Positions 1 through 64,000 of a stretch of DNA of 64,000 nucleotides are shown piece after piece. The stretch lies in sequence record NC_019401.1. One strand, written 5' to 3'. Below the pieces are notes generated by a model. That model was not told where the DNA came from and made no database searches. It saw only the letters and a program-made list of their open reading frames with translations. Numbering within the stretch: position 1 is the first letter of the stretch; the number at the start of each line of letters is the position of its first letter. The translations under genes and the position numbers were made by a program.

Positions 1-126
1 TTGTGCACCAGCATTGTCTCTTATAAATGTATCACCTACATTCTGAGTACTAAAATCAATATCAAGTATTGTAGTACTAGGTGGTAATATATTTCCGTAT
101 TTTATCATCTTTACAAATGGTAACAT
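1..126 (-). CDS. MLPF-family putative virion protein, partial (runs off window), paralog of 1804..2436
   Basis: Not in ORF track. Minus strand reads MLPFVKMIKYGNILPPSTTILDIDFSTQNVGDTFIRDNAGAQ; shares LDIDFSTQxVGDT with 1804..2436. Confidence 0.8.
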   Translation of the reverse strand, partial: MLPFVKMIKYGNILPPSTTILDIDFSTQNVGDTFIRDNAGAQ

Positions 127-204
127 ATAATTTCCCTATAATGGATATAAAGTACTTAAACTATAATCCAAAGTCTATATATCAATATCTTTAATTAATA
201 TAAG

Positions 205-213
205 GTATTTACC
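205..213 (-). promoter_or_regulatory. putative late promoter GTAAATAC
   Basis: Same motif upstream of all three MLPF genes; resembles T4 late TATAAATA. Confidence 0.4.
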
Positions 214-300
214 TCATAAATGCATAAATCACAACTGTTAAGTGCACTTAAAACTTAAACATTCCTAGTACTCATAGCACTCATAGTACTACTAAAATAA

Positions 301-1458
301 TTATATCGATAATGGTAATGTAATTGGTTTGAACCTATAACTGTTAGAACCTATACCCGGTGTATGTGTTCCAATAGCCCCCGCTACGTATATCATATTA
401 TCTGTACCTAATATGTATGAATTCGACGAATTTATAAACCATCCATCATTGTATATCGTCTCATCGTGACTGAATTCCGGCAATAATACCTTATCATGTA
501 ATGTCGGTACGTTGTACGAGCTTGTGCTACCTGTACCAATCTTCCCTTGTGTATTATCACCCCAATACTTAAATTCTCCAGTACTGTTATAATAAGCCAC
601 TGCACTGTTATATGCAGAATATATATAATCTGGATTCCCAATAGATGTAACTAATGTCGGTACTGTTACCGTTCCCGCCGTACTACCATTACCATTTTGT
701 CCAGAATTATTAGTGCCCGCTACGTATATCCCATCAATCTTCTTCGTGAAGTAATTATTCGTTCCAACATAAAAATCTAGTACTTCTGTGTTCAAATTTA
801 TAAATGTGCTTCTCGTTACATTCGGATTTAATTGGAATACAGTACTGTTTCCCGATCCAGCTAATGTTCCATCTGTTCGTAAAATGTAAAATGTTCCAGT
901 AGTGTTAAACCTCGCTTTCTGTATAACTGAACCTATATCAGTCCTCAACGCAAATGTACCAAAATTCGTATTACCTAATCCTAATCTTCCATCACCGTTT
1001 GCACCACCAGTATACATAGAACCGTCTTTCATCACTATATTAATATTCTCATACGTAAGCTGTAAGTACTTAATATTATCATAAGTAACTGCACCAAATA
1101 TATTCGTCCTGTCAGTGAATACCATCACACTACTTGCATTTATTCCTAATGCCGTCGCAATCCCTGAACTAAACCATTTGTTATCGTTCGTTATATATAA
1201 CAGTACTCCACCAGGCGACGATATAGAATCACACCAAAAATTCTTTACATTCGTAGCAATCAATGTCCACTGCGTTAATGCAGTACTGCTACCAGTACCA
1301 AACATACCAGAATTGTTAGAACCTATCGCCCATAAATTTCCAGTACTAGTAAGAAATATTGTATTCGATTGATTAAACTTACTCCCCTGTACCTTAATAA
1401 TATGTCCAGGTGCCGGTGCAATATTCCCGTATTGTATTATCCTGCTAAATGGTAACAT
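301..1458 (-). CDS. RCC1-like repeat (beta-propeller) MLPF-family putative virion/fibre protein
   Basis: Repeated G-x-N-x-x-G-[QR]-[LF]-G motifs (GSNNSGMFG, GANGDGRLG, GTNNSGQNG, GDNTQGKIG); MLPFSRIIQYGN start. Confidence 0.75.
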   Translation of the reverse strand: MLPFSRIIQYGNIAPAPGHIIKVQGSKFNQSNTIFLTSTGNLWAIGSNNSGMFGTGSSTALTQWTLIATNVKNFWCDSISSPGGVLLYITNDNKWFSSGIATALGINASSVMVFTDRTNIFGAVTYDNIKYLQLTYENINIVMKDGSMYTGGANGDGRLGLGNTNFGTFALRTDIGSVIQKARFNTTGTFYILRTDGTLAGSGNSTVFQLNPNVTRSTFINLNTEVLDFYVGTNNYFTKKIDGIYVAGTNNSGQNGNGSTAGTVTVPTLVTSIGNPDYIYSAYNSAVAYYNSTGEFKYWGDNTQGKIGTGSTSSYNVPTLHDKVLLPEFSHDETIYNDGWFINSSNSYILGTDNMIYVAGAIGTHTPGIGSNSYRFKPITLPLSI

Positions 1459-1489
1459 TGTATTCCCCTATATCTTTTTTTAATATCTA

Positions 1490-1498
1490 GTATTTACC
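1490..1498 (-). promoter_or_regulatory. putative late promoter GTAAATAC
   Basis: About 35 nt upstream of the 1458 start. Confidence 0.45.
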
Positions 1499-1504
1499 CA
1501 CTAA

Positions 1505-1535
1505 AACAAAAAAAGCCCGACCTAAGTCGAACTAA
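1505..1535 (-). terminator. intrinsic terminator
   Basis: Minus strand AGTTCGAC-TTAG-GTCGGGCT followed by a T run. Confidence 0.75.
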
Positions 1536-1542
1536 TGTCTAA

Positions 1543-1803
1543 TCATGTAATCTTCTTTACTGTTCGATTCAAATCCGTCGCTGATGAACCACCAAAAAAT
1601 TGATATATCACCGTATCAGTTTCATGCAACGCACAATGCTCAGAAGCATACCATATCGTACCTTTTATATTATCAGGTGCTCGCTTAAATTGTTCAAGTT
1701 CTTCATCCCATACAAATACACAGAACCTAATGCAATAACTAAATTAGCTCCACCATTGTATGATAACTGCTGACCATAATTACTCCATGTATTGGTGCTT
1801 ATA
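1543..1803 (-). pseudogene. frameshifted 3' remnant of a kelch-like repeat gene
   Basis: Reads FNISTNTWSNYGQQLSYNGGANLVIALGSVYLYG, then in another frame VWDEELEQFKRAPDNIKGTIWYASEHCALHETDTVIYQFFGGSSATDLNRTVKKIT-stop; no start codon. Confidence 0.45.
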
Positions 1804-2436
1804 TTAAATCCTAATAATCTTGATACTCTTTAATAACCCATTCCAATATGCAGGAGTACCACCAGTATAAGAACCACCTATGCTAAAATTCGTACCAGCA
1901 CCAAATGGACTCAATGTATGCCTCTGCACTAAACCATTAACAGTAGTTGTTATTCCAGTACTATCTACCTTAAATGATACAATATCCCAACCAGTATTCA
2001 CTACCGTACCAAACTGTATAGTCCTGTAAGTACTTCCAGAATCCATAAACATCTGATACACCCCCGCTGATGGATTGTTACTCATATTCATCCCAGGTAT
2101 TCGTCCAACATTATAATCACCAGTGCAAAATATTTCTCCTACAGGAGCAGAGTTGTTATTAAGTACTAACTGAATCTCAAAACTATGTCCGGGTAATGTT
2201 AAGTACGCATTCATCGGACATATGTACTTAGTATTGTTAAAACGCATTACATTAGATCCTAGTACTTCATTATACTCAACCACCCCAGATGTAGTTCCTG
2301 ATTGTAACGAAAATATACTATGTCCAGTACGGTCTATAATAGAAGTATCTCCAACTGATTGCGTACTAAAATCAATATCAAGTACTACTTCCTTTCCTAT
2401 ATCTCCGTACCGGAATATCCTTGCAAATGGTAACAT
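1804..2436 (-). CDS. LamG/concanavalin A-like domain MLPF-family putative virion protein
   Basis: Beta-rich, with WDIVSF..TTTVNG, FSIGGS and YWNGLLKSIKI typical of LamG folds; MLPFARIFRYGD start. Confidence 0.65.
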   Translation of the reverse strand: MLPFARIFRYGDIGKEVVLDIDFSTQSVGDTSIIDRTGHSIFSLQSGTTSGVVEYNEVLGSNVMRFNNTKYICPMNAYLTLPGHSFEIQLVLNNNSAPVGEIFCTGDYNVGRIPGMNMSNNPSAGVYQMFMDSGSTYRTIQFGTVVNTGWDIVSFKVDSTGITTTVNGLVQRHTLSPFGAGTNFSIGGSYTGGTPAYWNGLLKSIKIIRI

Positions 2437-2466
2437 ATCTAACCCTCTTATTAAAATTATAATATA

Positions 2467-2475
2467 GTATTTACT
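2467..2475 (-). promoter_or_regulatory. putative late promoter GTAAATAC
   Basis: About 35 nt upstream of the 2436 start. Confidence 0.45.
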
Positions 2476-3443
2476 TAGGAGTACTACAATAACCAGTACT
2501 CCAGTACTATAGAAGAACTTATCAACTTCTCAAATATCCCCTCAATATACCCTTAGAACGCTATAGGAAACACTCAGAGAGCATATGTTTGATTCCTGTA
2601 GATAACGCTTTGCGATATCGAAAGGATTCAAACAGCCTAAAATAACGTTTACGATATGCGTCACTCTATATTATAATACTTTAAAATTATATATTATCAC
2701 TATCTTTCTAGTACTATTCAACGTATAAGATAAAAGAATATCAGTACTAATCAGTACTGACAACTATTGTTCAGTACTGTTAACCCCTTCCACTATATCT
2801 GTTCCTGAAGTCGAATGCAAACCGCACAAAAAGTACAGTAACCTTTTTTCAAAAATGATAAGATGAGGTGAGGGAAAATCTGGAAGGTACGTGAAATCAA
2901 ATACCGATCCTAAAAATTTTGGAGTACCTTCGAAAGTTTTTCTGAGATCTCAAAAGTACTCAAACGTAAAAACCAATCAGCAAAATTTCATTTGATACTT
3001 TATTTTTATTGATGATCATTACAGTACTGAACAACGATACAGTACACAGGTGGTAGGTATTATATCAGTACTTGTATATGTCAGAAAATGTAAAGAGCTT
3101 TTAAAATTATAGAATCAGCTTGACGAGAGCGGGTGGATTTAGTATTATGGATTTACACGGTGAGGGGAGGCAATTGAGCCTGGTTCTTACAAGTACTGAC
3201 ATTACTTTTGATGATGTTGGTCATGATACAATTTACCGTATCATTTTCGATCCTCTTTATTGCTTAGGAAATATTGAGTACTAAGTATATTGTAATAATT
3301 GAGTACTTTGTATAGTACTATGTAGTATGCATTTATATTTGACGGTGTACGCCAATATGAATGGATAATGCTAGTACTATACAGTTTTAATTGAGAAAAG
3401 GTACAGATACAGTAACAGTACTGTTACCCTGAATTTTGGGTGT

Positions 3444-3590
3444 ACTATCCCTATCTGCTATCGTTAGATGGATAGACTTCTGGCAGTGTAGATGGATAGA
3501 TGTTTATACGTCTGGACTGCTATCCTTCTGGATGGCTAAACGGCTAGATGGCTACCCATCTGGATGGATAGACGTTTAGACGGCTAAATG
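3444..3590. repeat. cluster of short GATGG[AC]TA repeats with partial inverted CTATC copies
   Basis: GATGGATA at 3467, 3491, 3563; GATGGCTA at 3531, 3547; related GACGGCTA near 3579; CTATC x3 at about 3446-3462. Confidence 0.75.
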
Positions 3591-3770
3591 ATTTTTTCTG
3601 TCAAAATTCCATTAGCTCCCCTTCCGCGACTGGATGGAACCAGGCAGAATCGAAAGTCGTCTTTTCGTGTTGACAGGGATATAATACCACACTGAAAAAC
3701 AATTGCAAGGGATTTTTTGCAGAAAAATAAATTTGACAAGTGATTCAGGATTATAGTACTATATAAGCAA

Positions 3771-3803
3771 GCCAGAGAAATGGCGTCGCCCACAGGGTGC
3801 GGA
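3771..3803 (+). ncRNA. two-hairpin element E1+
   Basis: TTGACA(3733)-18-TACTAT, then GCCA-GAGAAA-TGGC, GTC, GCCCACAGGGTGCGG. Confidence 0.55.
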
Positions 3804-3842
3804 GATCTGCCTATTGATATTTAAATGAATTTTGGATACAAT

Positions 3843-3875
3843 TCCGCACCCTGTGGGTCAAGGAGTTCCGCCTCC
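3843..3875 (-). ncRNA. two-hairpin element E1-
   Basis: Minus strand TTGCAT-17-CATAAT, then GGAG-GCGGAA-CTCC, TTG, ACCCACAGGGTGCGG. Confidence 0.55.
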
Positions 3876-4124
3876 ATGTAAGATATTATGCCAGTACTGC
3901 GATCATAATGCAAGTACTTTTTGTGATTTTCTTTAAAAAAGTTTCCCCTTCTATATACGTATAAAGGAAGCGTTTAGAGCGTGTCAGATCCTGGGGCTTA
4001 CAGTTTTGTACTTTATACTTTATAAAGCCGTGTAAAGCGTCCTATGCGTTCTATGTTTGCGTATGTGTATATAGAGAAGAAAAAGGCTGTTAGAAAGAAT
4101 TTTATAAAAACTTGTATAAAGTAC

Positions 4125-4152
4125 TTGCAAGGTTTTTTCGGTGTGATAGTAT
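4125..4152 (+). promoter_or_regulatory. sigma70 promoter with AGTACT overlapping -35
   Basis: TTGCAA-16-TAGTAT. Confidence 0.55.
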
Positions 4153-4256
4153 TAACCACGTCGAACAGGACAACGCTCTTTAAAAACTTGCTGGTGAATA
4201 CTTAAACATGCCTCCAGGTACTTTGAAAAAAGAATCTGAGAGAATGAAAAAAGTAC

Positions 4257-4284
4257 TTGACGGCAAGATTAGAAAGTGTAGAAT
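4257..4284 (+). promoter_or_regulatory. sigma70 promoter
   Basis: AGTAC-TTGACG-16-TAGAAT with TG extension. Confidence 0.6.
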
Positions 4285-4290
4285 GTTCAA

Positions 4291-4440
4291 TATCGAAAGG
4301 CGGCAAGGTTCGCCGGATGGTAGGAAACGGTGGCGGGGCGATTCAGTACTGCTACAGTGATAAGCGAAAAGAGCTATCACAGCGTTATAAAGGTTAACAT
4401 AACTGTTAACGTCCTATCTGCCGCCCGACGATGCTTTCTG
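4291..4440 (+). ncRNA. candidate structured small RNA
   Basis: Promoter upstream, no ORF; GGCG/CGCC, GGTAGGA/TCCTATC, GTGAT..AGC/GCT..ATCAC and GTTAAC/GTTAAC stems. Confidence 0.4.
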
Positions 4441-4582
4441 TACTGTAAAAGGTACGAAAGAAAAAAGATTCAGAAAGTTATCAAAAAGTACTTGACTGCC
4501 TGAATCGCACGATGTAAGATGTTAAGCAAGCCAGATGGCTAACCCAAAATTCAAAATTTAACTTTTAAGAAGGTATATAATC

Positions 4583-5257
4583 ATGACTACTACTAACACC
4601 ACTAAAGCCGCAAAAGTTACTCTGAACTCTATCGTGTTCGCTGCCGCCCCGGTTCTGCGTGAACTGAAAGAAGGTGAGTCTTACACCAAAACCGAAATGA
4701 AGCAGTTTGAAAAAGAACTGGCCGAACATGTTCGCACTACGTCGCTGGATCTGGCACGTTACATCGTGAACAAAACCGAAAACACCGACCTGATTTCCAA
4801 ACTGCTGGCGGCGACGGTGGAAGCGATTCCTTCTGTGGTTGATGAAGTGCTGAAAGCGAAACAGGAAGAAGAAGCCCGCAAAGCGGAAGAAAAACGCAAA
4901 GCGGAAGAAGAACGTCAGGCCCAGCTCCAGGCCGCCGCTGAAGAACTGGAGAAGAAAAAACAGGATATGCTTAAAGTTCTGACTGATAACGGCGTGGATC
5001 TGGAAGTCGCCAAAGCGATGGTAGCCGCTGGTGCGAAAAACCTGGCTCCGGCTCATGCGGTGAAAAACTCTTACGAACGTGTATCCTGCACTATTGAAGG
5101 CAATCAGTACGATGTTCCGGTGCGTGGCAACATGTCTCAGGCACTGAAAGACCTGGCAGCGAAATACGGTTTCGCCGATGACCGCGAAGGCTTTATCGAA
5201 AAATTCCGCGATGAACCTGCAACGGCGAACGCTGAAGAAAACACCGCCGAAGCGTAA
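4583..5257 (+). CDS. highly expressed early coiled-coil protein, C-terminus resembles H-NS/MvaT DNA-binding domain
   Basis: Strong host-like codon bias; coiled coil; RGNMSQALKDLAAKYG resembles MvaT-type GGNHKTLKEWKAKWG. Confidence 0.75.
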   Translation: MTTTNTTKAAKVTLNSIVFAAAPVLRELKEGESYTKTEMKQFEKELAEHVRTTSLDLARYIVNKTENTDLISKLLAATVEAIPSVVDEVLKAKQEEEARKAEEKRKAEEERQAQLQAAAEELEKKKQDMLKVLTDNGVDLEVAKAMVAAGAKNLAPAHAVKNSYERVSCTIEGNQYDVPVRGNMSQALKDLAAKYGFADDREGFIEKFRDEPATANAEENTAEA

Positions 5258-5404
5258 TACCAAAAGTAATACGGCAAGGGGGCTAGAAAGCCCCCTAAGC
5301 CTTTCTAACAGTACTGTAATACATTTCCTCAAAAGTACTGTTAGAAACGCTTAGAATCAATCCTACAGCGTTTTACGATACATTTTTAATTGAGAGTAAA
5401 CGCT

Positions 5405-5674
5405 ATGGAACTAAAACCACTTTCTGAACTCCGCGATAAAAAAACCATTGTCGCCAGGACAATGATCCACACTTCCCCACGTCAAAAGGTTTTATCTGGC
5501 TATCTGGTTTTTGTGCTGGATGGTAAACTAATACAACGCCGGATCTATGATATGGCTTATAATAGTACTTTTAATAGTGCTATGTATATAGTTTACAAAG
5601 GCGTAAACTATGCCGTAGATCTTGCCTGTAAGACGATTAGCGGGGCTTTCAGTGTTCAAACGTTGAAAGTATAA
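5405..5674 (+). CDS. hypothetical early protein
   Basis: ATG 5405 preferred over TTG 5390; followed by terminator. Confidence 0.7.
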   Translation: MELKPLSELRDKKTIVARTMIHTSPRQKVLSGYLVFVLDGKLIQRRIYDMAYNSTFNSAMYIVYKGVNYAVDLACKTISGAFSVQTLKV

Positions 5675-5685
5675 GCCTACAATCA

Positions 5686-5720
5686 AAAGCCCTTAGAGAA
5701 CGTGCTAAGGGCTTTATATT
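5686..5720 (+). terminator. intrinsic terminator
   Basis: AAAGCCCTTAG/CTAAGGGCTTT stem. Confidence 0.7.
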
Positions 5721-5796
5721 TGATTTTAAAAAATCCTTGCAATAAACTTTCAAACGTGTAGAATTACTTATATCGAAAGAATGTGGAGTAAACAAG

Positions 5797-6189
5797 ATGG
5801 AAAGTAAAGCTAAGTTTGAACAATACAGATTAGTTTTGGATGTACTGATTCAAATGAAAGATTGTATTGACCGCGATGATACTTATACTACAGTACTGGA
5901 TAAGTCATTCAATCTTACCCGATCCCTGGGTATCTGCTGGCATGTATATGTTCACACTCCACCAGCGGAGATCACTGGTATCGGATCGGACTATCTTGAA
6001 CCTGCATTCATTGCGTTAGGGCTTGATCGTGAATATCCGGTTGAAAGCCAGGTTGATACTGATTCGCCGCGAATCCTGCACTTTTCACAGCGTAACCTGT
6101 ACGATCCTGATAACGAGTGCGGAAAGTTACGGATCAAGTTGGTTAATGATTTGATTCAGTACTTTGAAACAGAATTACAAAAGTCTTAA
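5797..6189 (+). CDS. hypothetical early protein
   Basis: GGAG RBS and own promoter. Confidence 0.8.
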   Translation: MESKAKFEQYRLVLDVLIQMKDCIDRDDTYTTVLDKSFNLTRSLGICWHVYVHTPPAEITGIGSDYLEPAFIALGLDREYPVESQVDTDSPRILHFSQRNLYDPDNECGKLRIKLVNDLIQYFETELQKS

Positions 6190-6258
6190 AAAGTACTTGT
6201 ATATTAATTTAGAATCTGTATAATACGTAAGTATAGAGAAACAACAGAGATTAAGAAA

Positions 6259-6543
6259 ATGCAAATTACACTTAACGGATTTACTTTTGTTAAGAACGCA
6301 AATGGTACTGATAACATCCAATCAGTACTTAAAAACAAAGACAATAAAGCATTAGGCGGCATTGTCAAAGAAGGTAACAAGATGGCGAAGCTTGAACGTC
6401 TGAAACAATCGCCGGAAACGTTAGATTTCCTTTGTAAAGTACTGGAAGAAACAAATCAAGTTTATTCAGTACAGAAAGCGGCGAAACCACGTAATAAGTA
6501 CAAAGGTAAATTTAATCCCAACATTCATTCAGTTGGTGCATAA
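6259..6543 (+). CDS. hypothetical basic early protein
   Basis: Own promoter at about 6197-6223. Confidence 0.75.
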   Translation: MQITLNGFTFVKNANGTDNIQSVLKNKDNKALGGIVKEGNKMAKLERLKQSPETLDFLCKVLEETNQVYSVQKAAKPRNKYKGKFNPNIHSVGA

Positions 6544-6555
6544 ATCTTTACAAAA

Positions 6556-6591
6556 CGGGGGTTGACATCAGCCCCCGAAAAATGCAATAAT
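6556..6591 (+). promoter_or_regulatory. terminator-promoter fusion cassette A1
   Basis: CGGGGGTTG-ACAT-CAGCCCCCG hairpin containing TTGACA; AATAAT at 6586. Confidence 0.7.
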
Positions 6592-6599
6592 GTTTACAA

Positions 6600-6633
6600 G
6601 CCGGAACAAAGGCGTAGCCCATAGGATGCGGAG
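6600..6633 (+). ncRNA. two-hairpin element E2+
   Basis: GCC-GGAACAAA-GGC, GTA, GCCCATAGGATGCGG. Confidence 0.55.
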
Positions 6634-6671
6634 ATCTATCTATTGTTTTTTATTTTAATTTTAGATAGATC

Positions 6672-6704
6672 TCCGCACCCTATGGGTTAGGACGTTTCGC
6701 CGTC
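6672..6704 (-). ncRNA. two-hairpin element E2-
   Basis: Minus strand TTGACA-17-TATTAT, then GACG-GCGAAA-CGTC, CTA, ACCCATAGGGTGCGG. Confidence 0.55.
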
Positions 6705-6879
6705 TTGATAGTAATAATAGCAGTACTGAAAAGCCTTGTCAAGCAAAAAAATGGGGAACTTTCCTTGCTCCCCTGTAAATGTTTCAAAGGCATATATTAG
6801 ACTACTGCGAAGCGTTGTTAATCGCAGGTAGTACTATAACAGAACGTGGCAGAGATCGCAAATATATTTTGATGCTTAA

Positions 6880-6966
6880 TATACTTTTAAACGTGAAAAG
6901 TACTTGCAAAGAATGATTAAAAGAGTATACTTAACTTATCGAAACAAACGAGAGGATTTAAAAATG
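6880..6966 (+). repeat. promoter-RBS-ATG cassette, copies at 9235-9321, 14429-14515, partial 7213-7303
   Basis: TATACTTTYAAACGWGAAAAGTACTTGCAAAGAAT...TATCGA..AACGA..AGGATTTAAAAATGG repeated ahead of unrelated ORFs. Confidence 0.8.
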
Positions 6967-7236
6967 GCTAGTTACAGTGCGTCAATGATTGTTAAGGATT
7001 TAGCTGGAAAGCCGTGTTTAGCTTGCGGTTCCTTTGGTAACATTGCGATAGATGGTAGATTATCTATTTCCAGGGCGATAGAGATCGCGGAGGAAAGTTT
7101 TAAGAAAGAATCCAAATTTCAAAACAGCGAATACTTGGGATTTGTAATTGAGAAAACTTCTCGATTCGTTGAATATCGTAAACCGAGTATTATCGGTAAT
7201 AAAGAAGTAAAAACTTTTAAAGAACTTGAACGATAA
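6964..7236 (+). CDS. hypothetical early protein
   Basis: Start reassigned to ATG after GAGGA RBS. Confidence 0.75.
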   Translation: MASYSASMIVKDLAGKPCLACGSFGNIAIDGRLSISRAIEIAEESFKKESKFQNSEYLGFVIEKTSRFVEYRKPSIIGNKEVKTFKELER

Positions 7237-7300
7237 TACTTGTAAAGTGGGTAATGGTTTAGTACTGTTACCCTATCGAAACGAACTTGAGGATTTAAAA

Positions 7301-7747
7301 ATGGGAACTCCAGCATGTATCGCAGTAATGAACGATAAGAAAGAAGTTACCTGGACTTATGTTAACTATGACGGGTATTTAAACGGCGTAGGCAGAATGT
7401 TGAACGAGTATTACAACGATCTGATAATGGCTAAAAAATTGATTTCGATGGGTGATATTTCAGTACTGAAAAAGACGATGGATTGCCCGGTCGGTCACTC
7501 ATTCGCTACACCTGCCCCGGATTGCACAGTATTCTATGAGCGTGATCGAGGTGAAGATAATGTAAAACCACGTCACGGCGATTATGCTATGTTCCTGCGT
7601 TGTAATAAGGGGACAATTAGTTATATCTACACGGATGGACAATGGCATATAGTACGAGAAACAAGTAAACGCGGGGCAATTTTAGACCGTCATAAATTGT
7701 TAGTACTTGGCGAAGTGTTATCCGGTTTATATGATTTTTCGCGTTAA
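7301..7747 (+). CDS. conserved phage hypothetical protein (YDGY / HSF / RDRGE motif family)
   Basis: YVNYDGYLNGVG..GDIS..HSF..YERDRGE pattern; start reassigned after GAGG RBS. Confidence 0.8.
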   Translation: MGTPACIAVMNDKKEVTWTYVNYDGYLNGVGRMLNEYYNDLIMAKKLISMGDISVLKKTMDCPVGHSFATPAPDCTVFYERDRGEDNVKPRHGDYAMFLRCNKGTISYIYTDGQWHIVRETSKRGAILDRHKLLVLGEVLSGLYDFSR

Positions 7748-7760
7748 TTAAATTGCATAT

Positions 7761-7793
7761 AGTACTTGCAAAATTCTGCGAGTACTATATAAT
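7761..7793 (+). promoter_or_regulatory. AGTACT-paired promoter B1
   Basis: AGTACT at 7761 and 7781; TTGCAA..TATAAT. Confidence 0.75.
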
Positions 7794-7823
7794 TACTTAT
7801 ATCTTAAACGGGAGAACAAAGAA

Positions 7824-8279
7824 ATGAAAGCTAACGAATTTGAACAGAAAGTAAGAGAATCCTTTTTGAAGTACTTTCCAAACGGTCATATTCGTTTATC
7901 TAAACTTGCGTTAGGTGGCGGCTTACATATTGCTTGTGGCCTGATTGCAAACGTTAAAGAGATCACCGCCACTATTCGCGAAAATGATCCGTTAAACGTT
8001 TCTATCTTTATTCATGATAACTATGTTTTCAATGATTCAGAAACGGATCTTGATAATGTAGTACTTGAATTTGACAATTCGCATATATCGGTTATTCCTG
8101 ATAATCCGCATATGTACAGCCAATCGCACAAGATCGCCGCACGTAAAATTAACGCTGCACCAGAAAAAGCACTGCAAAACCTGGATAAGTATTTTAAACG
8201 TGTTAAAGATGTTGTATCCGAGCAAGCGGCATTAAATCGGATTATCAAACAAGATACAATTGATCCGAAATATCTGTAA
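7824..8279 (+). CDS. hypothetical early protein
   Basis: GGAG RBS, promoter B1. Confidence 0.8.
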   Translation: MKANEFEQKVRESFLKYFPNGHIRLSKLALGGGLHIACGLIANVKEITATIRENDPLNVSIFIHDNYVFNDSETDLDNVVLEFDNSHISVIPDNPHMYSQSHKIAARKINAAPEKALQNLDKYFKRVKDVVSEQAALNRIIKQDTIDPKYL

Positions 8280-8290
8280 AGTTATTAATC

Positions 8291-8326
8291 AAAGTACTTG
8301 CAAAATGAATGCGAGTACTTTATAAT
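8291..8326 (+). promoter_or_regulatory. AGTACT-paired promoter B2
   Basis: AAAGTACTTGCA-7-TGCGAGTACTTT inverted repeat, then TATAAT. Confidence 0.8.
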
Positions 8327-8356
8327 TAACTTATATTAAGTAAGAGAGAAAACAAA

Positions 8357-8779
8357 ATGAAATTAGATGTAAGAGGTTATTCTGAAGGTGGCTACTGTTT
8401 CCTGTACGATGGTAAGCCGGTTTCCATTCATGAAGCAATGGTCGCGAACGGCGGGAAGTTTTCAAAGCGTACTACTAACGCCTTGAACCGTAGAAATCTG
8501 CCTAGTGTTGAATGGCTAAAAGTGTTTGAAAAAGATGTAGCCACGTTACATACTGGCTTAGATGCTCCTGGTGCCCGTAAAGTACTGAGGGATCATTATA
8601 ACATCGATGTACTTAAACGTGACTATTATCATTTGTCAAGTTCAGAAGTATACGATCTTAAAACTGTATACAAAATGTGCAAATATAAAGTAACAGTTAA
8701 AGAACCTGCACACTCTGAGATGTACTACTTTTTCCAGTACTTGTCAAGGAAAGATGTGCATCCACTCGAAAAGAATTAA
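8357..8779 (+). CDS. hypothetical early protein
   Basis: Promoter B2, GAGAG RBS. Confidence 0.8.
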   Translation: MKLDVRGYSEGGYCFLYDGKPVSIHEAMVANGGKFSKRTTNALNRRNLPSVEWLKVFEKDVATLHTGLDAPGARKVLRDHYNIDVLKRDYYHLSSSEVYDLKTVYKMCKYKVTVKEPAHSEMYYFFQYLSRKDVHPLEKN

Positions 8780-8784
8780 TTAAA

Positions 8785-8821
8785 GAAAGGGGTTGACTTC
8801 GGTTAGCCCCTTCTGTATACT
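8785..8821 (+). promoter_or_regulatory. terminator-promoter fusion cassette A2
   Basis: GGGGTTGAC-TTCG-GTTAGCCCC; TTGACT-17-TATACT. Confidence 0.75.
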
Positions 8822-8830
8822 GTATTCATT

Positions 8831-8862
8831 GGCAGATAAAGCCGCAAGCCCATAGGGTGCAT
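8831..8862 (+). ncRNA. two-hairpin element E3
   Basis: GGC-AGATAAA-GCC, GCAA, GCCCATAGGGTGC. Confidence 0.55.
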
Positions 8863-8942
8863 AATTGTATCTATAATATTAAGAATAAAAAAAAGATAAA
8901 ATAATCCTTGCAATCAAACGATGAATAGATTAATATGTAGTT

Positions 8943-9228
8943 CTCGACACGCAATAACGCGATAACCTAAAAGAAGGAAAGCAGATATTCTATCAGGCTC
9001 ATATCCTGATAGCAGTACTAATAACCTGAGACACATAGCACACCGATAAGTCTATGTTAGGATGCATTAGCGAAAGCACATCACTGGATGAATGCATAGT
9101 ACTGGTAGAATATGCGGTATTATCTTTATAAGAGAATATATGAGATAAACTTAATGCGGCCTTAATGGGCGTGGCGTGTATCAAAAGCCACCGTTAAACG
9201 CTCCCTTAATGGGGGCGTTTTTCGTTTT
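8943..9228 (+). ncRNA. candidate 285-nt structured RNA with own promoter and terminator
   Basis: TTGCAA-17-TAATAT at 8908-8936; nested stems; ends in AAACGCTCCC/GGGGGCGTTT terminator; no plus-strand ORF of 60 aa or more. Confidence 0.65.
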
Positions 9229-9318
9229 GGATAATATACTTTTAAACGAGAAAAGTACTTGCAAAGAATGATAAAAGTAGTATACTTATCTATATCGAAA
9301 ACGAAAGAGGATTTAAAA

Positions 9319-9675
9319 ATGGTAGATATGTTCTGGAGTAGTTCGTGCGGCAGAATTGAACTTGAGTTCAAAGATCCTGAGCAGGTATTCACTATGTTTC
9401 ATAGTGGCGATTGTGAGGATTCTGTTAAGGCACAGATTCCGTACTTCCTTCCTCAATTGCAGAACATTGATCGTTCGCGTATTATTTCAGTACTAAATGA
9501 ATATTCTGGTGATTGGACAATTGGGGAGTTATTGGAACTTACACAGGAAGATCTTTACATTAAACTGTTATGGATCGCTGCTGGTGATAAACACGACGAA
9601 ATCAATATGGATGAATTGTGTGAATGGCAGAATGATTTTTTGGCAGAACGTGAACGCGAAAAACACGGCGAATGA
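9319..9675 (+). CDS. conserved phage hypothetical early protein
   Basis: HSGDC..QL..ID..L.EY..W..LLWIAAG pattern; start reassigned after cassette RBS. Confidence 0.8.
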   Translation: MVDMFWSSSCGRIELEFKDPEQVFTMFHSGDCEDSVKAQIPYFLPQLQNIDRSRIISVLNEYSGDWTIGELLELTQEDLYIKLLWIAAGDKHDEINMDELCEWQNDFLAEREREKHGE

Positions 9676-9681
9676 TCATTA

Positions 9682-9716
9682 AAAGTACTTGCAATAACAT
9701 GCGAGTACTTTATAAT
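9682..9716 (+). promoter_or_regulatory. AGTACT-paired promoter B3
   Basis: AAAGTACTTGCA-6-TGCGAGTACTTT, then TATAAT. Confidence 0.8.
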
Positions 9717-9748
9717 GATTGTACTTATTAAGTGAGAGGAAAAACAAA

Positions 9749-10129
9749 ATGAATCCAGTTTATGACGTTCACGCTGATATTGTAACCACGATGGAAAAAG
9801 TTTTTGCTGGTGGTTATGATGCACTCGCTTTTCGTAAAGAGCATGACAGATTACAAAAGCGAATTGATAACCTCAAATTGGTTAGGGATCGTTATGCTAC
9901 CAACACACTACTTACCAGTATGATTGGTAATGTAATGATGAAAAAACTGTGCCTGGCATATGAATTTGAAAAAACTCTGTATTGTACTGCCAATAACGTT
10001 CCGGGTCGTCCCAATACTGATTTTCTTCATTCATTGAATTTGTCAAGTGCTGAATGGGATGCTTTACCACAATATCACGTGTGGATTGCATCGGGTAAAA
10101 TTTACAGTACTGTGCATAAATCCAAATAA
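9749..10129 (+). CDS. hypothetical early protein
   Basis: GAGG RBS; start reassigned. Confidence 0.75.
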   Translation: MNPVYDVHADIVTTMEKVFAGGYDALAFRKEHDRLQKRIDNLKLVRDRYATNTLLTSMIGNVMMKKLCLAYEFEKTLYCTANNVPGRPNTDFLHSLNLSSAEWDALPQYHVWIASGKIYSTVHKSK

Positions 10130-10135
10130 ACAAAT

Positions 10136-10160
10136 AGGGGAACTATATGTTCCCCTTTTT
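10136..10160 (+). terminator. intrinsic terminator
   Basis: AGGGGAAC-TATAT-GTTCCCCT plus T run. Confidence 0.8.
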
Positions 10161-10175
10161 AAGTGAGATATTCAT

Positions 10176-10430
10176 ATGAATATTTTTTACCAAACTAACA
10201 GGTTATGTGTTGTATTTGATTGTGATTCTGATAAAATACAATGCGTAATATACAGGAAAGGAACGGCAGTATATGATAACTGGAAAGTACTACAATCATA
10301 TACAATGCGGCGTAAAGGTTTTAAACGCCTGGATAATCGAACACAGAAAGCGGCCTTGCGACAAATGATCAAGGCAATGCGGAACCGTCAAACAATGGCG
10401 TTAAACGTTGTACTTAACAGTAAGGAATGA
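10176..10430 (+). CDS. hypothetical basic protein
   Basis: ORF with phage-like spacing. Confidence 0.65.
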   Translation: MNIFYQTNRLCVVFDCDSDKIQCVIYRKGTAVYDNWKVLQSYTMRRKGFKRLDNRTQKAALRQMIKAMRNRQTMALNVVLNSKE

Positions 10431-10434
10431 TACA

Positions 10435-10644
10435 ATGGAACCAGAATTTAAGCCAGAACAGAAAGTAATTTTTCGCAGTACTGACAGCGGGCCAGAATAT
10501 CAAAAGCCATATGACGCTGTAGTTAATCGCTTACTTACAAGTGATGAATACGATATTCAGGACGTTGGATATATGTATGAGATCCAATTCTCTGATGGTT
10601 CTACAAAACATGCTTTTGAAGATGAATTGTCGGTACAGCAATAA
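10435..10644 (+). CDS. hypothetical small SH3-like beta protein
   Basis: AAGGA RBS; FKPEQKV..YEIQFSDG..HAFEDEL pattern. Confidence 0.7.
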   Translation: MEPEFKPEQKVIFRSTDSGPEYQKPYDAVVNRLLTSDEYDIQDVGYMYEIQFSDGSTKHAFEDELSVQQ

Positions 10645-10652
10645 TTAAAAAA

Positions 10653-10685
10653 GGGGTTGACATATGTTAGCCCCGTCTGTATACT
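10653..10685 (+). promoter_or_regulatory. terminator-promoter fusion cassette A3
   Basis: GGGGTTGAC-ATAT-GTTAGCCCC; TTGACA-17-TATACT. Confidence 0.75.
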
Positions 10686-10691
10686 GTATTC

Positions 10692-10722
10692 ATTGAAACA
10701 AATTAGCCCACAGGGTGCGGAG
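10692..10722 (+). ncRNA. two-hairpin element E4
   Basis: ATT-GAAACA-AAT, TA, GCCCACAGGGTGCGG. Confidence 0.5.
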
Positions 10723-10933
10723 GTGTATCTATTAAAAAAGTACTGTACATGTATCCAGTACCTATCAAATATAAATTCAAACGAAAAAAGTACTTGCAAT
10801 GGATGATAAAAGGAGTATAATTGTTTACATGGAAGGGCAAGAGGTGAAAGGTAATGAGTCGCAGTACTGAAATAGCTCTGTTTATCTTTGTACTAGTAGC
10901 ACTATCTATTAATTTTAATTGAGAGGATTCAAA

Positions 10934-11167
10934 ATGTCTTTATATGATGTAACTGTAAACAGTACTGGTATTGGTCGTTCTGGTACTACTAAGATGCTGG
11001 CTGTTGCTTTCTTTCCTCATATGAATGAAGCAAGACAAGGTATCAATGAGTGGGTATCAGAGAACTTTGTTGCTCCGGTAACTGTGAGTGTTGAATTAAA
11101 ATCTCACTCAAATATTATCTATCCATCAGAAGTTCAGGGATATGAGCGTATTGTAATTATTGAATAA
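10934..11167 (+). CDS. hypothetical early protein
   Basis: GAGG RBS; start reassigned. Confidence 0.7.
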   Translation: MSLYDVTVNSTGIGRSGTTKMLAVAFFPHMNEARQGINEWVSENFVAPVTVSVELKSHSNIIYPSEVQGYERIVIIE

Positions 11168-11174
11168 TTCATTA

Positions 11175-11211
11175 AAAGTACTTTGACAAAATGGTTAGAG
11201 TACTTTATAAT
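11175..11211 (+). promoter_or_regulatory. AGTACT-paired promoter B4 (identical to B5)
   Basis: AAAGTACTTTGACAAAATGGTTAGAGTACTTTATAAT. Confidence 0.8.
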
Positions 11212-11324
11212 GTAGTTATATTAAAGGCCAGCTTTCTGACAATATCAGTACTGAGCATGATCTAGAAGATCATGAAGGCACAGAATATAAAGGCTAGTGG
11301 TCTATGGATCAGGAGAACTCATAA

Positions 11325-11558
11325 ATGTTTTATATTGCAGAAGTAAAACGTAATGGCGTAGTTGTTGAAAAATCGTTAGTATGTACCAGTAATGAAATTG
11401 CTGGATATTCTTATGCTGAAGATCGTTTTAATACAGTACAAGATAATACTCCAGGTGAATACAACATTACTTTTGATTTTTATCAGCTTGATAATCGTTC
11501 TATTGTTCCGGTTATACAAATGCCGGAAGATATTAAATTTATTGTCCAATTAGATTAA
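11325..11558 (+). CDS. hypothetical early protein
   Basis: AGGAG RBS after a structured leader. Confidence 0.75.
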   Translation: MFYIAEVKRNGVVVEKSLVCTSNEIAGYSYAEDRFNTVQDNTPGEYNITFDFYQLDNRSIVPVIQMPEDIKFIVQLD

Positions 11559-11566
11559 CAACATTA

Positions 11567-11603
11567 AAAGTACTTTGACAAAATGGTTAGAGTACTTTAT
11601 AAT
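11567..11603 (+). promoter_or_regulatory. AGTACT-paired promoter B5
   Basis: TTGACA-17-TATAAT with AGTACT at 11569 and 11591. Confidence 0.8.
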
Positions 11604-11629
11604 GTAGTTATTGAGTAGGAGGAAACAAA

Positions 11630-11740
11630 ATGCAATTTGTTTTCGGTGCAATTAGCGGTATACTGATTTATCTGAATTGGGATGTTATCAGTCCCTGGAT
11701 TGAATCAGTACTGAAATTTACATTAACCTTTTTTAATTGA
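11630..11740 (+). CDS. 36-aa small membrane protein
   Basis: Not in ORF track. AGGAGG RBS; MQFVFGAISGILIYLNWDVISPWIESVLKFTLTFFN. Confidence 0.65.
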   Translation: MQFVFGAISGILIYLNWDVISPWIESVLKFTLTFFN

Positions 11741-11752
11741 GAGAAACAAAAA

Positions 11753-11956
11753 ATGGCACAGAAAGATCGTCGTTATGCAATCAATGCGGAGTTCACTGGT
11801 CACATTTCCGGTAAGAAACGTTTTGTACTGCGTTTTGAAGGTACTCGCGTATCTGATCACGGTTCCCGCTATGAGGCGGAACAGGAGATCGCGAAGTACA
11901 AGAAAGCGGGTACTATCCCTAATGTAAATGGAACACGTGTTGCAGTGGAGGCATAA
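11753..11956 (+). CDS. hypothetical early protein (paralog-like to 15384..15575)
   Basis: FEGT..EA...IAK motif. Confidence 0.75.
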   Translation: MAQKDRRYAINAEFTGHISGKKRFVLRFEGTRVSDHGSRYEAEQEIAKYKKAGTIPNVNGTRVAVEA

Positions 11957-12132
11957 TGCGGGAGTTTGCATTGTATGACAAGGTACATTTAGAACGGGAA
12001 TATCCGTTAAGTACTAAGAAAGTACTTGATACGTTGCCGGTTCTTACTGATTTAGAGGTTGAAATTATTATTAACCTCAAGGTATCAGAAAGTATTGAGA
12101 TTAATAATACTGTTATCATCCGTACAATGTAA
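11956..12132 (+). CDS. 58-aa hypothetical protein
   Basis: Not in ORF track. GGAGG RBS, start overlaps upstream stop; MREFALYDKVHLEREYP. Confidence 0.6.
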   Translation: MREFALYDKVHLEREYPLSTKKVLDTLPVLTDLEVEIIINLKVSESIEINNTVIIRTM

Positions 12133-12142
12133 AAACATTATC

Positions 12143-12179
12143 AAAAGTACTTGCAAATAGAAAGCGGGTACTTTATAAT
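12143..12179 (+). promoter_or_regulatory. AGTACT-paired promoter B6 (drives RHH gene)
   Basis: AGTACT at 12146 and GGTACT at 12167; TTGCAA-17-TATAAT. Confidence 0.75.
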
Positions 12180-12208
12180 GTACTTATATTAAGCGAGAGA
12201 ATAAAGAA

Positions 12209-12412
12209 ATGAAAAGACTTCAAATTGACGTATCGGAACAAGCATTCAATCAACTGAAAGAATTGAAGGGTAAATGTGAAAGTGCTAGTTACGCAGATGT
12301 TACCCAAAAAGCATATAAAGTACTCGACTTCTTTATGAATGCAAAAGCTGATGGCAAATCTATAATTGTCGTAGATAAAGATGGTAAAGAAACGATAGTA
12401 GAAATGCTTTAA
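12209..12412 (+). CDS. ribbon-helix-helix (CopG/Arc-like) DNA-binding protein
   Basis: Alternating N-terminal strand RLQIDVS, helix A (EQAFNQLKELK), helix B (SYADVTQKAYKVL). Confidence 0.7.
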   Translation: MKRLQIDVSEQAFNQLKELKGKCESASYADVTQKAYKVLDFFMNAKADGKSIIVVDKDGKETIVEML

Positions 12413-12422
12413 CTATATTATC

Positions 12423-12459
12423 AAAAGTACTTGCAATTAGAAAGCGAGTACTTTATAAT
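12423..12459 (+). promoter_or_regulatory. AGTACT-paired promoter B7
   Basis: AGTACT at 12426 and 12447. Confidence 0.8.
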
Positions 12460-12490
12460 GTAGTTATTGAATCAAACAGAGGTTAACGAA

Positions 12491-12793
12491 ATGAAAACTC
12501 CACATCATAAAGCGTATGAATACGATTATTACTTTGTTGGTACTGATGGTATTCCTTATGTAGCAAAAAACTATCTCGCTGTAGTTCCTGGCGTTAATGT
12601 TGAAATGCTGATTAAACGCTGGAACCTTGCGGCTGGTCATGGTCGGAAGTATGTTCTTAAAGGTGAAGTGGATCTCAAAACAGCATTATACACTCCAGGT
12701 ACTACTGGTGCGATGATTGCCACCGATTGGAAGTTACTCGATCATATGCAATTTCACGGCGTCGAATATGAAGTAAAACGCATCGCCGCATAA
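12491..12793 (+). CDS. hypothetical early protein
   Basis: GAGG RBS; start reassigned. Confidence 0.75.
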   Translation: MKTPHHKAYEYDYYFVGTDGIPYVAKNYLAVVPGVNVEMLIKRWNLAAGHGRKYVLKGEVDLKTALYTPGTTGAMIATDWKLLDHMQFHGVEYEVKRIAA

Positions 12794-12808
12794 TCAAAAA
12801 GTACTCTA

Positions 12809-12840
12809 GTACTGGTGTAATAGCCAGTACTGTTTTTTTA
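12809..12840 (+). terminator. intrinsic terminator with AGTACT stem
   Basis: AGTACTGG-TGTAATAG-CCAGTACT plus T run. Confidence 0.7.
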
Positions 12841-12870
12841 TGTACAGTACTATATCTCATAGACAGATCT

Positions 12871-12903
12871 CTGCACCCTATGGGCTTGAGCATTGTTCTT
12901 GCT
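12871..12903 (-). ncRNA. two-hairpin element E5-
   Basis: Minus strand TTGACA-17-TATATT, then AGCA-AGAACAA-TGCT, CAA, GCCCATAGGGTGCAG. Confidence 0.55.
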
Positions 12904-13029
12904 ATGTGTTAATAATATACCAGTACTTATATAATGTCAATGAAATAATTATACTTTCAAACGTGAATTTCCCCTTGCATTTATGGTTGAGTACTGTATA
13001 ATACTTGTATTGAATCGGGAGCATGAACA

Positions 13030-13275
13030 ATGAACAAAGATTTAGTACTATACAGTATTGCAATATCCCTTGCAACTGTTGTCGTATCTTTCGGAATTGA
13101 TGAAGCGAGATCTGGTATATTTTGGCAAGCTACTGTTATTGCAGAAGGGCTTGACAATTCGTTATATACATTTGTATCATATGGCCTGAATCCTGTTTTT
13201 TATATGTTGTTATGGATTGGGTTAGGTTCAATAATAGCATTTATTTTTCATTTATTTGTTGACACAGACAAATAA
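13030..13275 (+). CDS. hypothetical membrane protein
   Basis: Two hydrophobic segments; GGAG RBS. Confidence 0.7.
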   Translation: MNKDLVLYSIAISLATVVVSFGIDEARSGIFWQATVIAEGLDNSLYTFVSYGLNPVFYMLLWIGLGSIIAFIFHLFVDTDK

Positions 13276-13312
13276 AGCAGGTATAGTATTCTTATTGAAA
13301 CGGAGAGATACT

Positions 13313-13513
13313 ATGAAAGTTCAACCGATTTCTGCGATGTATAAGAATACAAATGATACCCGTCGTGAGGGTAAACCTGTAACGAAAGAAAGTGTACTTG
13401 AGCAAATTAAGTTATTCAAAGAACTGAATGGGGAAGATAGCAGTACTGTAGTTAATTTGAGTACTGATAAACTTCCTGAATTTTTGTACAATAAAGATGG
13501 TAAAATCAAATGA
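13313..13513 (+). CDS. hypothetical protein
   Basis: GGAG RBS; start reassigned. Confidence 0.65.
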   Translation: MKVQPISAMYKNTNDTRREGKPVTKESVLEQIKLFKELNGEDSSTVVNLSTDKLPEFLYNKDGKIK

Positions 13514-13522
13514 GGGTTTATA

Positions 13523-14380
13523 ATGGGTAAGTATATTAGTTTGGGTTTTGTTGGTGTTCTGGTACTGTTTTTGCTGATTACTGGTTTGAGTTCGTTCTAT
13601 ACCATTGACCAGCAAGATCGCGGTGTCATTCTGACCAACGGCAAAATCACAGGGATCGCAAATCCGGGTATGAACTGGAAAAAACCATTTATCGATAGCG
13701 TGGTTGAAATTCCGGTAACTGGTCAAAACAAAAGTTATCAGGGCTTGCAAGCGTATTCCCGCGATCAGCAAGTAGCAAACATGAACGTATCCGTATCGTT
13801 TTCCGTACCGGAAGGTAAAGTCGGCGAACTGTATAGTACTTTCGGTACTATTGAAAACCTAACTGCTCGCGTTATGGATCGCCAGATTCCACAAGCGATG
13901 GAAAACGTATTTGGGCAATACAATGCGATCTCTGCGGTCCAAGACCGTGTTAAGCTGGTGGCTGATCTAAACACCGCCGTTAAAAAAGCGTTGGAAGCTT
14001 ATCCGGTATATGTTGAAAGTGTCCAACTCGAAAACGTATCATTCAGCGACGCATATGATAAATCGATTGAAGCACGTATGCAAGCCGAAGTAGCAGTACT
14101 GAAACGCCAGCAAGATCTTGCATCCGAAAAAGTATCTGCACAGATTCAGGTAACACAGGCACAAGCGAAAGCTGATAGCCAACTTGCCGAAGCGAAAGCA
14201 GCAGCAGAAGCAACACGCCTTCAGGGTGAAGCAGATGCAGCAGCGATCAAAGCAAAATCTGATGCACTTAACAGCAATCCGCAACTGGTTCAGCTTGCCG
14301 CTGTTGACAAATGGAATGGCGTACTGCCTACTCAAATGGTTCCTGGTTCGACCGTTCCATTCGTGAATCTTAATAAGTAA
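13523..14380 (+). CDS. SPFH/band 7 (prohibitin-like) membrane protein
   Basis: N-terminal TM, YTIDQQDRGVILTNG..PG..WKKPFI, coiled coil with AEA repeats, KWNGVLP. Confidence 0.92.
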   Translation: MGKYISLGFVGVLVLFLLITGLSSFYTIDQQDRGVILTNGKITGIANPGMNWKKPFIDSVVEIPVTGQNKSYQGLQAYSRDQQVANMNVSVSFSVPEGKVGELYSTFGTIENLTARVMDRQIPQAMENVFGQYNAISAVQDRVKLVADLNTAVKKALEAYPVYVESVQLENVSFSDAYDKSIEARMQAEVAVLKRQQDLASEKVSAQIQVTQAQAKADSQLAEAKAAAEATRLQGEADAAAIKAKSDALNSNPQLVQLAAVDKWNGVLPTQMVPGSTVPFVNLNK

Positions 14381-14387
14381 GTACTAC

Positions 14388-14416
14388 AAAAGCCTAGCAA
14401 TGTCTAGGCTTTTTTA
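14388..14416 (+). terminator. intrinsic terminator
   Basis: AAAAGCCTAG/CTAGGCTTTT plus T run. Confidence 0.8.
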
Positions 14417-14512
14417 TATTTCAAAAAATATACTTTCAAACGTGAAAAGTACTTGCAAAGAATCGTACAGAGTAGTATTATCTTTATATCGACAACGAAC
14501 AAGGAAAATCAA

Positions 14513-14707
14513 ATGGAACAACATTTCGTACATATCCCTAGCCCTCTGATGTTTTCGAGAGACGCTAGATTGTCTCGCATTAAGTACTTGAAAAAGGCAA
14601 AGGCAAGTACTGATAAAGAAGGCCGTAAATGGAACTTCACTATGGCGAAGATGATGAAACGCCATGAGAAACAATGGATGGAAACTTATCAGCAGGAATA
14701 CATGTAA
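14513..14707 (+). CDS. hypothetical basic protein
   Basis: AAGGA RBS in repeated cassette; start reassigned. Confidence 0.7.
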   Translation: MEQHFVHIPSPLMFSRDARLSRIKYLKKAKASTDKEGRKWNFTMAKMMKRHEKQWMETYQQEYM

Positions 14708-14716
14708 ACATTATCA

Positions 14717-14753
14717 AAAGTACTTTGACAAATATGTTAGAGTACTTTATAAT
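14717..14753 (+). promoter_or_regulatory. AGTACT-paired promoter B8
   Basis: TTGACA-17-TATAAT, AGTACT at 14719 and 14741. Confidence 0.8.
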
Positions 14754-14784
14754 GATTATATCAAAAAACGAACTGGTGATTATT

Positions 14785-15021
14785 ATGGTTATCGAACATA
14801 ATGCATATATTCCAAAAGCAGTACGCCAAGCTTTTGATATGGTGAAGCGTGTGTATCCCAACGTTACACAAGTCGAATATGATGATAACGGTAATTGGCT
14901 TTACTCTGACGGCAAAAGCTTTTTTCCTTCATTCAATAATATTAATATTGATGTTGGAGTACTTGAACACGCCGCTGATGCCGCCTATAATGTAGGCATT
15001 CCAGTTACGTTTAAAATTTAA
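14785..15021 (+). CDS. hypothetical early protein
   Basis: Start reassigned downstream of promoter B8. Confidence 0.7.
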   Translation: MVIEHNAYIPKAVRQAFDMVKRVYPNVTQVEYDDNGNWLYSDGKSFFPSFNNINIDVGVLEHAADAAYNVGIPVTFKI

Positions 15022-15033
15022 AAAGGTAATTGT

Positions 15034-15321
15034 ATGCCGTCAATGTTCAGAAATTCAAAGAAGGTACAGACTGCATTAAAAGTAATGGATATTGTTAAAA
15101 CAAAAAACAATACCAACAATGCACCAACTTCTAAAACAAAGAAAGTAAAATCTACTAAGCAAAGTACTGTAGTTACTCTTTCTGTTATGATACAATTCCT
15201 GAAAGATAACGATGGCGATTTAGATTTGCTTTACAAAACATATGTTGGCGATCTTGAATATCGCAAACAGATGGCTGATGAAGCATATATGTTGTTCAAA
15301 AAGAATTTGAATAGCATTTAA
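15034..15321 (+). CDS. hypothetical protein
   Basis: AAGG RBS. Confidence 0.7.
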   Translation: MPSMFRNSKKVQTALKVMDIVKTKNNTNNAPTSKTKKVKSTKQSTVVTLSVMIQFLKDNDGDLDLLYKTYVGDLEYRKQMADEAYMLFKKNLNSI

Positions 15322-15357
15322 AAAGTACTTGCATTATCAATCACAGTACTATATAAT
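15321..15357 (+). promoter_or_regulatory. AGTACT-paired promoter B9
   Basis: TTGCAT-17-TATAAT, AGTACT at 15324 and 15345. Confidence 0.75.
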
Positions 15358-15383
15358 AATTATATTCAACTGAGGAAATAATC

Positions 15384-15575
15384 ATGAGTAGACGATTTAG
15401 TTATGCAGCGAAAGCTGATGGTGGTTATCAAGTACTGTTTGAAGGTACTGTAATTGATAATGCAAGTACTGTCAAAGAAGCACGTAATAAAATTGCAAAG
15501 ATAAAACGTGATGCAAAGCACAGTAATTTAGTTAATAAGTTTTTTAGTTACAGCAAAGATTTTAAACAAAAATAA
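15384..15575 (+). CDS. hypothetical early protein (paralog-like to 11753..11956)
   Basis: GAGG RBS; FEGT..EA...IAK motif. Confidence 0.75.
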   Translation: MSRRFSYAAKADGGYQVLFEGTVIDNASTVKEARNKIAKIKRDAKHSNLVNKFFSYSKDFKQK

Positions 15576-15636
15576 CTTGCATTAAACCTGAATAGAAAGT
15601 ATAATCTTTATATCAACCAAACAGAAGGGATATACC

Positions 15637-16002
15637 ATGAAAGCAGTTTACTTTGCAACCAGAACTCTCGCTCGCAACGCTGTTGAAGAACTGAACGGTA
15701 AGTTCAAAGATTTTGGTACTGACGCCCCGAAAGGTGAACGCTGGGCAGTGCTGGTGGAAGAAACTGTACAGAACAATCAACTGTCTGTACAGGAAGAAAT
15801 TAACACTGCTCCCACAACTCCGGTACAGCAGATCACTGAAAGTCTTATTGACTATTCAGAAGCAATCACAGTACTGGATCGTCCGGGTTCCATTATTGGG
15901 GAACAAACTTTACGTACCCCAAATAACAAGCCTGTACGTACTTTGTGGCGTCGTAACAAAACGGCAATGCGTTTGGCTGCTCATATGGAAGCAACCGCTT
16001 AA
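15637..16002 (+). CDS. hypothetical early protein
   Basis: AAGGG RBS, host-like codon bias. Confidence 0.8.
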   Translation: MKAVYFATRTLARNAVEELNGKFKDFGTDAPKGERWAVLVEETVQNNQLSVQEEINTAPTTPVQQITESLIDYSEAITVLDRPGSIIGEQTLRTPNNKPVRTLWRRNKTAMRLAAHMEATA

Positions 16003-16010
16003 AACTCGGT

Positions 16011-16037
16011 TGGGGCATTATATGATGCCCCTTTTTT
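16011..16037 (+). terminator. intrinsic terminator
   Basis: GGGGCAT/ATGCCCC plus T run. Confidence 0.8.
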
Positions 16038-16050
16038 AAGGTTAATCCAT

Positions 16051-16293
16051 ATGAAAAAGTTAACAATTGATAATACACAATTGCGTGTGCATTTCAAAGC
16101 AAGTACTAAAATACTTGATAGAGCATTACGTGTTGTGAAAGATTTCAATAGTGGGCAAATAAGACCGCGAAGATTAGGTTGTGGATTGTTTGAAGTTCTG
16201 GATGTTTCGCGTAACGAAAGAATCGTTATTAAAGATCGCAAACTTAATCTAATGACGCATGAACAATATAACAAGTTCGTTGAACGCCGTTGA
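16051..16293 (+). CDS. ParE/RelE-like toxin-fold small protein
   Basis: F..G.IRPRRL..L.V...RI...LMTHEQYN matches the enterobacterial ParE-like family pattern (from memory). Confidence 0.55.
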   Translation: MKKLTIDNTQLRVHFKASTKILDRALRVVKDFNSGQIRPRRLGCGLFEVLDVSRNERIVIKDRKLNLMTHEQYNKFVERR

Positions 16294-16347
16294 CAGAATC
16301 CCCTAAATATGAATATAATAAATTTATAGTCATTAGGGGATTTTATT

Positions 16348-16869
16348 ATGCCTGGAACATTTAGAAGTAAAAACGGGGCAACACTATCTGGACACTCAGA
16401 TAAATGGAGTAATGCTAACCGTAGTCCTAACAGTCATGATGCAGGACAAGGATCAAAAGGTAAACGCAATCAAGGAACCGGTATTCAAGGGAAACTAAAC
16501 ACTATGCCATCACAAGGCGTAGATACTTCCAAAATGAAGCCGGAACAAAAGTTAAAGTACTTTCAATCTTTAGGGTTAATGCCTGGCGTGGCTCCTGAAC
16601 CAGAACCAGAAGTTAAGCCAGAACCTGCACCAGACCAACGCAACAAAGTACAAGCTCTTACTCAAGACCTACAGAAAGTATTCGCGAACAATCCAAACTA
16701 TCTACACAGTATTGTACAGCAATTAAAAGAAGTGCCACCAGCACAATTTAAAAAAGCGGTATTCGCTGCTTACAGAGCTATGCAAGAAAGTACATCACAA
16801 CAAAATGTAGATCCTAAAGAAGTACTAACTCATATACAAGATGCAATTAATCAAAGTATATACGATTAA
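16348..16869 (+). CDS. hypothetical protein with disordered N-terminus and PEPE linker
   Basis: ORF with own promoter TTGACA-18-TATAAT. Confidence 0.75.
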   Translation: MPGTFRSKNGATLSGHSDKWSNANRSPNSHDAGQGSKGKRNQGTGIQGKLNTMPSQGVDTSKMKPEQKLKYFQSLGLMPGVAPEPEPEVKPEPAPDQRNKVQALTQDLQKVFANNPNYLHSIVQQLKEVPPAQFKKAVFAAYRAMQESTSQQNVDPKEVLTHIQDAINQSIYD

Positions 16870-16933
16870 TATTTGACAGAACAATTTTCGTCTGATAGTA
16901 TTAAGTTATCAAACACAAACAGGGTACTATCAA

Positions 16934-17278
16934 ATGAAAAGGATTATGTTAGTAGGATTGATGTTCGCATGTGTCAGTACTGTACAGGCTGAAATGCTTA
17001 CCTGTACTAGCTCGACACTTTCTTTCCGTAACAACGATGGAAGTTACTCGGAAAAGGCAGGTACTAAACTTACCGATATTTCCATTGAAGTACAGGAACA
17101 ATCGATCACTATGTACGCTGGTGGATTAGACCGCCTGGAATTCTGGAAAGATTATAATGAGTACCGCAATGATAGCGGGAAGATCGTTCGTAATGGTAGT
17201 ACTTTCTCTATGTATACTACTATTCCAACCGATACAAACAACATGCAGCCAATCAAAGTTGATTATATCTGCAAATGA
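16934..17278 (+). CDS. exported/periplasmic protein with Sec signal peptide
   Basis: MKRIMLVGLMFACVSTVQA cleavage-like motif. Confidence 0.75.
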   Translation: MKRIMLVGLMFACVSTVQAEMLTCTSSTLSFRNNDGSYSEKAGTKLTDISIEVQEQSITMYAGGLDRLEFWKDYNEYRNDSGKIVRNGSTFSMYTTIPTDTNNMQPIKVDYICK

Positions 17279-17285
17279 TTCAAAT

Positions 17286-17321
17286 AAAAGGTTGACTACG
17301 GTCGGCCTTTTTTGTTATACT
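17286..17321 (+). promoter_or_regulatory. terminator-promoter fusion cassette A4
   Basis: AAAAGGTTGAC-TACG-GTCGGCCTTTT; TTGACT-18-TATACT. Confidence 0.75.
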
Positions 17322-17330
17322 TCTTTCATT

Positions 17331-17362
17331 GGCAGATAAGCCGTTAGCCCATTGGGTGCATA
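17331..17362 (+). ncRNA. two-hairpin element E6
   Basis: GGC-AGATAA-GCC, GTTA, GCCCATTGGGTGC; about 55 nt identical to the E7 locus. Confidence 0.55.
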
Positions 17363-17527
17363 GTTGTATCCTTTTTAAGTACTTTCTACTTTGAAAATAT
17401 TATACAAAAACTTGTAATTTCTTCTTGCAGATTAATCTGAATTTGGTATTATATACACATCGAGACGGGGCAACGTCTTAGATAAACTAAGCGAGCGAGA
17501 AAGAAAATGCGGCGTAAATGAATTTAT

Positions 17528-17564
17528 AAAAGGAGTTGACAGCGGTTGACTCCTTTAGTATAAT
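17528..17564 (+). promoter_or_regulatory. terminator-promoter fusion cassette A5
   Basis: AAAGGAGTTGAC-AGCG-GTTGACTCCTTT; TTGACA-17-TATAAT. Confidence 0.7.
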
Positions 17565-17609
17565 CATCCCATTCAAACAAATGTAGTACTTTCTAAAAGG
17601 CATAATATC

Positions 17610-17837
17610 ATGAGAAACATCGTCGAAGTACTGTTTAACGCATCAAGAGAAGTTTCCGAAGAAGAACGCCAGGCTTCCGAAGTCATTAGCGATCTTTGCC
17701 AAAAGCATGAGCTTGTCTTACCTGAACAACTTATGGCTATGAATTACTTTTCAGGTATTGACTTCAATCTGATTGTATCAAAGGTTAGTACTCTTAACAC
17801 GCCGTTGATACCCGAAGCAATGTTTTATACACATTAA
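17610..17837 (+). CDS. hypothetical early protein
   Basis: AAGG RBS, promoter A5. Confidence 0.7.
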   Translation: MRNIVEVLFNASREVSEEERQASEVISDLCQKHELVLPEQLMAMNYFSGIDFNLIVSKVSTLNTPLIPEAMFYTH

Positions 17838-17845
17838 TAAGTAAT

Positions 17846-17882
17846 AAAAGGCTTGACACGTTCGAGCCTTTTTTGTTATACT
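17846..17882 (+). promoter_or_regulatory. terminator-promoter fusion cassette A6
   Basis: AAAAGGCTTGA..TCGAGCCTTTT; TTGACA-18-TATACT. Confidence 0.75.
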
Positions 17883-17891
17883 TCTTTCATT

Positions 17892-17922
17892 GGCAGATAA
17901 GCCGTTAGCCCATTGGGTGCAT
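17892..17922 (+). ncRNA. two-hairpin element E7
   Basis: GGC-AGATAA-GCC, GTTA, GCCCATTGGGTGC. Confidence 0.55.
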
Positions 17923-18055
17923 AATAGTACTAGTACTATAAGAAAATAAAAATATAAATTCAAACGAAAAAAAACTTGCATTCAAATAACAGTACTGGCA
18001 TAATACTTACATGGATTAGGGAATGGCCTTAATCATTTTAAGCGAGAATACTATC

Positions 18056-18631
18056 ATGAAATTCGAAGAACTGAACGAAGAACAAAAAGCTAGAGCAATT
18101 GAAAAACATCGCGATATCAACGTTGACTATGACGAATGGTATGATTTTGTAAAAGAAGAACATCATTCTAAACTGGAAGAAGTTGGTTTTTCTGGTGTAG
18201 AGTCTGCATATTCTGGATTCTGGTCACAAGGTGACGGTGCAAGTTTTACTGCTGATAGCCTGGATATTGAGAAGTTTTTACGTGCAACTAAACGCTGGAC
18301 TTATTATCGTCCGTTGCATGAAATGATCCGTATTAATGAAATATGGGCTAAAGTAGTTCGTACTACTCACCGCTACTGTCACGAAAACACAACTCAAGCA
18401 GAGTTACACGGTGAACATTACCTTAATTTAACATCGCGTCAAGAATCTTTGTATGAAGAACTTGAAAAGGAAATTGATGAATATATCACACGTGCAGGTC
18501 AAGAGTACTATCGCGATCTGAATACTGCATATGATGATTTAACTTCTGACGAACAAGTTAAACTATCAATCATTGCAAATGATATGGACTTTGAAGAAGA
18601 CCCACGTGAATCAGGCATAACTTATCTTTGA
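18056..18631 (+). CDS. conserved MGE protein (family often auto-annotated as antitoxin of toxin-antitoxin stability system)
   Basis: F.EL.EEQK.RA..W..YSGFWSQGDGASF..Y..LTSDEQV..IIAND.DF pattern; start reassigned. Confidence 0.75.
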   Translation: MKFEELNEEQKARAIEKHRDINVDYDEWYDFVKEEHHSKLEEVGFSGVESAYSGFWSQGDGASFTADSLDIEKFLRATKRWTYYRPLHEMIRINEIWAKVVRTTHRYCHENTTQAELHGEHYLNLTSRQESLYEELEKEIDEYITRAGQEYYRDLNTAYDDLTSDEQVKLSIIANDMDFEEDPRESGITYL

Positions 18632-18640
18632 CAAGTACTC

Positions 18641-18678
18641 AAAGGGGATTGACTAGTTCAATCCCTTTGTTGTATAAT
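18641..18678 (+). promoter_or_regulatory. terminator-promoter fusion cassette A7
   Basis: GGGATTGA-CTAGT-TCAATCCC; TTGACT-18-TATAAT. Confidence 0.7.
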
Positions 18679-18698
18679 AACAATACGGAGACAATAGA

Positions 18699-18797
18699 AT
18701 GGTTGAGTATACAACTATCAATCCGGTATATGAAGAAGGGAAAGCAATGAACAAAATTGCTTTATGTTTTATACTTTTTATAGTACTTTTATTATGA
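18699..18797 (+). CDS. possible 32-aa membrane peptide
   Basis: GGAG RBS after promoter A7; MVEYTTINPVYEEGKAMNKIALCFILFIVLLL. Confidence 0.35.
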   Translation: MVEYTTINPVYEEGKAMNKIALCFILFIVLLL

Positions 18798-18945
18798 GAC
18801 TACTTAAACAGCATAGCGAAGTATCTTTGTATAGTAGTATGGGATTGTTTTTAGTATCAAAAGGCCGGACAAAAATAACTTGCAAAAGTGGTGTAACTGC
18901 ATTATACTTCTTTCATCAACTAACCAATATTAAGTGAGTACTGAA

Positions 18946-19278
18946 ATGAGAAAACCTAACGTAGAAATTCTTTGTGATTCACATCACGGAATTTATATTC
19001 CGTCTATCATGATTCAACGTCTGGTAGATAATGGCTGGCGTAACATTCCTGATGATGCAGTTGAAATTCTCAAAGATCCTAATCATGAATGTTATTGGGA
19101 AACGTGGCAAGAAGTACTGGACAATGCTGAATGGCATGATGCAAGTACTAGCCAGGTTTTCAAACTGCATCATGACGGCGATCTGTTTGCAGTATGCCCT
19201 GAAAGTTGTACGCCACAAGAGTATCATCATATCTATGGTGAATATCCTGAATGGTACAACCAGGAAGAAGAAGTATGA
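18946..19278 (+). CDS. conserved phage hypothetical early protein
   Basis: HHGIYIP..YWETWQEVLDNA..HDGDLFA pattern. Confidence 0.8.
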   Translation: MRKPNVEILCDSHHGIYIPSIMIQRLVDNGWRNIPDDAVEILKDPNHECYWETWQEVLDNAEWHDASTSQVFKLHHDGDLFAVCPESCTPQEYHHIYGEYPEWYNQEEEV

Positions 19279-19411
19279 TCCAGTATTGGTGGCTTGAGCC
19301 AGTACTCTATCTGATTGTAGCACTCACCGCATTATATGTAGTTGTTACAATCTTTGGTTAAATTCAAAAAGTACTTGACTCCGGTCAGGTACTTTGCTAT
19401 TATGTATACAT

Positions 19412-19445
19412 AGCAAGAACAATGCTTTAGCCCATAGGGTGCAGC
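19412..19445 (+). ncRNA. two-hairpin element E8
   Basis: TTGACT promoter at about 19375; AGCA-AGAACAA-TGCT, TTA, GCCCATAGGGTGCAG (same hairpin 1 as E5-). Confidence 0.55.
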
Positions 19446-19565
19446 AGTGTAGCTATAGTATAAGGATGTAACTGAAACAAATATAAAGTTAAATGAAAAA
19501 TCCCCTTGCTTTCTTTCTTTCGTGTGGTATACTTTAATTATTGAAACAGAGCGGAGTAGAAAGAA

Positions 19566-19808
19566 ATGGAAAAGTCTGGAATTGAATTTAAAGTCCGTAA
19601 GTGGTCTGAACATGGTGCTCGCCGCCCATTCGACGTGGTAGCACTGGATCACGACAACAACAAACAGCACTACCAGCCAGGCTGCACTTTCAGTACTGAA
19701 GATGGGGCAAAGCGTCATCAGGCAATACTGGAAAAACGTATTAAAGATGTACCAAACAGTATTAAGTTTATTCGTGACTGCTGGCCTGTAGACGGCGGTA
19801 TTGAATAA
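19566..19808 (+). CDS. hypothetical early protein
   Basis: GGAG RBS and own promoter. Confidence 0.75.
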   Translation: MEKSGIEFKVRKWSEHGARRPFDVVALDHDNNKQHYQPGCTFSTEDGAKRHQAILEKRIKDVPNSIKFIRDCWPVDGGIE

Positions 19809-19833
19809 AGATTTAAATAAAGATTCAAATGAA

Positions 19834-19870
19834 AAAAGTACTAGACAAAAACGATTTAGTACTTTATAAT
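19834..19870 (+). promoter_or_regulatory. AGTACT-paired promoter B10
   Basis: TAGACA-17-TATAAT, AGTACT at 19837 and 19858. Confidence 0.7.
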
Positions 19871-19899
19871 TTAAAAACTAAATGAGTGGAGACACGAAA

Positions 19900-20787
19900 A
19901 TGTTAAAATTATACAAAGGTATTAACGGCCTGGCACTGAAATCAAATCGCCCTCTTAACAGAGCGGAACTTCTGGAAGTAGTCCCTTCTATCTTTGCAAT
20001 TGAAGGGCATTCTTCACGTAGCTCCCGTTTCGCACCAGTTGCAACGATTGATGTACTGGATCGCCTGGCACAAGAAAACTACTTTCCGATGTTTGCTATT
20101 CAGTCGCAAACACGCGATGCATCAAAACGCGATTATACTAAACATATGATCCGTTTGCGTCAGCCGGGTAAGCAGGAAGGTGAAGCAAACGAAATCATCC
20201 TGGTAAACGCCAATGATGGCACAAGTGCATATCAGTTGATGGCAGGTCAATTCCGTTTTGTATGTTCTAACGGTTTAGTTATGGGTGATATGTCTCATAA
20301 CACGAAGATCTACCACAAAGGCACTGACATTATGGACGATGTTATTGAAGGTGTTTACACGGTGGTTAAAGACTTTGATGAAATCGAACGCTACAAAAAG
20401 GAAATGAAGCAGATTCAACTTAGTACTGAACAACGCGATTCCTTTGCAATCGCCGCCTATATCATGAAAGAAGGTTTACCGGAAAACGGCGATTGGGCGA
20501 ACGCAGTATATCAGCCACGAGCATTACTTTCTACGAAAGACCTGAACACGCTGGATCGTTATGATAACAGTCTGTACAGTACTTTTAACACTGTACAGCA
20601 ACATATGATGGCTGGTGGGCAACGTGGCTATAATCCACATACTGGCCGCCGTCGCTCAAGTCGTGAAGTAACGAACATCGACAAAAACATTGATCTGAAT
20701 AGTACGTTGTGGCGTACTGCGATGAAAATGGTAGACCAATATAGTCTACTGAAAAACGCAGAACCTGAAGAATTAATTCAGTTCTAA
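19900..20787 (+). CDS. DUF932 (DUF945/YubP-like) protein
   Basis: PSIFA..HSSRS.RF..T..L..E.YFP..QS.TRD..KR.YTKHMIRLR; NANDGTSAYQLMAGQFRFVCSNGLV; LYSTFNTVQ. Confidence 0.88.
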   Translation: MLKLYKGINGLALKSNRPLNRAELLEVVPSIFAIEGHSSRSSRFAPVATIDVLDRLAQENYFPMFAIQSQTRDASKRDYTKHMIRLRQPGKQEGEANEIILVNANDGTSAYQLMAGQFRFVCSNGLVMGDMSHNTKIYHKGTDIMDDVIEGVYTVVKDFDEIERYKKEMKQIQLSTEQRDSFAIAAYIMKEGLPENGDWANAVYQPRALLSTKDLNTLDRYDNSLYSTFNTVQQHMMAGGQRGYNPHTGRRRSSREVTNIDKNIDLNSTLWRTAMKMVDQYSLLKNAEPEELIQF

Positions 20788-20794
20788 GTCAAAT

Positions 20795-20830
20795 TGGGGG
20801 TTGACAACGATTAGCCCCCTAAGCTATACT
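20795..20830 (+). promoter_or_regulatory. terminator-promoter fusion cassette A8
   Basis: GGGGGTTGA..TTAGCCCCC; TTGACA-18-TATACT. Confidence 0.7.
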
Positions 20831-20863
20831 TGCATTTGACAACGTAAACGGAGTAACGGAACC

Positions 20864-21202
20864 ATGAGCATGAATTTTTTCATCATGACCAGTACAACGC
20901 AAGACGGTCACACCGAGTACGGCAAAACTGAATACGTTATCGTAGGTCAGGATAAAGCGGGCCGCCGTTTCCGCCTTGATACTTCTGTATTATACAATGA
21001 CGATAAAACAGACCGTGAATGCCGCGATATTCAAAATCGTCGTATTATGCGTATGCTGCAAAGTATCGCGTATGGTCAGAAGATCGATATGCAATTCTGG
21101 AAAGAAATCGAACCTGCATACGAATCTGAGGCGTTTTATAAGTTAGATACTAAGCAACGCATGAAGATCGAACAGGAACATGTCGATATGTATGGCGTTT
21201 AA
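20864..21202 (+). CDS. hypothetical early protein (paralog of 21787..22134)
   Basis: KTEY.IV....G.R.RL..W.EI.P.Y.S shared. Confidence 0.8.
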   Translation: MSMNFFIMTSTTQDGHTEYGKTEYVIVGQDKAGRRFRLDTSVLYNDDKTDRECRDIQNRRIMRMLQSIAYGQKIDMQFWKEIEPAYESEAFYKLDTKQRMKIEQEHVDMYGV

Positions 21203-21227
21203 CTTATAGTACTGCGTAACGTAATAC

Positions 21228-21258
21228 AAGGGCAACCATTCAACGGTTGCCCTTTTTT
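21228..21258 (+). terminator. intrinsic terminator
   Basis: AAGGGCAACC/GGTTGCCCTT plus T run. Confidence 0.85.
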
Positions 21259-21465
21259 AATTCATTTTTTTTTAAATTAACACTTGACAAATCAAATTTA
21301 ATAATAATTTGTACAAACCTATACACGAGTACTGTACAATTTTTTTATATTTTTCAGATAATTATGTGATGCAAGTTTTGTAAATGATGCTAAGGAACGA
21401 TTGACAGGCATAGGATAATTCCGATACAATAGCCCTAAGTTAACAAGCGAAGCGAGTATAATAAT

Positions 21466-21687
21466 ATGAGTAGTTCAGTTAATAGCAGTGAATTGGAAGC
21501 ATTGAAAATCCGTTGGTATCAATTAGCCATTGAAGGCAAGCCAGTGATCGGCGAAGATGAAAAGTTGTTCAACTCCCTCCCCCGCTACGTTCAAGAGGAA
21601 CTAAAGAAGGCATATCTTTTCGGCGTGAACGATGAATGCGAAACCTGGATGATCCCACAACAAGTAACGGCAAAAGTCAAAAACTAA
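21466..21687 (+). CDS. hypothetical early protein (paralog of 22592..22768)
   Basis: L..L...WY.L..EG..I.G.D..LFNSL....EL..AY..G shared. Confidence 0.8.
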   Translation: MSSSVNSSELEALKIRWYQLAIEGKPVIGEDEKLFNSLPRYVQEELKKAYLFGVNDECETWMIPQQVTAKVKN

Positions 21688-21718
21688 TCCAGTACTATCA
21701 CGCATATAAACATACTCC

Positions 21719-21754
21719 AGGGGGTTGACTTTGGTCAGCCCTTTTTGCTATACT
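21719..21754 (+). promoter_or_regulatory. terminator-promoter fusion cassette A9
   Basis: GGGTTGAC-TTTG-GTCAGCCC plus T run; TTGACT-18-TATACT. Confidence 0.75.
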
Positions 21755-21786
21755 TCTATTACACCAAAGCAAGAGAGTACAAAACC

Positions 21787-22134
21787 ATGTTAGACGTTTA
21801 TATCAGAAGTGATTTAGTATCAGATGGCGTTGATGAATGCGGTACTCCAAAAGAAAAGACAGAGTACTACATCGTAGCAGAATCTGAAACAGGTCAGCGT
21901 ATCAGATTGGAAAATGCTTCTATCGTGAACCGCGATTTTTCCGATGAACAATGTGTCGCGTACTTAGAACCAACAGTTAATAAAATCAAAAATCATTTGG
22001 CTGGTGGCGGTAAACTTAATCCAGATCTATGGTACGAAATCGATCCATGCTACGGGTCACAACGTTACATGGATTTAGATAGTTCTGGCTTCTTCTACCA
22101 CCGCGAGAAACGAGAAGATACCTATCGCAATTAA
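21787..22134 (+). CDS. hypothetical early protein (paralog of 20864..21202)
   Basis: Start reassigned downstream of promoter A9. Confidence 0.8.
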   Translation: MLDVYIRSDLVSDGVDECGTPKEKTEYYIVAESETGQRIRLENASIVNRDFSDEQCVAYLEPTVNKIKNHLAGGGKLNPDLWYEIDPCYGSQRYMDLDSSGFFYHREKREDTYRN

Positions 22135-22336
22135 GTAAACACCAATTCAAGAAAATTTCGAGTACTTGTCAAATCAAATACAAGTATTCGAAAATTTAGT
22201 TTAGTGTCGAGTACTTGTATAAATTTTCGCGTATGCACCAGCGTATACATATATGCACATATAATGCGTAATATGTACTTGCATACGCCTACACATACAT
22301 GTATACTATCATTGTCAACTACAGAGGATCTATATC

Positions 22337-22531
22337 ATGAATGCACAAATTAGACTCTTAGCGAATCAAGTACTGAACAAACGTTACTTGGGCATTGAAG
22401 AAGCAATGGAGCGTATCATCGGCAAATACACTGAACAAAACGCTGATGTACACGCCGCCGTATTCAATGAGATTCAAGATATTCTGAATCCTCATGGTAC
22501 TGGTGAAGATGAAGTTTATTGCGAAAGTTAA
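22337..22531 (+). CDS. hypothetical early protein
   Basis: GAGG RBS. Confidence 0.75.
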   Translation: MNAQIRLLANQVLNKRYLGIEEAMERIIGKYTEQNADVHAAVFNEIQDILNPHGTGEDEVYCES

Positions 22532-22591
22532 TTTGACAACGCGATGTAAGTACTGATATACTTACTACACATTAATCGAGAGGGTAACAAC

Positions 22592-22768
22592 ATGGTACAG
22601 GTAGACTTAGCAGAACTCAGAACTAAATGGTACAACCTGGGGAAAGAAGGTACTGAAATCTCAGGTGATGATGCAGTACTGTTTAACTCCCTCGATCCGT
22701 GGCAAAAGCGGGAACTCCACAATGCCTACGTTGAAGGAACTACGGAAGCCCTTGCAACCGTAGCATAA
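22592..22768 (+). CDS. 58-aa hypothetical protein (paralog of 21466..21687)
   Basis: Not in ORF track. GAGG RBS; MVQVDLAELRTKWYNLGKEGTEISGDDAVLFNSLDPWQKRELHNAYVEG. Confidence 0.8.
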   Translation: MVQVDLAELRTKWYNLGKEGTEISGDDAVLFNSLDPWQKRELHNAYVEGTTEALATVA

Positions 22769-22790
22769 CCCTAACAGGCTATCGTATCAT

Positions 22791-22822
22791 AAAAGTGTTG
22801 GCAAAGTCCAGCACTTTTTTTC
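22791..22822 (+). terminator. intrinsic terminator
   Basis: AAAAGTGTTGG/CCAGCACTTTT plus T run. Confidence 0.75.
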
Positions 22823-22880
22823 GTTTTTAAGCAAATAAATTCCTTGACCTTCCCTGCGATATTTGAGAGAATACCCACAA

Positions 22881-22912
22881 GCCAGAACAAAGGCGTAGCC
22901 CACAGGGTGCAT
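22881..22912 (+). ncRNA. two-hairpin element E9+
   Basis: TTGACC promoter; GCC-AGAACAAA-GGC, GTA, GCCCACAGGGTGC. Confidence 0.55.
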
Positions 22913-22952
22913 AGGCACGTCCAAAATTCAGTACTCAAATTTTAGATAGATC

Positions 22953-22985
22953 TCCACACCCTGTGGGTCAGACCGTTACACCGGT
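22953..22985 (-). ncRNA. two-hairpin element E9-
   Basis: Minus strand TTGCAT-16-TATAAT, then ACCG-GTGTAA-CGGT, CTG, ACCCACAGGGTGTGG. Confidence 0.55.
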
Positions 22986-23167
22986 TTATGTACTTATTAT
23001 ACATCAACCACGGATCAATGCAATACCCTGGAGAAAATAAAATTATAAATTCAAACATAATATTCGCTTGAATTCTTTGTTCAGTTTGATAATATACCTA
23101 GACCAAAACAAACAACGGCAAGACTATACCGCCTAAATCGTCAGGCCGGATTATACCCAAAACCCTG

Positions 23168-23533
23168 ATGGAGTATCAAAAAATGAGATTAAGTGAGCTT
23201 CGCGGTATCCTGACAGTACTGGAATATCAGGCACATCAAAAGGGAAACATTGATCCGCTGGTGGAGTTATTCAGCGTTGAATTAGATGGCGATGTTTTCC
23301 TTACTGTAGATATTAATGCTATCCAGGCAGATCCAGCAGGTCAGTTAACCCCAGGTGGATCTATTCACCTGCCATTAAAAGAAATTACTACTCGTGGATT
23401 CGTGGTAGTGTATGGTGATAAAGGCCGTGAGGATTGTATTGTGATTCAGGCCACAAATAAGAAAGAAGCTGAAAGATTGTTCTTGAAACATTTCAGTACT
23501 TATGAACTGAAAACAATCAACGAAGAAATCTAA
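23168..23533 (+). CDS. hypothetical early protein
   Basis: ORF; start may be ATG 23183 after GGAG. Confidence 0.75.
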   Translation: MEYQKMRLSELRGILTVLEYQAHQKGNIDPLVELFSVELDGDVFLTVDINAIQADPAGQLTPGGSIHLPLKEITTRGFVVVYGDKGREDCIVIQATNKKEAERLFLKHFSTYELKTINEEI

Positions 23534-23545
23534 ATCTTTACAAAT

Positions 23546-23581
23546 CGGGGGTTGACATTAGCCCCCGAAAAATGCAATAAT
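23546..23581 (+). promoter_or_regulatory. terminator-promoter fusion cassette A10 (near-identical to A1)
   Basis: About 50-bp direct repeat of 6541-6592. Confidence 0.75.
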
Positions 23582-23589
23582 ATGATCAA

Positions 23590-23621
23590 GCCAGAAAATT
23601 GGCGTGACCCATAGGGTGCGG
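23590..23621 (+). ncRNA. two-hairpin element E10
   Basis: GCCA-GAAAAT-TGGC, GTG, ACCCATAGGGTGCGG. Confidence 0.55.
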
Positions 23622-23772
23622 AATTGTACCCATAGCTTTTGTAATATAAATTCAAATGAAAAAAGTCCTTGCAAAGCTCATTCGTGTGTATTACTATTAC
23701 CTCATCGAAACAAGAAACGGCAAGACGAATCAGCCGAGAACGTCATGCCCCACTACGCCCAAAGGATTTATC

Positions 23773-24042
23773 ATGAAAGTACAAACATTAATTAAAAAGC
23801 TTTTTGGTGAAAACGCTATCCAGGACTATATGGATACTTTGGACGAAGAAGAACAATATTCAGTTCTTGAATACTATTCAATCCAGCGTAATGAAGATGA
23901 TTCTGAACCAGACTACTTTGTTAAACTATTTGTAGATGGTCTGTACACTATCAAAGATATCAATGGTAATGTGCTTATTCATACATATGAAACACCAGCA
24001 TTAAAAAATAAATTAAAAGTACTTGCACAATCTTCTAACTAA
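23773..24042 (+). CDS. hypothetical early protein
   Basis: AAGGA RBS; start reassigned. Confidence 0.75.
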   Translation: MKVQTLIKKLFGENAIQDYMDTLDEEEQYSVLEYYSIQRNEDDSEPDYFVKLFVDGLYTIKDINGNVLIHTYETPALKNKLKVLAQSSN

Positions 24043-24112
24043 TAGTATCTTATCTGTGTCGGACGGGAACAGGGTTACATAGTGTAACCCGCTCGCTCCA
24101 GGGAGATTTACA

Positions 24113-24406
24113 ATGGCTACTTCTACTCCTTTCGTTAATGTTTCTGTTAACCGTTTTGGCTTCAATATCCTGGACGTTAAAATGAATCTCGTCGGTACTG
24201 AAGAACCAAGACGCCTGGCAATCATGATGGTACTGATGGCTTGCGGTATCACTGACCCACAAGACCAGGCAGATAACATGCAATGGTTAGAAGATAACTA
24301 TACTCAGTCTGTGACTAATCATGAGACTGTTAAACCGGGTCACACGTCCTTCTACCTGAACGATGATCTCGTGTCCTTCACTTATGAAGTGCAGCACGAC
24401 ATGTAA
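24113..24406 (+). CDS. hypothetical early protein
   Basis: GGAG RBS. Confidence 0.75.
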   Translation: MATSTPFVNVSVNRFGFNILDVKMNLVGTEEPRRLAIMMVLMACGITDPQDQADNMQWLEDNYTQSVTNHETVKPGHTSFYLNDDLVSFTYEVQHDM

Positions 24407-24487
24407 TAATATAAAGTACAATAGTACTTGACAAATACGAAAGGCCGCTGTCATAATGATGGCGGCTTACTTTATGGGATTAACTTT

Positions 24488-24688
24488 ATGTTTAATGTGA
24501 TTGGATGTTTAGGCGTCAGTGTTGGACAGGCTGACAGTATTGATATGGCTACGCTGTTAGTACTGCGACAGATAGCAATAGGAGCTAAGAAGGTACGCAC
24601 CATGCGTAACGCTCTCTCACGCCTTACCACAGGGCAGGAATACCACGTGGAATACGGTGGCTCAGGCTGTACCATACGCCGCTTATAA
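24488..24688 (+). CDS. hypothetical early protein
   Basis: The TTG start at 24428 is the -35 box; ATG 24488 preferred. Confidence 0.6.
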   Translation: MFNVIGCLGVSVGQADSIDMATLLVLRQIAIGAKKVRTMRNALSRLTTGQEYHVEYGGSGCTIRRL

Positions 24689-24733
24689 GTGCTTACAGAA
24701 AGGATTTAAGTACTTTTATCTAAGGTCAAAAAA

Positions 24734-24880
24734 TACCTCACGCAGAAAAAAACTAAGCGAGTTTTAATCTGCGTAGGTAATCCATTGACATTTACCAAAT
24801 GAAATAGTTTACCCTGTGATTATATATCGTCAGGGTAAAGGTGCGGTAATGCTTAGCCGAACATAATTCCGGTATTACCT
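24734..24880. other. three consecutive long hairpins at the early/middle boundary
   Basis: TACCT-C-ACGCAGA/TCTGCGT-AGGTA; TTTACCCTG/CAGGGTAAA; GGTAATGC/GTATTACC. Confidence 0.6.
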
Positions 24881-24916
24881 TATACATATAGAACATTCGG
24901 GGAAATTTGGAGAACT

Positions 24917-25498
24917 ATGGACATACAAAAATACGAAGTACTGAAAAAGATATACTTGAATACTTGGGAGCATATTGTTCCCATGATGCCAGTACAGCGT
25001 GATATAGCAAGACGCAAACTTGATGAAAGATACTCTGCTGATTACAGTACTTGGAGAGATGGAGAAGGATATAATCACTTTTTCCGTCTATACGATATAG
25101 ACTACGGTGAATTCAATTCTGGTTTAGTATTTGAGATGAGTTACAATACTAGTACTAAGTACTTCAGTACTTTCAGTACCAACAGTATTCGCATTGCTCA
25201 CTGGAAACCTGATCATCCACGATTCTATGCACTGTACGATCCAGAGAATGCTAACGATGGTTATATTCATACTTTCATTCAATTTCCTTGTGATACTGAT
25301 TACTTCTTTCAACGTATGCTTGTACAGGAAACATTGGAGTACGAGGATTACGAACTGTGGGATACAGAGGTACAGGTAATGCGTGAAGTACTGAAAGATC
25401 ATCCAGCACTAAGTGTAGGTATGATGTGTAATGACCCTGATTTACATCCTGACGTAGTAGTGTACTTCGCACAACAATTTTTTCAAAGAGAGTACTGA
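24917..25498 (+). CDS. FQL-motif paralog family protein
   Basis: DYFFQRMLVQETL motif. Confidence 0.8.
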   Translation: MDIQKYEVLKKIYLNTWEHIVPMMPVQRDIARRKLDERYSADYSTWRDGEGYNHFFRLYDIDYGEFNSGLVFEMSYNTSTKYFSTFSTNSIRIAHWKPDHPRFYALYDPENANDGYIHTFIQFPCDTDYFFQRMLVQETLEYEDYELWDTEVQVMREVLKDHPALSVGMMCNDPDLHPDVVVYFAQQFFQREY

Positions 25499-26122
25499 AT
25501 GATAGAAGAACTACAATTTCAAACCACGATAATCAAAGAATTATGTACTATGTACAAAACAATACTACCATTGTTACAGAAGCAAGAGGAAGCTGGATAC
25601 ACTGGTTCACGAAGGTACTTTAATAGTTTTCACAGTACTGTATTCAATGCACAACTTGAATGTACTGTGACGTTGAATCCTACAGCAGCAAGCATTACTT
25701 ACATTAGTCCTAAATTATACAAAAGTGTATCTCAAACTTTTTGTACTGTTTATAACAAGAGAATGAATGAACGTATTACGAGTATGTACAATTCATTTTC
25801 ATTACTACGAATGTATGGTTCTGTGGATGATTCTATGCTATTAGTTAAGGATGATCATGACAGTATAATCAAGTTAGCTGATTCGTATGACGATGATATA
25901 CTTGAAGCTATGGCATTTCAATTACTGACAAAGTATGATCCAGTGCGGGTACAAGCTATCTTACTTGATCAGGTTTTGTACTGTGATATAAAGGATTTCA
26001 AAAGGATAGTTGTACAGATGGTTCCATTTAGTGGTTTAGGCACTGATAAAGAGAATGAATTAATAAAGGCGTTTAACCATACAGTACTAGGATTGCAGCA
26101 TGAAATTGAAAATCTTTCTTGA
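25499..26122 (+). CDS. FQL-motif paralog family protein
   Basis: EAMAFQLLTKYD motif. Confidence 0.8.
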   Translation: MIEELQFQTTIIKELCTMYKTILPLLQKQEEAGYTGSRRYFNSFHSTVFNAQLECTVTLNPTAASITYISPKLYKSVSQTFCTVYNKRMNERITSMYNSFSLLRMYGSVDDSMLLVKDDHDSIIKLADSYDDDILEAMAFQLLTKYDPVRVQAILLDQVLYCDIKDFKRIVVQMVPFSGLGTDKENELIKAFNHTVLGLQHEIENLS

Positions 26123-26672
26123 GTTATATAAGATATTCGAAGAAATTTACCGAAACGTGAAGAATAATTCTCATATTCGTTTTCACCGTCTTGGACGGTT
26201 AAGTACTGGCAGGGAGTTTGTTATAAGTGCTGATCGAGTATATGTTTACATGGAATTGCAGGATGGTAATTCTATGTTAGATTTTATCAAGATTACTGAC
26301 AGTGATGGTACTCAGATACACAGTACTTTAAGGGATGACAGACTCTTTCGTTATCCTACTAAGTACGCAACAACATTAAGGCATGGTATCTACCGTGAGA
26401 GTTCTGGAGTGTTATTCAAAGCACCTAACACGTTTCCTTTCCTTAATAATGTACCGATGGATGAAGATGTTTTAGAGCCTCTTATGTTCCAGTTAAGTAC
26501 AAAGTACACTATCAATGAAGTTAATGCTATGGTACTGGCTAATGCATTTGAGGAAATTCACAAGGGTCGTTATCATCAGCCTGGTATTAGCATTGATTTC
26601 AATTCATTTGATATGTTAACGGATGAAGAACTTTTAGAATTAACTTCACTAATACCACTGATGGTAAGTTAA
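26100..26672 (+). CDS. FQL-motif paralog family protein
   Basis: EPLMFQLSTKYT motif. Confidence 0.8.
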   Translation: MKLKIFLELYKIFEEIYRNVKNNSHIRFHRLGRLSTGREFVISADRVYVYMELQDGNSMLDFIKITDSDGTQIHSTLRDDRLFRYPTKYATTLRHGIYRESSGVLFKAPNTFPFLNNVPMDEDVLEPLMFQLSTKYTINEVNAMVLANAFEEIHKGRYHQPGISIDFNSFDMLTDEELLELTSLIPLMVS

Positions 26673-26673
26673 C

Positions 26674-27291
26674 ATGGGATATACAATTCAAAAGTACGAG
26701 TACTTTAAAGAAGTACTGGCAATGATTGGAACATTTGAGCAGGGTTTGTTTGGTGATTTAGAGTATAACGACCACGATGTAGTACGTTTACGTTTAGTCA
26801 GAGCCAGGGATGATCGAATGACATTTAATGCTTATGTAATTGGTCACGATTATGATTATAATATTTTCAGTTCAACGTGGTTGTATCGTGATTGTTTAAC
26901 TAACTTTACTAATTATAGTATTACTCAGCGTGAAGTACTGAGTACTACATATTACCAGTACAGGGATAATGAATTCATTGTTAAATCTCAGGATGGGTTA
27001 TTTGATTCAAAGGTATCGACGCTGCAATATCCTATACAAGAGGATGAGTACTTTCAGCAATTGACCCGAATCGATTTACCGCCGGAAGATGAGATTGAAC
27101 GTTTCATGACAGTTTCTAAAGAAATCATTTCTCGGTATCCTGAATTTGTAGGATTCACATTTCACGGTGGAACAATGATGCAAGAAATAAATGAAACGAA
27201 CCATGAAAATATGGTACAATCAGTTATGGATTGCATGAATGAGTTGGTTAAGCTTGAGATGGAACGTAAAAATGGTGGCATTTTAGAATGA
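26674..27291 (+). CDS. FQL-motif paralog family protein
   Basis: EDEYFQQLTRIDLP motif. Confidence 0.8.
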   Translation: MGYTIQKYEYFKEVLAMIGTFEQGLFGDLEYNDHDVVRLRLVRARDDRMTFNAYVIGHDYDYNIFSSTWLYRDCLTNFTNYSITQREVLSTTYYQYRDNEFIVKSQDGLFDSKVSTLQYPIQEDEYFQQLTRIDLPPEDEIERFMTVSKEIISRYPEFVGFTFHGGTMMQEINETNHENMVQSVMDCMNELVKLEMERKNGGILE

Positions 27292-27385
27292 TAAATAAGT
27301 GTTATCCAAAAATTAATTGGTCAAAAAATAGTCAAAAAAATTTCCGCTTCTCATTATAGTTATCAAGATAAAATGGCGGCGGCAC

Positions 27386-28009
27386 GTGGCGACGGGGAAA
27401 GGTACGAGCAGGATGATTCATTGTGTGTTATTAAAAGAGTTTCATGAAAAGTACTCAGATTTTATTGCAGTTGCTGAGTCTTTCCGTGTACCGCTTATAA
27501 AAAGAAATTTCGATACACAGCATAAGTTATGTAATATGGGCGGGTCACATGGTCAGTACAGTGCACGTTTTAAAGTACATGACGATTCGGTGGCTATTCA
27601 GGTTAACGGTAATAATTTTAGTCTAACGTACTGTTCAATGTTCTATAAGGATATAGTGAACAAAAATGTTTTTTTCAGTACTGATACTACTGCTGAGATT
27701 GAATTTGGTAATCCACAAATAAAAGATGAATTTAAAGTTTGTGGCGGCGGGTTCGAGCGGAATATGTCATACCCTATTCTTGAAGAACAGTACTTTCAGT
27801 ACTTGACAAGTGCACCTTTAAGTAGTGAAGAAGTGTATAATTATTTTAATAGTATTGATATTGATCATAATTGTACTATTCAACTTATTGCACAGAATAA
27901 TGGTATTCAAGATTTCAAAAATGTAATGCAAGATGTTACCGCAATGAAAGAGCTAAAACGGCATCTGGACTTGGTTAGTCATGCATATAAAATGACGAAT
28001 GGATTATGA
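27386..28009 (+). CDS. FQL-motif paralog family protein
   Basis: EEQYFQYLTSAPL motif; start may be ATG 27413. Confidence 0.75.
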   Translation: MATGKGTSRMIHCVLLKEFHEKYSDFIAVAESFRVPLIKRNFDTQHKLCNMGGSHGQYSARFKVHDDSVAIQVNGNNFSLTYCSMFYKDIVNKNVFFSTDTTAEIEFGNPQIKDEFKVCGGGFERNMSYPILEEQYFQYLTSAPLSSEEVYNYFNSIDIDHNCTIQLIAQNNGIQDFKNVMQDVTAMKELKRHLDLVSHAYKMTNGL

Positions 28010-28509
28010 GTAAGAAGATATTCGAACAAGCAAAGAGATATGTTGATAAAGTACTTTATATATTTTCGGTAATGGACAAATGTGAACGCTTACCCGAAAG
28101 TGATATGTATTACTACAAAAAGTACAAGTTCCAAAAAAATGACATATGCTGGCGTAGTAGTTCTGCCTACGCTTTTACAGTACTGGCAAGTCGTCGGGAT
28201 ACTTGGAGAAAATCAAAAGTTAATTTGTGTATTGACAGTACTGGTCGAAATTCTATGGTCAATTCTGATAGACCATTTATGGGTATTACTGAATATTCAG
28301 ATGATGTTGATTTTCAGTTAAGTACTTTATACGACGATAAAGAATTGTATGAGTATTATGTAGGTTCATTATTGTATACTGCTGGTTTCCGTGGATTTGT
28401 AAAAAAAGATATTAGCCATAATACATTGAATGCATTTATGAGAAACGCTGATGACATGTATAAAAATCGAGATAAGTTATGGTACAATCGCAGATCATTC
28501 GCCTCCTAG
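28006..28509 (+). CDS. FQL-motif paralog family protein
   Basis: DDVDFQLSTLYD motif. Confidence 0.75.
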   Translation: MSKKIFEQAKRYVDKVLYIFSVMDKCERLPESDMYYYKKYKFQKNDICWRSSSAYAFTVLASRRDTWRKSKVNLCIDSTGRNSMVNSDRPFMGITEYSDDVDFQLSTLYDDKELYEYYVGSLLYTAGFRGFVKKDISHNTLNAFMRNADDMYKNRDKLWYNRRSFAS

Positions 28510-29072
28510 AAATAGTTAAGATGTTACACAAAATTCGCGGCAAACGTCTCAGTTATAACTGGAGTGATGGTGCTGCACGTGATTACTTCCATAAAAAGTG
28601 TGATACTTTTTACGAGTCGTTATCATTCAATGTAGACGAAACGATTACTTACAATACACCCCATACAAGATTCAAGCTAACAAATTGTTATATATCAAGT
28701 ACTGGCGTTGCTTTTGGTGAAAGTTGTGTTATGGATGTTTGCTTTGATACTGCATGGTTTCTTAATGGTATAGATAAACATTCTAAAAGAATCGTACTGA
28801 ACAACATAGAACAAGATGAAATGCAATTAGTTGTTGATGAACAAAAAAATTGTATAATTTTAAAAGAAGTTCAGCTTACTGAAGAATGGTTATTCCAGCT
28901 TATGACATTGTATGATATTCCTTCATACAGTGACATTCTAATCTTTAAAGAAATAAGAGAACATATGATGCAGTACTCATACCCTATGAGTTTTTCTGTA
29001 TCTTATAACAACGTAAATCATTTAGATTTATTCTTCGAAAAAATACATGGCTATCTGGAAGAACTTATATGA
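28479..29072 (+). CDS. FQL-motif paralog family protein
   Basis: EEWLFQLMTLYDIP motif. Confidence 0.8.
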   Translation: MVQSQIIRLLEIVKMLHKIRGKRLSYNWSDGAARDYFHKKCDTFYESLSFNVDETITYNTPHTRFKLTNCYISSTGVAFGESCVMDVCFDTAWFLNGIDKHSKRIVLNNIEQDEMQLVVDEQKNCIILKEVQLTEEWLFQLMTLYDIPSYSDILIFKEIREHMMQYSYPMSFSVSYNNVNHLDLFFEKIHGYLEELI

Positions 29073-29497
29073 TCGTATTCCATGCAAGTACTGTAAAAAT
29101 TAATGACTTTTATATTCCGTATGGTGGTTTACATTTTGGCGGGATGCATAGTGCATTGGAATGTGCACTAAGAAAATTATACCAGGGGAAAGAAGCTGGA
29201 TACGACATAGATACTATTCATATTCACCGTTGTGAATTGACTGGTTCGAAGTACTATGAATCTGATGATTTAGGTTCTGATGTGGGCTGGAGAAAGCTTT
29301 ATAATAATTTAACCAAAAATAATGTTGATTTTCAAATTGTTAAATATATCAACAAATATGAGCCTGACGTATTACCATCATATTGTGTATTCGATACAAG
29401 TATGGTGAAGATTCTCGACCACAGTACTATGCATATTGACCGAGTAGAAGATATTCTAAATGGAGTTTTCAGTGATGAATACCGATATAATTATTAA
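29069..29497 (+). CDS. putative ADP-ribosyltransferase-fold protein (ART-PolyVal-like)
   Basis: FHAS, GLHFG, and C-terminal YINKYE....SYCVFD...VKIL. Confidence 0.5.
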   Translation: MIVFHASTVKINDFYIPYGGLHFGGMHSALECALRKLYQGKEAGYDIDTIHIHRCELTGSKYYESDDLGSDVGWRKLYNNLTKNNVDFQIVKYINKYEPDVLPSYCVFDTSMVKILDHSTMHIDRVEDILNGVFSDEYRYNY

Positions 29498-30011
29498 AAT
29501 GTTGAAGTTGATGGAACGTGCAGAACGGGTTGAGAAGTCAATTGATTCCAGCGAACTTATGTTGTCTAAAGAATTGGCTGGTTTTGAAAATCACTATGAT
29601 ATAAGTTTTGATAAAGGGAACCGAATTATTTGTCATTTCTGGTACATGAATGACGGGGATAAGTTCTGGCGTTCACATGAAATATTCAAGATTTCATTTT
29701 CTGACATTGATGCATCAAGTAATATTCACACGTACTGTTTAACGTATTCCCCATTAAACAAAAGTTGTTCAGTTCATGGAGTTCAACATTTTAAAATTGT
29801 AGAACCTTATGAGTTTGATGAAGCATTATATTTTCAAAAGTTAACCCAACATAATTTACCGGATGAACAAGATTACATTGATGCCTGTGAAATTTTAAAA
29901 TCCATATGGAAAGGAAATTTCGTATATCTGTATCTTAATTTCCATGAACTGGAAACTCATATTAAACATGTTGAAAATTTAATTTTACAATCGGAGAGTT
30001 TACATGCTTAA
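29460..30011 (+). CDS. FQL-motif paralog family protein
   Basis: DEALYFQKLTQHNLP motif; start may be 29475. Confidence 0.75.
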   Translation: MEFSVMNTDIIIKMLKLMERAERVEKSIDSSELMLSKELAGFENHYDISFDKGNRIICHFWYMNDGDKFWRSHEIFKISFSDIDASSNIHTYCLTYSPLNKSCSVHGVQHFKIVEPYEFDEALYFQKLTQHNLPDEQDYIDACEILKSIWKGNFVYLYLNFHELETHIKHVENLILQSESLHA

Positions 30012-30447
30012 TATTATTGAAAACATTGATCCTATTAATTACATCATCCAAGATGTACTAAGTAAAATCAACGGACTTGATTTAGCTCCGCGTAACAACT
30101 TTTACATCGGTGATGGATACTCACTGGACGTACAAGAAGTAAGAAAGAATTCATACAAGTTAAAAGTACGGACACAGAACTTACAGGATCTTTGTAACAT
30201 CGGGATCGATAAGAAGAATATGATTATTCGATACAGTCCTGAATTTTTCTTTATCCACGATGGTAAAGAGTTAAGTACTAATCTGTTTGATGGTACTTTT
30301 TGTATAGAAGATTTGCCCCAGGTGTTTGATAAGAATGGTGCTGTTTTTGGCTTGCCAGTCGATTTCGACTATGATACAATGCAGCAGACGATACAAATGT
30401 GCCGTAGAGTTCACGAAGAATTCTTGCGGAAACTCGCTTCATCATAA
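30004..30447 (+). CDS. hypothetical protein
   Basis: Overlapping-start ORF in operon. Confidence 0.75.
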   Translation: MLNIIENIDPINYIIQDVLSKINGLDLAPRNNFYIGDGYSLDVQEVRKNSYKLKVRTQNLQDLCNIGIDKKNMIIRYSPEFFFIHDGKELSTNLFDGTFCIEDLPQVFDKNGAVFGLPVDFDYDTMQQTIQMCRRVHEEFLRKLASS

Positions 30448-30470
30448 TAAAAGTACTGCTCATGGATGAG

Positions 30471-30478
30471 TATAAATA
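30471..30478 (+). promoter_or_regulatory. T4-type late promoter TATAAATA
   Basis: Exact T4 late consensus in intergenic gap about 50 nt before ATG. Confidence 0.55.
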
Positions 30479-30526
30479 CTTTTAGAGCACTGGAGAGTGC
30501 ATAAAAGAGTTCAAGGGAGTGAACAC

Positions 30527-31003
30527 ATGAATATTATTCAAAAAGAGAATGGGCCGATTGATGATGTGATCACTAATGACGCCTTTGAAGTACATGGGCT
30601 AATGTTTTCTATTAAAGATATTGTACAATGTCTTTTTCTATGTAGTTCTACAATGCACGAATTTTTCAATAATCCAATGTGCAATTGTTTTGCAGTTACA
30701 GTAAACAGTACTGATAAGTGGATTATGGCAACTCCGATGACCATGAATACTGAATTTAATGAATGTGTCATGCGAAATAACAAGGGTAAAACCCCACAAT
30801 CTGAAGTAGAAAAGCTTCGGAATACTTATACTAAACCTGACGATAAACATATTTTAATGTTCTTATCTAAAGGGTACGTTATGGATAACTTTACAGTACG
30901 TGAAAGTTATCATGATTTCCTCTTTACTGAGGGCGAGCCTCATGTTATGATTACTTCAGAAGACATAGAGAGCTTAACACTAAAGAACCCATATTTGGAG
31001 TAA
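30527..31003 (+). CDS. hypothetical protein (possibly late)
   Basis: GGAG RBS; start reassigned. Confidence 0.75.
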   Translation: MNIIQKENGPIDDVITNDAFEVHGLMFSIKDIVQCLFLCSSTMHEFFNNPMCNCFAVTVNSTDKWIMATPMTMNTEFNECVMRNNKGKTPQSEVEKLRNTYTKPDDKHILMFLSKGYVMDNFTVRESYHDFLFTEGEPHVMITSEDIESLTLKNPYLE

Positions 31004-31006
31004 TAA

Positions 31007-31177
31007 ATGGCTAAGTCTAAGAAGACTGAAAAGTTAGTTGTGAATAATCCGGTTGCAAAGCACATGGAAACGTTCAACAAACCTAAAACTTTTGTTGATC
31101 AGAAGAAAGAATCTAAAAAGGGTAAGACCAAACATAAAGGACGCTATGATGCGTCCTTTGACGTTTCTGGAAAGTAA
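31007..31177 (+). CDS. 56-aa basic ArfA-like protein
   Basis: Not in ORF track. GGAG RBS; MAKSKKTEKLVVNNPVAKHMETFNKPKTFVDQKKESKKGKTKHKGRYDASFDVSGK. Confidence 0.7.
   Translation: MAKSKKTEKLVVNNPVAKHMETFNKPKTFVDQKKESKKGKTKHKGRYDASFDVSGK
31136..31166 (+). terminator. terminator-like hairpin inside the ArfA-like ORF, upstream of its stop codon
   Basis: AAAGGACGC-TATGAT-GCGTCCTTT, perfect 9-bp stem; tail TTTGACGTTT is an imperfect U tract. Confidence 0.55.
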
Positions 31178-31180
31178 TAA

Positions 31181-32068
31181 ATGTTGGATTTTAAACAGTA
31201 CTCGATAAAAGAATGTATTGAACAAGCATGTTTTGGAAAGTGGCATTCGCCTTTAATAATTGGAACTACTGAAAACAAATTCGATTCATATATCGGTCAA
31301 ACAAGTTTTACACAGTACTACACATATAATGATGAAAAATTTATGGCGTGGAGTACATGGTATGATGGTAGAGAATATGAACCGAATAAAGAATTTGAAT
31401 TCACTGTTAAAACACAAGAACCAGATTTTCGTGATCGTTCATATCATTTGCATTATATACTTCGACGATTCGATGAAATATTAGAATTAAAGAATATCGG
31501 CTTCGCATATAAAATTAAGAAAGATGGTTCAAAATATCTTAGTAAGAAACGTTACGAATTTAAAAACAAAACACTAAGAATGGATGTATTACGCAATGAA
31601 TATACTTGGTACTACGAATCTCATCAATATATGAAGAAGATTAATAAAAATAAAACATCTGAACATTATGTTAGATTCAAAGGTACTGAATTAGAAATTC
31701 GCGAGAACTATAATTCCAAGGGTGTTTGCACGAGAAGTTTGCTGCATATAGGTGATGGTAGATCCATTCAGATTCATTTGAAGAAAGGCGTGGTTTCTGC
31801 TTACTGCCAATGTGAATTTGGTACATTAAAAAATTGTACTATTAACTTGCCGTACTTAAATGATGCGTCAGTACTTAATTTGTATGATACTACGAATTGT
31901 TTTAATCTGGATTTAATGATTCCTCACAATGAATTATTTGAAGCATATACTAGTTCATTGAAATTATTAAAGCATAATATAACACGATGTGTGTATAACG
32001 ATGAACATGTAAATCCAGTACTTCGAACTATGATGGAACATATACAAGAATATGAAAAGAAAAATTAA
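31181..32068 (+). CDS. hypothetical protein
   Basis: Long ORF, Y/K-rich. Confidence 0.8.
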   Translation: MLDFKQYSIKECIEQACFGKWHSPLIIGTTENKFDSYIGQTSFTQYYTYNDEKFMAWSTWYDGREYEPNKEFEFTVKTQEPDFRDRSYHLHYILRRFDEILELKNIGFAYKIKKDGSKYLSKKRYEFKNKTLRMDVLRNEYTWYYESHQYMKKINKNKTSEHYVRFKGTELEIRENYNSKGVCTRSLLHIGDGRSIQIHLKKGVVSAYCQCEFGTLKNCTINLPYLNDASVLNLYDTTNCFNLDLMIPHNELFEAYTSSLKLLKHNITRCVYNDEHVNPVLRTMMEHIQEYEKKN

Positions 32069-32372
32069 ATTCAAAGATGGTATTCCAAAATTCATATGGT
32101 TAGGTTCACGAGGATACCCACGTGATTCAGAAAAGATGCAATACAATGATGGGTCAACTATTCATATAAGTACTGCTCCTAACTACAAGGCTGCACTAGA
32201 AAGAATTTACACATCATCTATTCATCTAAATGAAAAAGACAGTGAAAAGTATTTCTTTGCATTGTTGCAGTACTTAGATGATGAGGACGAGGATACCTTT
32301 TATCTTATGTTTGAAGATTTTAAAGAATGGCATAAGGTAATAGATATGGATCATAAAAGTGAAACAGAATAA
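32052..32372 (+). CDS. hypothetical protein
   Basis: Overlapping-start ORF. Confidence 0.7.
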   Translation: MKRKIKFKDGIPKFIWLGSRGYPRDSEKMQYNDGSTIHISTAPNYKAALERIYTSSIHLNEKDSEKYFFALLQYLDDEDEDTFYLMFEDFKEWHKVIDMDHKSETE

Positions 32373-32388
32373 AAATTTATGGTATAAT
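32361..32388 (+). promoter_or_regulatory. putative phage middle promoter GAAACR-N13-TGGTATAAT
   Basis: Identical spacing at 35079 and 58485. Confidence 0.6.
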
Positions 32389-32415
32389 GTACGCACCTAA
32401 ACGAGAGGGTTAATA

Positions 32416-32811
32416 ATGAACAAATCACATTCAGGTTTTCTAAAAGCAATTACTGGTGTAGTACTAATCAGTAAAGATGGCGAAGATATGCTTTGCTGCT
32501 TAGAAGATATGCAAAGCACTAAACATTTTACTATTGGACAGATTTTTACAGCAGTTCGTGTTCTGTACGGTAAAAGTGTTAATGATTATGGTACTCTATG
32601 GCCTAAGTTCCGGGTACATTCAAATGGTCCAATTTCTAATGATTGGATTGCACTACAACAGATCCATGATAATTGTGAATCGGACTACGAATTTTTAGTA
32701 GCAGCGTGTGAGCAATTAAAAGAAGAAGTACCAGATGTTGTGCCACGTGCTGAAGTAGAAAAACAACTTCAAGTATTCAAAGGCGTCATCACGGATCTAG
32801 CAACAAATTAA
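32416..32811 (+). CDS. hypothetical protein
   Basis: GAGG RBS. Confidence 0.8.
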   Translation: MNKSHSGFLKAITGVVLISKDGEDMLCCLEDMQSTKHFTIGQIFTAVRVLYGKSVNDYGTLWPKFRVHSNGPISNDWIALQQIHDNCESDYEFLVAACEQLKEEVPDVVPRAEVEKQLQVFKGVITDLATN

Positions 32812-32833
32812 TGTAATATAAAGGGATTAAATT

Positions 32834-33184
32834 ATGTCAAACGGAAATGACAAATTCAACATGTTCGAAGACTTCGAAGAAGCAAAAGTAAGAAAAGTAC
32901 TTCATGATGATTCACAAGACGAGAATGATGTTGATAATGAATACAATGATGACGTTGAGATTGTTAGCGTCACAATGAAAACTGAAAGTCGTAAGAAATT
33001 CGCTGCATCAGTAGTTTCGCGTTCACAAGAAGATTACGAAACATTTATTGAATCAGTGCATTACGAAACTCTAACTCATCCAGTTAGTGGTGTTCAATAT
33101 CAGGTCAAAGTAACTGTACTAAAACCAGAAATTAACCCACAAGAGCTACTTCGTCCTGCTTACGCTTACAGTACTAACCATTAA
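32834..33184 (+). CDS. hypothetical acidic protein
   Basis: AAGGG RBS. Confidence 0.75.
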   Translation: MSNGNDKFNMFEDFEEAKVRKVLHDDSQDENDVDNEYNDDVEIVSVTMKTESRKKFAASVVSRSQEDYETFIESVHYETLTHPVSGVQYQVKVTVLKPEINPQELLRPAYAYSTNH

Positions 33185-33189
33185 TTATT

Positions 33190-33211
33190 AGGGGCTTCAA
33201 TGCCCCTTTTA
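33190..33211 (+). terminator. intrinsic terminator
   Basis: AGGGGC-TTCAAT-GCCCCT plus T run. Confidence 0.7.
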
Positions 33212-33226
33212 TATAGGAATAACATA

Positions 33227-33553
33227 ATGTCAGCAGGATTTATTGCGTTTTTACTATACGTAGCAGTAGGAGTTTTATTTGCACTGTATATTGGCATATA
33301 CCATTTCGTATCGCTATGGCAATATATCAAACAGCTTTACACTGCACGATATTTAACTCCAACAGAAATCAAAACATATTTTGGTTTTAAGTTTTGGTGG
33401 GATCGTGATTGTGATAGTTGGATTGAAATTTCAATTATGAGTCTACTTCGCACACTCTTGCTGATGCTTATTTCGATATTTATTTGGCCTATTTGCGTTT
33501 TCTTTGTTCTAAACATGAGCATTCAACGAGCACGTGAGAGATTGGAAAATTGA
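33227..33553 (+). CDS. hypothetical membrane protein
   Basis: Two hydrophobic helices; start reassigned. Confidence 0.75.
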   Translation: MSAGFIAFLLYVAVGVLFALYIGIYHFVSLWQYIKQLYTARYLTPTEIKTYFGFKFWWDRDCDSWIEISIMSLLRTLLLMLISIFIWPICVFFVLNMSIQRARERLEN

Positions 33554-34308
33554 ATATACAAGAAATCTGTAAAGAACAATCTGTATGGAATGACAAGATA
33601 ATTAGTGCTGCTAATCACATCGACCCCAAACTACTTGGTGTTTTGTCTTTTCAGGATTTGTTTAATGACAAATATGGTGATAATTCACTATTGGAGCGAT
33701 ACAACAATGAAGTATACCCATTAATTCACCAGTATAAAGTTTTCATGCAAGATAAAACTGAAAAGTACTTACTGAATTTTATCAATGATATTTCGTGTCT
33801 AGTTGATAGTACTGGATACGATTCTCGTACTGGTGAGGATACTACTTCATTTAATTGTTTCCATGATATACCAGAGACATATATACCTTCACTGGAAATT
33901 GAATTTATATGGCACTCAGTAATGGAGATGCGATATATTTCATATAAACCATTCTGGTGTAATCACGGTTATACCCTACATGGTAATAACGAAACTATTT
34001 GTGTGTCTAGTTATTCAACACCTAAAGAATTCATCACAGAAAACCGTAAATTGTTCCAAAGAAGTTTTGGTGATACAAACTTAGGTCGTCTTGAGAGAGC
34101 AGTACTATGGAAAGACAATATATTTGATTATCCAGTGTATATGCCAGCATTATCAAGTTACGAAGACCGTGCAATACCTGCATCGTATGAAGAATCAATC
34201 CGTCGCCATCTAATTCTTAAACATGCAATAGAACATAATATTGATGGCATTGTGTATAATTCAATAATTGATGGCGATGGTAGCATAACTCTAGTGAGTA
34301 TAGAATAA
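33550..34308 (+). CDS. hypothetical protein
   Basis: TTG start overlapping upstream stop. Confidence 0.75.
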   Translation: MNIQEICKEQSVWNDKIISAANHIDPKLLGVLSFQDLFNDKYGDNSLLERYNNEVYPLIHQYKVFMQDKTEKYLLNFINDISCLVDSTGYDSRTGEDTTSFNCFHDIPETYIPSLEIEFIWHSVMEMRYISYKPFWCNHGYTLHGNNETICVSSYSTPKEFITENRKLFQRSFGDTNLGRLERAVLWKDNIFDYPVYMPALSSYEDRAIPASYEESIRRHLILKHAIEHNIDGIVYNSIIDGDGSITLVSIE

Positions 34309-35090
34309 TGTTTTTTAATTTCTTTTTATCATTTGAATCATTCCGTTCAGGTTTCAGTGGTTCAGCAAGTAAATCTCAAGCAACGGATGCAAATCAATAT
34401 GTCATTCCGAGGAAACAAAGAACAACATTTAATGCATTATTAGGTTCATTAGCTGCGGTTATGAATAGAGAATCACAATTTCTCTATACAAGTTATGCAA
34501 CTCGCACAGTACTAGTGAATCTTTCTGATGAATCTATGTTCCAGTTAGAGACACTTTGTGTTCCTGAGTACTGTTACTGTACTTATAACCTTGATACTAA
34601 AATTATTGGGTTCGGTAATAGTGTTCTAGAAGCATATGAAGCCACTCGTGAAGACAATATGAAAAGTGGTAATGTTGGTTACGGAGGAAAAGCTAATTAT
34701 AATTACATGATTCAGTTCTTTCCACTGAAAGAAGAAGATGAACCATTTGAATTCACTTGTCCATATGCTTTTTACGAACAAGTTCTGGCTGAATTAAAAC
34801 CATACATTAAGTATGAGAAGAACGCAATGTTCAAGAATTGCACTGATATACTTGAGCGGGAGCAACCTTTTCTTAATAAATTCTTTGAAAGTTATTATGA
34901 AGAAGGTCGTGACCGTTCTGAAAAGTACTATGGTTCGCCCATAAGAACTTATGAGTTCAAACATACTGTTAAGATGTTTATGGAAGACGATCCTGACATT
35001 CTTGAGAAGAAAGATTTTCATGAATCAGGTCTACAGTTTCTAGGTAGTTTGTGTTTTAAAATGATGCAAATGACAGATGAAACGTTTTAA
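34308..35090 (+). CDS. hypothetical protein with FQL-like motif
   Basis: DESMFQLETL motif. Confidence 0.75.
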   Translation: MFFNFFLSFESFRSGFSGSASKSQATDANQYVIPRKQRTTFNALLGSLAAVMNRESQFLYTSYATRTVLVNLSDESMFQLETLCVPEYCYCTYNLDTKIIGFGNSVLEAYEATREDNMKSGNVGYGGKANYNYMIQFFPLKEEDEPFEFTCPYAFYEQVLAELKPYIKYEKNAMFKNCTDILEREQPFLNKFFESYYEEGRDRSEKYYGSPIRTYEFKHTVKMFMEDDPDILEKKDFHESGLQFLGSLCFKMMQMTDETF

Positions 35091-35106
35091 TTTTTTATGG
35101 TATAAT
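35079..35106 (+). promoter_or_regulatory. putative phage middle promoter GAAACR-N13-TGGTATAAT
   Basis: GAAACG 35079-35084, TGGTATAAT 35098-35106. Confidence 0.6.
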
Positions 35107-35110
35107 GTAT

Positions 35111-35138
35111 AGGACAGTATGATGTACTGTCCTTTTTT
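35111..35138 (+). terminator. intrinsic terminator or 5' hairpin
   Basis: AGGACAGTA-TGATG-TACTGTCCT plus T6. Confidence 0.75.
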
Positions 35139-35139
35139 A

Positions 35140-35800
35140 ATTGAGAAAAACTCTGAATGACCTTGAAGAACAAGGATAGTTTTGAACCTGGACTGATGAA
35201 AAGTAATCGGTCAGATGAGTAGTTCATTCAGTACGAACAGCAAAAGAAACCCGTTAGAGTACTAGCAGTCATACAAACGCGACATAAGACTACGAATCAC
35301 GGCAATGCGGCTGTATAAAGCATGACAGCACTACATAAGTTCATGCCTTGATAGACATATAGGATCGCACCTACCTAATGTATAAGGGAGTTAAATTTTG
35401 CGATTGGATTTGTACAATATAGATCCGTCTAAAATTCGTGAAATTTAACAAGTACTGAAGCTGTTCATGTGGCTTTGGTACTCAGTGTAGTAAGACTACG
35501 ACCGTTGTATAGAACCGCGATAGGGAGAAACCGGACAACCCGCTTCCGCTCTTTTAAGAAATTCGTGACATGAAACTGCTATGACTATCATCGTCAGATT
35601 TGTTCTTCCCTCCCTGTGGGGGGATGAAAATGCATCAACAAATCTCGTCAGTAATAATAGTGTTAAACATATTATAGTTAAGTGAGAACGTAAATCACCG
35701 AAGAACGAAACGTCAGTTGAGTTCAAAAGTGATTTACTGGAACATCGTTAGATGTTCCTTGTATAACGAATCAGCGATGAACTGATTCCTAAAGTGAGAT
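35140..35800 (+). ncRNA. candidate large (about 650 nt) structured RNA, class unassigned
   Basis: ORF-free gap in an otherwise gene-dense block; at least 12 hand-found stems including 14-bp 35390-35403/35436-35449 and long-range 35263-35269/35575-35581; strand assumed from G-U pairs and the upstream promoter. Confidence 0.7.
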
Positions 35801-35804
35801 GTAA

Positions 35805-36329
35805 ATGAAGATCGTGTACAAATGTAAGCATACAGGTGAAGTAAGTAGTACTGTAAATTTGGATGAGTTTGAAGGGTATTGTATTAAACTGGAAAATAAT
35901 AAGCTTAGCAAGATAACAGAGTTATTATATAGCATTGTTATTGCAAAGATTGATTATCGACCTACTAAAACTACCCTAATCCATAAAATTGAATACAATG
36001 GACACGTTGAATACAGGTACAGTAACAATAAAGTACAATCATTGTACTATGAATTTGATAATAAAAAATACGGTGAATATAAAAAATTCAGTCCTTCAGG
36101 TGAACTGACTGAAAGGAAATTCTACTTTGAGAATATAGATATTACTGATGATGTTATGAATTTTATTCAGTACAATGGTGACCCTAAAGACTTTAAAGAT
36201 TATTCTTTTAAAGAAGATGAACTGTTTAATTTGATGATGAAATATGGATATTATTTCAGGTTTTGTTACGAATCAGGAAGGGATAGCACTGAGTTTGACT
36301 TTATAACAGAGTACTGTCAAAAAATATAA
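35805..36329 (+). CDS. hypothetical protein with MORN-variant-like repeats
   Basis: YSNNKVQS..KKYGEYKKFSPSGELTERKFY. Confidence 0.7.
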   Translation: MKIVYKCKHTGEVSSTVNLDEFEGYCIKLENNKLSKITELLYSIVIAKIDYRPTKTTLIHKIEYNGHVEYRYSNNKVQSLYYEFDNKKYGEYKKFSPSGELTERKFYFENIDITDDVMNFIQYNGDPKDFKDYSFKEDELFNLMMKYGYYFRFCYESGRDSTEFDFITEYCQKI

Positions 36330-36341
36330 AAAGGAAAAATC

Positions 36342-36884
36342 ATGGAAGATAACAATATGTCCGTACACTTTAGTTCTGCATCGAATACTTGGGATACTCC
36401 CGATGACTTCTATCAGAAACTACATGCTGTATGGAACTTCACATTAGATCCTGCTGCAATGGATGAAACCGCTAAATGTGAAAAGTACTACACTCCTGAA
36501 ACTGATGGACTAGCACATTCATGGGCTGGTGAAACTGTTTGGTGCAATCCACCTTATGGTCGTGAAATCAGTAAATGGTTTAAGAAATTCGATGAAGAAT
36601 TTAAACAAAATGGAACAACAATTATTGCTCTACCACCAGCACGAACTGATACCACGTACTTCCACAAGTATGTTCGTGACTCTGCTACTGCGATATGTTT
36701 TGTTAAAGGACGTTTAAAATTTGATAACCGTAGTCTTCCATCATGGAAAGAAGATGGTTCTCATAAGAAAACTGGTGCTCCATTCCCAAGTATGATTGTC
36801 ATCTATGACAATAACATTACTCAGGAAAAGTATGAAGTACTTAATAGTCTTGGTTTCGTAGTTCAACCGTTTTTACTTGGATAA
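36342..36884 (+). CDS. dam: phage DNA N6-adenine methyltransferase (PF05869-type)
   Basis: W.TP..FTLDPAA..DGL..W.GE.VWCNPPY..PARTDT. Confidence 0.9.
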   Translation: MEDNNMSVHFSSASNTWDTPDDFYQKLHAVWNFTLDPAAMDETAKCEKYYTPETDGLAHSWAGETVWCNPPYGREISKWFKKFDEEFKQNGTTIIALPPARTDTTYFHKYVRDSATAICFVKGRLKFDNRSLPSWKEDGSHKKTGAPFPSMIVIYDNNITQEKYEVLNSLGFVVQPFLLG

Positions 36885-36887
36885 TAA

Positions 36888-37445
36888 ATGAAAAAGACTT
36901 GTATCATGGTGTACGGAAGATTTAATCCAGTACATATCGGCCACGCCAATATATTTGGTACTGGATTGACAATGAGTTATAGTATTCCGAATTCAGAATT
37001 AAAAATATTTGTCAGTACTACGCAAGATAAAGGTAATAATCCATTACCTTACGAAATAAAAGTGCAAATGATAAAAGATTATTTTCCTGCGTTTCGTCAG
37101 TATATTCAGGCGGAGCAAGGCGAAACATTATTCACTACTCTTGAAATATTGAATGCTGAGTATGATAATTTAATTCTTTTATGTGGTTCAGACCGTTTTG
37201 TACATTTTGAGTCAGTACTGAAAAAATACAACGGTACATTATATTCATTTGATAATATTGATGTTATCAACATGGGTGAGCGTGGTACAAGTCCATACAG
37301 CAGCACTGTAATGCGTGACGCAGTTAAAAGAAATGATATTGAAACCTTCAGTTATTGTCTTCCTGGTAATGACATTAAACTCAATATGGAGTATTTTGAT
37401 ATTATATCTACATATATGGGAGTAAAAAATGTTATTCAAAGTTAA
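36888..37445 (+). CDS. cytidylyltransferase-like (HIGH-motif) nucleotidyltransferase
   Basis: GRFNPVHIGH, NPL, GSDR, SST.MR motifs. Confidence 0.85.
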   Translation: MKKTCIMVYGRFNPVHIGHANIFGTGLTMSYSIPNSELKIFVSTTQDKGNNPLPYEIKVQMIKDYFPAFRQYIQAEQGETLFTTLEILNAEYDNLILLCGSDRFVHFESVLKKYNGTLYSFDNIDVINMGERGTSPYSSTVMRDAVKRNDIETFSYCLPGNDIKLNMEYFDIISTYMGVKNVIQS

Positions 37446-37710
37446 CACTATGTTTTGGGATCAGAATGAAGGTACTGGTTATCGTCATGTGTCAGTAGAA
37501 TATAATGACCGTGTTCTGCTCTCTGTAACGGCTCACAACGTGTCGGGGGCGTGGCAAGCACAGGTCATCCCAATGGGCTTTTCATTCAATCTGGATGAGA
37601 TACAGGCGTTCTCAGACATGTTCTCTGTACTGCCAGGACTGATGAAATTTTTGTGCAAAGAGAGCATGACTGTTGAAGAAATTCAAGAATATCTCTTGAC
37701 AATTCAATAA
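37429..37710 (+). CDS. hypothetical protein
   Basis: GGAG RBS. Confidence 0.7.
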   Translation: MLFKVNTMFWDQNEGTGYRHVSVEYNDRVLLSVTAHNVSGAWQAQVIPMGFSFNLDEIQAFSDMFSVLPGLMKFLCKESMTVEEIQEYLLTIQ

Positions 37711-37754
37711 AGCCTCGATAGCATCAAATTTTCAACCAAGAAGGAAATAATAAT

Positions 37755-38330
37755 ATGTCGAGTTTTTTGACTAATACCTTCGCGAAGTACTTACGCTTAG
37801 GTGTTATTCCCCGTCCAGTCCGTGGTAACTGGAAAGGTGGGGAATTTATGTACAGTTTTTATCATGACGATGTTCAATACACTATTGATGATGATGGTGA
37901 TTATGAATATTACGCTAATGTAGATTATATTCTCGAATGCCTAGAGGCACGTGATATTATCATTCAGCGTAATCATGATATTGTTCGTGCAGTTTATGAG
38001 TACTTAGTAAATGAACTTGATACTGACATTTGGGTACGTGTTGGTTCAGGAATGCAATTGAACTGTACTTTCGGTGATAGTCATGGTGAATTTGCACATC
38101 TAATGATGGATTTTGTTGATCCTGAACAGTTCGATGATGCAGTTGAAAAACTTCGTGCACTAATAACAGAGGAAACTGGATTGGAACCAGATTTTGAACC
38201 AGTAACTAACTTTGTTCTTATGGTTGTAGATAAAGAAAATATTGAGTTATTTGATAAATTCGAACATCCAAAAATCGATGTACTTAATCTTGACGATATG
38301 GATGATGATATTGATGAAGAAGACGAATAA
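37755..38330 (+). CDS. hypothetical acidic protein
   Basis: AAGG RBS; TTGACA-17-TAGCAT upstream. Confidence 0.8.
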   Translation: MSSFLTNTFAKYLRLGVIPRPVRGNWKGGEFMYSFYHDDVQYTIDDDGDYEYYANVDYILECLEARDIIIQRNHDIVRAVYEYLVNELDTDIWVRVGSGMQLNCTFGDSHGEFAHLMMDFVDPEQFDDAVEKLRALITEETGLEPDFEPVTNFVLMVVDKENIELFDKFEHPKIDVLNLDDMDDDIDEEDE

Positions 38331-38463
38331 TGATGAGCAGCACCTAGAAAGTGCTGCCAATATGATTAATAAGATCGAAGAAATACTTGCACGTATCAAC
38401 GAAAAGCTTGATTTAATGTTGAAAATTATAGAGGAACAAGATGATGAAAAGCCGAAAGAATGA
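38314..38463 (+). CDS. small coiled-coil hypothetical protein
   Basis: Start reassigned to ATG 38314. Confidence 0.5.
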   Translation: MKKTNNDEQHLESAANMINKIEEILARINEKLDLMLKIIEEQDDEKPKE

Positions 38464-38593
38464 AGACCGAGATTATCTGAAACAATTTCAGTCCAACGAA
38501 CAACTCAGTAAAGCACTTCAATTTTTAAGTACTGAAGCATCTAAACTTAAAAAATTAATTCAAGATATTGTTGAACGAGCTAAAGGCAAATAA
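38441..38593 (+). CDS. 50-aa hypothetical protein
   Basis: Not in ORF track. GAGG RBS; stop overlaps next ATG; MMKSRKNEDRDYLKQF. Confidence 0.55.
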   Translation: MMKSRKNEDRDYLKQFQSNEQLSKALQFLSTEASKLKKLIQDIVERAKGK

Positions 38594-39237
38594 TGGAAAA
38601 AACAGAATACAGTAAACTACGTACTAAAGTACTAGGAATTATTGAAGGGCTAACTCTACTTGACCCGAAATACTTTAATGTTCGTCGTGTCATTACGTAT
38701 GCAGAACAAATTCACAGCAATCAACGGCGTGATGGTAATCCTGAGTTTTCTCACCAACTGGAAATGCTTAGTCTAGCATTAGGACTACACAATTCACTGT
38801 TAGACCCATATTCTGTTTATATGGCAATTGTGACCCATGACCTTATTGAAGATTACCCTGAGTATCAGCAAGAACTTGCTCAGATGTTTCCTGATAGTGT
38901 TAAGTACAGTCGTACTTTATCTAAATTTGTTGACAGTGATTCAAGTGAAGGTAAAACTTACTACGATTACTTTGAACAAATTGCTCATTGTGCAGTATGT
39001 TCAGTTGTTAAGCTAATTGACCGTATTCACAATTTAAGTACTGCTGTTGGTGTATTCAGTATTGCTAAACTTGCTGAGTACTGCGATGAAGTAGAGAAAT
39101 ACTTCCTTGATATGATGCGTACTGCTAAAAACCAATTCAATCAACGTGAAGTTTATGAAGTACTTAAATTTATGCTTCAGACTGAAGTACGTACAATTCG
39201 TGCGTTTCTTACTATTCTAGAATCAAAAGGTTCTTAG
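38593..39237 (+). CDS. HD-domain RelA/SpoT-type small alarmone hydrolase (Mesh1/SAH-like)
   Basis: AEQIH..Q.RDG.P...H; HDLIED; VKLIDRIHNL. Confidence 0.8.
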   Translation: MEKTEYSKLRTKVLGIIEGLTLLDPKYFNVRRVITYAEQIHSNQRRDGNPEFSHQLEMLSLALGLHNSLLDPYSVYMAIVTHDLIEDYPEYQQELAQMFPDSVKYSRTLSKFVDSDSSEGKTYYDYFEQIAHCAVCSVVKLIDRIHNLSTAVGVFSIAKLAEYCDEVEKYFLDMMRTAKNQFNQREVYEVLKFMLQTEVRTIRAFLTILESKGS

Positions 39238-39238
39238 T

Positions 39239-39457
39239 ATGAATGATTTGAAAAGTTTAAAAAAGATAATGGTATGTGTTGAAGTACTGACATTACTGTT
39301 ACTATGGGTATGTGCATTCTATTTGAATGCAACTACCCAATCATTGGGAATCACAGTACTGACTAGTATCGCAATGAGTATTGGCTCGTTTGGGACGGGT
39401 TTTATATTGTATGAAATTATAAAGGAATGGAAAGCAATTGAATCTAGTAAAACATAA
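39239..39457 (+). CDS. hypothetical membrane protein
   Basis: Two hydrophobic segments. Confidence 0.7.
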   Translation: MNDLKSLKKIMVCVEVLTLLLLWVCAFYLNATTQSLGITVLTSIAMSIGSFGTGFILYEIIKEWKAIESSKT

Positions 39458-40535
39458 AAATATTCTCCTACGTAGTCTAGGGGAAGACGCAGTAAAATTA
39501 TTAAAAACCACAAATGCTATTATTGCTGGTGGAGCTATTACTTCTATTTTCACTGGTGCAGAAATTAATGACTATGACATTTATTTTCGTTCCAAGAAGG
39601 ATATAGTCACTTTTATTCGCAATACTTTTAACGAAGAAGGCGAAGAAGGTGAGCCATTCATTTTATCAGAAGAAGACTTTCTTGATGTTGGTTCTTTTGA
39701 ATTTGTATGTCTAAATCAAACATCACGTAGTATTACATATTCTCATAATGGATTGAATCTACAATTAATCCACTTTGACTATTTTGAAACTGCACATGAT
39801 ATTTTCGAAAGCTACGATTTCCATATTAATATGGCAGCTTATGATTTCAAAATAGATGATTTCGTATTGCACGATTATTTTATAACTGCTGTTGCTGCAC
39901 GTCGCCTTACCTTTAATGCGGGAACCCGTTACCCTATTATGAGTTCACTACGTGTTTCCAAGTACTTAGAACGTGGATATAATATCTCTAAAAAAGAGAT
40001 GTTTAAAATTGGTATTGCTACTGCTAATCTGAACATTGATTCATGGGATGCGTTAGAAGATCAGCTAAGTGGATTCTATGGAATTGATGTAAGTAATATG
40101 TTCGACCGTTCTAAACCTTTTAGTATTGAGCTTGCAATCGAAATGATTGATGAAGTACAGGATATGATCACACCACAACGTCCTAACTCACCAACTATTG
40201 ATCAACTTCTTTTCAACATTGTAGGTAATCCATTCAAAGAACAACGTTTATTCTTTAAACGCATAACTCTTGATAAAGATGGAACGTACTATAATTTTAT
40301 TGACCGTGATGAACGCTATACATTGAATGAATCCACGGCAGTTAAGAATTCATTATTTGACACTGATCATGAAGAACTACTATCTAAGCCAAGTTACTTT
40401 TGGGGTTATGGTTCGAACACTTCAGTACTAGGCATCTTCCTTCTCGAAGAAGAAGGCCATAAGATGACTATGGGTTATTCTGGATTAGAATTGACAGGTA
40501 ATGTCAAGCTAATTGCAGTAAGAGAAAATAATTAA
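39438..40535 (+). CDS. Pol-beta superfamily nucleotidyltransferase (CCA/poly(A) polymerase-like head)
   Basis: IAGGAITS....INDYDIYF; YDFHINMAAYD; R..KY..RGY. Confidence 0.75.
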   Translation: MNLVKHKNILLRSLGEDAVKLLKTTNAIIAGGAITSIFTGAEINDYDIYFRSKKDIVTFIRNTFNEEGEEGEPFILSEEDFLDVGSFEFVCLNQTSRSITYSHNGLNLQLIHFDYFETAHDIFESYDFHINMAAYDFKIDDFVLHDYFITAVAARRLTFNAGTRYPIMSSLRVSKYLERGYNISKKEMFKIGIATANLNIDSWDALEDQLSGFYGIDVSNMFDRSKPFSIELAIEMIDEVQDMITPQRPNSPTIDQLLFNIVGNPFKEQRLFFKRITLDKDGTYYNFIDRDERYTLNESTAVKNSLFDTDHEELLSKPSYFWGYGSNTSVLGIFLLEEEGHKMTMGYSGLELTGNVKLIAVRENN

Positions 40536-40576
40536 GGGAGAAGTAAAGCAGATTTATTCACAAGGAGTGTGGAGCG

Positions 40577-41308
40577 ATGGTAGATCGTATTAAATTTGCA
40601 ACTGAAATGGCTAACGAACTCAACATGTCAAACTTTCAAACATTAACCTCCGTTATGGCAGAATACGCGACTGCTGGGGCTGTTGATGGTGTTCAGTGTG
40701 GACAAGCCAATATGTTAGCTGATGTATTCAGTGCTGTAAACAGTACTCAGTACTCAGTAAAAACATATAAGGATGATTTCGTTGCCTTATATATGAACGG
40801 TAAAGTTCAGGAAGAAAGACGTTATACCGACCCTATAATAGAACGTAGGATTAGTGGTGTAACAAATCCAAATGGCGATCCAGTACAAGTACTGCGTGAA
40901 GTCATTGAGGATATAAAAGATAATGAGTTTAAGAGTTTACAACATTATGGTGTCAGCAATACAGAAACAGTATTAGTTGGATATTCGGAAGATGAAACTC
41001 ATTATTATTTTAGACTAACTGAAATGCCTTATGTTTATGAAGAACCTGCTATAGTAGAAGTGAAGTACTTTACTGAACGTAGCAAGAATTATAACAGACA
41101 TGATGGGAACCGTACATCTATTGTTGGTTACAATGATGAGGGTATACAAATTTACGAATGGGTACACCCAAACAATTCAACCTACACCAGATGTTTGAAA
41201 AAGCGTTATTGTTTAGAAAATGCTGATTCATTCTATTTCAAAATTGAGAAACAATCATATTCACGTCCTGATGATTCAGTACTAATGGGTATGGTACAAC
41301 TGTTCTAA
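40577..41308 (+). CDS. hypothetical protein
   Basis: GGAG RBS. Confidence 0.8.
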   Translation: MVDRIKFATEMANELNMSNFQTLTSVMAEYATAGAVDGVQCGQANMLADVFSAVNSTQYSVKTYKDDFVALYMNGKVQEERRYTDPIIERRISGVTNPNGDPVQVLREVIEDIKDNEFKSLQHYGVSNTETVLVGYSEDETHYYFRLTEMPYVYEEPAIVEVKYFTERSKNYNRHDGNRTSIVGYNDEGIQIYEWVHPNNSTYTRCLKKRYCLENADSFYFKIEKQSYSRPDDSVLMGMVQLF

Positions 41309-41312
41309 TTAT

Positions 41313-41338
41313 TTGCCCCGAAATTCGGGGCATTATTT
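41313..41338 (+). terminator. intrinsic terminator
   Basis: TGCCCCGAA-A-TTCGGGGCA then T-rich. Confidence 0.65.
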
Positions 41339-41350
41339 TAAAGGATTTTT

Positions 41351-41644
41351 ATGGCTATTAATGCACGTGGTATTAGTTCTATGAAAGTAATTGTAGAGGC
41401 CAACTACATTGAAGATGGAACTACTGTTACAAAAGTAAAAGGCACTAAAGAATATACACTACGCCGAAGCATTAAGATTTATGGTGAAAATCACCGAGAA
41501 ATTAAATGTGATGAAGATTGTGTATTCCTAGTAGATAGTACTGGAAATATTAACATGATTTCACAAGATACTGAATTAGTAGCTCATGTTCATCCAGAAG
41601 ATTTAATGTATGATATACAAGATTCTTTGGAAGAAAACAAATGA
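41351..41644 (+). CDS. hypothetical protein (paralog-like to 41641..41937)
   Basis: EA..I.DGT.V.K..G...Y.L shared. Confidence 0.75.
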   Translation: MAINARGISSMKVIVEANYIEDGTTVTKVKGTKEYTLRRSIKIYGENHREIKCDEDCVFLVDSTGNINMISQDTELVAHVHPEDLMYDIQDSLEENK

Positions 41645-41937
41645 TAAATTTGAATAACAATGACTACATCAACGTACTTATAGAAGCATATAAGATTGCT
41701 GATGGTACAATAGTCTATAAACCAATGGGTGATGTAGCTTATATTCTATGCACAGAAGAACCTACTTTTAGTTCCATAATTTATACTGATACGCGAAGAT
41801 ATGGAACGTCTAAAGGCATGGTTTATCTCAGACACAATAATGACAAGTACTATGCTTATCCGGCGAATAAAACTTTGAGAGTCCGTATTGATAAGTACGA
41901 TTTGCAACGAATAATTGACGAAAGTAGTGAATATTAA
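41641..41937 (+). CDS. hypothetical protein (paralog-like to 41351..41644)
   Basis: ATGA overlap. Confidence 0.75.
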   Translation: MINLNNNDYINVLIEAYKIADGTIVYKPMGDVAYILCTEEPTFSSIIYTDTRRYGTSKGMVYLRHNNDKYYAYPANKTLRVRIDKYDLQRIIDESSEY

Positions 41938-42000
41938 GTTGACAAAATATAAATGTGATGCTATATTTCACCTCTGTCCAATTACAAGAGAATTAAAAAC

Positions 42001-43152
42001 ATGTCTAAAACAAAAAAGATTTTTGATGACCTGATGAATCTTACTTCTGTGAATGATGCGTTCATGTGGAAAGATTTTGAAAGTACTGCTGGTGGTATTT
42101 TTCGTATTTTCTCTTATCGCCTGGCAAGTTATTCCGACTTCTTAGCACCGAGTGCATTGGAATGTCGCGGTACTATGTTTCAGGTAAGCGAAACTGGTGA
42201 ATTCATTGGTATGGCTTCACGTACACCGATGAAGTTTTTTAATGCATATGAAAATCCATTCACTATGTATGATAAAAGTACTTTAAGTTCTGAAATTGCA
42301 GTTGTGATGGATAAACTTGATGGTTCCATTATTAGTACTTTTATGGATGTTGATTATGAAGTACGCACTAAATCACATGCATCACTGAATTCAGATCATG
42401 CGAAAAATAGTACTGCAATGTTGCATAATGATCGTGATTTGTACAATGAAGTTCATTACGCAGAAAGCATGGGTTATACGGTGAATATGGAATACACTTC
42501 ACCTGAATATCGTATTGTTCTTCCGTACCAGGAAGATAATTTAACAGTACTGAATTTGCGTCATCGCATGACTGGTGAACTTTTAATTGGTCACCGTCTG
42601 AAGGGCTTTAGTCCGTTGCTTTACAGCCGTTCTGTATTTGCTAAGTACGGCGAAATTGATCCAACGTTTCCTATGAAAGAAACTTTGTATGATAGTATTG
42701 AAGCAACTCGTTCAATGCAGGATATTGAAGGTTTTGTTTTAATCCTAAAAGATGGACGTATGTGTAAGATTAAAACTGACTGGTATTGTGCACTGCACTT
42801 TACTAAAGACAGCATTAATGTTGATTCTCGCTTATATGAGGCAATCATTACTGGTGCGTCAGACGATCTTAAACAAATGTTTAGTACTGATCTGTACTCC
42901 ATCAAGAAGATTGAAAAAATGGAACAGCTTGTTTTTTCATGCTATAATAAGCTTGTACATGATAGTGAGTCGTTTTACGAAGCGAACAAACATCTTGACC
43001 GTAAAGAATATGCTTTAAAAGTTCAATCAGACGTACCTAACGAACTTGGTAAGCCTGGTATTGCGTTCAGTCTTTATAACTCTAAGCCCGTAGATTATAA
43101 AGCGATGATGTTAAAATACATGAAGGACGTTCTTGTAAACTTCGAAGTTTAA
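42001..43152 (+). CDS. rnlA: RNA ligase 1 (T4 Rnl1 family)
   Basis: IFSYRLASYSDF..ALECRG.MF; KFFN; motif I KLDGS; EG(F)VL..KIKTDWY..LH. Confidence 0.95.
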   Translation: MSKTKKIFDDLMNLTSVNDAFMWKDFESTAGGIFRIFSYRLASYSDFLAPSALECRGTMFQVSETGEFIGMASRTPMKFFNAYENPFTMYDKSTLSSEIAVVMDKLDGSIISTFMDVDYEVRTKSHASLNSDHAKNSTAMLHNDRDLYNEVHYAESMGYTVNMEYTSPEYRIVLPYQEDNLTVLNLRHRMTGELLIGHRLKGFSPLLYSRSVFAKYGEIDPTFPMKETLYDSIEATRSMQDIEGFVLILKDGRMCKIKTDWYCALHFTKDSINVDSRLYEAIITGASDDLKQMFSTDLYSIKKIEKMEQLVFSCYNKLVHDSESFYEANKHLDRKEYALKVQSDVPNELGKPGIAFSLYNSKPVDYKAMMLKYMKDVLVNFEV

Positions 43153-43178
43153 AGAATGTAATAGCCTAACAAGGAGTA

Positions 43179-43418
43179 GTGATGGCTAAACCGAAGTATA
43201 AATCGAAAAAGGGCGAAGTACGAACTCCTGAAGAACATAGAAAGATACTACAAGAAATTGACGCTTTGCAGAGTGAACGCTCAAGGAAAGGGGTTCAGAA
43301 ATCAGTAAAGCGTCTCAAAAACACTTTTGGTGTCAGCAGTACTATGTACAAGAAGGAACGTAAGCCCAAAAACAAAAAACCAAAAATTTATGATTTAGGA
43401 CGATACGCACGTGAGTAA
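43179..43418 (+). CDS. hypothetical highly basic protein
   Basis: AGGAG RBS; K/R-rich. Confidence 0.75.
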   Translation: MMAKPKYKSKKGEVRTPEEHRKILQEIDALQSERSRKGVQKSVKRLKNTFGVSSTMYKKERKPKNKKPKIYDLGRYARE

Positions 43419-43635
43419 TTTAGTTACAATAACGACCGTTAAAGTACTATATAAAAATCATGAATTTTCCCTAATCCCTAAAGGAGTTGTACCATTCAAT
43501 AAACTAATTGAAATGGTAAGATATGTAAAAGAAATTGGCGACATTGCTTTTATCGTTGATGGTGATATGTACTTCGACGAAGGTGCATTCTTTAATCTAA
43601 CGATGAAGTACTGTAATGAGTACGTTATAATCTAA
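43411..43635 (+). CDS. hypothetical protein
   Basis: GTG start overlapping upstream gene. Confidence 0.6.
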   Translation: MSNLVTITTVKVLYKNHEFSLIPKGVVPFNKLIEMVRYVKEIGDIAFIVDGDMYFDEGAFFNLTMKYCNEYVII

Positions 43636-43647
43636 TCGGAGAATCCC

Positions 43648-43872
43648 ATGAAAGTAGAAATGCAACACAGCATAGTGCAAGATATGACAGTAATTAAATT
43701 TATTTCTTTAAAAGATTACTTCCGAGCACTTGACTTTTTGGATTCGAGTGGGTTAGAATGGACGCCACTAAAATATAGTTCTAAAAATGATACTGCAAGT
43801 ATTCGTTTATCAGAGAACGTTTTGAAAATTTTTAGCAATAAATTTGGGATAGGAAAATCATGCCAGTATTGA
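43648..43872 (+). CDS. hypothetical protein
   Basis: GGAG RBS. Confidence 0.7.
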   Translation: MKVEMQHSIVQDMTVIKFISLKDYFRALDFLDSSGLEWTPLKYSSKNDTASIRLSENVLKIFSNKFGIGKSCQY

Positions 43873-44783
43873 CATTAACAGTAGGATTGCCAGGGTGTGG
43901 TAAAACCACATGGGCGAATGAACAAGTAAAGAAAGCACGGTCGAAGACTGTTATTGTAAACTTGGATGATATTCGCCAGACTATGGCAGGTTCACACAGC
44001 AACTATAAATTCCGCAAAGATAACGAACAGTACGTGCAAAACGCACAGTACAGTGCAGCAACACATGCGGCAGCGAACAACTGGAACATCATCGTTGGTG
44101 ATACCAACTTGAATCCAAGCGTTCGTAATAAATGGAAAGAGTTTGCAAAAACTCATGGTTATACTTACAAAGAACAAAACTTCTTTGAAGAATTCAAGAA
44201 AGATAAAACTTTCGTACATGATTTCTTTGCAGTAAAAGAGTACGTTAAGCTTTGTAAAGAACGTAACCTTCTTCGTGAAAAATCTGTACCAGAAGAAGTT
44301 ATTGATGGTATGGCTGAAAAGTACTTGTACAATTTCGATGTAGTTGGTAATTCAAATTCTGATTTACCAGAAGCTATCATTGTTGATATTGATGGTACTT
44401 TGGCTCACATGAATGGTAAACGTGGTCCATATGAAGAAAATAAAGTTCTTGTTGATGATCCAGATCCTGAAGTTATTTTGTCAGTACTGGCTGAAAAGAA
44501 CTATTTAAATCGTACTGTGATCATCATGAGTGGTCGTCATGAAACATGTCAAGAAGATACTGAAGCATGGTTACAGAAGTACGGTGTACCATACGATCAT
44601 ATCTTCATGCGTGGTGCAGATGATAACCGTTCTGATGACATTGTAAAGTACGAACTTTATATGAACCATGTACTTGGTAATTATAAAGTAGTTAAAGTAT
44701 TCGACGACCGCCAGAAAGTAGTTGAAATGTGGCGTAAACTTTTAAAACTTAAAGTTTATGCAGTTGCGGAAGGAAACTTCTGA
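43860..44783 (+). CDS. pseT: polynucleotide 5'-kinase / 3'-phosphatase
   Basis: P-loop GLPGCGKTT; HAD DIDGTLA; SGR; R..DD..DD.VK; DDRQ.VV.MWR. Confidence 0.95.
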   Translation: MPVLTLTVGLPGCGKTTWANEQVKKARSKTVIVNLDDIRQTMAGSHSNYKFRKDNEQYVQNAQYSAATHAAANNWNIIVGDTNLNPSVRNKWKEFAKTHGYTYKEQNFFEEFKKDKTFVHDFFAVKEYVKLCKERNLLREKSVPEEVIDGMAEKYLYNFDVVGNSNSDLPEAIIVDIDGTLAHMNGKRGPYEENKVLVDDPDPEVILSVLAEKNYLNRTVIIMSGRHETCQEDTEAWLQKYGVPYDHIFMRGADDNRSDDIVKYELYMNHVLGNYKVVKVFDDRQKVVEMWRKLLKLKVYAVAEGNF

Positions 44784-44787
44784 TAAT

Positions 44788-44816
44788 AAGGGATACTTCG
44801 GTATCCCTTCTTTTTA
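44788..44816 (+). terminator. intrinsic terminator
   Basis: AAGGGATAC-TTCG-GTATCCCTT plus T run. Confidence 0.88.
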
Positions 44817-44839
44817 ATTAAGAAAAAAAGGAGTCAATT

Positions 44840-45049
44840 ATGGCTATTAGTGTTGTTTATACAATTAAGAAAAAAGGTACATCTGAAGTGCGTGATATTA
44901 TCACCCATACTGATGAGTACTGGTTCAATTCAGGTTCATATTATGTGAATGGTGGTATTCGTACTGAACTTGAAAAAACTTATCCAGAAAGTGAGTTTGA
45001 TATTGAAGTTCAAGTATTAACACATTCTGGATCTCAATCTAATGAATAA
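44840..45049 (+). CDS. hypothetical protein
   Basis: AGGAG RBS. Confidence 0.7.
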   Translation: MAISVVYTIKKKGTSEVRDIITHTDEYWFNSGSYYVNGGIRTELEKTYPESEFDIEVQVLTHSGSQSNE

Positions 45050-45245
45050 GAATGTTTACTTATTTTATTACACTTCATATGAAATTGTCGATCATGATGA
45101 AGACGGTGCAGTATATGAAGATGTTCGATATAATTTAAGTGCATTCGTTGATTTAAAAAAAGGATTAGAGTACTACAAATCTAAGTACCCTTCTAAATCT
45201 ATACAATATGAATCCATAATAGTTATGGATTTTAACGAGGAATAA
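45042..45245 (+). CDS. hypothetical protein
   Basis: Overlapping start. Confidence 0.65.
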   Translation: MNKNVYLFYYTSYEIVDHDEDGAVYEDVRYNLSAFVDLKKGLEYYKSKYPSKSIQYESIIVMDFNEE

Positions 45246-45248
45246 ATT

Positions 45249-45416
45249 ATGGAAATCATTTTTACTGTACTTTGGTTGTTCGCGTTCATTTGGACTTTAA
45301 CAACTGCTCGCGATAATAATCGCTCAATGTTTATTTGGGGTGTAGTTGCACTTGTATTCTCCCCACTACTAGCACTAGTTTGTCTATGGTTGTTAGGTAA
45401 GAATTATGGAAACTAA
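45249..45416 (+). CDS. 55-aa membrane protein
   Basis: Not in ORF track. GAGG RBS; MEIIFTVLWLFAFIWTLTTARDNNRSMFIWGVVALVFSPLLALVCLWLLGKNYGN. Confidence 0.7.
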   Translation: MEIIFTVLWLFAFIWTLTTARDNNRSMFIWGVVALVFSPLLALVCLWLLGKNYGN

Positions 45417-45687
45417 TAAAGAAAAATACGCATTACCTGAAGGTTCAGAAGAAGTACAATTCGATTACATTGCAAATATGATGGATGAAATCGAAGAAAG
45501 TACGTTCAATGAGTTAGTGTTTAAAATAGATACTAACTACAAAAATGAATGGATGGTTGAAATATATGAACATGCAGACGAAGATGAAACCGATGACTGT
45601 TCATTTGATGATTTAGAAATGGTTGACTGGTATACAGGAAAATCATTGAAAGATGTATTTGATTTTCTTATGGAGCGGTATGTATGA
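45406..45687 (+). CDS. hypothetical acidic protein
   Basis: Operon ORF. Confidence 0.7.
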   Translation: METNKEKYALPEGSEEVQFDYIANMMDEIEESTFNELVFKIDTNYKNEWMVEIYEHADEDETDDCSFDDLEMVDWYTGKSLKDVFDFLMERYV

Positions 45688-46022
45688 GTGAACGTGAATT
45701 TGGAAAACATCAACGCGATCTGGAAGTAACTGGTATTTGTACTGATCCTGATTTTATGTTTGAACTTCGCACGATGTATAATATGGTAGTAGAGTTTGAC
45801 CGCGAATACTGGAGCGATGATCCAGACGCAGATCCAAATGACCTATTTGAGAATTTTACACCACTTACTCTTGAAGTACTACAAAATATCGAAAACGGTA
45901 TTAAAGTTGATGGTGAAATGGTTTCTGGTGAGATTGATTTCATTATCGATGTTCTTGAAGGTGGTGACCAAAATGATTCATTTGGTTCTGAAGGCTGGCG
46001 TCATCAGTTAGGGTGGGATTAA
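45684..46022 (+). CDS. hypothetical acidic protein
   Basis: GGAG RBS, ATGA overlap. Confidence 0.75.
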   Translation: MSEREFGKHQRDLEVTGICTDPDFMFELRTMYNMVVEFDREYWSDDPDADPNDLFENFTPLTLEVLQNIENGIKVDGEMVSGEIDFIIDVLEGGDQNDSFGSEGWRHQLGWD

Positions 46023-46023
46023 T

Positions 46024-46251
46024 ATGTTAGAAGTACTTGCATATATTTCTCTTGTTTATTGTATTGGGGCAGTTATCACATTCTGTGGATTCGCATTATG
46101 GCACGGTGGTGTATCAGATACTTTTGGTATCGGTCTGGCGATCACCGCAGCATTAGCATTTTTCTGGCCTGTGTCAATACCAGTTATGATAAAAGAAGAA
46201 TGGGAAGAACGAAAGAAAAAAGGGAAGAAAAATGGAAAGAACAGGAATTGA
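46024..46251 (+). CDS. hypothetical membrane protein
   Basis: Two TM segments, FFWP motif. Confidence 0.7.
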   Translation: MLEVLAYISLVYCIGAVITFCGFALWHGGVSDTFGIGLAITAALAFFWPVSIPVMIKEEWEERKKKGKKNGKNRN

Positions 46252-46480
46252 GTTCACCTTACTAGACTCATGGGAAGGTTGGGATGAACATGGCGTAGCC
46301 GATTTATATTTTTATGATGTTAAACTAAAACCTGAAGTATTCGGCGAAGATTTCATGAAACAATACGAAGGTAAACGTATGGATTTAGGTATGTACCTTT
46401 CTATTTCTGTTATCGAAGTTTATGTTGAAGGTATCGAAGAACCAGTATTAATTAAAGATGTTAAATTGAGTATTCTATGA
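46232..46480 (+). CDS. hypothetical protein
   Basis: Operon ORF. Confidence 0.7.
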   Translation: MERTGIEFTLLDSWEGWDEHGVADLYFYDVKLKPEVFGEDFMKQYEGKRMDLGMYLSISVIEVYVEGIEEPVLIKDVKLSIL

Positions 46481-46833
46481 CAGATAAAGTTTACGTAGCA
46501 TTTGATGGTACAGAATTTAGCACCAAAAAAGCATTGTTGGAGTATCATGAGATACTTAAACTTGGTGATGAAAAATTTGCTGAAAAACGTAAGCAGTACT
46601 TAGTACTAAAAGAAGCACAAGTGAAAGCACTTGGTGACGTTTTGCAATTTCGTCAAGATTGTGAACATGAATATGTAAAAATTAAAGCGTGTTCAGATAC
46701 TGGAAACTATGATCGTTCACAGGATTCTTATTGGTACGAGATTGAATGTAAGTGCTGTGAAGAAAGATGGAATGAAGATCAGAGTACAAGTAAGTACAAA
46801 ACATACGATAGAAATACAGAGTGGATTAGATAA
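46477..46833 (+). CDS. hypothetical protein with possible Zn site
   Basis: CEH..CKCC motif. Confidence 0.7.
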   Translation: MTDKVYVAFDGTEFSTKKALLEYHEILKLGDEKFAEKRKQYLVLKEAQVKALGDVLQFRQDCEHEYVKIKACSDTGNYDRSQDSYWYEIECKCCEERWNEDQSTSKYKTYDRNTEWIR

Positions 46834-47078
46834 TGATTGTAGCAATTTATATTCAAAGTGAATCTTGTGACAAATATCTTGAATTATTTGTTAATGAAAG
46901 TGTTCACGAAATCAAAGAAAAATTATATGAAAACATGGAAATGTATGAGCCTGTTTGCGAATATGATGTAGTCTTTGATGAAAGTACTACTGATAAAGAA
47001 AAACTTTCTGTCCATGAAATGTTGTCTGATTGGTATGACGATTCTTGGAATAGTGACGACGAAGAAGAAGATTATTAA
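46833..47078 (+). CDS. hypothetical acidic protein
   Basis: Start adjacent to upstream stop. Confidence 0.7.
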   Translation: MIVAIYIQSESCDKYLELFVNESVHEIKEKLYENMEMYEPVCEYDVVFDESTTDKEKLSVHEMLSDWYDDSWNSDDEEEDY

Positions 47079-47084
47079 GTTCGT

Positions 47085-47108
47085 GGGGAACAGTAGTTCC
47101 CTATTTTA
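47085..47108 (+). terminator. intrinsic terminator
   Basis: GGGGAAC-AGTA-GTTCCCC then T-rich. Confidence 0.7.
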
Positions 47109-47122
47109 ATTGAGGAAAACAC

Positions 47123-47764
47123 ATGACTACTATTGAAGCAATTGAAGCACGTATTGAAGAATTAGCAAGCAAACGTGCGGCGAACCAAGCACTAATGCAG
47201 CCCATGTTCAAAGAAAACAGTGCACTTACTGACGAGATTCAAGAACTGCAAGCTCAAGTACTAAAACTAAAAAGCGAAGCGATTGAAACTGAAGAAGATA
47301 TGATTAAGTTCTATATCGTGAACGATGGTTGTTCTAATGGTATGGATCATTATCATGCACGTAATCGTTTCTTTGAATCTATCGGGCTTCGAACTTGCGG
47401 TTATTTTCCAGCAACTAATCAATGTGGATTTGAACTGATGTTATATAAGGACGGTTCTAATCTTGAACAAACATTGAGCGGGATTGAAAAAGTACTACCA
47501 TATATCATCCCAATTGATGGGGAAGAATATGACCGTAATAAAGTAATTACCATGTCCATTTTTGAACGAACCTGCTCAGAGTACGGTTGCTATTCATTGG
47601 TATATGATGTTGAAAGTATTGAATGGATATTGTCAAAGATTGCATGGCATCGTCGTAGTGAACTTAAAGTGTTTAAAACTTTACGTGAAGCACTTGAATA
47701 CATTAGTGCTAATCATTATTACGGATATGATGACGAAGAACAATCTGATGAAGAAGAATATTAA
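47123..47764 (+). CDS. hypothetical protein, N-terminal coiled coil
   Basis: GAGG RBS. Confidence 0.8.
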   Translation: MTTIEAIEARIEELASKRAANQALMQPMFKENSALTDEIQELQAQVLKLKSEAIETEEDMIKFYIVNDGCSNGMDHYHARNRFFESIGLRTCGYFPATNQCGFELMLYKDGSNLEQTLSGIEKVLPYIIPIDGEEYDRNKVITMSIFERTCSEYGCYSLVYDVESIEWILSKIAWHRRSELKVFKTLREALEYISANHYYGYDDEEQSDEEEY

Positions 47765-48543
47765 TGACACATGTAAAGATAATTAATGTTCCCGATGATA
47801 AAGATTTATATATCATCGGAGATATTCATGGAAACTATAATTTCTATGAAGCAACCTTACGAGAATTAGGAATCACTGATGACGATGTAATAATCAGCGT
47901 GGGTGATTTGGTTGATCGCGGCACAAATAATGCAAAAATGTTGCATGAATTTTTAACTAAAGAAAATCGATACATGGTACTTGGTAATCATGAATCGATG
48001 ATGATTCAGGCACAATCAAGTCGTGAATGGAATTTGAATTGGCTTCATAATGGCGGTACTACTACGCTTGAAGAAATTGGACAAGCAGGTATTTCACATT
48101 TTTGTGAAATGCTTTCAGATATTCCACATCTTATTGAAGTGAATCATCGTGGATATAAATTGGGTATTGCTCATGCAGGAATCCCACATTATCCAAGTGT
48201 TAGCGATTGGGATACAATCAAAGAATGGGCTGAAACAAATGCAGAGTACCGACACCAGTTAATTTGGGATCGTGATGCTATTCAGTACGCAATGTTTGAT
48301 TATGATGTTCCTGAAGCAGAGAAACTAGAACGTATTATTAATGGTGTTGATTATGTTATTCATGGTCATACTGGAGTTCCTAATAAATTCCAGTTCGGAA
48401 ATCGTGTTTGGATTGATACTCAATTCAGAGCTAATAAATTCACTCTAGCATATATGGACACGGAAACACATTTCATGAAATTTAAATCAGTACTTCCCGA
48501 TCTGTGGGGTGCAGATCAAGGATATACAATAGAGGAACTATAA
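47764..48543 (+). CDS. Ser/Thr protein phosphatase (lambda NinI/PPP family)
   Basis: GDIHG, GDLVDRG, GNHE, HAG, HGHT, IDT motifs. Confidence 0.92.
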   Translation: MTHVKIINVPDDKDLYIIGDIHGNYNFYEATLRELGITDDDVIISVGDLVDRGTNNAKMLHEFLTKENRYMVLGNHESMMIQAQSSREWNLNWLHNGGTTTLEEIGQAGISHFCEMLSDIPHLIEVNHRGYKLGIAHAGIPHYPSVSDWDTIKEWAETNAEYRHQLIWDRDAIQYAMFDYDVPEAEKLERIINGVDYVIHGHTGVPNKFQFGNRVWIDTQFRANKFTLAYMDTETHFMKFKSVLPDLWGADQGYTIEEL

Positions 48544-48848
48544 TGAAAGAATTAAAAGTACGATCAAAGTTGCAAGAAGAACCATATTTCCAACCATTTA
48601 TTATCACCAATCCTGAAATTATAGAAGAAGTCGATTTTACTATGAACACAGTACTAATCGCATTCGATAATGATACATACCATTCAGAAACGTTAATTTT
48701 AGGTAAACCAATTATCCATATCGATGGAACAACGACTACCATCATTGATTATTACTACACAATCAAAGATGATAAATTTAACCGCCGTACCACATTGTCA
48801 ACATTAATTGCTGGCGGCGTTACTGTTTTTGTAAAGGAAGCTTATTAA
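48543..48848 (+). CDS. hypothetical protein
   Basis: GAGG RBS; start reassigned. Confidence 0.7.
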   Translation: MKELKVRSKLQEEPYFQPFIITNPEIIEEVDFTMNTVLIAFDNDTYHSETLILGKPIIHIDGTTTTIIDYYYTIKDDKFNRRTTLSTLIAGGVTVFVKEAY

Positions 48849-49306
48849 TGCGTTTATATAGTATTACAAACATGTACATGGCTGGTGTTCATGCTGGTAT
48901 TCAAACACAACACAGTACTGGTGAGATGTTTCTAAAATATCCACACACTACACCACAACATAGTACTATTATGACATATCTTCAGTTCCATAAAACAACG
49001 ATTGTTGTAAATGGTGGAATGCACGATAATCTAATGTCAATTTTGGCGTTGATGGAAAAATGGGAAGCAGAAGAAGAATATGAAGTACTTCCATTTGCAC
49101 CATTCTTCGAGCCAGGCGTAAATAACGCACTAACAAGTATCAGTATAATTATGCCACAAGATGCGGTTGATTATATGGATGCAATTCGCAAAACTGCACC
49201 AGATTCTGAAGAATATAGTAAATTAAAACTCGCCATGTATAATTCATATGGTCGTTATGGCATTCCAGTTTTGGAAACATTAGCATTCTTACCACTAGCA
49301 AAATAA
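48848..49306 (+). CDS. peptidyl-tRNA hydrolase II-like protein
   Basis: G..AGIQTQHS; HKTTIVVNGG; LPFA.F.EP..NNALTSI..IMP. Confidence 0.55.
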   Translation: MRLYSITNMYMAGVHAGIQTQHSTGEMFLKYPHTTPQHSTIMTYLQFHKTTIVVNGGMHDNLMSILALMEKWEAEEEYEVLPFAPFFEPGVNNALTSISIIMPQDAVDYMDAIRKTAPDSEEYSKLKLAMYNSYGRYGIPVLETLAFLPLAK

Positions 49307-49316
49307 GAGAAAAACA

Positions 49317-50537
49317 ATGGTAGCTATTCCAGAGAAATTTTATGTAACACGTGTATATCGGTCAGCAGAAGAAGTACTAGGATGGATGGTGGTTGCTGAT
49401 AAAGAGCACACGAAAGCATTCAAAGATGCAAAAGTCAAAGCTGATGCTTGGGCTACTCCATACCGCCGTTATGGTCAAACCACTGAAGACCCAGGAATGG
49501 AACCAATTTATGTTGATAATAAACCACGTAAGGGTTTCCGAATGGTTACTAATGTTAGCCGTTACAGTACTTCTAACGTTGTTTGGCGTATCATGCATCC
49601 AGAAGGTTTCGAGTTTGAAATCACTTCAGACAATCTATGTGATCTTCTGGAAACTAATACGATTGTAGAAGGTGAATTTCAGGATGAACTTTTCTTCACT
49701 CACAATAAAAAATTAGTCAATGAAAAAACAAAATTATTTGCTGACCTAATCGCACGTGAAGAAAAGAAAAAAGAACAGAAAGAAAAAGCCAAAGAAATGT
49801 TCATCGGCACTCGCCTGGTTTATGAACATTATAAAGGAAATAGAACTTTCATTTATTGTGGCAAAGCACATGCTATTACTGTGAATAACAACAAGCCATT
49901 CCAGTTAAGTGCAAAAAGTTCTTTGCGTTTTGTTGTTCAGGAAGTAAGTACTGGTAATTATCATATGCTTAGTTCAATTTCTGACGATTATAAAATTGTT
50001 GAACAATATGAAAATGACAATATCGATATGTCAGATGTTGTTCAAAAGTTTAATGAGCAAATAAAAGATTCAACAAAGAAAAAGTCGCAGTACTATGACC
50101 CTAGCTATATTCCTAATGCTGTTGTGCCTATTTTTGCTTCGGTTAAACCATACAAACGTGAACAACTGAAGATTGAATATAATCCAGTAGACCCAAAAGA
50201 AATCCAATATATTGGTGGGGATAAGATTTATCTTCATAATAATTCTATGATTTTCGGATTCGCATGGAATAGTCATTATAATTGGGAAGAAACTTCAGAC
50301 CAATCATATTACGGCACACATCATACTATGACGCATTTACGCACTTATCCAATTGGTGGAGTAGATGATAAGGGTTATCCAGCACTTGATATTGATATTA
50401 CCAATCATCGTCAGATTGGGTCTTATCGTAGTGATAATATTTTTGCACCAATCCGCCGTGATTATCAGGGAATTAGGCTAGACACTGTACCAATGCCAGA
50501 AGAAGTTCTTATGGGTCATTATGTAATCGGGGAATAA
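49317..50537 (+). CDS. hypothetical protein
   Basis: Long ORF; N.P..GFR..W.I.HPEGFEFEI..NL pattern. Confidence 0.85.
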   Translation: MVAIPEKFYVTRVYRSAEEVLGWMVVADKEHTKAFKDAKVKADAWATPYRRYGQTTEDPGMEPIYVDNKPRKGFRMVTNVSRYSTSNVVWRIMHPEGFEFEITSDNLCDLLETNTIVEGEFQDELFFTHNKKLVNEKTKLFADLIAREEKKKEQKEKAKEMFIGTRLVYEHYKGNRTFIYCGKAHAITVNNNKPFQLSAKSSLRFVVQEVSTGNYHMLSSISDDYKIVEQYENDNIDMSDVVQKFNEQIKDSTKKKSQYYDPSYIPNAVVPIFASVKPYKREQLKIEYNPVDPKEIQYIGGDKIYLHNNSMIFGFAWNSHYNWEETSDQSYYGTHHTMTHLRTYPIGGVDDKGYPALDIDITNHRQIGSYRSDNIFAPIRRDYQGIRLDTVPMPEEVLMGHYVIGE

Positions 50538-50562
50538 TATTCCCCTTGTTAAAGGATATAAC

Positions 50563-51978
50563 ATGTCTGTTTTAGATATTATTTTAAAAATTAAAGAAAC
50601 TGCTAGTACTAACGCAAAGAAAGATATTCTGTCAGAAAACATTAATAATGATGATTTGAAACGTGCAATTAAATTAGCACTTGAACCATCTATTGTTAGC
50701 GGTATTAAAAAGATTCCAGAACCAATTAGTACTGACAAAAAACTAACTCTTTCAGAAGCACTTGACGCACTTGACGCACTATACACTCGTTCAGTTACAG
50801 GTAATGCCGCTCGGCAATTCCTTGGTGAATTACTTGGTTCTGTAAGTGAAGATGATGCTGATGTTGTTCGTCGCGTCGTACTGAAAAATCTTGACTGTGG
50901 TATTCAAGAGAAAAATGCAAATGACGTATTCGGTAAGAACTTTATTAAAGATGAACCTTACATGCGTTGTTCTCTAGTGACTGAAAAAACCATTCCAAAT
51001 ATTACATCTTTCAAAACTCATGGTTATGCAGTTGCTGAAATTAAAATGGATGGTCAGTATTTAAACAGTGCTGTTGTCAATAATACATTGCTTTGTACGT
51101 CACGAAATGGTAAAATCTATGACTTCTTGGGTCATAAAGATGATGACATGATTTTCCTTGCACAAAATGTGCAGCGTCTAGATGACCGATTTGAAAATGG
51201 TGTTGTTTTCAATGGTGAATGTTTAGTACTGGATACTGATGGTAATATTCTACCTCGTGAAACAGGTAATGGTATTATTCAGAAAGCTGGTAAAGACAGC
51301 ATCACCAATTCAGAAGCAATGCGTGTAGTATTTGTTCTATGGGATGTATTGCCATATGATGCATATATGGATGGTATTTGGGAAGTAGAACGTAAAGAAC
51401 GTCGCGAACTTCTTGAAAACGCAATCAGTGCGTTGGATTCTGAATATGTACGATTAGTTGAATATCGTAAAGTACAAGATATTGGTGAAGCCTTTGATTA
51501 TAATACTGAAGCTATTGAACGTGGTGAGGAAGGTGTTATTCTTAAATGTGAAAGTGCTATCTGGAAATCACATACATCACCAAAACAATTAAAACTAAAA
51601 TTAAAAATGCAGTTCGATCTTCGCGTTATTGGTTATCGTCCAGGTGAAGGTAAACGTGCTGGTTTGATTGGTGCATTAATTCTACAATCCGAAGACGGGA
51701 TTATCGAAGTAGGATGCGGAACTGGTATCAAAGAAAAAGACCATGAATGGACATTCACAACCATGATGGAGCGTTGGGATGAAATTGATGGTGGTATTGC
51801 TACTGTAGAAAGTACTGCATTAACTCGTGATAAACGTACTGGAAAAATGAGTATATTCTTACCAGTATTTGTTGAATTCCGTTTTGATAAAGATACGGCT
51901 GATACATATGAACGTATTCTTGAAATAAAAGAATCAGCAGTGCATGTACTTCGTGAGAAATTGGCTCGTCTAGAATGA
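50563..51978 (+). CDS. lig: ATP-dependent DNA ligase
   Basis: Motif I KMDG, FNGE, WD, EEGVILK, K.K, LDCG N-domain, PVF..FR.DK. Confidence 0.96.
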   Translation: MSVLDIILKIKETASTNAKKDILSENINNDDLKRAIKLALEPSIVSGIKKIPEPISTDKKLTLSEALDALDALYTRSVTGNAARQFLGELLGSVSEDDADVVRRVVLKNLDCGIQEKNANDVFGKNFIKDEPYMRCSLVTEKTIPNITSFKTHGYAVAEIKMDGQYLNSAVVNNTLLCTSRNGKIYDFLGHKDDDMIFLAQNVQRLDDRFENGVVFNGECLVLDTDGNILPRETGNGIIQKAGKDSITNSEAMRVVFVLWDVLPYDAYMDGIWEVERKERRELLENAISALDSEYVRLVEYRKVQDIGEAFDYNTEAIERGEEGVILKCESAIWKSHTSPKQLKLKLKMQFDLRVIGYRPGEGKRAGLIGALILQSEDGIIEVGCGTGIKEKDHEWTFTTMMERWDEIDGGIATVESTALTRDKRTGKMSIFLPVFVEFRFDKDTADTYERILEIKESAVHVLREKLARLE

Positions 51979-52397
51979 TTATCTATACAAACTTTGGTAC
52001 AAATGAAGAAGTTGTGTTTATTGTTCCTCCTATTGTGGAGGAATATAATAGTTCTTCAGTCTTTGACCGTTTTAATGAGCGTATGTCAAATGGAATGTCC
52101 CGCTATTTTTCAAGCACATTCGTCTTACACTGTAATGAAATTACGGTGTATGATTGTTGTACAGAACAGTACCTTGAATTAAAAAACAGAAGAAGACCAC
52201 TTGACACAGGATGGCAACGTGGTACAATAGCAGCACGGTTGAAAAACAACTTTAAACTTGGAACTTTTCATAATGGAGAAGAATTTTCCCCATTTGGACA
52301 TAGAACTGATTTTCGTACAATAACGGTCTATCCAGAAAGTACTGAAAATCTGGAAGAATATTTAAGGAATTTAGATGAAATTTATCACTTTTTCTGA
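51975..52397 (+). CDS. hypothetical protein
   Basis: ATGA overlap. Confidence 0.7.
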   Translation: MIIYTNFGTNEEVVFIVPPIVEEYNSSSVFDRFNERMSNGMSRYFSSTFVLHCNEITVYDCCTEQYLELKNRRRPLDTGWQRGTIAARLKNNFKLGTFHNGEEFSPFGHRTDFRTITVYPESTENLEEYLRNLDEIYHFF

Positions 52398-53166
52398 TAC
52401 GCATGATTCGGTTGATTTTATTAATAATGTTACTGGAAATAAAGATGCTATTCTTTTACTTCCTGGTGATATTGGTGAAGTTCGCCGTTTTAATAAGTAC
52501 AGAAATATGATTGAAATACTTTCTTCTAAATTCAAAGAAGTGCTTTTGGTTCCTGGTAATCATGAGTACTATCGTTCAAATATAACAAAAACGCATCGAG
52601 TACTTAAAGAACTCGACGAAGAAATTTCTAATTTTCATTTCCTTCAGAATGACTTTCGTATATTTGATGATGTATTAATATTGGGCGGTACTTTGTGGAC
52701 AGATTATGATAACGGTAATCCTCTTACTAAGCTACATGCTCGGTTGGGAATGAACGATTATAAATGCATCAGGCATGGCGATCCATCAACGTACTGGCAT
52801 CATCGGATTACACCTGAAGAAATTGAATTTTTTCATTACGAAACAAAAACTTTTTTGCAGAAATGCCTTGACAAACAGCGTGAAGTATGTCAAAATACAA
52901 AAACGGTGATAATGACGCACCACGCTCCAAGTTTTAACAGTGTAGATCCGCTCTACCGTGATGATAATTTGAATGGTTGCTACTGTTCAAATATGGATTA
53001 TTTTGTCGATAGTTTAGGTGCAGACGTTTGGGTACATGGTCATATTCATGCATCACATGATTACATGATAGGCGATACTCGCGTGATATGTAATCCACGT
53101 GGATATACCTTTGGTGTACAACATGAAAACAGTGCATTTAATAGTACTATGACATTTGAGGTGTAA
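52375..53166 (+). CDS. calcineurin-like metallophosphoesterase
   Basis: SDTH, PGD, PGNHEYY, GGTLWTD, THHAP, HGHIH, NPRGY. Confidence 0.92.
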   Translation: MKFITFSDTHDSVDFINNVTGNKDAILLLPGDIGEVRRFNKYRNMIEILSSKFKEVLLVPGNHEYYRSNITKTHRVLKELDEEISNFHFLQNDFRIFDDVLILGGTLWTDYDNGNPLTKLHARLGMNDYKCIRHGDPSTYWHHRITPEEIEFFHYETKTFLQKCLDKQREVCQNTKTVIMTHHAPSFNSVDPLYRDDNLNGCYCSNMDYFVDSLGADVWVHGHIHASHDYMIGDTRVICNPRGYTFGVQHENSAFNSTMTFEV

Positions 53167-53167
53167 T

Positions 53168-53608
53168 ATGGCAGGGAATGATGCACTAACAAGACTTATG
53201 TCTATGGTTGCTAACAATACGAAAGTGACCATAAATGATCAAACCATGTCTTTCAGTGAGATGGTTATCAAGAAAACATCCGATGGGGGAACTGTTGTAA
53301 TGGTCGATGGTTTGCCTGTCGTGGGTGATGAAATTGAGATCAATATAGAAGTAAATGGTGATGTTGAATCTATCATATTAGGTTCAGGTACTGTTACTTG
53401 TATTAATGTAAACAACGGCGTTAAAACCGTCTCTGGTGATGTTATGTGTGAAGATGTTCATGGAAACATATCAACAACATCAGGCGACGTTAAATGTAAA
53501 GATGTTGCGGGGAACGTATCAACTGTTTCTGGTGATGTTAATGGTAACACAATTGGTGGTAACGTAAGTACCATTTCTGGTAATATTTCACATAAGGGTA
53601 AAGCTTAA
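53168..53608 (+). CDS. beta-solenoid repeat protein (DUF4097-like)
   Basis: Repeated [VI].T.SG[DN][VI] units. Confidence 0.7.
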   Translation: MAGNDALTRLMSMVANNTKVTINDQTMSFSEMVIKKTSDGGTVVMVDGLPVVGDEIEINIEVNGDVESIILGSGTVTCINVNNGVKTVSGDVMCEDVHGNISTTSGDVKCKDVAGNVSTVSGDVNGNTIGGNVSTISGNISHKGKA

Positions 53609-53609
53609 T

Positions 53610-54302
53610 ATGTTCAATAATTCAATTCTCGACACAACTGATACTACTCCATCCAACTACAGCATTCCTATTGTTCTGGAACGTTCTGCTGATGGTGAAC
53701 GTTCTTACGATCTAGCATCTCGCATGATGGCAGAACGCATCATTATGATTGATTCTGATTTCAATGCACAGATGGCACACATTATCAAAATGCAACTTAT
53801 GTATCTTGATTCACGTGATAAAAAACCAATTACCATGTATGTAAGCTCCCCAGGTGGTTCTGTACACGATGGTCTAGGTATTAAAGATGTAGCTAAGAAC
53901 TGCCGCTCACCAATTAAAACTATCGTAATGGGTTATGCTGCAAGTATGGGTTGCTACACTCAATCCGTAATGGGTACACCTGGTATGCGTTTGATGGGTG
54001 CAGATTCCTTTATTATGGCACACCAAGTATCCTCTGGTACTAAAGGTCTAATTACTGATCAGAAAATTGCATTACAACATTCTGAACGTTTGAATGAACT
54101 TCTAACTAAACAGATTGCTGAAGCAGTTGGTGTTTCTCACGAAGACTTCCTAAAAGATGTTGATCGTGATTTGTGGCTAAATGCTGAAGAAGCACTTAAC
54201 TACGGTACTAAAGGTTTTGTAGATGGTATTCTTGTTGGCGAACGTAACGAGAAAGGTCAATACAAAGTAAAACGTCGCGATGGTTCTTTTGATTGGGTAT
54301 AA
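53610..54302 (+). CDS. clpP: ClpP-family protease subunit
   Basis: ERS.D..SR.M.ERII; LMYL; SPGGSV; catalytic G.AASMG and MAHQ; DRD.WLNAEEAL.YG..D. Confidence 0.93.
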   Translation: MFNNSILDTTDTTPSNYSIPIVLERSADGERSYDLASRMMAERIIMIDSDFNAQMAHIIKMQLMYLDSRDKKPITMYVSSPGGSVHDGLGIKDVAKNCRSPIKTIVMGYAASMGCYTQSVMGTPGMRLMGADSFIMAHQVSSGTKGLITDQKIALQHSERLNELLTKQIAEAVGVSHEDFLKDVDRDLWLNAEEALNYGTKGFVDGILVGERNEKGQYKVKRRDGSFDWV

Positions 54303-54318
54303 TTTAAAAATTTAACTT

Positions 54319-54606
54319 ATGAATAAGATTCTAGTACGGGGGAACGAGGTTCCCCAAAACTCTGAAGAAATTAGTACTTCAGAATTCATGAATGTAGCAC
54401 TAGCTCAAATTGCTAGTACTGCATTATCAGTACAAAGTTCTGATGAAGCGGAACCAGTACTAACCGCAATGTCCGATATTTTGGAGTTGATGTGCGAGTA
54501 TTTAAAAGCTAAAAATATCGCACCAGATTCATTATTTGAACATGTAGAAGAATTACGAAATACACAAGGAGCTTTCAACAAGAAAGTTGCAGTACTAAAG
54601 GACTGA
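54319..54606 (+). CDS. MazG-like/PRA-PH-like NTP pyrophosphohydrolase homolog, acidic catalytic residues apparently degenerate
   Basis: NKILVRGNEVP and SDILE..I.P..L....R...GAFNKKV align with YNKLVRDKIP / ADILE..GIS...R..RGGF.K. Confidence 0.55.
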   Translation: MNKILVRGNEVPQNSEEISTSEFMNVALAQIASTALSVQSSDEAEPVLTAMSDILELMCEYLKAKNIAPDSLFEHVEELRNTQGAFNKKVAVLKD

Positions 54607-54610
54607 TTTA

Positions 54611-55069
54611 ATGGCTGGAAACAACAATCAATACAATCTTGGCTACGCTTTTTTCCAAGATAAAAATAACGAAGTTCTTTCGAATGATCAACTAAAGCAG
54701 ATGCACCCACTTTTCCGTGTTGGTTATCGTGCTGCTCAAGAAGATTACATGAAGAAGAACAATCGTAATTTCCCAACGGTACTAGCAGATATTCCTAAAC
54801 GGAATGAAGTGTTTGTACCTGACTGGAATGATATTCTTGCAGCAACTCGTCGCCCACGTTTTGATAAGCTTCATAATGTACCAGAGCTTGCTCCAGTACT
54901 GAATGAGATTATTAAATCCGTTGAGAATAAAAAGAATCAAATTAAACGTTATTCTGATGTAGTGCGTTTGGTTAATGAAGCTTTTGACGTAGTGCTTCAA
55001 TATGGATACGAAAGTGGTATTCTAGATGAACACGATCTAAGCAAATACAACTATTCTCCAAAGAAATAA
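54611..55069 (+). CDS. hypothetical protein
   Basis: Operon ORF. Confidence 0.75.
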   Translation: MAGNNNQYNLGYAFFQDKNNEVLSNDQLKQMHPLFRVGYRAAQEDYMKKNNRNFPTVLADIPKRNEVFVPDWNDILAATRRPRFDKLHNVPELAPVLNEIIKSVENKKNQIKRYSDVVRLVNEAFDVVLQYGYESGILDEHDLSKYNYSPKK

Positions 55070-55074
55070 AATTC

Positions 55075-55102
55075 AGGCCACTTAATTGTGGCCTTTTCTT
55101 TT
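55075..55102 (+). terminator. intrinsic terminator
   Basis: AGGCCAC/GTGGCCT plus T run. Confidence 0.75.
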
Positions 55103-55113
55103 AAGGAACACTT

Positions 55114-55677
55114 ATGAAATTAAAGGCTTATACACCAGAAGAAACTGATGAACTTCTGTACAAATTTATCGTGATTGCAACGTATGTTAAGGACATTAAC
55201 GAACGTGCTTACCAGATCATGAGTGGTCGTTATGCTGAATACCTTGAAAACTTTTCGTGGTCAATATTCAAATGGACTCCCGTAGAGTTTGAAGAATTTA
55301 CTAACAAACTAAGCTGCTGGGATAAACCGCACTTTCAACGCAGTTATATAGATCCACGCTTTGATACGAATGATCTTTTCAAAAATAATTTATTTAACGA
55401 AGAAATGCAAATCTTTCGTGGTTCATCCTGGACAAAATATTATGATGATTTTATGGTTAAAAAAGGTTGCAAGAAGCTTTCTGAAGAAGAATTCAATATT
55501 TTGTATGAATCTGCTGATTGTGTGAATTCTTTTGTCATCGATTATGATTTACGTAAAAAATACACTGCACTAATAAAATACGCACACAAGCCGTTTGAAT
55601 TTGATGAATCAGATATTCCGTGGTTAGAACGCATTGATAACCTATATAAAAAGGCGATAGCATGGAATTCAAATTAA
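55114..55677 (+). CDS. tandem paralog 1 of 3 (KY..KPF..ESD family)
   Basis: LIKYAHKPFEFDESDI. Confidence 0.8.
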   Translation: MKLKAYTPEETDELLYKFIVIATYVKDINERAYQIMSGRYAEYLENFSWSIFKWTPVEFEEFTNKLSCWDKPHFQRSYIDPRFDTNDLFKNNLFNEEMQIFRGSSWTKYYDDFMVKKGCKKLSEEEFNILYESADCVNSFVIDYDLRKKYTALIKYAHKPFEFDESDIPWLERIDNLYKKAIAWNSN

Positions 55678-56189
55678 CAGAAAGACAATCTTACGAAATC
55701 CTAAAACATTTAGGTAACTATCGTTCTATTATTGAGAAGGTTAATGCTGAAGCTTATGATATTTTAGAACGATATTATGAGCGTTATATATCTTCGCCAA
55801 AAAATTATTGGTTTAAACCAATGAGTAAGCGAAAGTTCCTTGACAAAATATGCAAAGGTTCTAGTAACATTAATACTCGAACTGATTTCGGCTGGAGAAA
55901 AGAAATTTACTCTTATAATTTTGCTGAAATTAATATTGAGTATCTACGCAAATTTGGTATTGCAGTTGAACCAATTGCTAATATGATTATTGATGAAGCA
56001 TTAGCATGTCCATCTATTAGTTCAAGTTGTGTTGAAGATGTAGATAATATGTATAATCTTTTGATGACATACAGTACTCCACCATTTATTGCAGATACTG
56101 AACTGTTAAATATGTTTCATGAAGTAAAAGAATGCAATGAAAAACGAATTCAATTACTGGAAAATATCGGAATAAAATATGAACTTTGA
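55662..56189 (+). CDS. tandem paralog 2 of 3
   Basis: LMTYSTPPFIADTELL. Confidence 0.75.
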   Translation: MEFKLTERQSYEILKHLGNYRSIIEKVNAEAYDILERYYERYISSPKNYWFKPMSKRKFLDKICKGSSNINTRTDFGWRKEIYSYNFAEINIEYLRKFGIAVEPIANMIIDEALACPSISSSCVEDVDNMYNLLMTYSTPPFIADTELLNMFHEVKECNEKRIQLLENIGIKYEL

Positions 56190-56673
56190 AACTTTGAGTG
56201 TTGAACAAACAAAAGTGTGGATTGAGAACATTCAAAAAACAATTGCTCTTGCAACTGCACTTGAAGATTACATGGATAAGCGTATGACTCAAATGGATGA
56301 AGAATACGCAGCAACATATCATAATGGCTGGCGAAAGTTCTTTTATGATAAAGATTACTGGATTAGTTCTTCTGGTTATGCCTATGCTATGGGTGGAATG
56401 CGTAAGGCTCGTCATGTTACCAGTTTGACCTATGCAGAAGTACTGTTACGGTACTTTGTGCATACGTATAATAAAGGTGAAAAAACTGAGTATGATGAGA
56501 CGTATGAACGTTGGTCTAAATATGCTAAGAAACCATTTGAAGTTCATGAAAGTGATATTATGTTTTATCAAAAGATGAAACGTTTTCATCATGAAGCACA
56601 AGAACTAGCAAAAAAATTAGGGATGGAATATGAAGCATTCAACTTGGATGAAGATTGCAAAGATCGTAGCTGA
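56179..56673 (+). CDS. tandem paralog 3 of 3
   Basis: WSKYAKKPFEVHESDI. Confidence 0.8.
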   Translation: MNFETLSVEQTKVWIENIQKTIALATALEDYMDKRMTQMDEEYAATYHNGWRKFFYDKDYWISSSGYAYAMGGMRKARHVTSLTYAEVLLRYFVHTYNKGEKTEYDETYERWSKYAKKPFEVHESDIMFYQKMKRFHHEAQELAKKLGMEYEAFNLDEDCKDRS

Positions 56674-57103
56674 TGAAAGTAAATGTGTATCACAACATGT
56701 GGGTGCGGTGATTGTAAAAAATGATCGCATTGTAAGTACTGGATATAATGGTACACCATCAAAACAAGAAAACTGTTGTGATGCAAATGCACATTTAGTA
56801 CACAATGGTGAATTTCAAAATTGGGTATCAGATGATGCAAAACATGAGCATCATACCTGGAGCCAGTTACATGAATTACATGCTGAACACAATGCTCTTT
56901 TATTTGCAAATCCCCTTGACAGGGAAGGAGCAACATTGTATTGTACACTACAGCCATGTTTCGTGTGTTCACTACTAATTGCTGGATCTGGTATTAAGCG
57001 TGTGATCTATGAAACTGAATATCACCGTACACCAACAGAAGCACTTGATGTTTTGAAAAATGCTGGTATAATTGTACAAAGATTATCAGATGTTGAGGAA
57101 TAA
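56630..57103 (+). CDS. cd: dCMP deaminase
   Basis: S.C....VGAVIV..GYNG.P; HAE; PC..C Zn motif. Confidence 0.93.
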   Translation: MKHSTWMKIAKIVADESKCVSQHVGAVIVKNDRIVSTGYNGTPSKQENCCDANAHLVHNGEFQNWVSDDAKHEHHTWSQLHELHAEHNALLFANPLDREGATLYCTLQPCFVCSLLIAGSGIKRVIYETEYHRTPTEALDVLKNAGIIVQRLSDVEE

Positions 57104-57106
57104 AAA

Positions 57107-57373
57107 ATGAAATTTTTAGTTATTTTAATTTTTCTTACTTTTGCAGTGGCATTCACAAGCGTTGTACTATATTCATTATTTGGTCGTGGTAATTCAGCAC
57201 CACGGAAAAATATTCGCAATTATAAAGTACGTTTTGATGCAGCAAAAGAAAAGTACTATATTGTAAATCAGCTTGATACGCACGATGAACCAGTAACAAA
57301 CAGTTTAGGTTTTCGTGTTATGTATAAAGACAAACCTAAAGCAGAGTTTGTTGCTGAAAAATACAATGCATAA
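57107..57373 (+). CDS. hypothetical protein with N-terminal TM helix
   Basis: GAGG RBS. Confidence 0.75.
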   Translation: MKFLVILIFLTFAVAFTSVVLYSLFGRGNSAPRKNIRNYKVRFDAAKEKYYIVNQLDTHDEPVTNSLGFRVMYKDKPKAEFVAEKYNA

Positions 57374-57402
57374 AAAAAGGAGCCAGTTGGCTCCTTTTTG
57401 TT
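57373..57402. terminator. bidirectional intrinsic terminator
   Basis: A7-GGAGCCA/TGGCTCC-T5 between convergent genes. Confidence 0.88.
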
Positions 57403-57415
57403 TTTATACTTTTAA

Positions 57416-58327
57416 TTAAGCAGTTACAGTTACAACAACGGTATCGGTTTTAGAACCGTCAGCAGTTGTTACAGTAATGGTTGCAGTACCAGCTTTAACA
57501 CCAGTAATTACTGCGATATGAGTTGCACCAGCTTTAGGTGCTACAGTAGCAACAGTTGGGTCAGATGAAGTAAATGTACGATTCAAGTTACTTGCATTAC
57601 TTGGAGTAATCGCAGTACTATCTTCAACAGTTGCACCTACTGCTACAGTTGCAGTCTTGTTAGCAAACGCAACACTTTGTACAGCAGTAGATACTGTGTA
57701 TGCACATGTTGCAGTTTTAGATCCATCAACAGTTGTTACAGTAATAGTAGCAGTACCATTAGCTACACCAGTAACTAAACCAGTAGAACTAACGGACGCA
57801 ATTGATGGTGCACTTGATGACCATGTAACATTCTTATTAGTTGCACCAGCAGGAAGTACTGTAGCAGTTAGTTGTTCAGTACCGTTAACAAATAGTGCAG
57901 AAGTGATTTTGTTAAGTGATACACTCGCTACACTAATAGTACCTTGGCCTGAATAACTATCCAAAAACACAACAGAGCCATCTTGTAAAACAACTTTGTT
58001 TAGTAGTAAACGAACAGCGAAACCAACAACAGCACCACTTGAATTTGAAATACTAATGCAGAAAGTACCGTTTGGTAGAGCATCAGCCAATGCAGAAGCA
58101 GAGGAAGCAGGGTTAAGATTCGCACCATTTTTATCTACACCAGTAATTTTTACGAAAGGATATAGAGTCGCCCCATCAGCACTGATCAAATCAAATACAT
58201 TGATTGAACGTTGTTTACTGATACGGACGTTTGTTAATTTAGTACCATTCGATAAAACAGCAGCATCAACATTGATGCCATCAAGACCGAATGGTGATTT
58301 ATTACGACCGGCAATTGGTTTTCCCAT
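57416..58327 (-). CDS. virion-type protein with two C-terminal Ig-like (Big_2) domains
   Basis: LTATVLP..ATNKNVTWSSS.PSIASVSSTGLVTGVA.GTATITVTT.DG repeated. Confidence 0.9.
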   Translation of the reverse strand: MGKPIAGRNKSPFGLDGINVDAAVLSNGTKLTNVRISKQRSINVFDLISADGATLYPFVKITGVDKNGANLNPASSASALADALPNGTFCISISNSSGAVVGFAVRLLLNKVVLQDGSVVFLDSYSGQGTISVASVSLNKITSALFVNGTEQLTATVLPAGATNKNVTWSSSAPSIASVSSTGLVTGVANGTATITVTTVDGSKTATCAYTVSTAVQSVAFANKTATVAVGATVEDSTAITPSNASNLNRTFTSSDPTVATVAPKAGATHIAVITGVKAGTATITVTTADGSKTDTVVVTVTA

Positions 58328-58484
58328 AATTATAATCTCCTAGAGAATCATTTATATATTAATATTTATCCAGTACAAGCCCGAAAATGTATTAATTATC
58401 ACTTGACACGAAAACAATAAGCTGCTATACTTTTCAAAGATTTATGAATTTTATATAGTTCAAAATATTTACCTGAAAATTATT

Positions 58485-58512
58485 GAAACGTAAGAAATTT
58501 TTCTGGTATAAT
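58485..58512 (+). promoter_or_regulatory. putative phage middle promoter GAAACR-N13-TGGTATAAT
   Basis: GAAACG 58485-58490, TGGTATAAT 58504-58512. Confidence 0.6.
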
Positions 58513-58520
58513 GAACACAT

Positions 58521-58568
58521 CAAGGTGAAGTAGCCTTGCAATCACAATGACTAAGGGAGTCTTAGATT
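58521..58568 (+). promoter_or_regulatory. two-hairpin 5' leader of NadM-Nudix gene
   Basis: CAAGGT-GAAGTA-GCCTTG, then ACTAAGGGAGTCTTAGAT (58550-58567). Confidence 0.6.
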
Positions 58569-59666
58569 ATGAAAAATGAAAAAGTTTATGTATATATTGG
58601 TCGTTTTCAAATGGCACATGCTGGACACGAAGCGACAATCAAACATGCACTTGAAAATGCAGACCGTTTGGTAATTCTTGTTGGCAGTTCTGAACTTGCA
58701 CGTGATCCTAAAAATCCGTTCACCTTTGAAGAACGTCACCAGGTACTGGATGCTATGAGTAGTCGTTTAGCACAGGAAGAATGGGCTAAAGGGCGTTCGG
58801 TAAAGATTAACATCTTACCAATCCACGATTACGTTTATAACAACAGCAAATGGTTGAAAGAAGTACACGAAAAAGTCAAATCTGTAACCAGTTCTTCAAA
58901 TATCTTTATCACTGGTTGTCAGAAAGAAGCTGATGAAAGTACTTTCTATCTGAACTTCTTCCCACAATGGCAACAGGATTTTATTTCTGAGCAAAAAGTA
59001 ATGTCTTTAGATACTCGTGGTGTTCCAACTCCAATGAGTACTATCAACAGTACTGAAATGCGTAATCAATTCTTCAGTACTAAACAAATTCCTGAAGAAC
59101 TGCCAGAAGAAACCAAAGAGTTTCTACAGAAGTTTATGCACACTAAACCAATTGTGTTTGATACGTTGATTGGTGAATTTAATTTCGTACAACGTTATCG
59201 TGCACAAATGAAAGAACAACTACCATATGACAACATTCCGTTCTTAACTGGCGATTCAATGGTCGTATGTGCTGGTCATGTTCTTGTAGTTAAACGCCGC
59301 ACTTTCCCAGGTAAAGGTTTATACGCACTTCCTGGTGGTTTCTTTGATGCGTGGAAAGATAAAGACCAAATTCAAACTGCACTACGCGAATTGAAAGAAG
59401 AAACGAAAATCGATGTTCCACTAAAAGTACTTGAAGGTTCAATCCGTGAAAGTATGGAATTCGGTGATTTCAATCGTTCCTTACGCTGGCGTATTATCAC
59501 CAAATGTGCTTACATCCAACTTCAGGACAATACTTTACCAAAAGTAAAAGGTGCTGATGATGCAGAAAAAGCATTCTGGATGCCACTTGGTGAAATTGTT
59601 CAGAACCGTGATAAGTTCTTTGAAGACCATCTAAGTATCATCGATACTTTCTTGGGTATTCTTTAA
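58569..59666 (+). CDS. natV: bifunctional NMN adenylyltransferase / Nudix ADP-ribose pyrophosphatase (NadM-Nudix)
   Basis: IGRFQ..H.GH, KNPFTFEER, STEMR; Nudix box PGGF...ALRELKEET; DDAEKAFW; FFEDH. Confidence 0.93.
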   Translation: MKNEKVYVYIGRFQMAHAGHEATIKHALENADRLVILVGSSELARDPKNPFTFEERHQVLDAMSSRLAQEEWAKGRSVKINILPIHDYVYNNSKWLKEVHEKVKSVTSSSNIFITGCQKEADESTFYLNFFPQWQQDFISEQKVMSLDTRGVPTPMSTINSTEMRNQFFSTKQIPEELPEETKEFLQKFMHTKPIVFDTLIGEFNFVQRYRAQMKEQLPYDNIPFLTGDSMVVCAGHVLVVKRRTFPGKGLYALPGGFFDAWKDKDQIQTALRELKEETKIDVPLKVLEGSIRESMEFGDFNRSLRWRIITKCAYIQLQDNTLPKVKGADDAEKAFWMPLGEIVQNRDKFFEDHLSIIDTFLGIL

Positions 59667-59672
59667 TAGTTT

Positions 59673-59698
59673 TGGAGTACTTCGGTACTCCAATTTTT
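59673..59698 (+). terminator. intrinsic terminator
   Basis: TTGGAGTAC-TTCG-GTACTCCAA plus T run. Confidence 0.88.
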
Positions 59699-59712
59699 AA
59701 GTAAGAGGGATT

Positions 59713-60228
59713 ATGTTGTACTGTCAACCGGAAAGTTTTTACAATGAAATGAAATATATTTCTGATAATAAAGAAGACTTTCCAAAGAAACTAAAAGCTG
59801 CGAATTACAATATACCAAATGAACTTTCAAATATCGACCCTATATCATTTTTGATTAAAATGGTATTAACTGAACCTGAACCTGATGAGAATTCTATATA
59901 TGCACTAAGAACGTATGGCACTTACAATTCAACTCAGGTTAACAGTACTGATAGGATAATGCAGGTATATTACGCAACAGTGAGTGATGGTTGTCTTTTT
60001 GTATCTAATCCAAGCGTTGCAAGTATTACATTTGAAGATTCTAAAATGTATTTTACATCATCTGATGAATACGGTGATGAGTACTGGTTTACATTGGAAG
60101 ATATAGCAGAAAATAAACATAATAATCCTTATGCAGAAAGTTCGTACATACGGTACGGAAAAGATATTTTTAATCCTAATAATTTAATGGCTAAAATACC
60201 ACTTAATTTATTACAGAATTTGGTATAA
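59713..60228 (+). CDS. hypothetical protein
   Basis: GAGG RBS. Confidence 0.75.
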   Translation: MLYCQPESFYNEMKYISDNKEDFPKKLKAANYNIPNELSNIDPISFLIKMVLTEPEPDENSIYALRTYGTYNSTQVNSTDRIMQVYYATVSDGCLFVSNPSVASITFEDSKMYFTSSDEYGDEYWFTLEDIAENKHNNPYAESSYIRYGKDIFNPNNLMAKIPLNLLQNLV

Positions 60229-60239
60229 CCAAAATAACC

Positions 60240-60287
60240 GAAAGCGTTGTAGCTTTCATAAAACTTAATACTAAGGGAGTCTTAGAT
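60240..60287 (+). promoter_or_regulatory. two-hairpin 5' leader of NAMPT gene
   Basis: TGGTATAAC at 60221; GAAAGC-GTTGTA-GCTTTC, then ACTAAGGGAGTCTTAGAT (60270-60287). Confidence 0.6.
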
Positions 60288-61775
60288 ATGAACACAATTA
60301 TTAATGACAATGTAAACTTTATTCTCAACGTTGATTCTTACAAAACTGGTCACGGCTTTATGATGAAAGAGGGTGTTGTAGCTCTTGAATCAAATATCAT
60401 TGCTCGTAAACCATCTAAGTACACGACTCATGTTGTAATGGCTGGTCTTCAGTACTACATTCAGAAGTACTTGAATATTACCATTACCGTTGATGATATT
60501 GATGAAGCAGAACTTGAAACAGAACAACGTGGCGATGATTTTGATCGCGGCTTTTGGGAACATATTGTTGAAGTACATGGTGGTAAAATTCCAGTACATA
60601 TTCGTGCAGTTCCAGAAGGTACTGTTGTTCCGGTTGGCTGTCCGTTGGTGCGTTCTTTCAGTACTGATCCTCGTGTTTGCGTAATCGCAAGTTATATCGA
60701 GACTCAGTTACAACGTGCAGTATGGTTCCCAACTACTGTAGCAAGTAATGCACGTAGCATTAAAGAATTTTTAGCAGATACAATGGAGCGTCATGCAGGT
60801 CATCGCTTTGTTGATTACCAGCTTCATAACTTCGGAGATCGTGGTGCGTCAAGTTTTGAATCAGCAATTCTTGCTGGTATGTCTCACGCAATGATTTTCA
60901 GTGGTTCTGACTGTTTATCTGCGAACCGTTATATTAAACGTTACTTCCACACTGATAAAGCATATTTGAGCAGTGTGACTGCAAGTGAACATAGTGCAAC
61001 ATGTTCAAACTCAGATGCGGATCGCCGCGATGATTTCAACATGGCTGTAAAAATGGTTCGTTTGTGGGAGAAGAAAGTCAATAAATTCATTGCTAATGGT
61101 TCAGTCGGTGTTCCACCAATTGTTTCCGTTGTAATTGATACTTATGATGCGTACCGTTTTGTCCGTGAATTTATGGGTACTCGTCTTAAAGCGACCATTG
61201 AAGAAATCGGCAAACGTTGCCCAGGTGCTAAATTAGTTATGCGTCCTGACAGTGGCGACCCAACTACTATGCCTATCGAAATTATCGAAATTTTGATGGA
61301 GAAATTTGGTTTCACTGTAAATGACCAAGGATATAAAGTACTTCCATCTTATATCGGTGTTATTCAGGGTGATGGTATTAACGAAGATAGCATTCGTCAA
61401 ATCGTAGCTAATCTTGATGCTAAACGTCTTTCTGTTGAAAACTTAGCATTTGGTATGGGTGGTAAACTTGTACATCCAGAAAAAGGCCGCGATACTTATA
61501 GCTTTGCTATGAAAGGTTCTGCACAGCAATTAGCTGACGGTACTTGGGAAGACCTTTTCAAAGACCCAATTACTGATGTTGGTAAACGTTCTCTCCGTGG
61601 GCGGGTAACCACTTATGAGTGCACTAATACTCATAAAATTATTGCAGAACGTATTGAACTACAAGAAGTCAATCCATTCCTACGTGATATGATGGTTGAC
61701 GTATACGTTAACGGTGAGATCATGAATCTCAGTAACTTCGATGAAGTGCGTGAGCGTGCAAACAAAGGTTTGTAA
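60288..61775 (+). CDS. nadV: nicotinamide phosphoribosyltransferase (NAMPT)
   Basis: DSYK..H; GLQYYI; WFPTTVAS; LHNFGDRG; SEHS; VIDTYD; RPDSGDP; IQGDG; FGMGG; KDP.TD.GKRS.RG. Confidence 0.96.
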   Translation: MNTIINDNVNFILNVDSYKTGHGFMMKEGVVALESNIIARKPSKYTTHVVMAGLQYYIQKYLNITITVDDIDEAELETEQRGDDFDRGFWEHIVEVHGGKIPVHIRAVPEGTVVPVGCPLVRSFSTDPRVCVIASYIETQLQRAVWFPTTVASNARSIKEFLADTMERHAGHRFVDYQLHNFGDRGASSFESAILAGMSHAMIFSGSDCLSANRYIKRYFHTDKAYLSSVTASEHSATCSNSDADRRDDFNMAVKMVRLWEKKVNKFIANGSVGVPPIVSVVIDTYDAYRFVREFMGTRLKATIEEIGKRCPGAKLVMRPDSGDPTTMPIEIIEILMEKFGFTVNDQGYKVLPSYIGVIQGDGINEDSIRQIVANLDAKRLSVENLAFGMGGKLVHPEKGRDTYSFAMKGSAQQLADGTWEDLFKDPITDVGKRSLRGRVTTYECTNTHKIIAERIELQEVNPFLRDMMVDVYVNGEIMNLSNFDEVRERANKGL

Positions 61776-61780
61776 TTTTT

Positions 61781-61806
61781 AGGGGGCTTTATGCCCCCTT
61801 CTTTTT
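61781..61806 (+). terminator. intrinsic terminator
   Basis: AGGGGGC-TTTAT-GCCCCCT plus T run. Confidence 0.8.
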
Positions 61807-61817
61807 AAGGTAGATAA

Positions 61818-62030
61818 ATGCTGGAAGTAATGAAGTGTATTGCATTAAGTATAGCTGTAATTGGTTTTGGCTTATCAGTACTTGCACCATTATTTCTACA
61901 TTTTAAAACTGAAGTACAGAATTCTTCAAACATAATAAAAGTACTTGTGTTGTGTATTTCAGTAATAGTTCTTGTACTATATTTTACAATTTTATTTTAT
62001 TTTATTTGGATATATAATGGGTTCATTTAA
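61818..62030 (+). CDS. hypothetical membrane protein
   Basis: Two TM segments. Confidence 0.65.
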   Translation: MLEVMKCIALSIAVIGFGLSVLAPLFLHFKTEVQNSSNIIKVLVLCISVIVLVLYFTILFYFIWIYNGFI

Positions 62031-62955
62031 CACAACATGTTCGGTTTCTCGCCTACCTATTGGTATGGGTGATGAAGTAAAGATTTTCTTTCTAATTAAA
62101 AATCCATACAATGATACGCACAAATGCTATATTAATGATAACTGGAATTTATTTGGTCTTCCGCTAGATGCAATCTATGATGATTATGGCAAATATGAAT
62201 TAGTAGAAAATGAAAAAAATATACGTATTTGGGAAACATACGCACGAGAGTTTAAAAAACGTATCGTAGAGCGTGAACAGGGTCCAAACCAATTTCATGA
62301 TTGTCCGGTATCTCGCAGCGACATTACTTTTAGTACTATTCAAGACGCCATTTGGGAAAGTCGTGCTAATCTAGAGCATAAATTTTTGGATGATAATTCT
62401 GTTGATCTGAAAATCGAAATCATGGCTATTCATAAAAAAGTATATGATTCTATTAGTACTGAATTTGATTGTTGGCGTGGTAAAATTGTCCTTGAAGATA
62501 AAATCAAAGAAATACAAAGCGAACACCGCTTCCCATATTATTTGAACTGCACTGAATTTTTGGAATCATTCGATGAAGATGATGAAAAATTATATGATGG
62601 TGATGAATTAACAGAAGAAGGCAATAAACTACTAAGCCTAAAAATCGAATTAGAGTGGACGATTGATGGACTGATAAAAACACCTAGAATATATGAAGAT
62701 GTTAACATTTATATCAATCACAGCATGGGAATCTACAATCTTGTCGAATACACAGTGCCAGAATATGCAGATTTTGCTCCAGAATTTATTCAGAAATATT
62801 TGTTCGAATGTAACATGACCATGTTGAATATTGAGTATTGTCCAGCAATTACATCAGGCCAATCTTACAATTTTATGAAGCAGGTTGCATTTCATGAAAG
62901 TATTGTTGAACTGGCAAAAGAACTACATCAAACACACGACAATTGGGATGATTAA
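62017..62955 (+). CDS. conserved phage hypothetical protein
   Basis: MGSFNTTC.VS.LPI..GD..F.L..LP..A.YDDYG pattern; start reassigned. Confidence 0.8.
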   Translation: MGSFNTTCSVSRLPIGMGDEVKIFFLIKNPYNDTHKCYINDNWNLFGLPLDAIYDDYGKYELVENEKNIRIWETYAREFKKRIVEREQGPNQFHDCPVSRSDITFSTIQDAIWESRANLEHKFLDDNSVDLKIEIMAIHKKVYDSISTEFDCWRGKIVLEDKIKEIQSEHRFPYYLNCTEFLESFDEDDEKLYDGDELTEEGNKLLSLKIELEWTIDGLIKTPRIYEDVNIYINHSMGIYNLVEYTVPEYADFAPEFIQKYLFECNMTMLNIEYCPAITSGQSYNFMKQVAFHESIVELAKELHQTHDNWDD

Positions 62956-62957
62956 AT

Positions 62958-63158
62958 ATGTTAAAATTGATACTAATTATATCCGTTATTGCATACATCA
63001 TTGTGGGATTTTTAACTTATACTGAATATAAAAAGAAGTTTAATTCAGAAGAAAAAATCTCAACCAAAAAAGTTATCTATATAGTCATTCATGGTTTTTT
63101 ATATGTATTGATTGGATTACTAATTGCAGTACTAGGATATTTGATTTTAACTATGTGA
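62958..63158 (+). CDS. hypothetical membrane protein
   Basis: Two TM segments. Confidence 0.65.
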   Translation: MLKLILIISVIAYIIVGFLTYTEYKKKFNSEEKISTKKVIYIVIHGFLYVLIGLLIAVLGYLILTM

Positions 63159-63165
63159 GGAAATT

Positions 63166-63612
63166 ATGGCTGGCAAAGGATTCGTCGGCCTTTCCCTTGA
63201 TAAAGAACAGGGAAAGGAAATACAAAAAATATTTAAACTAGCAGGGATCGACTGCTTGACTCCATCAAAATTTCATGTTACAGTGATGTACGATGAAAGT
63301 GAACCTGAAATAGAACTACTTTCTAATGATAAGACTTATAAAGCGAAAATCACTGGAGTAGAGCGTTTAGGTAAACCAGGTGGTGAGTGGGAAGCAATTG
63401 CTCTTTTACTTGATTCACCAGAAATTGAGAAGCGGCATAAAGAGTTGCAAAATGCAGGGTTCAAGCACAAGCATCCTAGTTTTAAATGCCATATGAGTAT
63501 CGTATATAAACCAAAAGATACTGATGAAGATTTAATTGAGTTGATTTATAAATTGGGCGTTCTACCAGAAGAATTAATCTTTGGTGATGAACATTTAGGC
63601 ACAACTGTTTAA
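63166..63612 (+). CDS. acb1: Acb1-like (T4 gp57B) 2H phosphoesterase, putative anti-CBASS nuclease
   Basis: HVTVMY and HMSIVY 2H motifs; LLLDS..EKRH...GFKH pattern as in T4 57B. Confidence 0.82.
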   Translation: MAGKGFVGLSLDKEQGKEIQKIFKLAGIDCLTPSKFHVTVMYDESEPEIELLSNDKTYKAKITGVERLGKPGGEWEAIALLLDSPEIEKRHKELQNAGFKHKHPSFKCHMSIVYKPKDTDEDLIELIYKLGVLPEELIFGDEHLGTTV

Positions 63613-63624
63613 TTGGTATAAAAA

Positions 63625-63861
63625 ATGAAAAACGACAAAGACTTAACCAAAAATGAAAAACGGCTTTATAGTGGTTCTTGGGTTGATGAGCAAGAAAACG
63701 CTAAAAAAAATGTGGTATGTACTCGTTGTTTTTCAACATACTTTCTCCAATCAGCACCGAGGACTGTACCCGGTACTGATGGATATTATACAAAGGAGCC
63801 TCAATGTCCGAATTGTGGTTGCCGACTATATTTTACGCATTTAACAGGGAAACATGAATGA
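63625..63861 (+). CDS. Zn-ribbon protein
   Basis: CTRC...CPNC. Confidence 0.7.
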   Translation: MKNDKDLTKNEKRLYSGSWVDEQENAKKNVVCTRCFSTYFLQSAPRTVPGTDGYYTKEPQCPNCGCRLYFTHLTGKHE

Positions 63862-64000
63862 ACCTAAATGGTTTTTTATCTAATAATGGGATTCCACGAC
63901 TAATTTTTTGTACTGGTGCTGGACTTTCAAAAGAATCTGGTATTCAGACTTTCCGTGATGCGGCTGGTGAAGGTCTATGGGATGATGTAAGTATTGATGA
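63858..64000 (+). CDS. Sir2/CobB-family NAD-dependent deacylase, partial
   Basis: Not in ORF track. MNLNGFLSNNGIPRLIFCTGAGLSKESGIQTFRDAAGEGLW. Confidence 0.9.
   Translation, partial: MNLNGFLSNNGIPRLIFCTGAGLSKESGIQTFRDAAGEGLWDDVSID

Follow-up and report, generated by a model that had tools for sequence, protein, structure and literature searches.

Annotation of phage genomes deals almost exclusively with proteins, and the earliest genes of jumbo phages are the usual place of host take-over and anti-defence functions. Several structured RNAs offer points of comparison for a non-coding gene in such a position. The pRNA of phi29 (~170 nt) is built around a three-way junction, comes from an early promoter at the genome end and shows covarying loop complementarity; GOLLD and ROOL are orphan structured RNAs of about 600-800 nt, widespread in phage and prophage DNA and recognised through their covariation; 6S RNA and CsrB/CsrC act in trans, titrating proteins by virtue of their shape. 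In the Rak2-like jumbo phage PA5oct two abundant non-coding RNAs, ncRNA001 and ncRNA002, originate from the terminal-repeat region (PMC7318152). Cronobacter phage vB_CsaM_GAP32 (GAP32) is a related Rak2-like jumbo myovirus, with the T4-like phages as distant kin (PMC7318152).

We have analysed the first 64,000 nucleotides (bases 1-64000, hereafter the window) of the GAP32 genome (genus Mimasvirus, 358,663 bp), with attention to the locus at 8943-9228. This locus lies in an unannotated gap of 540 nt between GAP32_012 (8357-8779) and GAP32_013 (9319-9675), for which the GenBank record has a hairpin at 8789-8810, a terminator at 9199-9228, and nothing else. It belongs to the left-end early region, whose counterpart in phage CBB, the closest relative of GAP32, is a 22-kb terminal repeat; at the syntenic site CBB carries three small genes, gp015-017, instead of the RNA. 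Our preferred reading, to which we assign a probability of about one half, is that the locus encodes, as a free-standing gene, a structured non-coding RNA of ~285 nt, which would represent a new family, be expressed early and act in trans by its shape, via protein binding.

The likeness of this RNA to the PA5oct ncRNAs is one of setting: all appear to be stand-alone RNAs, of about 240-450 nt, near the left end (terminal repeat) of a Rak2-like jumbo phage (PMC7318152). In sequence and structure ncRNA001 and ncRNA002 have no homology to the GAP32 RNA; a covariance model of the 153-position core of the latter (R1) finds nothing in the whole PA5oct genome, and ncRNA001 itself folds barely better than its shuffles (z -1.96). 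Homology to ncRNA001 was considered and rejected, as none was found. Furthermore, expression has been shown for the PA5oct RNAs and is predicted for that of GAP32. With the phi29 pRNA it shares a phage origin, a three-way junction and a predicted early promoter, but the phages differ, the pRNA being that of phi29-like podoviruses with protein-primed DNA and GAP32 a Rak2-like jumbo myovirus (PMC7318152), there is no Rfam match to pRNA, and the loop-tail pairing that may exist in GAP32 would form most simply within one molecule. GOLLD and ROOL are also complex, multi-branched and phage-linked, but they are much larger, widespread, and unrelated to the GAP32 RNA by Rfam search. Finally, 6S RNA and CsrB/CsrC are similar in the proposed mode of action only: neither gives an Rfam match, the long hairpin with a central bubble typical of 6S is absent, and there are 2-4 GGA motifs as opposed to the many of CsrB.

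Homologues and distribution

In a blastn search of 50,697 phage records the only isolates besides GAP32 to contain the core of the RNA were Erwinia phage Kaldavass and Xanthomonas phage XbC2, at 74-76% identity. Pattern scans of IMG/VR, the JGI metagenomes and the GTDB genomes added sequences of the Kaldavass type, namely two IMG/VR genomes (~371 kb) and five metagenome contigs; the remaining matches of these scans, which fell outside the Kaldavass clade, were rejected as chance by R1. The score of this model is 141 bits for GAP32, 184-186 bits for Kaldavass, XbC2, the two IMG/VR genomes and the four full-length metagenome contigs, and 111 bits for the one metagenome contig that is cut at its end. 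Each positive genome has a single copy of the RNA.

No credible R1 match was obtained in CBB, Hallingskeid, K64-1, 121Q, G17, PA5oct or 10 IMG/VR relatives. Weak hits in CBB, in GAP32 itself at 167 kb and in one IMG/VR relative were discarded as chance, because they are driven by a common AGTACT motif and all lie within protein-coding genes. Since there are few members, falling into two clades, and the RNA is absent from CBB and the others, the family is real but narrow and patchy. A host origin of the RNA was likewise rejected, as a blastn search of 5,426 E. coli genomes returned no similarity to it, and no extended complementarity either.

The predicted transcription unit

The features of the locus are collected in Table 1. 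The preliminary description had proposed that the RNA has its own TTGCAA-17-TAATAT promoter and a strong terminator, and both are indeed present. The promoter matches the consensus at 8 of 12 positions, and was not listed by the promoter scan because the threshold of the latter was 9/12; its -10 box is invariant in all homologues, a -35-like hexamer stays in place, and in the Kaldavass clade there is an additional TG (extended -10). Transcription is predicted to start at ~8943-8945. The terminator, besides being annotated in GenBank, was called by the terminator scan (9196-9220 plus the U tract); its position is kept between the clades, and its stem contains a compensatory change with respect to the other clade.

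Given its own promoter and terminator, the unit is predicted to be transcribed independently: the host RNA polymerase would read it from the sigma-70-type promoter soon after infection, and the intrinsic terminator would end a transcript of ~285 nt. A contig covering the entire region occurs in an RNA-labelled wastewater run, but it carries no information on transcription. The type of promoter and the position in the left-end early region, with its terminal-repeat counterpart in CBB, also suggest that the RNA, as had been proposed, is early.

Upstream of this unit there is a hairpin-plus-promoter cassette, in which the -35 box TTGACT is located inside the stem of a terminator-like hairpin and is followed by TATACT. 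The cassette occurs repeatedly in GAP32 and its relatives; of the 59 Rak2-like phage records hit by our query, nearly all, from several host genera, match the part that contains it. Its promoter could give rise to a longer, read-through form of the RNA. In metagenome contigs from two runs (X4 and X6) the place of the RNA gene is taken by 69-72 different letters, which link the cassette, at 8831, with the promoter region, at 9232; such contigs derive either from a variant that lacks the RNA or, in a related phage, from a further copy of the cassette at some other site.

Table 1. Predicted features of the RNA locus and of its upstream region in GAP32 (window coordinates).
Feature	Position	Strand	Description
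Upstream hairpin-plus-promoter cassette	8789..8821	+	TTGACT-17 nt-TATACT, 10/12 consensus match, promoter at 8793-8821
Proximal sigma-70-type promoter	8909..8937	+	-35 TTGCAA 8909-8914, 17-nt spacer, -10 TAATAT 8932-8937
5' leader	8943..8989	+	small GC hairpin 8950-8961; single-stranded, purine-rich, Shine-Dalgarno-like GAAGGAAAG 8973-8981
P1	8990..9012	+	8-bp hairpin, CTATCAGG 8990-8997 with CCTGATAG 9005-9012, 7-nt loop 8998-9004
P2	9013-9018 with 9099-9104	+	CAGUAC with GUACUG; closes the three-way-junction domain 9013..9104
P3	9025-9061	+	ACATAG 9033 with CTATGT 9052; 11-13-nt terminal loop
P4	9062-9068 with 9091-9097	+	ATGCATT 9062 / AATGCAT 9091; branches into P4a and P4b
P4a	9070-9077	+	GC-GAAA-GC, GAAA tetraloop
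P4b	9079-9090	+	CAUC/GAUG, branch of P4
Tail after P2	9105..9116	+	AUAUG 9110-9114 complementary to P1 loop CAUAU 9000-9004
Variable 3' domain	9117..9195	+	AU-rich hairpin 9120-9148 inside a short helix (9117-9120 with 9154-9157)
Two small 3' hairpins	9159-9170, 9171-9191	+	GTGGC/GCCAC in 9171-9191
Intrinsic terminator	9196..9228	+	10-bp stem (6 G-C pairs), 5-nt loop, U tract

The predicted fold

The minimum free energy of the + strand at 8943-9228 is -82.8 kcal/mol, to be compared with -63.8 +/- 4.5 kcal/mol in 200 shuffles, none of which folds as well (z -4.28); the z-score is -2.38 for the - strand of the same locus and -3.18 for the Kaldavass RNA, also folded as a single sequence against its shuffles. 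The core structure is that given by RNAalifold on MAFFT alignments, which are not fitted to structure, and was identical with 5 and with 8 sequences. All the stems that had been listed previously (P1 to P4, TTATCT/AGATAA, GTGGC/GCCAC) are found in the sequence where they had been placed; the strands of P2 were originally given as CAGTACTA at 9013 and TAGTACTG at 9097. A further, long-range stem, ATATTCTA at 8985 with TAGAATAT at 9106, is present in GAP32, but no more than 3 of the 8 positions of 8985-8992/9106-9113 pair across all 8 aligned sequences; the stem is not conserved, and for this reason we have rejected it as a feature of the family.

The comparison of the two clades shows a conserved 5' half of ~135 nt, consisting of P1 abutting a three-way junction (P2-P3-P4), and then a variable 3' domain. 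Within the Kaldavass clade the leader that precedes P1 is 90-100% identical, and its Shine-Dalgarno-like stretch reads AAAGGAG. The loop of P1, of anticodon-like and YUNR form, reads CUCAUAU in GAP32; in the other clade it is CUGAUAU, and only its third base varies. P2 begins immediately 3' of P1; P3 contains an asymmetric, invariant internal loop, AGAC (9029-9032); P4a and P4b are joined by single adenines, and the P4 arm is in itself a small three-way junction. In the 3' domain the AU-rich hairpin, TTATCT/AGATAA in GAP32, has a counterpart of different sequence at the same place in the other clade, and the helix that encloses it covaries (C-G, U-A, U-G); in the Kaldavass clade the domain has ~35 extra nucleotides and a second GAAA-capped hairpin. 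The family is thus defined by a P1 with the loop CUSAUAU, followed by a junction closed by P2, the AGAC loop of P3, the GC-GAAA-GC branch of P4, and by the promoter and terminator, and the sequences assigned to it with R1 share this definition.

Covariation in the core

Covariation was evaluated on a model-fitted alignment of six distinct sequences from the two clades, for 38 core pairs. All 226 of 226 cells of these pairs are standard pairs, and changes on both sides are observed in 8 pairs, a number reached in 0 of 500 shuffles; when the partners are slid by 1-3 columns, as a control, the number of pairs changed on both sides drops to 0-1. These double changes are distributed among P1 (2 pairs), the upper part of P3 (2 pairs) and P4 (4 pairs); P1 has one additional pair with a change on one side, and 100% of its cells are paired. 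The test does not reach P2, the base of P3 and P4a, which are invariant, nor P4b, whose changes are confined to one side. Some of the double changes fall within the Kaldavass clade and therefore represent separate events; nonetheless, with only six distinct sequences in two clades, the statistics rest on few events. Pairs of the U-G type in P1 and P4b are compatible with the + strand only, and the promoter and terminator have this orientation as well. Overall, the base-paired structure of the preliminary description is borne out by stems that are conserved, with compensatory changes, in a second clade of phages, and the predicted structure of P1, P3 and P4 is well supported.

A pseudoknot between the loop of P1 and the 3' tail is possible. 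Its four central pairs are standard in 8/8 sequences, with the tail partner located five or six bases after P2, and the variable loop base and its partner form a C-G pair in GAP32 and, among the others, six G-C pairs and one G-U pair. However, owing to the AU-repeat character of this stretch, pairing is equally good in a control displaced by three columns, and the support for the pseudoknot is consequently weak.

The invariance of P2 also has to be read with some caution, because its core is the palindrome AGTACT, which is 17-fold over-represented in the window (290 occurrences versus 17 expected). The motif is found in coding and noncoding DNA alike, and just upstream of the -35 box of many early promoters; examples are at 9014-9019, 9098-9103 and 9254-9259, the first two being inside the RNA. 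The motif may be recognised by a regulator or a DNA-modifying enzyme, and the conservation of P2 could in part be a DNA-level effect.

Non-coding status and search for known families

One may ask whether the locus is an RNA gene at all, rather than a DNA-level element (regulator sites, or an origin) or a small-protein gene that has been missed. The two AGTACT boxes, with the strong over-representation of their motif in the window, would suit the former, and the latter could be read from the GenBank record of Kaldavass, in which three small ORFs of the minus strand overlie the locus. Neither idea agrees well with the rest of the data. Compensatory double changes, and G-U pairs that suit a single strand, are what one expects from an RNA and not from a site in DNA, and a replication origin was rejected since the GC skew has no turn at the locus. 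As for a protein, no ORF of at least 12 codons is common to both clades on either strand, the substitutions between GAP32 and Kaldavass show no 3-base periodicity (14/10/8 over the three phases), and no conserved start codon follows the Shine-Dalgarno-like run of the leader; the absence of coding potential that had been noted from the GAP32 sequence thus extends to the homologues. The reading that this is not an RNA gene is largely refuted, and we consider the chance of its being correct very slim indeed.

The three Kaldavass ORFs (CDS0041-0043, L002:1358-1883), each annotated as 'hypothetical protein', are not conserved in the other members, and are probably spurious, given that no ORF is shared between the clades and that there is no periodicity.

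At gathering thresholds Rfam 15 has no match in the whole window, and at E<=10 there is nothing over the core (8990-9104) in GAP32; with the Kaldavass RNA the same permissive threshold gives weak, unrelated matches, far below the gathering thresholds and none in common with GAP32. The locus had been tentatively described as a complex non-coding RNA outside the known classes; the conserved stems, the lack of an ORF and the Infernal/Rfam results are all in agreement with that view, and point to a previously undescribed family of structured non-coding RNAs with a narrow distribution in Mimasvirus-like jumbo phages.

It is conceivable that the RNA is catalytic, as a new class of ribozyme that cleaves itself or performs another reaction. 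Phage genomes hold many small ribozymes, and the compact, junction-rich fold, in which junction and loop bases are invariant, with its GNRA tetraloop and perhaps a pseudoknot, would not be out of place among them. On the other hand, no known ribozyme family is matched even at E<=10 (hammerhead, twister, twister-sister, pistol, hatchet, HDV-like and hairpin are all absent in both clades), and it is not obvious why a unit transcribed by itself should need processing; we therefore regard a catalytic function as very improbable.

There are no tRNAs or tmRNAs in the window according to ARAGORN, the 26 tRNAs of GAP32 being all located at 271-325 kb. Among these, the one at 293273-293345 has a CUA anticodon, resembles an amber suppressor and is labelled tRNA-Pyl by ARAGORN; it occurs in GAP32 and in 6 of the 7 close relatives examined (not in the IMG/VR genome G007). 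Elsewhere in the genome, a stretch of ~900 nt without a convincing ORF (332955-333842, L218), upstream of genes for an HTH regulator and a sigma factor, has 77-79% DNA identity to Kaldavass and XbC2 and tblastn matches in several frames, with CBB keeping mainly its flanks. This stretch may encode a second large non-coding RNA or be a regulatory region.

Constraint on the RNA and independence from its neighbours

The proteins that flank the RNA in GAP32 and in XbC2 are unrelated. Among members of the Kaldavass clade identity is 89-100% in the leader and core of the RNA, as against 32-89% in those neighbouring genes that have not been swapped. A similar picture emerges at shorter distance from the GAP32-like metagenome variants, with a divergence of ~1% inside the RNA versus ~10% in the flanks: in the longest such contig there are 34 differences over 8737-9500, of which 3 are in the 286 nt of the RNA, at 8958 (leader loop), 9181 (loop of a 3' hairpin) and 9228 (the last base), and a further variant from other metagenome runs, at 9176, is also at a loop position. 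As judged from these comparisons the RNA is a module independent of the neighbouring genes; that it is more constrained than its neighbours, and persists as these are exchanged, implies a selectable function.

In the Kaldavass clade ~220 nt of additional intergenic sequence lie between the cassette and the RNA promoter (L002:1188-1410 in Kaldavass, with the same stretch in XbC2, L003); this sequence is 90-94% identical among three members and has no counterpart in GAP32. It may be another small RNA.

The relationship with the neighbouring genes also bears on the notion that the core is a riboswitch or attenuator in cis, sensing a ligand and controlling read-through of the terminator into the next gene. 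A three-way junction and a pseudoknot followed by a terminator are a common riboswitch layout; here the pseudoknot is a possibility, the terminator is strong, and the next gene is on the same strand. Riboswitches are, however, found in the 5' untranslated regions of genes of one pathway, to which they are consistently linked, and in this case the downstream genes are not homologous between the clades and each has its own promoter past the terminator, which makes control in cis unlikely. Moreover, 80-120 nt of variable domain separate the core from the terminator, and the RNAalifold alignment contains no conserved alternative or anti-terminator pairing that involves the latter. We would be surprised if the RNA turned out to work in this way.

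Mode of action

Since the invariant bases are in loops and junctions, and there is neither a conserved ORF nor a tie to a neighbouring gene, the RNA would be expected to act in trans through its three-dimensional shape. Most likely it would bind and titrate, or scaffold, a protein of the host or of the phage during host take-over. Protein binding is our best guess as the mode of action, and the pairing with mRNAs or the control of neighbouring genes appears less likely.

A search for possible partners was carried out by comparing all GAP32 ORFs with two RNA-positive and six RNA-negative genomes, one of which is too distant to serve as a negative. Among real genes only GAP32_383 (283782-284135) and GAP32_169 (101534-101833) follow the presence and absence of the RNA: they occur in GAP32, Kaldavass and XbC2, and not in CBB and four IMG/VR relatives. 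No domain was matched in either protein, and GAP32_383 is located between a peptidyl-tRNA hydrolase gene and that of a tRNA-Leu. Because only seven other genomes enter this pattern, it is to be taken as no more than a lead.

If the RNA were instead a base-pairing sRNA, its P1 loop, leader or tail would regulate host or phage mRNAs, and the terminator hairpin with its U tail would be the handle for a chaperone of the Hfq type. A free-standing unit with an intrinsic terminator and U tract is what one would look for in such an RNA, and the loop of P1 has the YUNR form, typical of fast-pairing antisense RNAs. The comparison of the clades is less favourable: the sole variable base of that loop differs between them, such that a shared target would have to co-vary, and conservation resides mostly in a compact, multi-branched fold that would be superfluous for seed pairing. 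No target emerged, the E. coli genomes offering no similarity or extended complementarity, and we judge this explanation unlikely.

A different possibility is suggested by the likeness of P1 to the anticodon stem-loop of a tRNA. P1 has a 7-nt loop of the form CU-NNN-AU (CU-NAU-AU in the family) with closing G-C pairs, and in GAP32 the segment CAGG-CUCAUAU-CCUG is identical at 14 of 15 nucleotides to the anticodon arm of an initiator-like tRNA-Met of Kaldavass, and at 12 of 15 to that of GAP32's own. P1 could then be a decoy for, or an inhibitor of, an enzyme or a defence nuclease that targets the anticodon loops of tRNAs, or it could dock on the small ribosomal subunit; in the ribosomal variant of this idea the conserved Shine-Dalgarno-like leader and the codon-like tail partner of the loop, AUG in GAP32 and AUC where the loop has GAU, would take part in the docking. 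The position of GAP32_383, which co-occurs with the RNA, next to a peptidyl-tRNA hydrolase gene and a tRNA-Leu gene could be seen in the same light. Yet the likeness was noticed post hoc, among many tRNAs; the stem of P1 has 8 bp, not 5; the final base of the loop is U in all members, and A in tRNAs; the anticodon-like triplet varies between the clades, and a structural pseudoknot would explain the loop as well; the rest of the RNA has no tRNA-like features, with no acceptor, D or T arm; and all relatives, RNA-bearing or not, have 26-32 tRNAs. On balance we find mimicry of an anticodon arm rather unlikely.

Its most specific form is more doubtful still. The pseudoknot of the dicistrovirus IGR IRES docks in the decoding site of the small subunit, and by analogy the P1/tail pseudoknot might, behind its Shine-Dalgarno-like leader, copy an initiator-tRNA-like anticodon arm on its AUG codon, either to dock in the decoding site or to act as an uncleavable bait for a defence nuclease directed at tRNA anticodons. 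If this long shot were true, an RNA that mimics anticodon and codon together would be the first of its kind from a phage.

Implications

Of the readings considered, we favour that of a trans-acting RNA that binds a protein by its shape. The narrow distribution of the family limits its general reach. Within these phages, what the locus appears to encode is a compact RNA with the hallmarks of tertiary structure (nested three-way junctions, GNRA tetraloops and a possible pseudoknot), which had been left without annotation or, in Kaldavass, mis-annotated as ORFs. It is also a clean and small target for structure determination. Should it serve host take-over as a decoy or as part of a ribonucleoprotein, the small proteins that dominate this field would be joined by a tool made of RNA.

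What the first reader, a model, noticed from the sequence alone, without database searches (positions are those of the whole stretch)
31007..31177. Phage ArfA-like ribosome-rescue factor with a terminator-like hairpin inside its ORF (non-stop mRNA control)
Seen: unannotated 56-aa basic ORF with NPVAK..FNK..F.D.KK..KKG..KHK, followed immediately, still in frame and before the stop codon, by a perfect 9-bp hairpin (31136-31159). Knowledge: bacterial ArfA and BrfA are made from non-stop mRNAs truncated by RNase III or an internal terminator, so tmRNA destroys them unless trans-translation is overloaded. Inference: the phage carries a rescue factor with the same sensor logic, useful when defence ribonucleases or tRNA cleavage stall ribosomes. 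The ArfA homology is by motif recall and is remote.
Basis: partly seen in the sequence, partly recalled or inferred. Interest (0 to 1): 0.78.

Follow-up and report, generated by a model that had tools for sequence, protein, structure and literature searches.

The report
Phage ArfA-like small protein, in-frame terminator
A 56-residue basic protein of jumbo phage GAP32 belongs to a large uncharacterised family (DUF7230) that looks and is wired like the bacterial back-up ribosome-rescue factors ArfA/BrfA, with a conserved RNA hairpin placed inside its own reading frame, but neither rescue activity nor stop-less transcripts have been shown.

Summary
The ORF 31007-31177 (+) and a perfect 9-bp hairpin (31136-31159) before its stop codon are real. 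The ORF is already annotated, as GAP32_059, a hypothetical protein of Cronobacter phage vB_CsaM_GAP32.

The protein is a clear member of Pfam DUF7230 (E 4e-18). It does not match ArfA in any direct test.

The hairpin starts at the codon after the family's near-invariant Lys-His. In relatives it is kept through many compensatory base changes while the encoded peptide drifts, so selection acts on the RNA.

The layout recurs across the family:
- Bacterial chromosomal DUF7230 genes (Methylococcales) carry 20-24 bp hairpins inside the ORF, as arfA does.
- Other phage lineages carry unrelated terminator stems at the same place.
- A few ORFs run into a tRNA gene.

One phage protein (J2-1) passes the Pfam cut-offs of both ArfA and DUF7230. 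It is the only bridge between the families.

Best reading (about 0.45): a distant ArfA-like, release-factor-dependent rescue factor with BrfA-style control by an internal terminator.

Main weaknesses:
- In half of the close relatives the stop codon directly follows the stem.
- Most phage members have no hairpin.
- No transcript or activity data exist.

Canonical ArfA genes have already been noted in phages. The link to DUF7230 appears to be new.

The parts
30997..31000 (+). Shine-Dalgarno-like GGAG, 6 nt before the ATG
   Evidence: Read directly from the sequence. It overlaps the end of the upstream ORF GAP32_058, whose stop is at 31001-31003.
31007..31177 (+). ORF GAP32_059: 56 aa, basic, a DUF7230 family member
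   Evidence: annotated CDS; Pfam PF23876 at E 4.1e-18 and 65.7 bits against a cut-off of 27; phrog_1359; single copy in the phage genome.
31040..31150 (+). Stretch matching the DUF7230 profile (residues 12-48): NPVAKH..FNK..TF.D.KK..K.G..KHK
   Evidence: Columns invariant or nearly so in the family: N14, V16, K18, N24, D31, K33, G39, K42, H43.
31073..31075 (+). Codon of Phe23, invariant among close relatives. It is a candidate counterpart of ArfA Phe25, which sits in a pocket of RF2.
   Evidence: In both proteins 18 residues separate this Phe from Lys-His (GAP32_059 F23/K42-H43; E. coli ArfA F25/K44-H45). The equivalence is inferred, not shown.
31130..31135 (+). Codons of Lys42-His43, the family's near-invariant KH motif
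   Evidence: A KH motif contacting 16S rRNA U534 is shared by ArfA and BrfA (PMC6881298, PMC8012679).
31136..31159 (+). Hairpin inside the ORF: perfect 9-bp stem (31136-31144 / 31151-31159) and 6-nt loop, covering codons 44-51 (KGRYDASF)
   Evidence: -13.8 kcal/mol. The stem is kept in relatives with different stem sequences. Codon-anchored stem positions 6-9 each show three pair types. The orthologous hairpin is annotated as a terminator in Salmonella phage Munch.
31157..31168 (+). Interrupted T-rich tail (TTTGACGTTTCT) after the G+C-rich core of the stem. As a U-tract it is weak.
   Evidence: It falls just below the terminator scan's rule of 5 T in 8 on the + strand. Relatives have much stronger tails, such as TAATTTTTTTT.
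31160..31177 (+). Five sense codons (DVSGK) plus TAA, lying beyond the hairpin. A transcript ended at the hairpin would lack them.
   Evidence: This tail is absent or different in relatives, where the stop lies 0-26 nt after the stem. The next gene, GAP32_060, starts at 31181.

Best explanation
GAP32_059 is a small basic protein of the DUF7230 family. [quoted passage not shown]

Proposed mechanism, all of it inferred:
1. The Lys/Arg-rich C-terminal half, with its near-invariant Lys-His, enters the empty mRNA channel of a ribosome stalled at the 3' end of a truncated mRNA.
2. The conserved N-terminal half (NPVAKH..FNK) recruits a release factor, which frees the peptide.

Proposed control:
1. 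Its own message carries a hairpin like an intrinsic terminator, starting at the codon after Lys-His. This much is shown.
2. Transcripts ending there would lack the stop codon, which lies 15 nt further on. This is inferred.
3. The roughly 52-residue product would then be tagged by tmRNA and degraded while trans-translation has spare capacity. It would accumulate when ribosome rescue is overloaded during infection.

This is the layout of B. subtilis brfA and of several arfA genes.
For: 1. Family. It is a clear DUF7230 member. The family is large: 583 representatives at 50% identity with E < 1e-3. It occurs in many phages and in chromosomes of Gammaproteobacteria.

2. Selection on the RNA in the focal clade.
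- The stem always starts at the codon after KH.
- The stem sequences differ: GGACGC, GGACGTG, GGGAACTG, GGTAGAGA, GGGCGC, GACGAGA, GGAAGC, GGAAGAG. Pairing is kept in all of them.
- The peptide over the stem is not conserved: GRYDAS, GRGWDTS, GTDYDSS, GRDWFSA, GRIDAL, RRDMFSS.
- Most relatives have a T-rich tail after the stem.

3. The same layout in unrelated lineages.
- L029 and L146 have different terminator stems right after KH, and the ORF runs on for 9-14 mostly hydrophobic codons.
- Ten Methylococcales chromosomal genes have 20-24 bp hairpins (-26 to -47 kcal/mol) starting 2-3 codons after KH. Of 21 pairs, 14 show compensatory changes.
- Three phage clusters have a tRNA gene overlapping or abutting the ORF end.

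4. Enrichment of hairpins that start between KH and the stop, against control ORF ends in the same loci.
- All clusters, -15 kcal/mol or stronger: 19% vs 6% (p = 0.001).
- All clusters, -20 or stronger: 11% vs 1% (p = 2e-5).
- Bacterial copies alone, -20 or stronger: 50% vs 2%.

5. True ArfA genes show the same layouts, including terminators right after the basic motif (L095, L097).

6. Sequence links to ArfA.
- Phage J2-1 protein passes both Pfam cut-offs on overlapping residues: ArfA 41.3 bits, DUF7230 28.6 bits.
- Bacterial-type DUF7230 against ArfA by hhalign gives E = 0.031, in the register Y / RK / KH / EA.
- The only six-frame hit of the DUF7230 model in E. coli K-12 lies inside arfA.
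- 84 of the 100 nearest named Atlas clusters carry the ArfA family.

7. ORF ends. 11 of 155 family ORFs end in Ala-Ala, against 0.7 expected. Two Pseudomonas-type ArfAs also end this way.

8. Five DUF7230-bearing genomes have no ArfA above the cut-off.
Against: 1. No direct similarity of GAP32_059 to ArfA.
- The ArfA Pfam model finds nothing in the protein or the whole phage genome at E <= 10.
- hhalign of the phage-type alignment gives E 0.24-0.33, probability under 1%.
- The PDB profile search is empty.
- The ArfA model against GAP32_059 does no better than against shuffles, p = 0.38.
- None of 102 family members hits ArfA.
- The DUF7230 model misses ArfA in five other ArfA-bearing genomes.
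- The bridge is one singleton protein.

2. In 8 of 16 close relatives the stop codon follows the stem directly or lies in the U-tract. Terminated RNA there may still carry the stop.

3. GAP32's own T-tract is weak.

4. In phages the tail hairpin is a minority trait: 29% of clusters against 16% of controls.

5. The next gene starts 4 nt after the stop, so read-through must be frequent.

6. There are no transcript-end, tagging or activity data. The only public runs that hold this sequence are metagenome contigs, and they say nothing about 3' ends.
Confidence: 0.45

Rival explanations
1. An ordinary leaky intrinsic terminator, or a hairpin that stabilises the 3' end, closes or attenuates an early transcription unit. 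It overlaps the unconstrained C-terminal tail of a small basic protein whose function has nothing to do with ribosome rescue, for example nucleic-acid binding. The overlap reflects tight gene packing, not a sensor.
For: - In half of the close relatives the stop codon abuts the stem.
- The Munch annotators called the hairpin a plain terminator.
- Genes here are packed 1-4 nt apart.
- Most phage family members have no such hairpin.
- GAP32_059 shows no direct similarity to ArfA.
Against: - It does not explain why unrelated stems, long hairpins and tRNA genes all begin within a few codons of KH, before the stop, in separate lineages.
- It does not explain the enrichment over control ORF ends.
- It does not explain the excess of Ala-Ala ends.
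- It does not explain the J2-1 protein that matches both families.
Confidence: 0.3
2. The protein binds the empty mRNA channel or A site as ArfA does, but serves the phage in another way. It might block host tmRNA-SmpB or ArfA, or silence or hibernate ribosomes, rather than recruit a release factor.
For: - The basic tail with KH suggests binding in the channel (PMC6881298).
- The N-terminal half (NPVAKH..FNK) differs from ArfA's RF2-binding segment and gives no ArfA signal.
- The host Cronobacter already has its own ArfA (P0117, P0120).
Against: - Chromosomal copies sit among housekeeping genes in bacteria that lack ArfA. That fits a cellular rescue role better than an inhibitor.
- The arfA-like self-limiting gene layout makes most sense for a back-up rescue factor.
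Confidence: 0.13
3. The hairpin is an RNA processing or stability site, cut or bound by RNase III, RNase E or a phage factor. It sets the relative amounts of upstream and downstream message and has no effect on the fate of the protein.
For: - The stem is symmetric (AAA...TTT), and the scan scores it as a terminator only on the minus strand.
- The stem is conserved without a consistent distance to the stop.
Against: - Nine to ten base pairs is short for RNase III.
- Most relatives have a T-rich tail typical of intrinsic terminators.
- Cleavage there would still remove the stop codon in GAP32, which gives the same stop-less outcome.
Confidence: 0.07

Closest known systems
ArfA (alternative ribosome-rescue factor A, Pfam PF03889; E. 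coli YhdL)
   Same: - Size of 50-70 aa with a very basic C-terminal half.
- A Lys-His motif, and an invariant Phe 18 residues upstream of it, as in E. coli ArfA.
- A hairpin inside the ORF a few codons after KH, with dispensable codons beyond it.
- Some ArfA genes (L095, L097) carry an intrinsic terminator right after the basic motif, the same layout as here.
- One phage protein (J2-1) scores above the threshold for both families.
   Different: - No significant direct sequence or profile match.
- The KGKGSY signature is missing: GAP32_059 has KKGKTKHKG.
- The N-terminal motif is NPVAKH..FNK, not the ArfA pattern.
- The stem is 9 bp with a weak T-tract, not the long RNase III hairpin of E. coli arfA.
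- Function is untested.
BrfA (Bacillus ribosome-rescue factor A; PMC6881298)
   Same: - A rho-independent terminator inside the coding region, about 9 codons before the stop.
- The product of the truncated mRNA is controlled by tmRNA.
- Lys-His contacts 16S rRNA in the mRNA channel.
- The spacing is comparable: BrfA has KH at 49-50 and a product of about 62 aa; here KH is at 42-43 and the predicted product is about 52 aa.
   Different: - No sequence relationship was detected: a Pfam scan at E <= 10 gives only DUF7230.
- BrfA has N-terminal helices that have no counterpart here.
- The GAP32 T-tract is weak, and termination has not been measured.
Canonical ArfA genes already noted in phages
   Same: These are phage-borne small rescue-factor genes: Citromicrobium phage RXM g10 (PMC8953757), pelagiphage HTVC027P gp30, which is transcribed early and late (PMC12753301), and Pseudoalteromonas phage J2-1 (GenBank annotation). 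RXM also has a strong hairpin inside the ORF.
   Different: They match PF03889 directly, and GAP32_059 does not. Neither of the two papers read here (PMC8953757, PMC12753301) analysed function or stop-less control, and neither mentions DUF7230.
ArfT (Francisella; KGG-repeat family, PMC6299226, PMC6514570)
   Same: A very small basic protein (40 aa) that recruits release factors to ribosomes on stop-less mRNA.
   Different: - Its motif is different (KKGGSTNKK).
- It is reported not to be regulated through a truncated mRNA.
- No match to GAP32_059 turned up in the Pfam scan.

Membership tests
DUF7230 (Pfam PF23876) | Match to the family profile above the curated cut-off | tested here: met
   65.7 bits against a cut-off of 27, E 4.1e-18, residues 12-48. 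Confirmed by six-frame search of the genome. All 102 aligned relatives match it too.
ArfA (Pfam PF03889) | Match to the ArfA profile, or a significant profile-profile match | tested here: not met
   - No hit at E <= 10 in the protein or the whole phage genome.
- hhalign E 0.33 and 0.24.
- ArfA model against GAP32_059 in the shuffle test: p = 0.38.
- The only indirect links are phage J2-1 passing both cut-offs and bacterial-type DUF7230 against ArfA at E 0.031.
ArfA (Pfam PF03889) | KGKGSY.RK.KH signature in the C-terminal tail | tested here: inconclusive
   GAP32_059 has KKGKTKHKG: KKGK and KH are present, GSY.RK is absent. Bacterial DUF7230 has K[ST][QK]Y.RK.KH, which is closer to ArfA.
ArfA / BrfA (functional class) | Conserved Lys-His in a basic C-terminal tail (contact with 16S rRNA U534) | tested here: met
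   K42 and H43 are at least 90% conserved in 30 close and 102 distant relatives. The role of the motif is taken from PMC6881298 and PMC8012679. Contact with rRNA was not tested here.
ArfA / BrfA (functional class) | Hairpin or terminator inside the ORF, upstream of the stop codon, conserved in relatives | tested here: met
   The hairpin is at 31136-31159, 15 nt before the stop. It covaries in the clade. Caveat: in 8 of 16 relatives the stop directly follows the stem.
ArfA / BrfA (functional class) | mRNA actually truncated before the stop; product tagged by tmRNA and degraded | not testable with these tools
   No infection transcriptome exists. The runs that hold the sequence are metagenome contigs.
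ArfA / BrfA (functional class) | Release-factor-dependent peptidyl-tRNA hydrolysis on stop-less ribosomes; synthetic lethality with ssrA | not testable with these tools
   This needs bench assays.
BrfA | Sequence relationship to B. subtilis BrfA | tested here: not met
   Pfam and NCBIfam scans at E <= 10 return only DUF7230. The PDB sequence and profile searches, which include chains of ribosome-rescue complexes, return nothing relevant.
ArfT / KGG repeat | KGG-type repeat motif | tested here: not met
   No such Pfam hit. The motif named in PMC6299226 (KKGGSTNKK) is absent.

The most novel reading that the evidence does not exclude
DUF7230 is a previously unrecognised, mostly phage-borne class of release-factor-dependent ribosome-rescue factors, either a deep branch of ArfA or an independent invention. 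Its members make their own stop-less mRNAs in three interchangeable ways: an intrinsic terminator inside the ORF (GAP32 clade, L029, L146), a long RNase III-type hairpin (Methylococcales chromosomes), or a tRNA gene that begins inside the ORF, so that RNase P would cut off the stop codon (phage tRNA arrays, L024/L031/L129). Phages would carry it to keep ribosomes free when mRNA decay or host nucleases flood the cell with truncated messages.
Probability: 0.3. Interest if true: 0.8.

Novelty: new variant of a known kind. Interest (0 to 1): 0.66.

Why it matters
Only four kinds of back-up rescue factor are known (ArfA, ArfB, ArfT, BrfA). Reviews expect more small factors that homology searches miss (PMC8012679).

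If DUF7230 is one, three things follow:
- A Pfam family with hundreds of sequence clusters and no known function would get a function.
- Bacteria without ArfA, such as Methylococcales and SAR86, would get a candidate rescue factor.
- Many phages would be shown to bring their own factor.

It would also show that one control principle recurs with different RNA devices: make the factor from a message without a stop codon, so that tmRNA destroys it unless rescue is overloaded.

The claim can be tested directly with standard E. coli genetics (ssrA arfA synthetic lethality) and purified translation systems.

Tried and rejected
- **Direct ArfA membership: rejected.** Pfam, NCBIfam, six-frame genome search, BLASTP (E 0.29), hhalign, PDB sequence and profile searches were all negative.
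- **The DUF7230 model hitting arfA in E. coli.** It looked striking, but it did not repeat in five other ArfA-bearing genomes. I treat it as weak.
- **Mutual exclusion of ArfA and DUF7230 in genomes.** They occur in 6 and 9 of 401 sampled Gammaproteobacteria with no overlap, but both are too rare for this to mean anything.
- **Synteny with mscL, as for E. coli arfA.** Not found. The Methylomicrobium gene lies between uppP and mnmG-rsmG.
- **Further bridge sequences.** The J2-1 protein has no close relatives in the protein collection or in phage records.
- **Transcript evidence.** Only metagenome contigs hold the sequence. Their breaks at 31139-31158 coincide with the stretch conserved among co-occurring strains; I read them as assembly junctions, not RNA ends.
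- **Alignment-based pair counting.** The MAFFT alignment of the short hairpins was out of register, so I counted pairs by codon-anchored position instead.
- **ArfT identity.** Rejected: ArfT belongs to the KGG-repeat family (PMC6514570).
- **Structure prediction.** Not run. ArfA-like peptides are disordered off the ribosome, so a model would not discriminate.

Full report
**Where the window comes from.** The window is the first 64 kb of Cronobacter phage vB_CsaM_GAP32, a 358,663-bp jumbo myovirus of genus Mimasvirus. Window and record coordinates coincide.

**The observation.**
- The ORF at 31007-31177 (+) encodes 56 residues. GGAG lies 6 nt before its ATG.
- It is not unannotated. GenBank lists it as GAP32_059, a hypothetical protein.
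- The hairpin is as described: arms 31136-31144 and 31151-31159, a 6-nt loop, in frame, 15 nt before the TAA.
- The local fold has z = -3.56.
- Perfect stems of 9 bp or more are over-represented in the window: 14 against 3.1 in shuffles. With 5 or more G-C pairs the count is 4 against 0.2.

**What the protein is.**
- It matches Pfam DUF7230 (PF23876) at E 4e-18, and phrog_1359.
- Nothing turns up in NCBIfam or in PDB sequences.
- The ArfA profile (PF03889) finds nothing in the protein or anywhere in the phage genome, even at E <= 10.
- A profile search of 1.8 billion representatives finds 583 clusters at E < 1e-3. Nearly all are 40-80 aa. The consensus is N[PFL]VAKH..FNK..TF.DRKK..K.G..KHK, followed by a variable tail.
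- Members occur in many phage contigs and in chromosomes of Methylococcales, SAR86, Pseudomonadales and others.
- GAP32 has one copy.

**The hairpin is selected as RNA.**
- Sixteen orthologous genes from related jumbo phages and metagenomic contigs all have a stem of 8-10 bp that begins at, or within 2 nt of, the codon after Lys-His.
- The G+C-rich cores differ: GGACGC, GGACGTG, GGGAACTG, GGTAGAGA, GGGCGC, GACGAGA, GGAAGC, GGAAGAG. Loops range from 4 to 12 nt.
- The encoded peptide drifts: GRYDAS, GRGWDTS, GTDYDSS, GRDWFSA, GRIDAL, RRDMFSS.
- Counted by codon-anchored position, stem positions 6-9 each show three pair types.
- Most relatives follow the stem with a T-rich tract such as TAATTTTTTTT. 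The Munch annotators marked theirs as a terminator.
- GAP32's own tail (TTTGACGTTTCT) is weaker and just fails the scan's rule on the + strand.

**The same layout across the family.** I grouped 189 family loci into 80 clusters.
- L029 and L146 have unrelated terminator stems immediately after KH. Their ORFs then continue for 9-14 largely hydrophobic codons.
- Ten Methylococcales chromosomal genes have 20-24 bp hairpins (-26 to -47 kcal/mol) starting 2-3 codons after KH and ending 6-25 codons before the stop. Of 21 consensus pairs, 14 show compensatory changes.
- In Methylomicrobium the gene lies between uppP and mnmG-rsmG, so it is a chromosomal gene among housekeeping genes. These genomes have no ArfA above the cut-off.
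- In three phage clusters a tRNA gene overlaps or abuts the ORF end. tRNA-Ala starts 15 nt before the stop, right after KH-R. tRNA-Tyr starts 36 nt before the stop. tRNA-Lys starts 3 nt after it.

| Hairpins starting between KH and the stop | DUF7230 | Control ORF ends, same loci | p |
|---|---|---|---|
| All clusters, -15 kcal/mol or stronger | 19% | 6% | 0.001 |
| All clusters, -20 or stronger | 11% | 1% | 2e-5 |
| Bacterial copies, -20 or stronger | 50% | 2% | 2e-6 |
| Phage clusters, -11 or stronger | 29% | 16% | 0.012 |

The signal is strong in bacterial copies and modest in phage clusters. Many phage members simply stop 2-10 codons after KH.

**Comparison with real ArfA genes.**
- The same pipeline on PF03889-positive genes finds hairpins inside the ORF in most bacterial examples.
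- Two of them (L095, L097) have intrinsic terminators starting right after the basic motif.
- One (L094) has a tRNA gene about 8 nt after the stop.
- Two Pseudomonas-type ArfAs end in ..LAA. Of 155 DUF7230 cluster representatives, 11 end in Ala-Ala, against 0.7 expected. A C-terminal LAA is the ClpX recognition signal of the SsrA tag (established knowledge). It suggests that read-through products are also unstable. This does not apply to GAP32, whose tail is DVSGK.

**Is it homologous to ArfA?**
- Directly, no. hhalign of the phage-type alignment against ArfA gives E 0.24-0.33. The ArfA model scores GAP32_059 no better than its shuffles. None of 102 members hits ArfA.
- Indirectly, there are leads:
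  - The bacterial subtype carries K[ST][QK]Y.RK.KH, close to ArfA's KGSY.RK.KH. It aligns to ArfA at E 0.031 in that register. Its model beats shuffles for 12 of 18 ArfA sequences, many of which are related to each other.
  - The ArfA-annotated protein of Pseudoalteromonas phage J2-1 passes both Pfam cut-offs on overlapping residues.
  - 84 of the 100 nearest named clusters in the protein atlas carry ArfA, at a lead-only score.
  - The single E. coli six-frame hit of the DUF7230 model lies in arfA, but this did not repeat in five other genomes.
- I conclude that remote homology of the C-terminal half is plausible but unproven. The resemblance in gene layout is much better supported than the resemblance in sequence.

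**Literature.**
- ArfA and BrfA share a Lys-His contact with 16S rRNA U534.
- Both are made from stop-less mRNAs: arfA through a hairpin and RNase III, brfA through a rho-independent terminator inside the ORF (PMC6881298, PMC8012679).
- ArfT belongs to the KGG-repeat family and is unrelated (PMC6299226, PMC6514570).
- Canonical ArfA genes have been noted in phage genome papers without functional study (PMC8953757; PMC12753301, which reports transcription).
- No paper in the library mentions DUF7230.

**Mechanism proposed, and its limits.**
- Shown: family membership; the conserved KH; a covarying hairpin inside the frame, directly after KH; the recurrence of this layout in the family and in ArfA genes.
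- Inferred: binding in the mRNA channel; recruitment of a release factor; termination at the hairpin giving a stop-less message; control by tmRNA.
- Main doubts:
  - In 8 of 16 close relatives the stop codon abuts the stem, so terminated RNA may keep it.
  - GAP32's U-tract is weak.
  - The next gene starts 4 nt after the stop, so read-through must be common.
  - No transcript or protein data exist.

**Verdict.** Its interpretation is partly supported and, through the family-wide pattern, better grounded than motif recall alone. Phage-borne ArfA as such is not new. Assigning DUF7230, and with it GAP32_059, to the ArfA/BrfA functional class appears to be new and is readily testable.

Noticed in passing
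L024 1144-1311 / tRNA 1294-1369; L031 ORF end 1229 / tRNA 1212-1287; L129; L121 and L148: Some DUF7230 ORFs in phage tRNA arrays run into a tRNA gene. tRNA-Ala(tgc) starts 15 nt before the stop, directly after KH-R. tRNA-Tyr starts 36 nt before the stop. tRNA-Lys starts 3 nt after it. RNase P processing would remove or expose the stop codon.
   Followed up: partly
L056, L058, L059, L069, L070, L072, L073, L074, L083 (Methylococcales chromosomes): Chromosomal DUF7230 genes carry a 20-24 bp hairpin inside the ORF (-26 to -47 kcal/mol; 14 of 21 pairs covary) followed by a hydrophobic tail. In Methylomicrobium lacus the gene lies between uppP and mnmG-rsmG. No ArfA was found in these genomes.
   Followed up: yes
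L216 683-838 (Pseudoalteromonas phage J2-1, ATN93434.1): This 51-aa protein, annotated as ArfA, scores above the curated Pfam cut-offs of both ArfA (41.3 bits) and DUF7230 (28.6 bits). It is a hybrid-looking singleton with no close relatives in the collections searched.
   Followed up: yes
L219 617-841 (Salmonella phage Arash gp99c); L218 about 695-838 (Pseudomonas phage pf16): Both are clear ArfA homologues (67.8 and 72.5 bits to PF03889). The Arash gene is annotated as 'ribosomal protein L2'. The pf16 gene is not annotated at all: it sits between gp199 and gp198 on the opposite strand to gp199.
   Followed up: partly
Protein ids P0156, P0173, P0180, P0188, P0196, P0268, P0271, P0274, P0277, P0280, P0288; ArfA loci L093 and L096: 11 of 155 DUF7230 cluster representatives end in Ala-Ala (0.7 expected), and two Pseudomonas-type ArfAs end in ..LAA. 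This resembles the C-terminal degron of the SsrA tag.
   Followed up: partly
L094 140-256 and downstream: A short bona fide ArfA (38 aa, ending ..SRKSKHR) is followed about 8 nt after its stop by what looks like the 5' end of a tRNA gene. This was read by eye, with no tRNA scan.
   Followed up: no
window 31136-31159, minus strand: The consensus scan scores the same symmetric hairpin (AAA...TTT) as terminator-like on the minus strand only, although all annotated genes here are on the plus strand.
   Followed up: no
window 30400-32100 in runs X4 and X5: Contigs from wastewater runs labelled as RNA break at 31139-31158. The pieces differ by up to 44 letters, so several related phages co-occur. 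I read the breaks as assembly junctions at the conserved hairpin, not as transcript ends.
   Followed up: partly
window 33190-33207 and 35111-35133: Two further G+C-rich hairpins with T-tails lie between genes and look like conventional terminators. The first is annotated as one in GenBank. They contrast with the position of the 31136 hairpin inside an ORF.
   Followed up: no

Follow-up and report, generated by a model that had tools for sequence, protein, structure and literature searches.

The 64,000 nt window analyzed here, meaning the whole stretch of DNA under study, corresponds by BLAST to positions 1–64000 of the genome of Cronobacter phage vB_CsaM_GAP32 (JN882285; Mimasvirus, 358,663 bp), with identical coordinates. 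Between GAP32_066 (stop codon at 35088–35090) and GAP32_067 (start codon at 35805) there is a gene-free gap of 714 nt (35091–35804), within which the only feature annotated in GenBank is a rho-independent terminator at 35113–35142. A first-pass annotation of the window had singled this out as the only large ORF-free gap, and it is indeed the sole gap of at least 250 nt past 21.5 kb of the window when an ORF threshold of 50 amino acids is used. The GAP32_066–067 gap is without coding signal: each of its plus-strand frames contains 16–21 stop codons, most indels relative to homologs have lengths not divisible by three (386 and 101 versus 100), and the variability within the gap shows no 3 nt periodicity. 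The conserved core within it (see below) has a GC content of 40.7%, compared with 34.5% for the flanking genes.

A promoter is located at 35077–35106 on the plus strand, with a −35-like (A)TGAAAC(G) element (35077–35084) that overlaps the 3′ end of GAP32_066, an 18 nt spacer, and an extended −10 element TG-g-TATAAT (35098–35106). It scores 10 of 12 matches in a promoter consensus scan, with the TG, and transcription is predicted to start at about 35111–35114. All copies of the element that we have found, phage or bacterial (see below), are preceded by (A/G)TG(A/G)(A/G)AC, an interval of ~17–18 nt, and then TGnTATAAT or TATACT. The window contains five plus-strand sites of this TGAAAC/extended −10 class, four in addition to the one described here, and none on the minus strand. 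A ‘divergent RpoD-like’ TGAAACG promoter has been described in phages CBB and GAP32, where it is found mainly upstream of DNA-synthesis genes (PMC5259590). The first-pass annotation had reported a middle-type promoter at this position; the promoter itself is present and belongs to the published TGAAACG/−10 class, and the ‘middle’ label is at most plausible, from the concentration of that class upstream of DNA-synthesis genes (PMC5259590).

An intrinsic terminator of the upstream operon (35111–35139, plus strand; a 10 bp hairpin at 35111–35133 followed by T6), recognized both in the GenBank annotation and by our scan, is positioned between this promoter and the core, and is a point against an RNA gene transcribed from its own promoter at this locus (hereafter copy 1). 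The terminator hairpin is a property of the copy 1 lineage only, where it is maintained by compensatory changes among orthologs, and it is absent in the two other GAP32 copies (copies 2 and 3; see below). On the other side, the core is followed by a lineage-specific 3′ tail (35653–35804, plus strand) made up of an AT-rich linker, three hairpins (35690–98/35729–37, 35739–46/35751–58, and 35768–74/35782–88), and the GAP32_067 ribosome-binding site. All three hairpins had been proposed in the first-pass annotation; they are kept within the copy 1 clade of Mimasvirus and Eneladusvirus (the first of them by compensatory changes) but not outside it. An AT-rich stretch 3′ of the core is common to all copies. 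A canonical terminator at the 3′ end was found neither for copies 1 and 2 nor for the island copies, and the copy 1 tail contains no intrinsic terminator, with no terminator-like site reported by the scan downstream of 35175; copy 1 could therefore double as a 5′ leader of GAP32_067.

From 93 full-length homologs, a set of 46 below 93% identity was retained, giving an alignment of 600-plus columns. The first pattern used for collection (14 nt) was unspecific, as almost all of the 120 stretches retrieved were chance matches, subsequently removed by BLAST, and with a later pattern 29 of 80 metagenome matches were chance occurrences in GC-rich coding DNA. A family-profile nhmmer search matches the window once, at 35142–35714 (E=1.8e-135). 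The structure model, composed of an RNAalifold consensus and two pseudoknots added from a covariation scan, has 110 base pairs in 24 helices. Canonical pairs account for 92.4% of cells, compared with 36–44% when the 3′ partners are slid by 1–3 columns, and the number of pairs changed on both sides (70 of 110, versus 33–44), the number of double-change cells (816, versus 113–158), and the covariation score (0.457, versus ≤0.103) are all well separated from the slid control. None of 500 shuffles reached the observed value on any of five covariation measures. RNAalifold applied to an initial set of 31 sequences had already given 42 of 67 pairs with compensatory changes, and an independent covariation scan recovers the second pseudoknot. 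The collection of homologs and covariation analysis had been suggested by the first-pass annotation, which also allowed that the element could lack covariation or be a decayed ORF. The compensatory double changes in 70 of 110 pairs across 46 homologs, and the score of 0.457 against a maximum of 0.103 for slid partners, answer the former; a decayed ORF is rejected on the dense stops (16–21 per frame), indels that are not in threes, and the strong covariation.

Among pairs that are at least 93% canonical there are 225 G·U cells and 15 A·C cells, and this excess indicates that the folded molecule is the plus-strand transcript, in agreement with the direction of the promoter and with the earlier remark that G-U pairs favor this strand. 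Folding of the single sequence is only mildly unusual, with z-scores of −1.9 (plus strand) and −0.5 (minus strand). As judged by sequence comparison, the segment 35143–35652 is a predicted plus-strand gene for a large, pseudoknotted non-coding RNA, to which a lineage-specific tail is appended up to ~35720–35800; the predicted RNA length is ~510–600 bases.

The conserved core (35143–35652, plus strand) spans ~510 nt from AAAAACUCUGAAUGA to CUCGUCAGUA. Its 5′ domain (35153–35231) is closed by helix P1 (35153–60/35224–31), which surrounds two hairpins, one variable (35161–65/35171–75) and the other (35188–98/35207–14) with GAAAAGUA as its conserved loop. Pseudoknot 1 arises because the 3′ strand of P1 sits in the loop of a 3 bp helix (35219–21/35232–34); this short helix is 100% paired, with two covarying pairs among the 46 homologs, and P1 has double changes in four of six pairs. 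In the second domain (35237–35346), helix 35237–41/35310–14 surrounds helix 35251–58/35297–302, which closes a variable insert (35259–96); most homologs have a shorter segment in its place. On the 3′ side come the invariant CACGGCAAUGCGGC and then a hairpin at 35320–25/35341–46. Pairing of the three helices is 100%, 93%, and 91%, respectively, and the hairpin covaries in all six of its pairs. A highly conserved junction (35347–35389) comes next, in which invariant and nearly invariant columns make up GAUAGACAUAUAGG, a small helix (35360–63/35370–73; 97% paired), and UAAGGGAG. It leads into an arm of variable length (35390–35449), which in GAP32 has a 14 bp stem, an inner GGAUUU/AGAUCC stem, and a conserved apical motif, UACAAUAUAGAUCCGUC. 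The arm ranges from 37 to 82 nt and is too variable for alignment; it nonetheless forms a single long hairpin in 45 of the 46, with stem sequences that are unrelated.

The 3′ domain (35451–35574) contains a 12 bp hairpin (35451–62/35471–82) with covariation in all 12 pairs, pseudoknot 2, and four further helices. Pseudoknot 2 is formed by the loop of the 12 bp hairpin (UUCAUGU, 35464–70) and ACAUGAA at 35568–74, with double changes in all seven pairs and 99.4% of cells paired. One example of this variation is seen between paralogs, where UUCAUGU/ACAUGAA in copy 1 corresponds to AUUGUAU/AUACAAU in copy 2. The other helices are a hairpin at 35487–90/35496–99, a helix at 35516–20/35563–67, a hairpin at 35523–27/35543–47 with the loop AAAC.G..CAACCCG (in which AAAC, G and CCCG are invariant), and a hairpin at 35550–52/35557–59. 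Helix 35516–20/35563–67 is among those with the clearest covariation, together with P1, 35237–41/35310–14, and 35320–25/35341–46. At the 3′ end of the core (35583–35652) a hairpin (35606–14/35619–27) is flanked by the nearly invariant segments CAUCGUCAG and CAACAAAUCUCGUCAGUA. It pairs a C-rich strand with an invariant G-run whose partner drifts between C and U; the hairpin is 98% paired and four of its five pairs vary only between C-G and U-G. In total, 73 core columns are invariant among the 46 homologs, many of them within loops and junctions (e.g. GAUGAG, ACCCGU, CGGCAAU.CGGC, GAUAGACAUAUA, UAAGGGA, GACC, AGAAAC.G......CCGCUU, CGUCA, and a G-run). These invariant columns, the two covarying pseudoknots, and the peripheral arms of variable length form the pattern that would be expected of a tertiary fold.

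Several stems identified by hand in the first-pass annotation are present in this model. Covariation in the 46 homologs bears out 35153–60/35224–31, CCTTG/CAAGG, GCATGA/TCATGC, 35191–97/35206–12 (in the form 35188–98/35207–14), and an 11 bp stem at 35451–61/35472–82 (as the 12 bp hairpin 35451–62/35471–82), and the proposed 14 bp arm (35390–403/35436–49) with its inner GGATTT/AGATCC is the long hairpin that recurs with differing sequences in 45 of 46 homologs. Three other pairings did not hold up. A long-range interaction between 35263–69 and 35575–81 is fully paired (7/7) only in GAP32, with 4–5 of 7 pairs and no compensation elsewhere, and a 9 bp stem (35596–604/35637–45) is likewise complete (9/9) only in GAP32. 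The pairing 35278–82/35563–67 is also perfect in GAP32 alone; its 5′ arm is within the insert that is missing from most homologs, and 35563–67 pairs instead with 35516–20 in all of them. We regard these three as chance, and note that the two pseudoknots, the three-copy family, and the copies in bacterial islands had been overlooked.

GAP32 carries three paralogs of the element, at ~35 kb (copy 1), 341 kb (copy 2), and 177 kb (copy 3), with 68–75% identity among them. Copy 2 (340648–341268) is between GAP32_503 and GAP32_504 and is followed by a separate sigma-70-like promoter. Copy 3 (JN882285 177436–178091, plus strand) is between two minus-strand genes, EndoVII (GAP32_241) and GAP32_242, and adjoins the gp46/47 and EndoVII recombination genes. 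There is no protein homology between the neighborhoods of copy 1 (GAP32_064–069) and copy 2 (GAP32_500–507), and a protein partner that was duplicated along with the RNA is rejected since these two sets are unrelated. With its own promoter at each copy, unrelated neighbors, copy 3 between genes of the opposite strand, and a convergent cI-like repressor gene as the next one downstream in the bacterial islands (see below), the element is an independent gene rather than a leader.

Pattern scans of sequence collections with the conserved blocks also detected several copies per genome in other phages. Three copies are present in CBB, Serratia phage BF, 121Q/PBECO4, and several uncultured contigs of 350–370 kb, and more diverged full-length homologs are found in Klebsiella phage RaK2 and Xanthomonas phage XaC1. 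In every GAP32-, BF-, CBB-, and 121Q-type genome that was examined there are three paralogs of ancient divergence, and RaK2-type genomes have at least one copy. The copy 1 gap has been kept ORF-free at 70–90% identity among jumbo-phage relatives, and the gene order 066–gap–067–Dam–cytidylyltransferase is shared by Mimasvirus, Eneladusvirus, Asteriusvirus, and the Munch/7t3/Kae01 group. Overall, the RNA sequence is 60–90% identical over at least four genera (Mimasvirus, Eneladusvirus, Asteriusvirus, and Alcyoneusvirus) and the bacterial islands. Among 50,697 phage records, 71 contain the element, all within the Rak2-like jumbo-phage clade; further homologs occur on many IMG/VR and metagenome contigs, and there are no relatives among 72,556 plasmids in PLSDB.

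Chromosomal copies are present in Citrobacter amalonaticus, Silvania hatchlandensis, Enterobacter chinensis, one Enterobacteriaceae isolate, and three metagenome-assembled genomes, and an island copy is carried by two of 5426 complete E. coli genomes. The islands have a recurrent order: a recombinase (tyrosine or large serine type), the RNA, a convergently transcribed cI-like repressor (HTH plus S24 peptidase), and then an HTH_35 regulator, a 286-residue protein, and an LprI-like protein; the same small integrative element recurs on several metagenome contigs. The E. coli island adjoins ffs, is without the repressor, and carries a candidate defense gene (PDC-M45A). The 286-residue island protein has no tblastn match in the jumbo phages, and the RNA alone, with no protein, is common to islands and jumbo phages. 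Searches of the island proteins and GAP32_065–067 against Pfam, PHROGs, NCBIfam, PADLOC, and PDB gave only families of unknown function, apart from integrases, the cI-like repressor, HTH_35, LprI, and the one candidate defense gene. Island copies do not group together in a tree of 46 copies but are polyphyletic, interspersed with those of the phages, indicating repeated exchange. Mimicry of a host RNA is rejected, as no similarity to rRNA or sRNA was found in the 5426 E. coli genomes.

The RNA does not correspond to a known family. As the first-pass annotation had recommended, the whole window was compared with Rfam 15 (4227 families) and there were no hits at gathering thresholds; at E≤10 over 34900–36000 there were chance matches only, four of five of them over the promoter/terminator region, and nothing was matched over the RNA at seven homolog loci, among them a bacterial island and RaK2. 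The Rfam models for GOLLD, ROOL, OLE, raiA, 6S, RNase P, group I and II introns, and RNAI all fell short of their gathering thresholds, and ARAGORN predicted no tRNA or tmRNA genes in the window or in eight homolog loci. These searches agree with the earlier observation that tmRNA, RNase P, group II, and clear group I signatures are lacking. A group I or II intron is furthermore rejected since the element interrupts no gene: the flanking genes are complete and separately conserved, it has its own promoter and an upstream terminator, and copy 3 lies between genes of the opposite strand. We found no description of the element in the literature on GAP32, PBECO4/121Q, RaK2, large jumbo-phage ncRNAs, GOLLD and ROOL, or screens for structured phage RNAs. 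The suggestion of the first-pass annotation that this is a new or divergent large ncRNA is supported by the covarying, pseudoknotted plus-strand fold, the absence of a coding signal, and the absence of an Rfam match, and we conclude that it is a previously uncatalogued class of large RNA.

The closest parallels are with other large RNAs of phages and mobile elements. Cryo-EM shows GOLLD and ROOL to be RNA-only multimers (bioRxiv 10.1101/2024.12.08.627333). The jumbo-phage RNA resembles them in its size range (500–800 nt), its many helices and pseudoknots, and its strongly conserved loops, and in being a free-standing gene encoded by phages and integrated elements with no conserved protein partner; large, with multiple pseudoknots, phage- and prophage-borne, and lacking a protein partner, it shares this set of features with the ornate RNAs. 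However, it matches neither Rfam model in sequence or structure, and it is found in Enterobacteriaceae and their jumbo phages, whereas GOLLD and ROOL are found in Lactobacillales and in rumen or lake taxa. Moreover, GOLLD and ROOL often adjoin tRNA genes, which the jumbo-phage RNA does not (ARAGORN, window and eight loci), and unlike them each genome carries three paralogs of it. A precedent comes from PA5oct, a related jumbo phage in which free-standing, highly expressed lncRNAs of 236–619 nt have been proven by RNA-seq, with ncRNA002 accounting for up to ~5% of phage reads; ncRNA004 is weakly transcribed (PMC7318152). PA5oct ncRNA002 and ncRNA004 are similarly ORF-free transcripts of 450–620 nt, and ncRNA004 is on the plus strand between minus-strand genes, as is GAP32 copy 3, but the PA5oct lncRNAs have no detectable sequence similarity to the family and none of its signature motifs. 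Finally, a comparative screen of IMG/VR reported 10,006 unnamed candidate structured RNAs, four of which are upstream of Dam methyltransferase genes (PMC10690425). These candidates might include fragments of the RNA described here; jumbo phages, Cronobacter, and multiple copies are not mentioned in that study.

Most likely, although we hold this with modest confidence, the element encodes a free-standing, trans-acting ornate RNA similar to GOLLD and ROOL, which could be a scaffold, a decoy, or a self-assembling particle. This is favored because a stoichiometric structural role agrees both with how extensively positions of tertiary type are conserved and with the retention of three paralogs. 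Transcription of the RNA would start at its own TGAAAC/extended −10 promoter, which is of the type found at the head of phage DNA-synthesis operons as well. The RNA would then act in trans, its conserved loops and junctions giving rise to a tertiary structure that, during infection, would assemble with itself or else bind and sequester some factor. Such a factor could be host-encoded, or a phage protein that is exploited by the islands, and three copies might raise the dose or supply variants. The invariant loops are the same in phages and islands, which argues that the partner is the RNA itself, a host component, or an island-exploited phage component, and the presence of copies in islands hints that the RNA takes part in conflict of jumbo phages with host or mobile elements. 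A more elaborate proposal, which we consider a reasonable possibility falling just short of an even chance, is that this new ornate RNA class has its own function (catalysis, assembly from RNA only, or sequestration of a central factor of the host) that is needed at high dose by Rak2-like phages, and that it has been captured with its promoter by enterobacterial islands to sense, parasitize, or block those phages. If so, an RNA would be central to the conflict between jumbo phages and satellites or defense elements.

The main rival explanation is that the RNA primes replication, with the transcript forming a persistent R-loop near its 3′ end from which leading-strand synthesis starts. The three copies would then be three origins, and an island copy would enable an island without a rep gene to replicate using host enzymes or the phage replisome. 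There are well-studied precedents, in that T4 oriF and oriG consist of a middle promoter and an unwinding element, and ColE1 RNA II is a folded primer of ~550 nt; G-rich RNA stabilizes R-loops both in ColE1 and in mitochondria. The element resembles RNA II as a predicted promoter-driven transcript of ~550 nt with a required fold, the T4 origins in having a phage-specific promoter class at several dispersed loci of a T4-related genome (~35, 177, and 341 kb), and both in needing no protein partner in cis. A cis-acting element would also account for the lack of a protein common to phages and islands, and the AT-rich stretch 3′ of the core in all copies, the invariant G-run near the 3′ end, the lack of a defined terminator in most copies, the proximity of copy 3 to gp46/47 and the EndoVII recombination genes, and a promoter class found upstream of DNA-synthesis genes (PMC5259590) are all consistent with an origin. 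Among the features of a T4-type R-loop origin, the promoter class and an AT-rich tail are present at copy 1. Against an origin, there is no change in skew (no GC-skew inflection was found at 35 kb), and no iterons were identified. Membership of the ColE1-type RNA II origins is rejected as there is no homolog among the 72,556 PLSDB plasmids and no Rfam RNAI or ColE1-type hit; the RNA has no homology to RNA II, no antisense RNA I, and no plasmid relatives. Furthermore, the fold is conserved far more extensively than in the ColE1 and T4 origins, and 73 invariant positions and two covarying pseudoknots over 500 nt exceed the needs of known primer RNAs. To our knowledge, T4 origins have no comparable conserved RNA fold. 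We therefore view an origin as unlikely, albeit worth serious attention; if correct, it would locate the replication origins of the largest enterobacterial phages.

As a ribozyme, the core would catalyze a reaction such as cleavage of itself, processing of the transcript around it, or trans-acting RNA cleavage or ligation. Large ribozymes typically have the size, the pseudoknots, and the many unpaired but invariant nucleotides seen here, and there is no conserved protein partner. We nonetheless consider a ribozyme improbable: there is no Rfam ribozyme match (group I, group II, RNase P, or small self-cleavers), no gene is interrupted and hence there are no exons to join, no tRNA genes are nearby as possible substrates, and there is no candidate reaction. 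A cis-regulatory 5′ leader, riboswitch-like or protein-binding, acting on GAP32_067 and the downstream Dam/cytidylyltransferase operon would explain some aspects of copy 1, notably its orientation with GAP32_067 with no terminator between them, the conserved synteny through Dam and the cytidylyltransferase, and the three hairpins conserved in the copy 1 clade just upstream of the ribosome-binding site. It is a very doubtful explanation of the family, as the genes downstream of copies 2 and 3 and of the island copies are unrelated, or none is co-oriented, copy 2 has a separate sigma-70-like promoter downstream, and the conserved core stops ~150 nt before the GAP32_067 start codon. There being no consistent family of co-oriented downstream genes, membership of the riboswitches or leaders is rejected, and a leader function is at best a secondary role of the copy 1 tail. 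The modest single-sequence thermodynamics (z = −1.9), and the several hand-found stems that proved to be chance, could be taken to indicate that there is no functional RNA here, and that the sequence is a decayed ORF, a repeat at the DNA level, or a fold arising by chance. Covariation that is far above both controls already refutes this, and the strand-asymmetric ratio of G·U to A·C (225:15), the identity of 60–90% over at least four jumbo-phage genera and bacterial islands, the dense stops, and indels that are not in threes also stand against it; we give it essentially no weight.

The known bacterial and phage RNA classes that are longer than 400 nt and strongly conserved in structure number under a dozen. 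Each of the large classes that has been solved (RNase P, group I and II introns, HEARO/omega RNA, and the GOLLD and ROOL cages) brought new biochemistry. The class described here is unusually easy to study because it is present in coliphages, including Sharanji, which is grown on K-12 MG1655, and the therapy candidates 121Q and PBECO4, and it offers three copies that can be deleted and a natural second context in the chromosomal islands. We also note, as a correction to existing annotation, that several ‘hypothetical proteins’ drawn across the RNA loci are probably spurious.

The RNA is also carried by a small integrative element that recurs in Enterobacteriaceae chromosomes (L141 896-6331, and the homolog loci L146, L145, L150, L190, L257, L259, L216 and L210; coordinates following an L-number count within that locus). 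Its components run in the order tyrosine or serine recombinase, RNA, cI-like repressor (convergent), HTH_35 regulator, 286-aa protein, LprI-like protein. There are no structural genes, and the element could be a satellite or defence island tied to Rak2-like phages. In the E. coli LR-29-1 island, the RNA copy is followed by another unannotated stretch of ~700 nt (L137 8527-9230), whose single hit, from Rfam, is weak and below threshold (IS102, E = 0.2).

The island copies have upstream of them the same promoter motif that is present in the phage. This class, TG(A/G)(A/G)AC-N14-19-TGnTATAAT, was identified by motif matching at five plus strand positions in the 64-kb window (27192, 32360, 35078, 42920 and 58484) and at none on the minus strand, and it agrees with the 'divergent RpoD-like' TGAAACG promoter described for CBB (PMC5259590). 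At GAP32 copy 1 and in all of its orthologs, the upstream operon's intrinsic terminator (window 35111-35139) sits between the -10 box of the RNA's own promoter and the RNA core, and a transcript initiating at ~35113 would therefore carry the terminator hairpin at its 5' end. This terminator is missing from copies 2 and 3.

CBB copy 1 (L007 1505-2061) is mosaic when compared with CBB copy 2 (L135 2617-3185): its 5' part is copy-1-like and its 3' half, which contains the two strands of pseudoknot 2, is copy-2-like; in the tree it is placed with copy 2. These sequence relationships suggest gene conversion among paralogs. The island-type and copy-3-type RNAs (L137 8345-8385, L262 3996-4021) have two additional elements. 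One is an insertion in which ACAAUA(A/U)AGAUCCGUCUA, the motif at the apex of the variable arm, is repeated; this repeated motif resembles a portable module for binding or docking. The other is a terminator-like hairpin with a U-run, located between CGUCAGA and the C/G hairpin.

Short 'hypothetical protein' CDSs have been drawn over several of the RNA copies, some of them on the opposite strand, and these are probably spurious. The CDSs concerned are RaK2 ORF014w (L139 946-1599), GAP32_503A (L134 3924-4037), fHe-Yen9-04 g047/g048 (L006 1611-2092) and Kaldavass CDS0607-0609 (L004 1550-2208). Five further stretches of the window are devoid of ORFs of at least 80 aa (2468-4564, 17279-18022, 22135-23167, 43153-43859 and 44784-45405), and the RNA family profile has no matches in any of them.

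The layout of GAP32 copy 3 is also that of ncRNA004 (L263 517-1135), a lncRNA proven by RNA-seq in the related jumbo phage PA5oct, which is encoded on the plus strand and has a minus-strand gene on either side. The two RNAs have no sequence similarity. We note that PBECO4 copy 2 (L136 2394-2988) is directly downstream of an annotated RNA polymerase sigma factor gene (L136 1409-2374).
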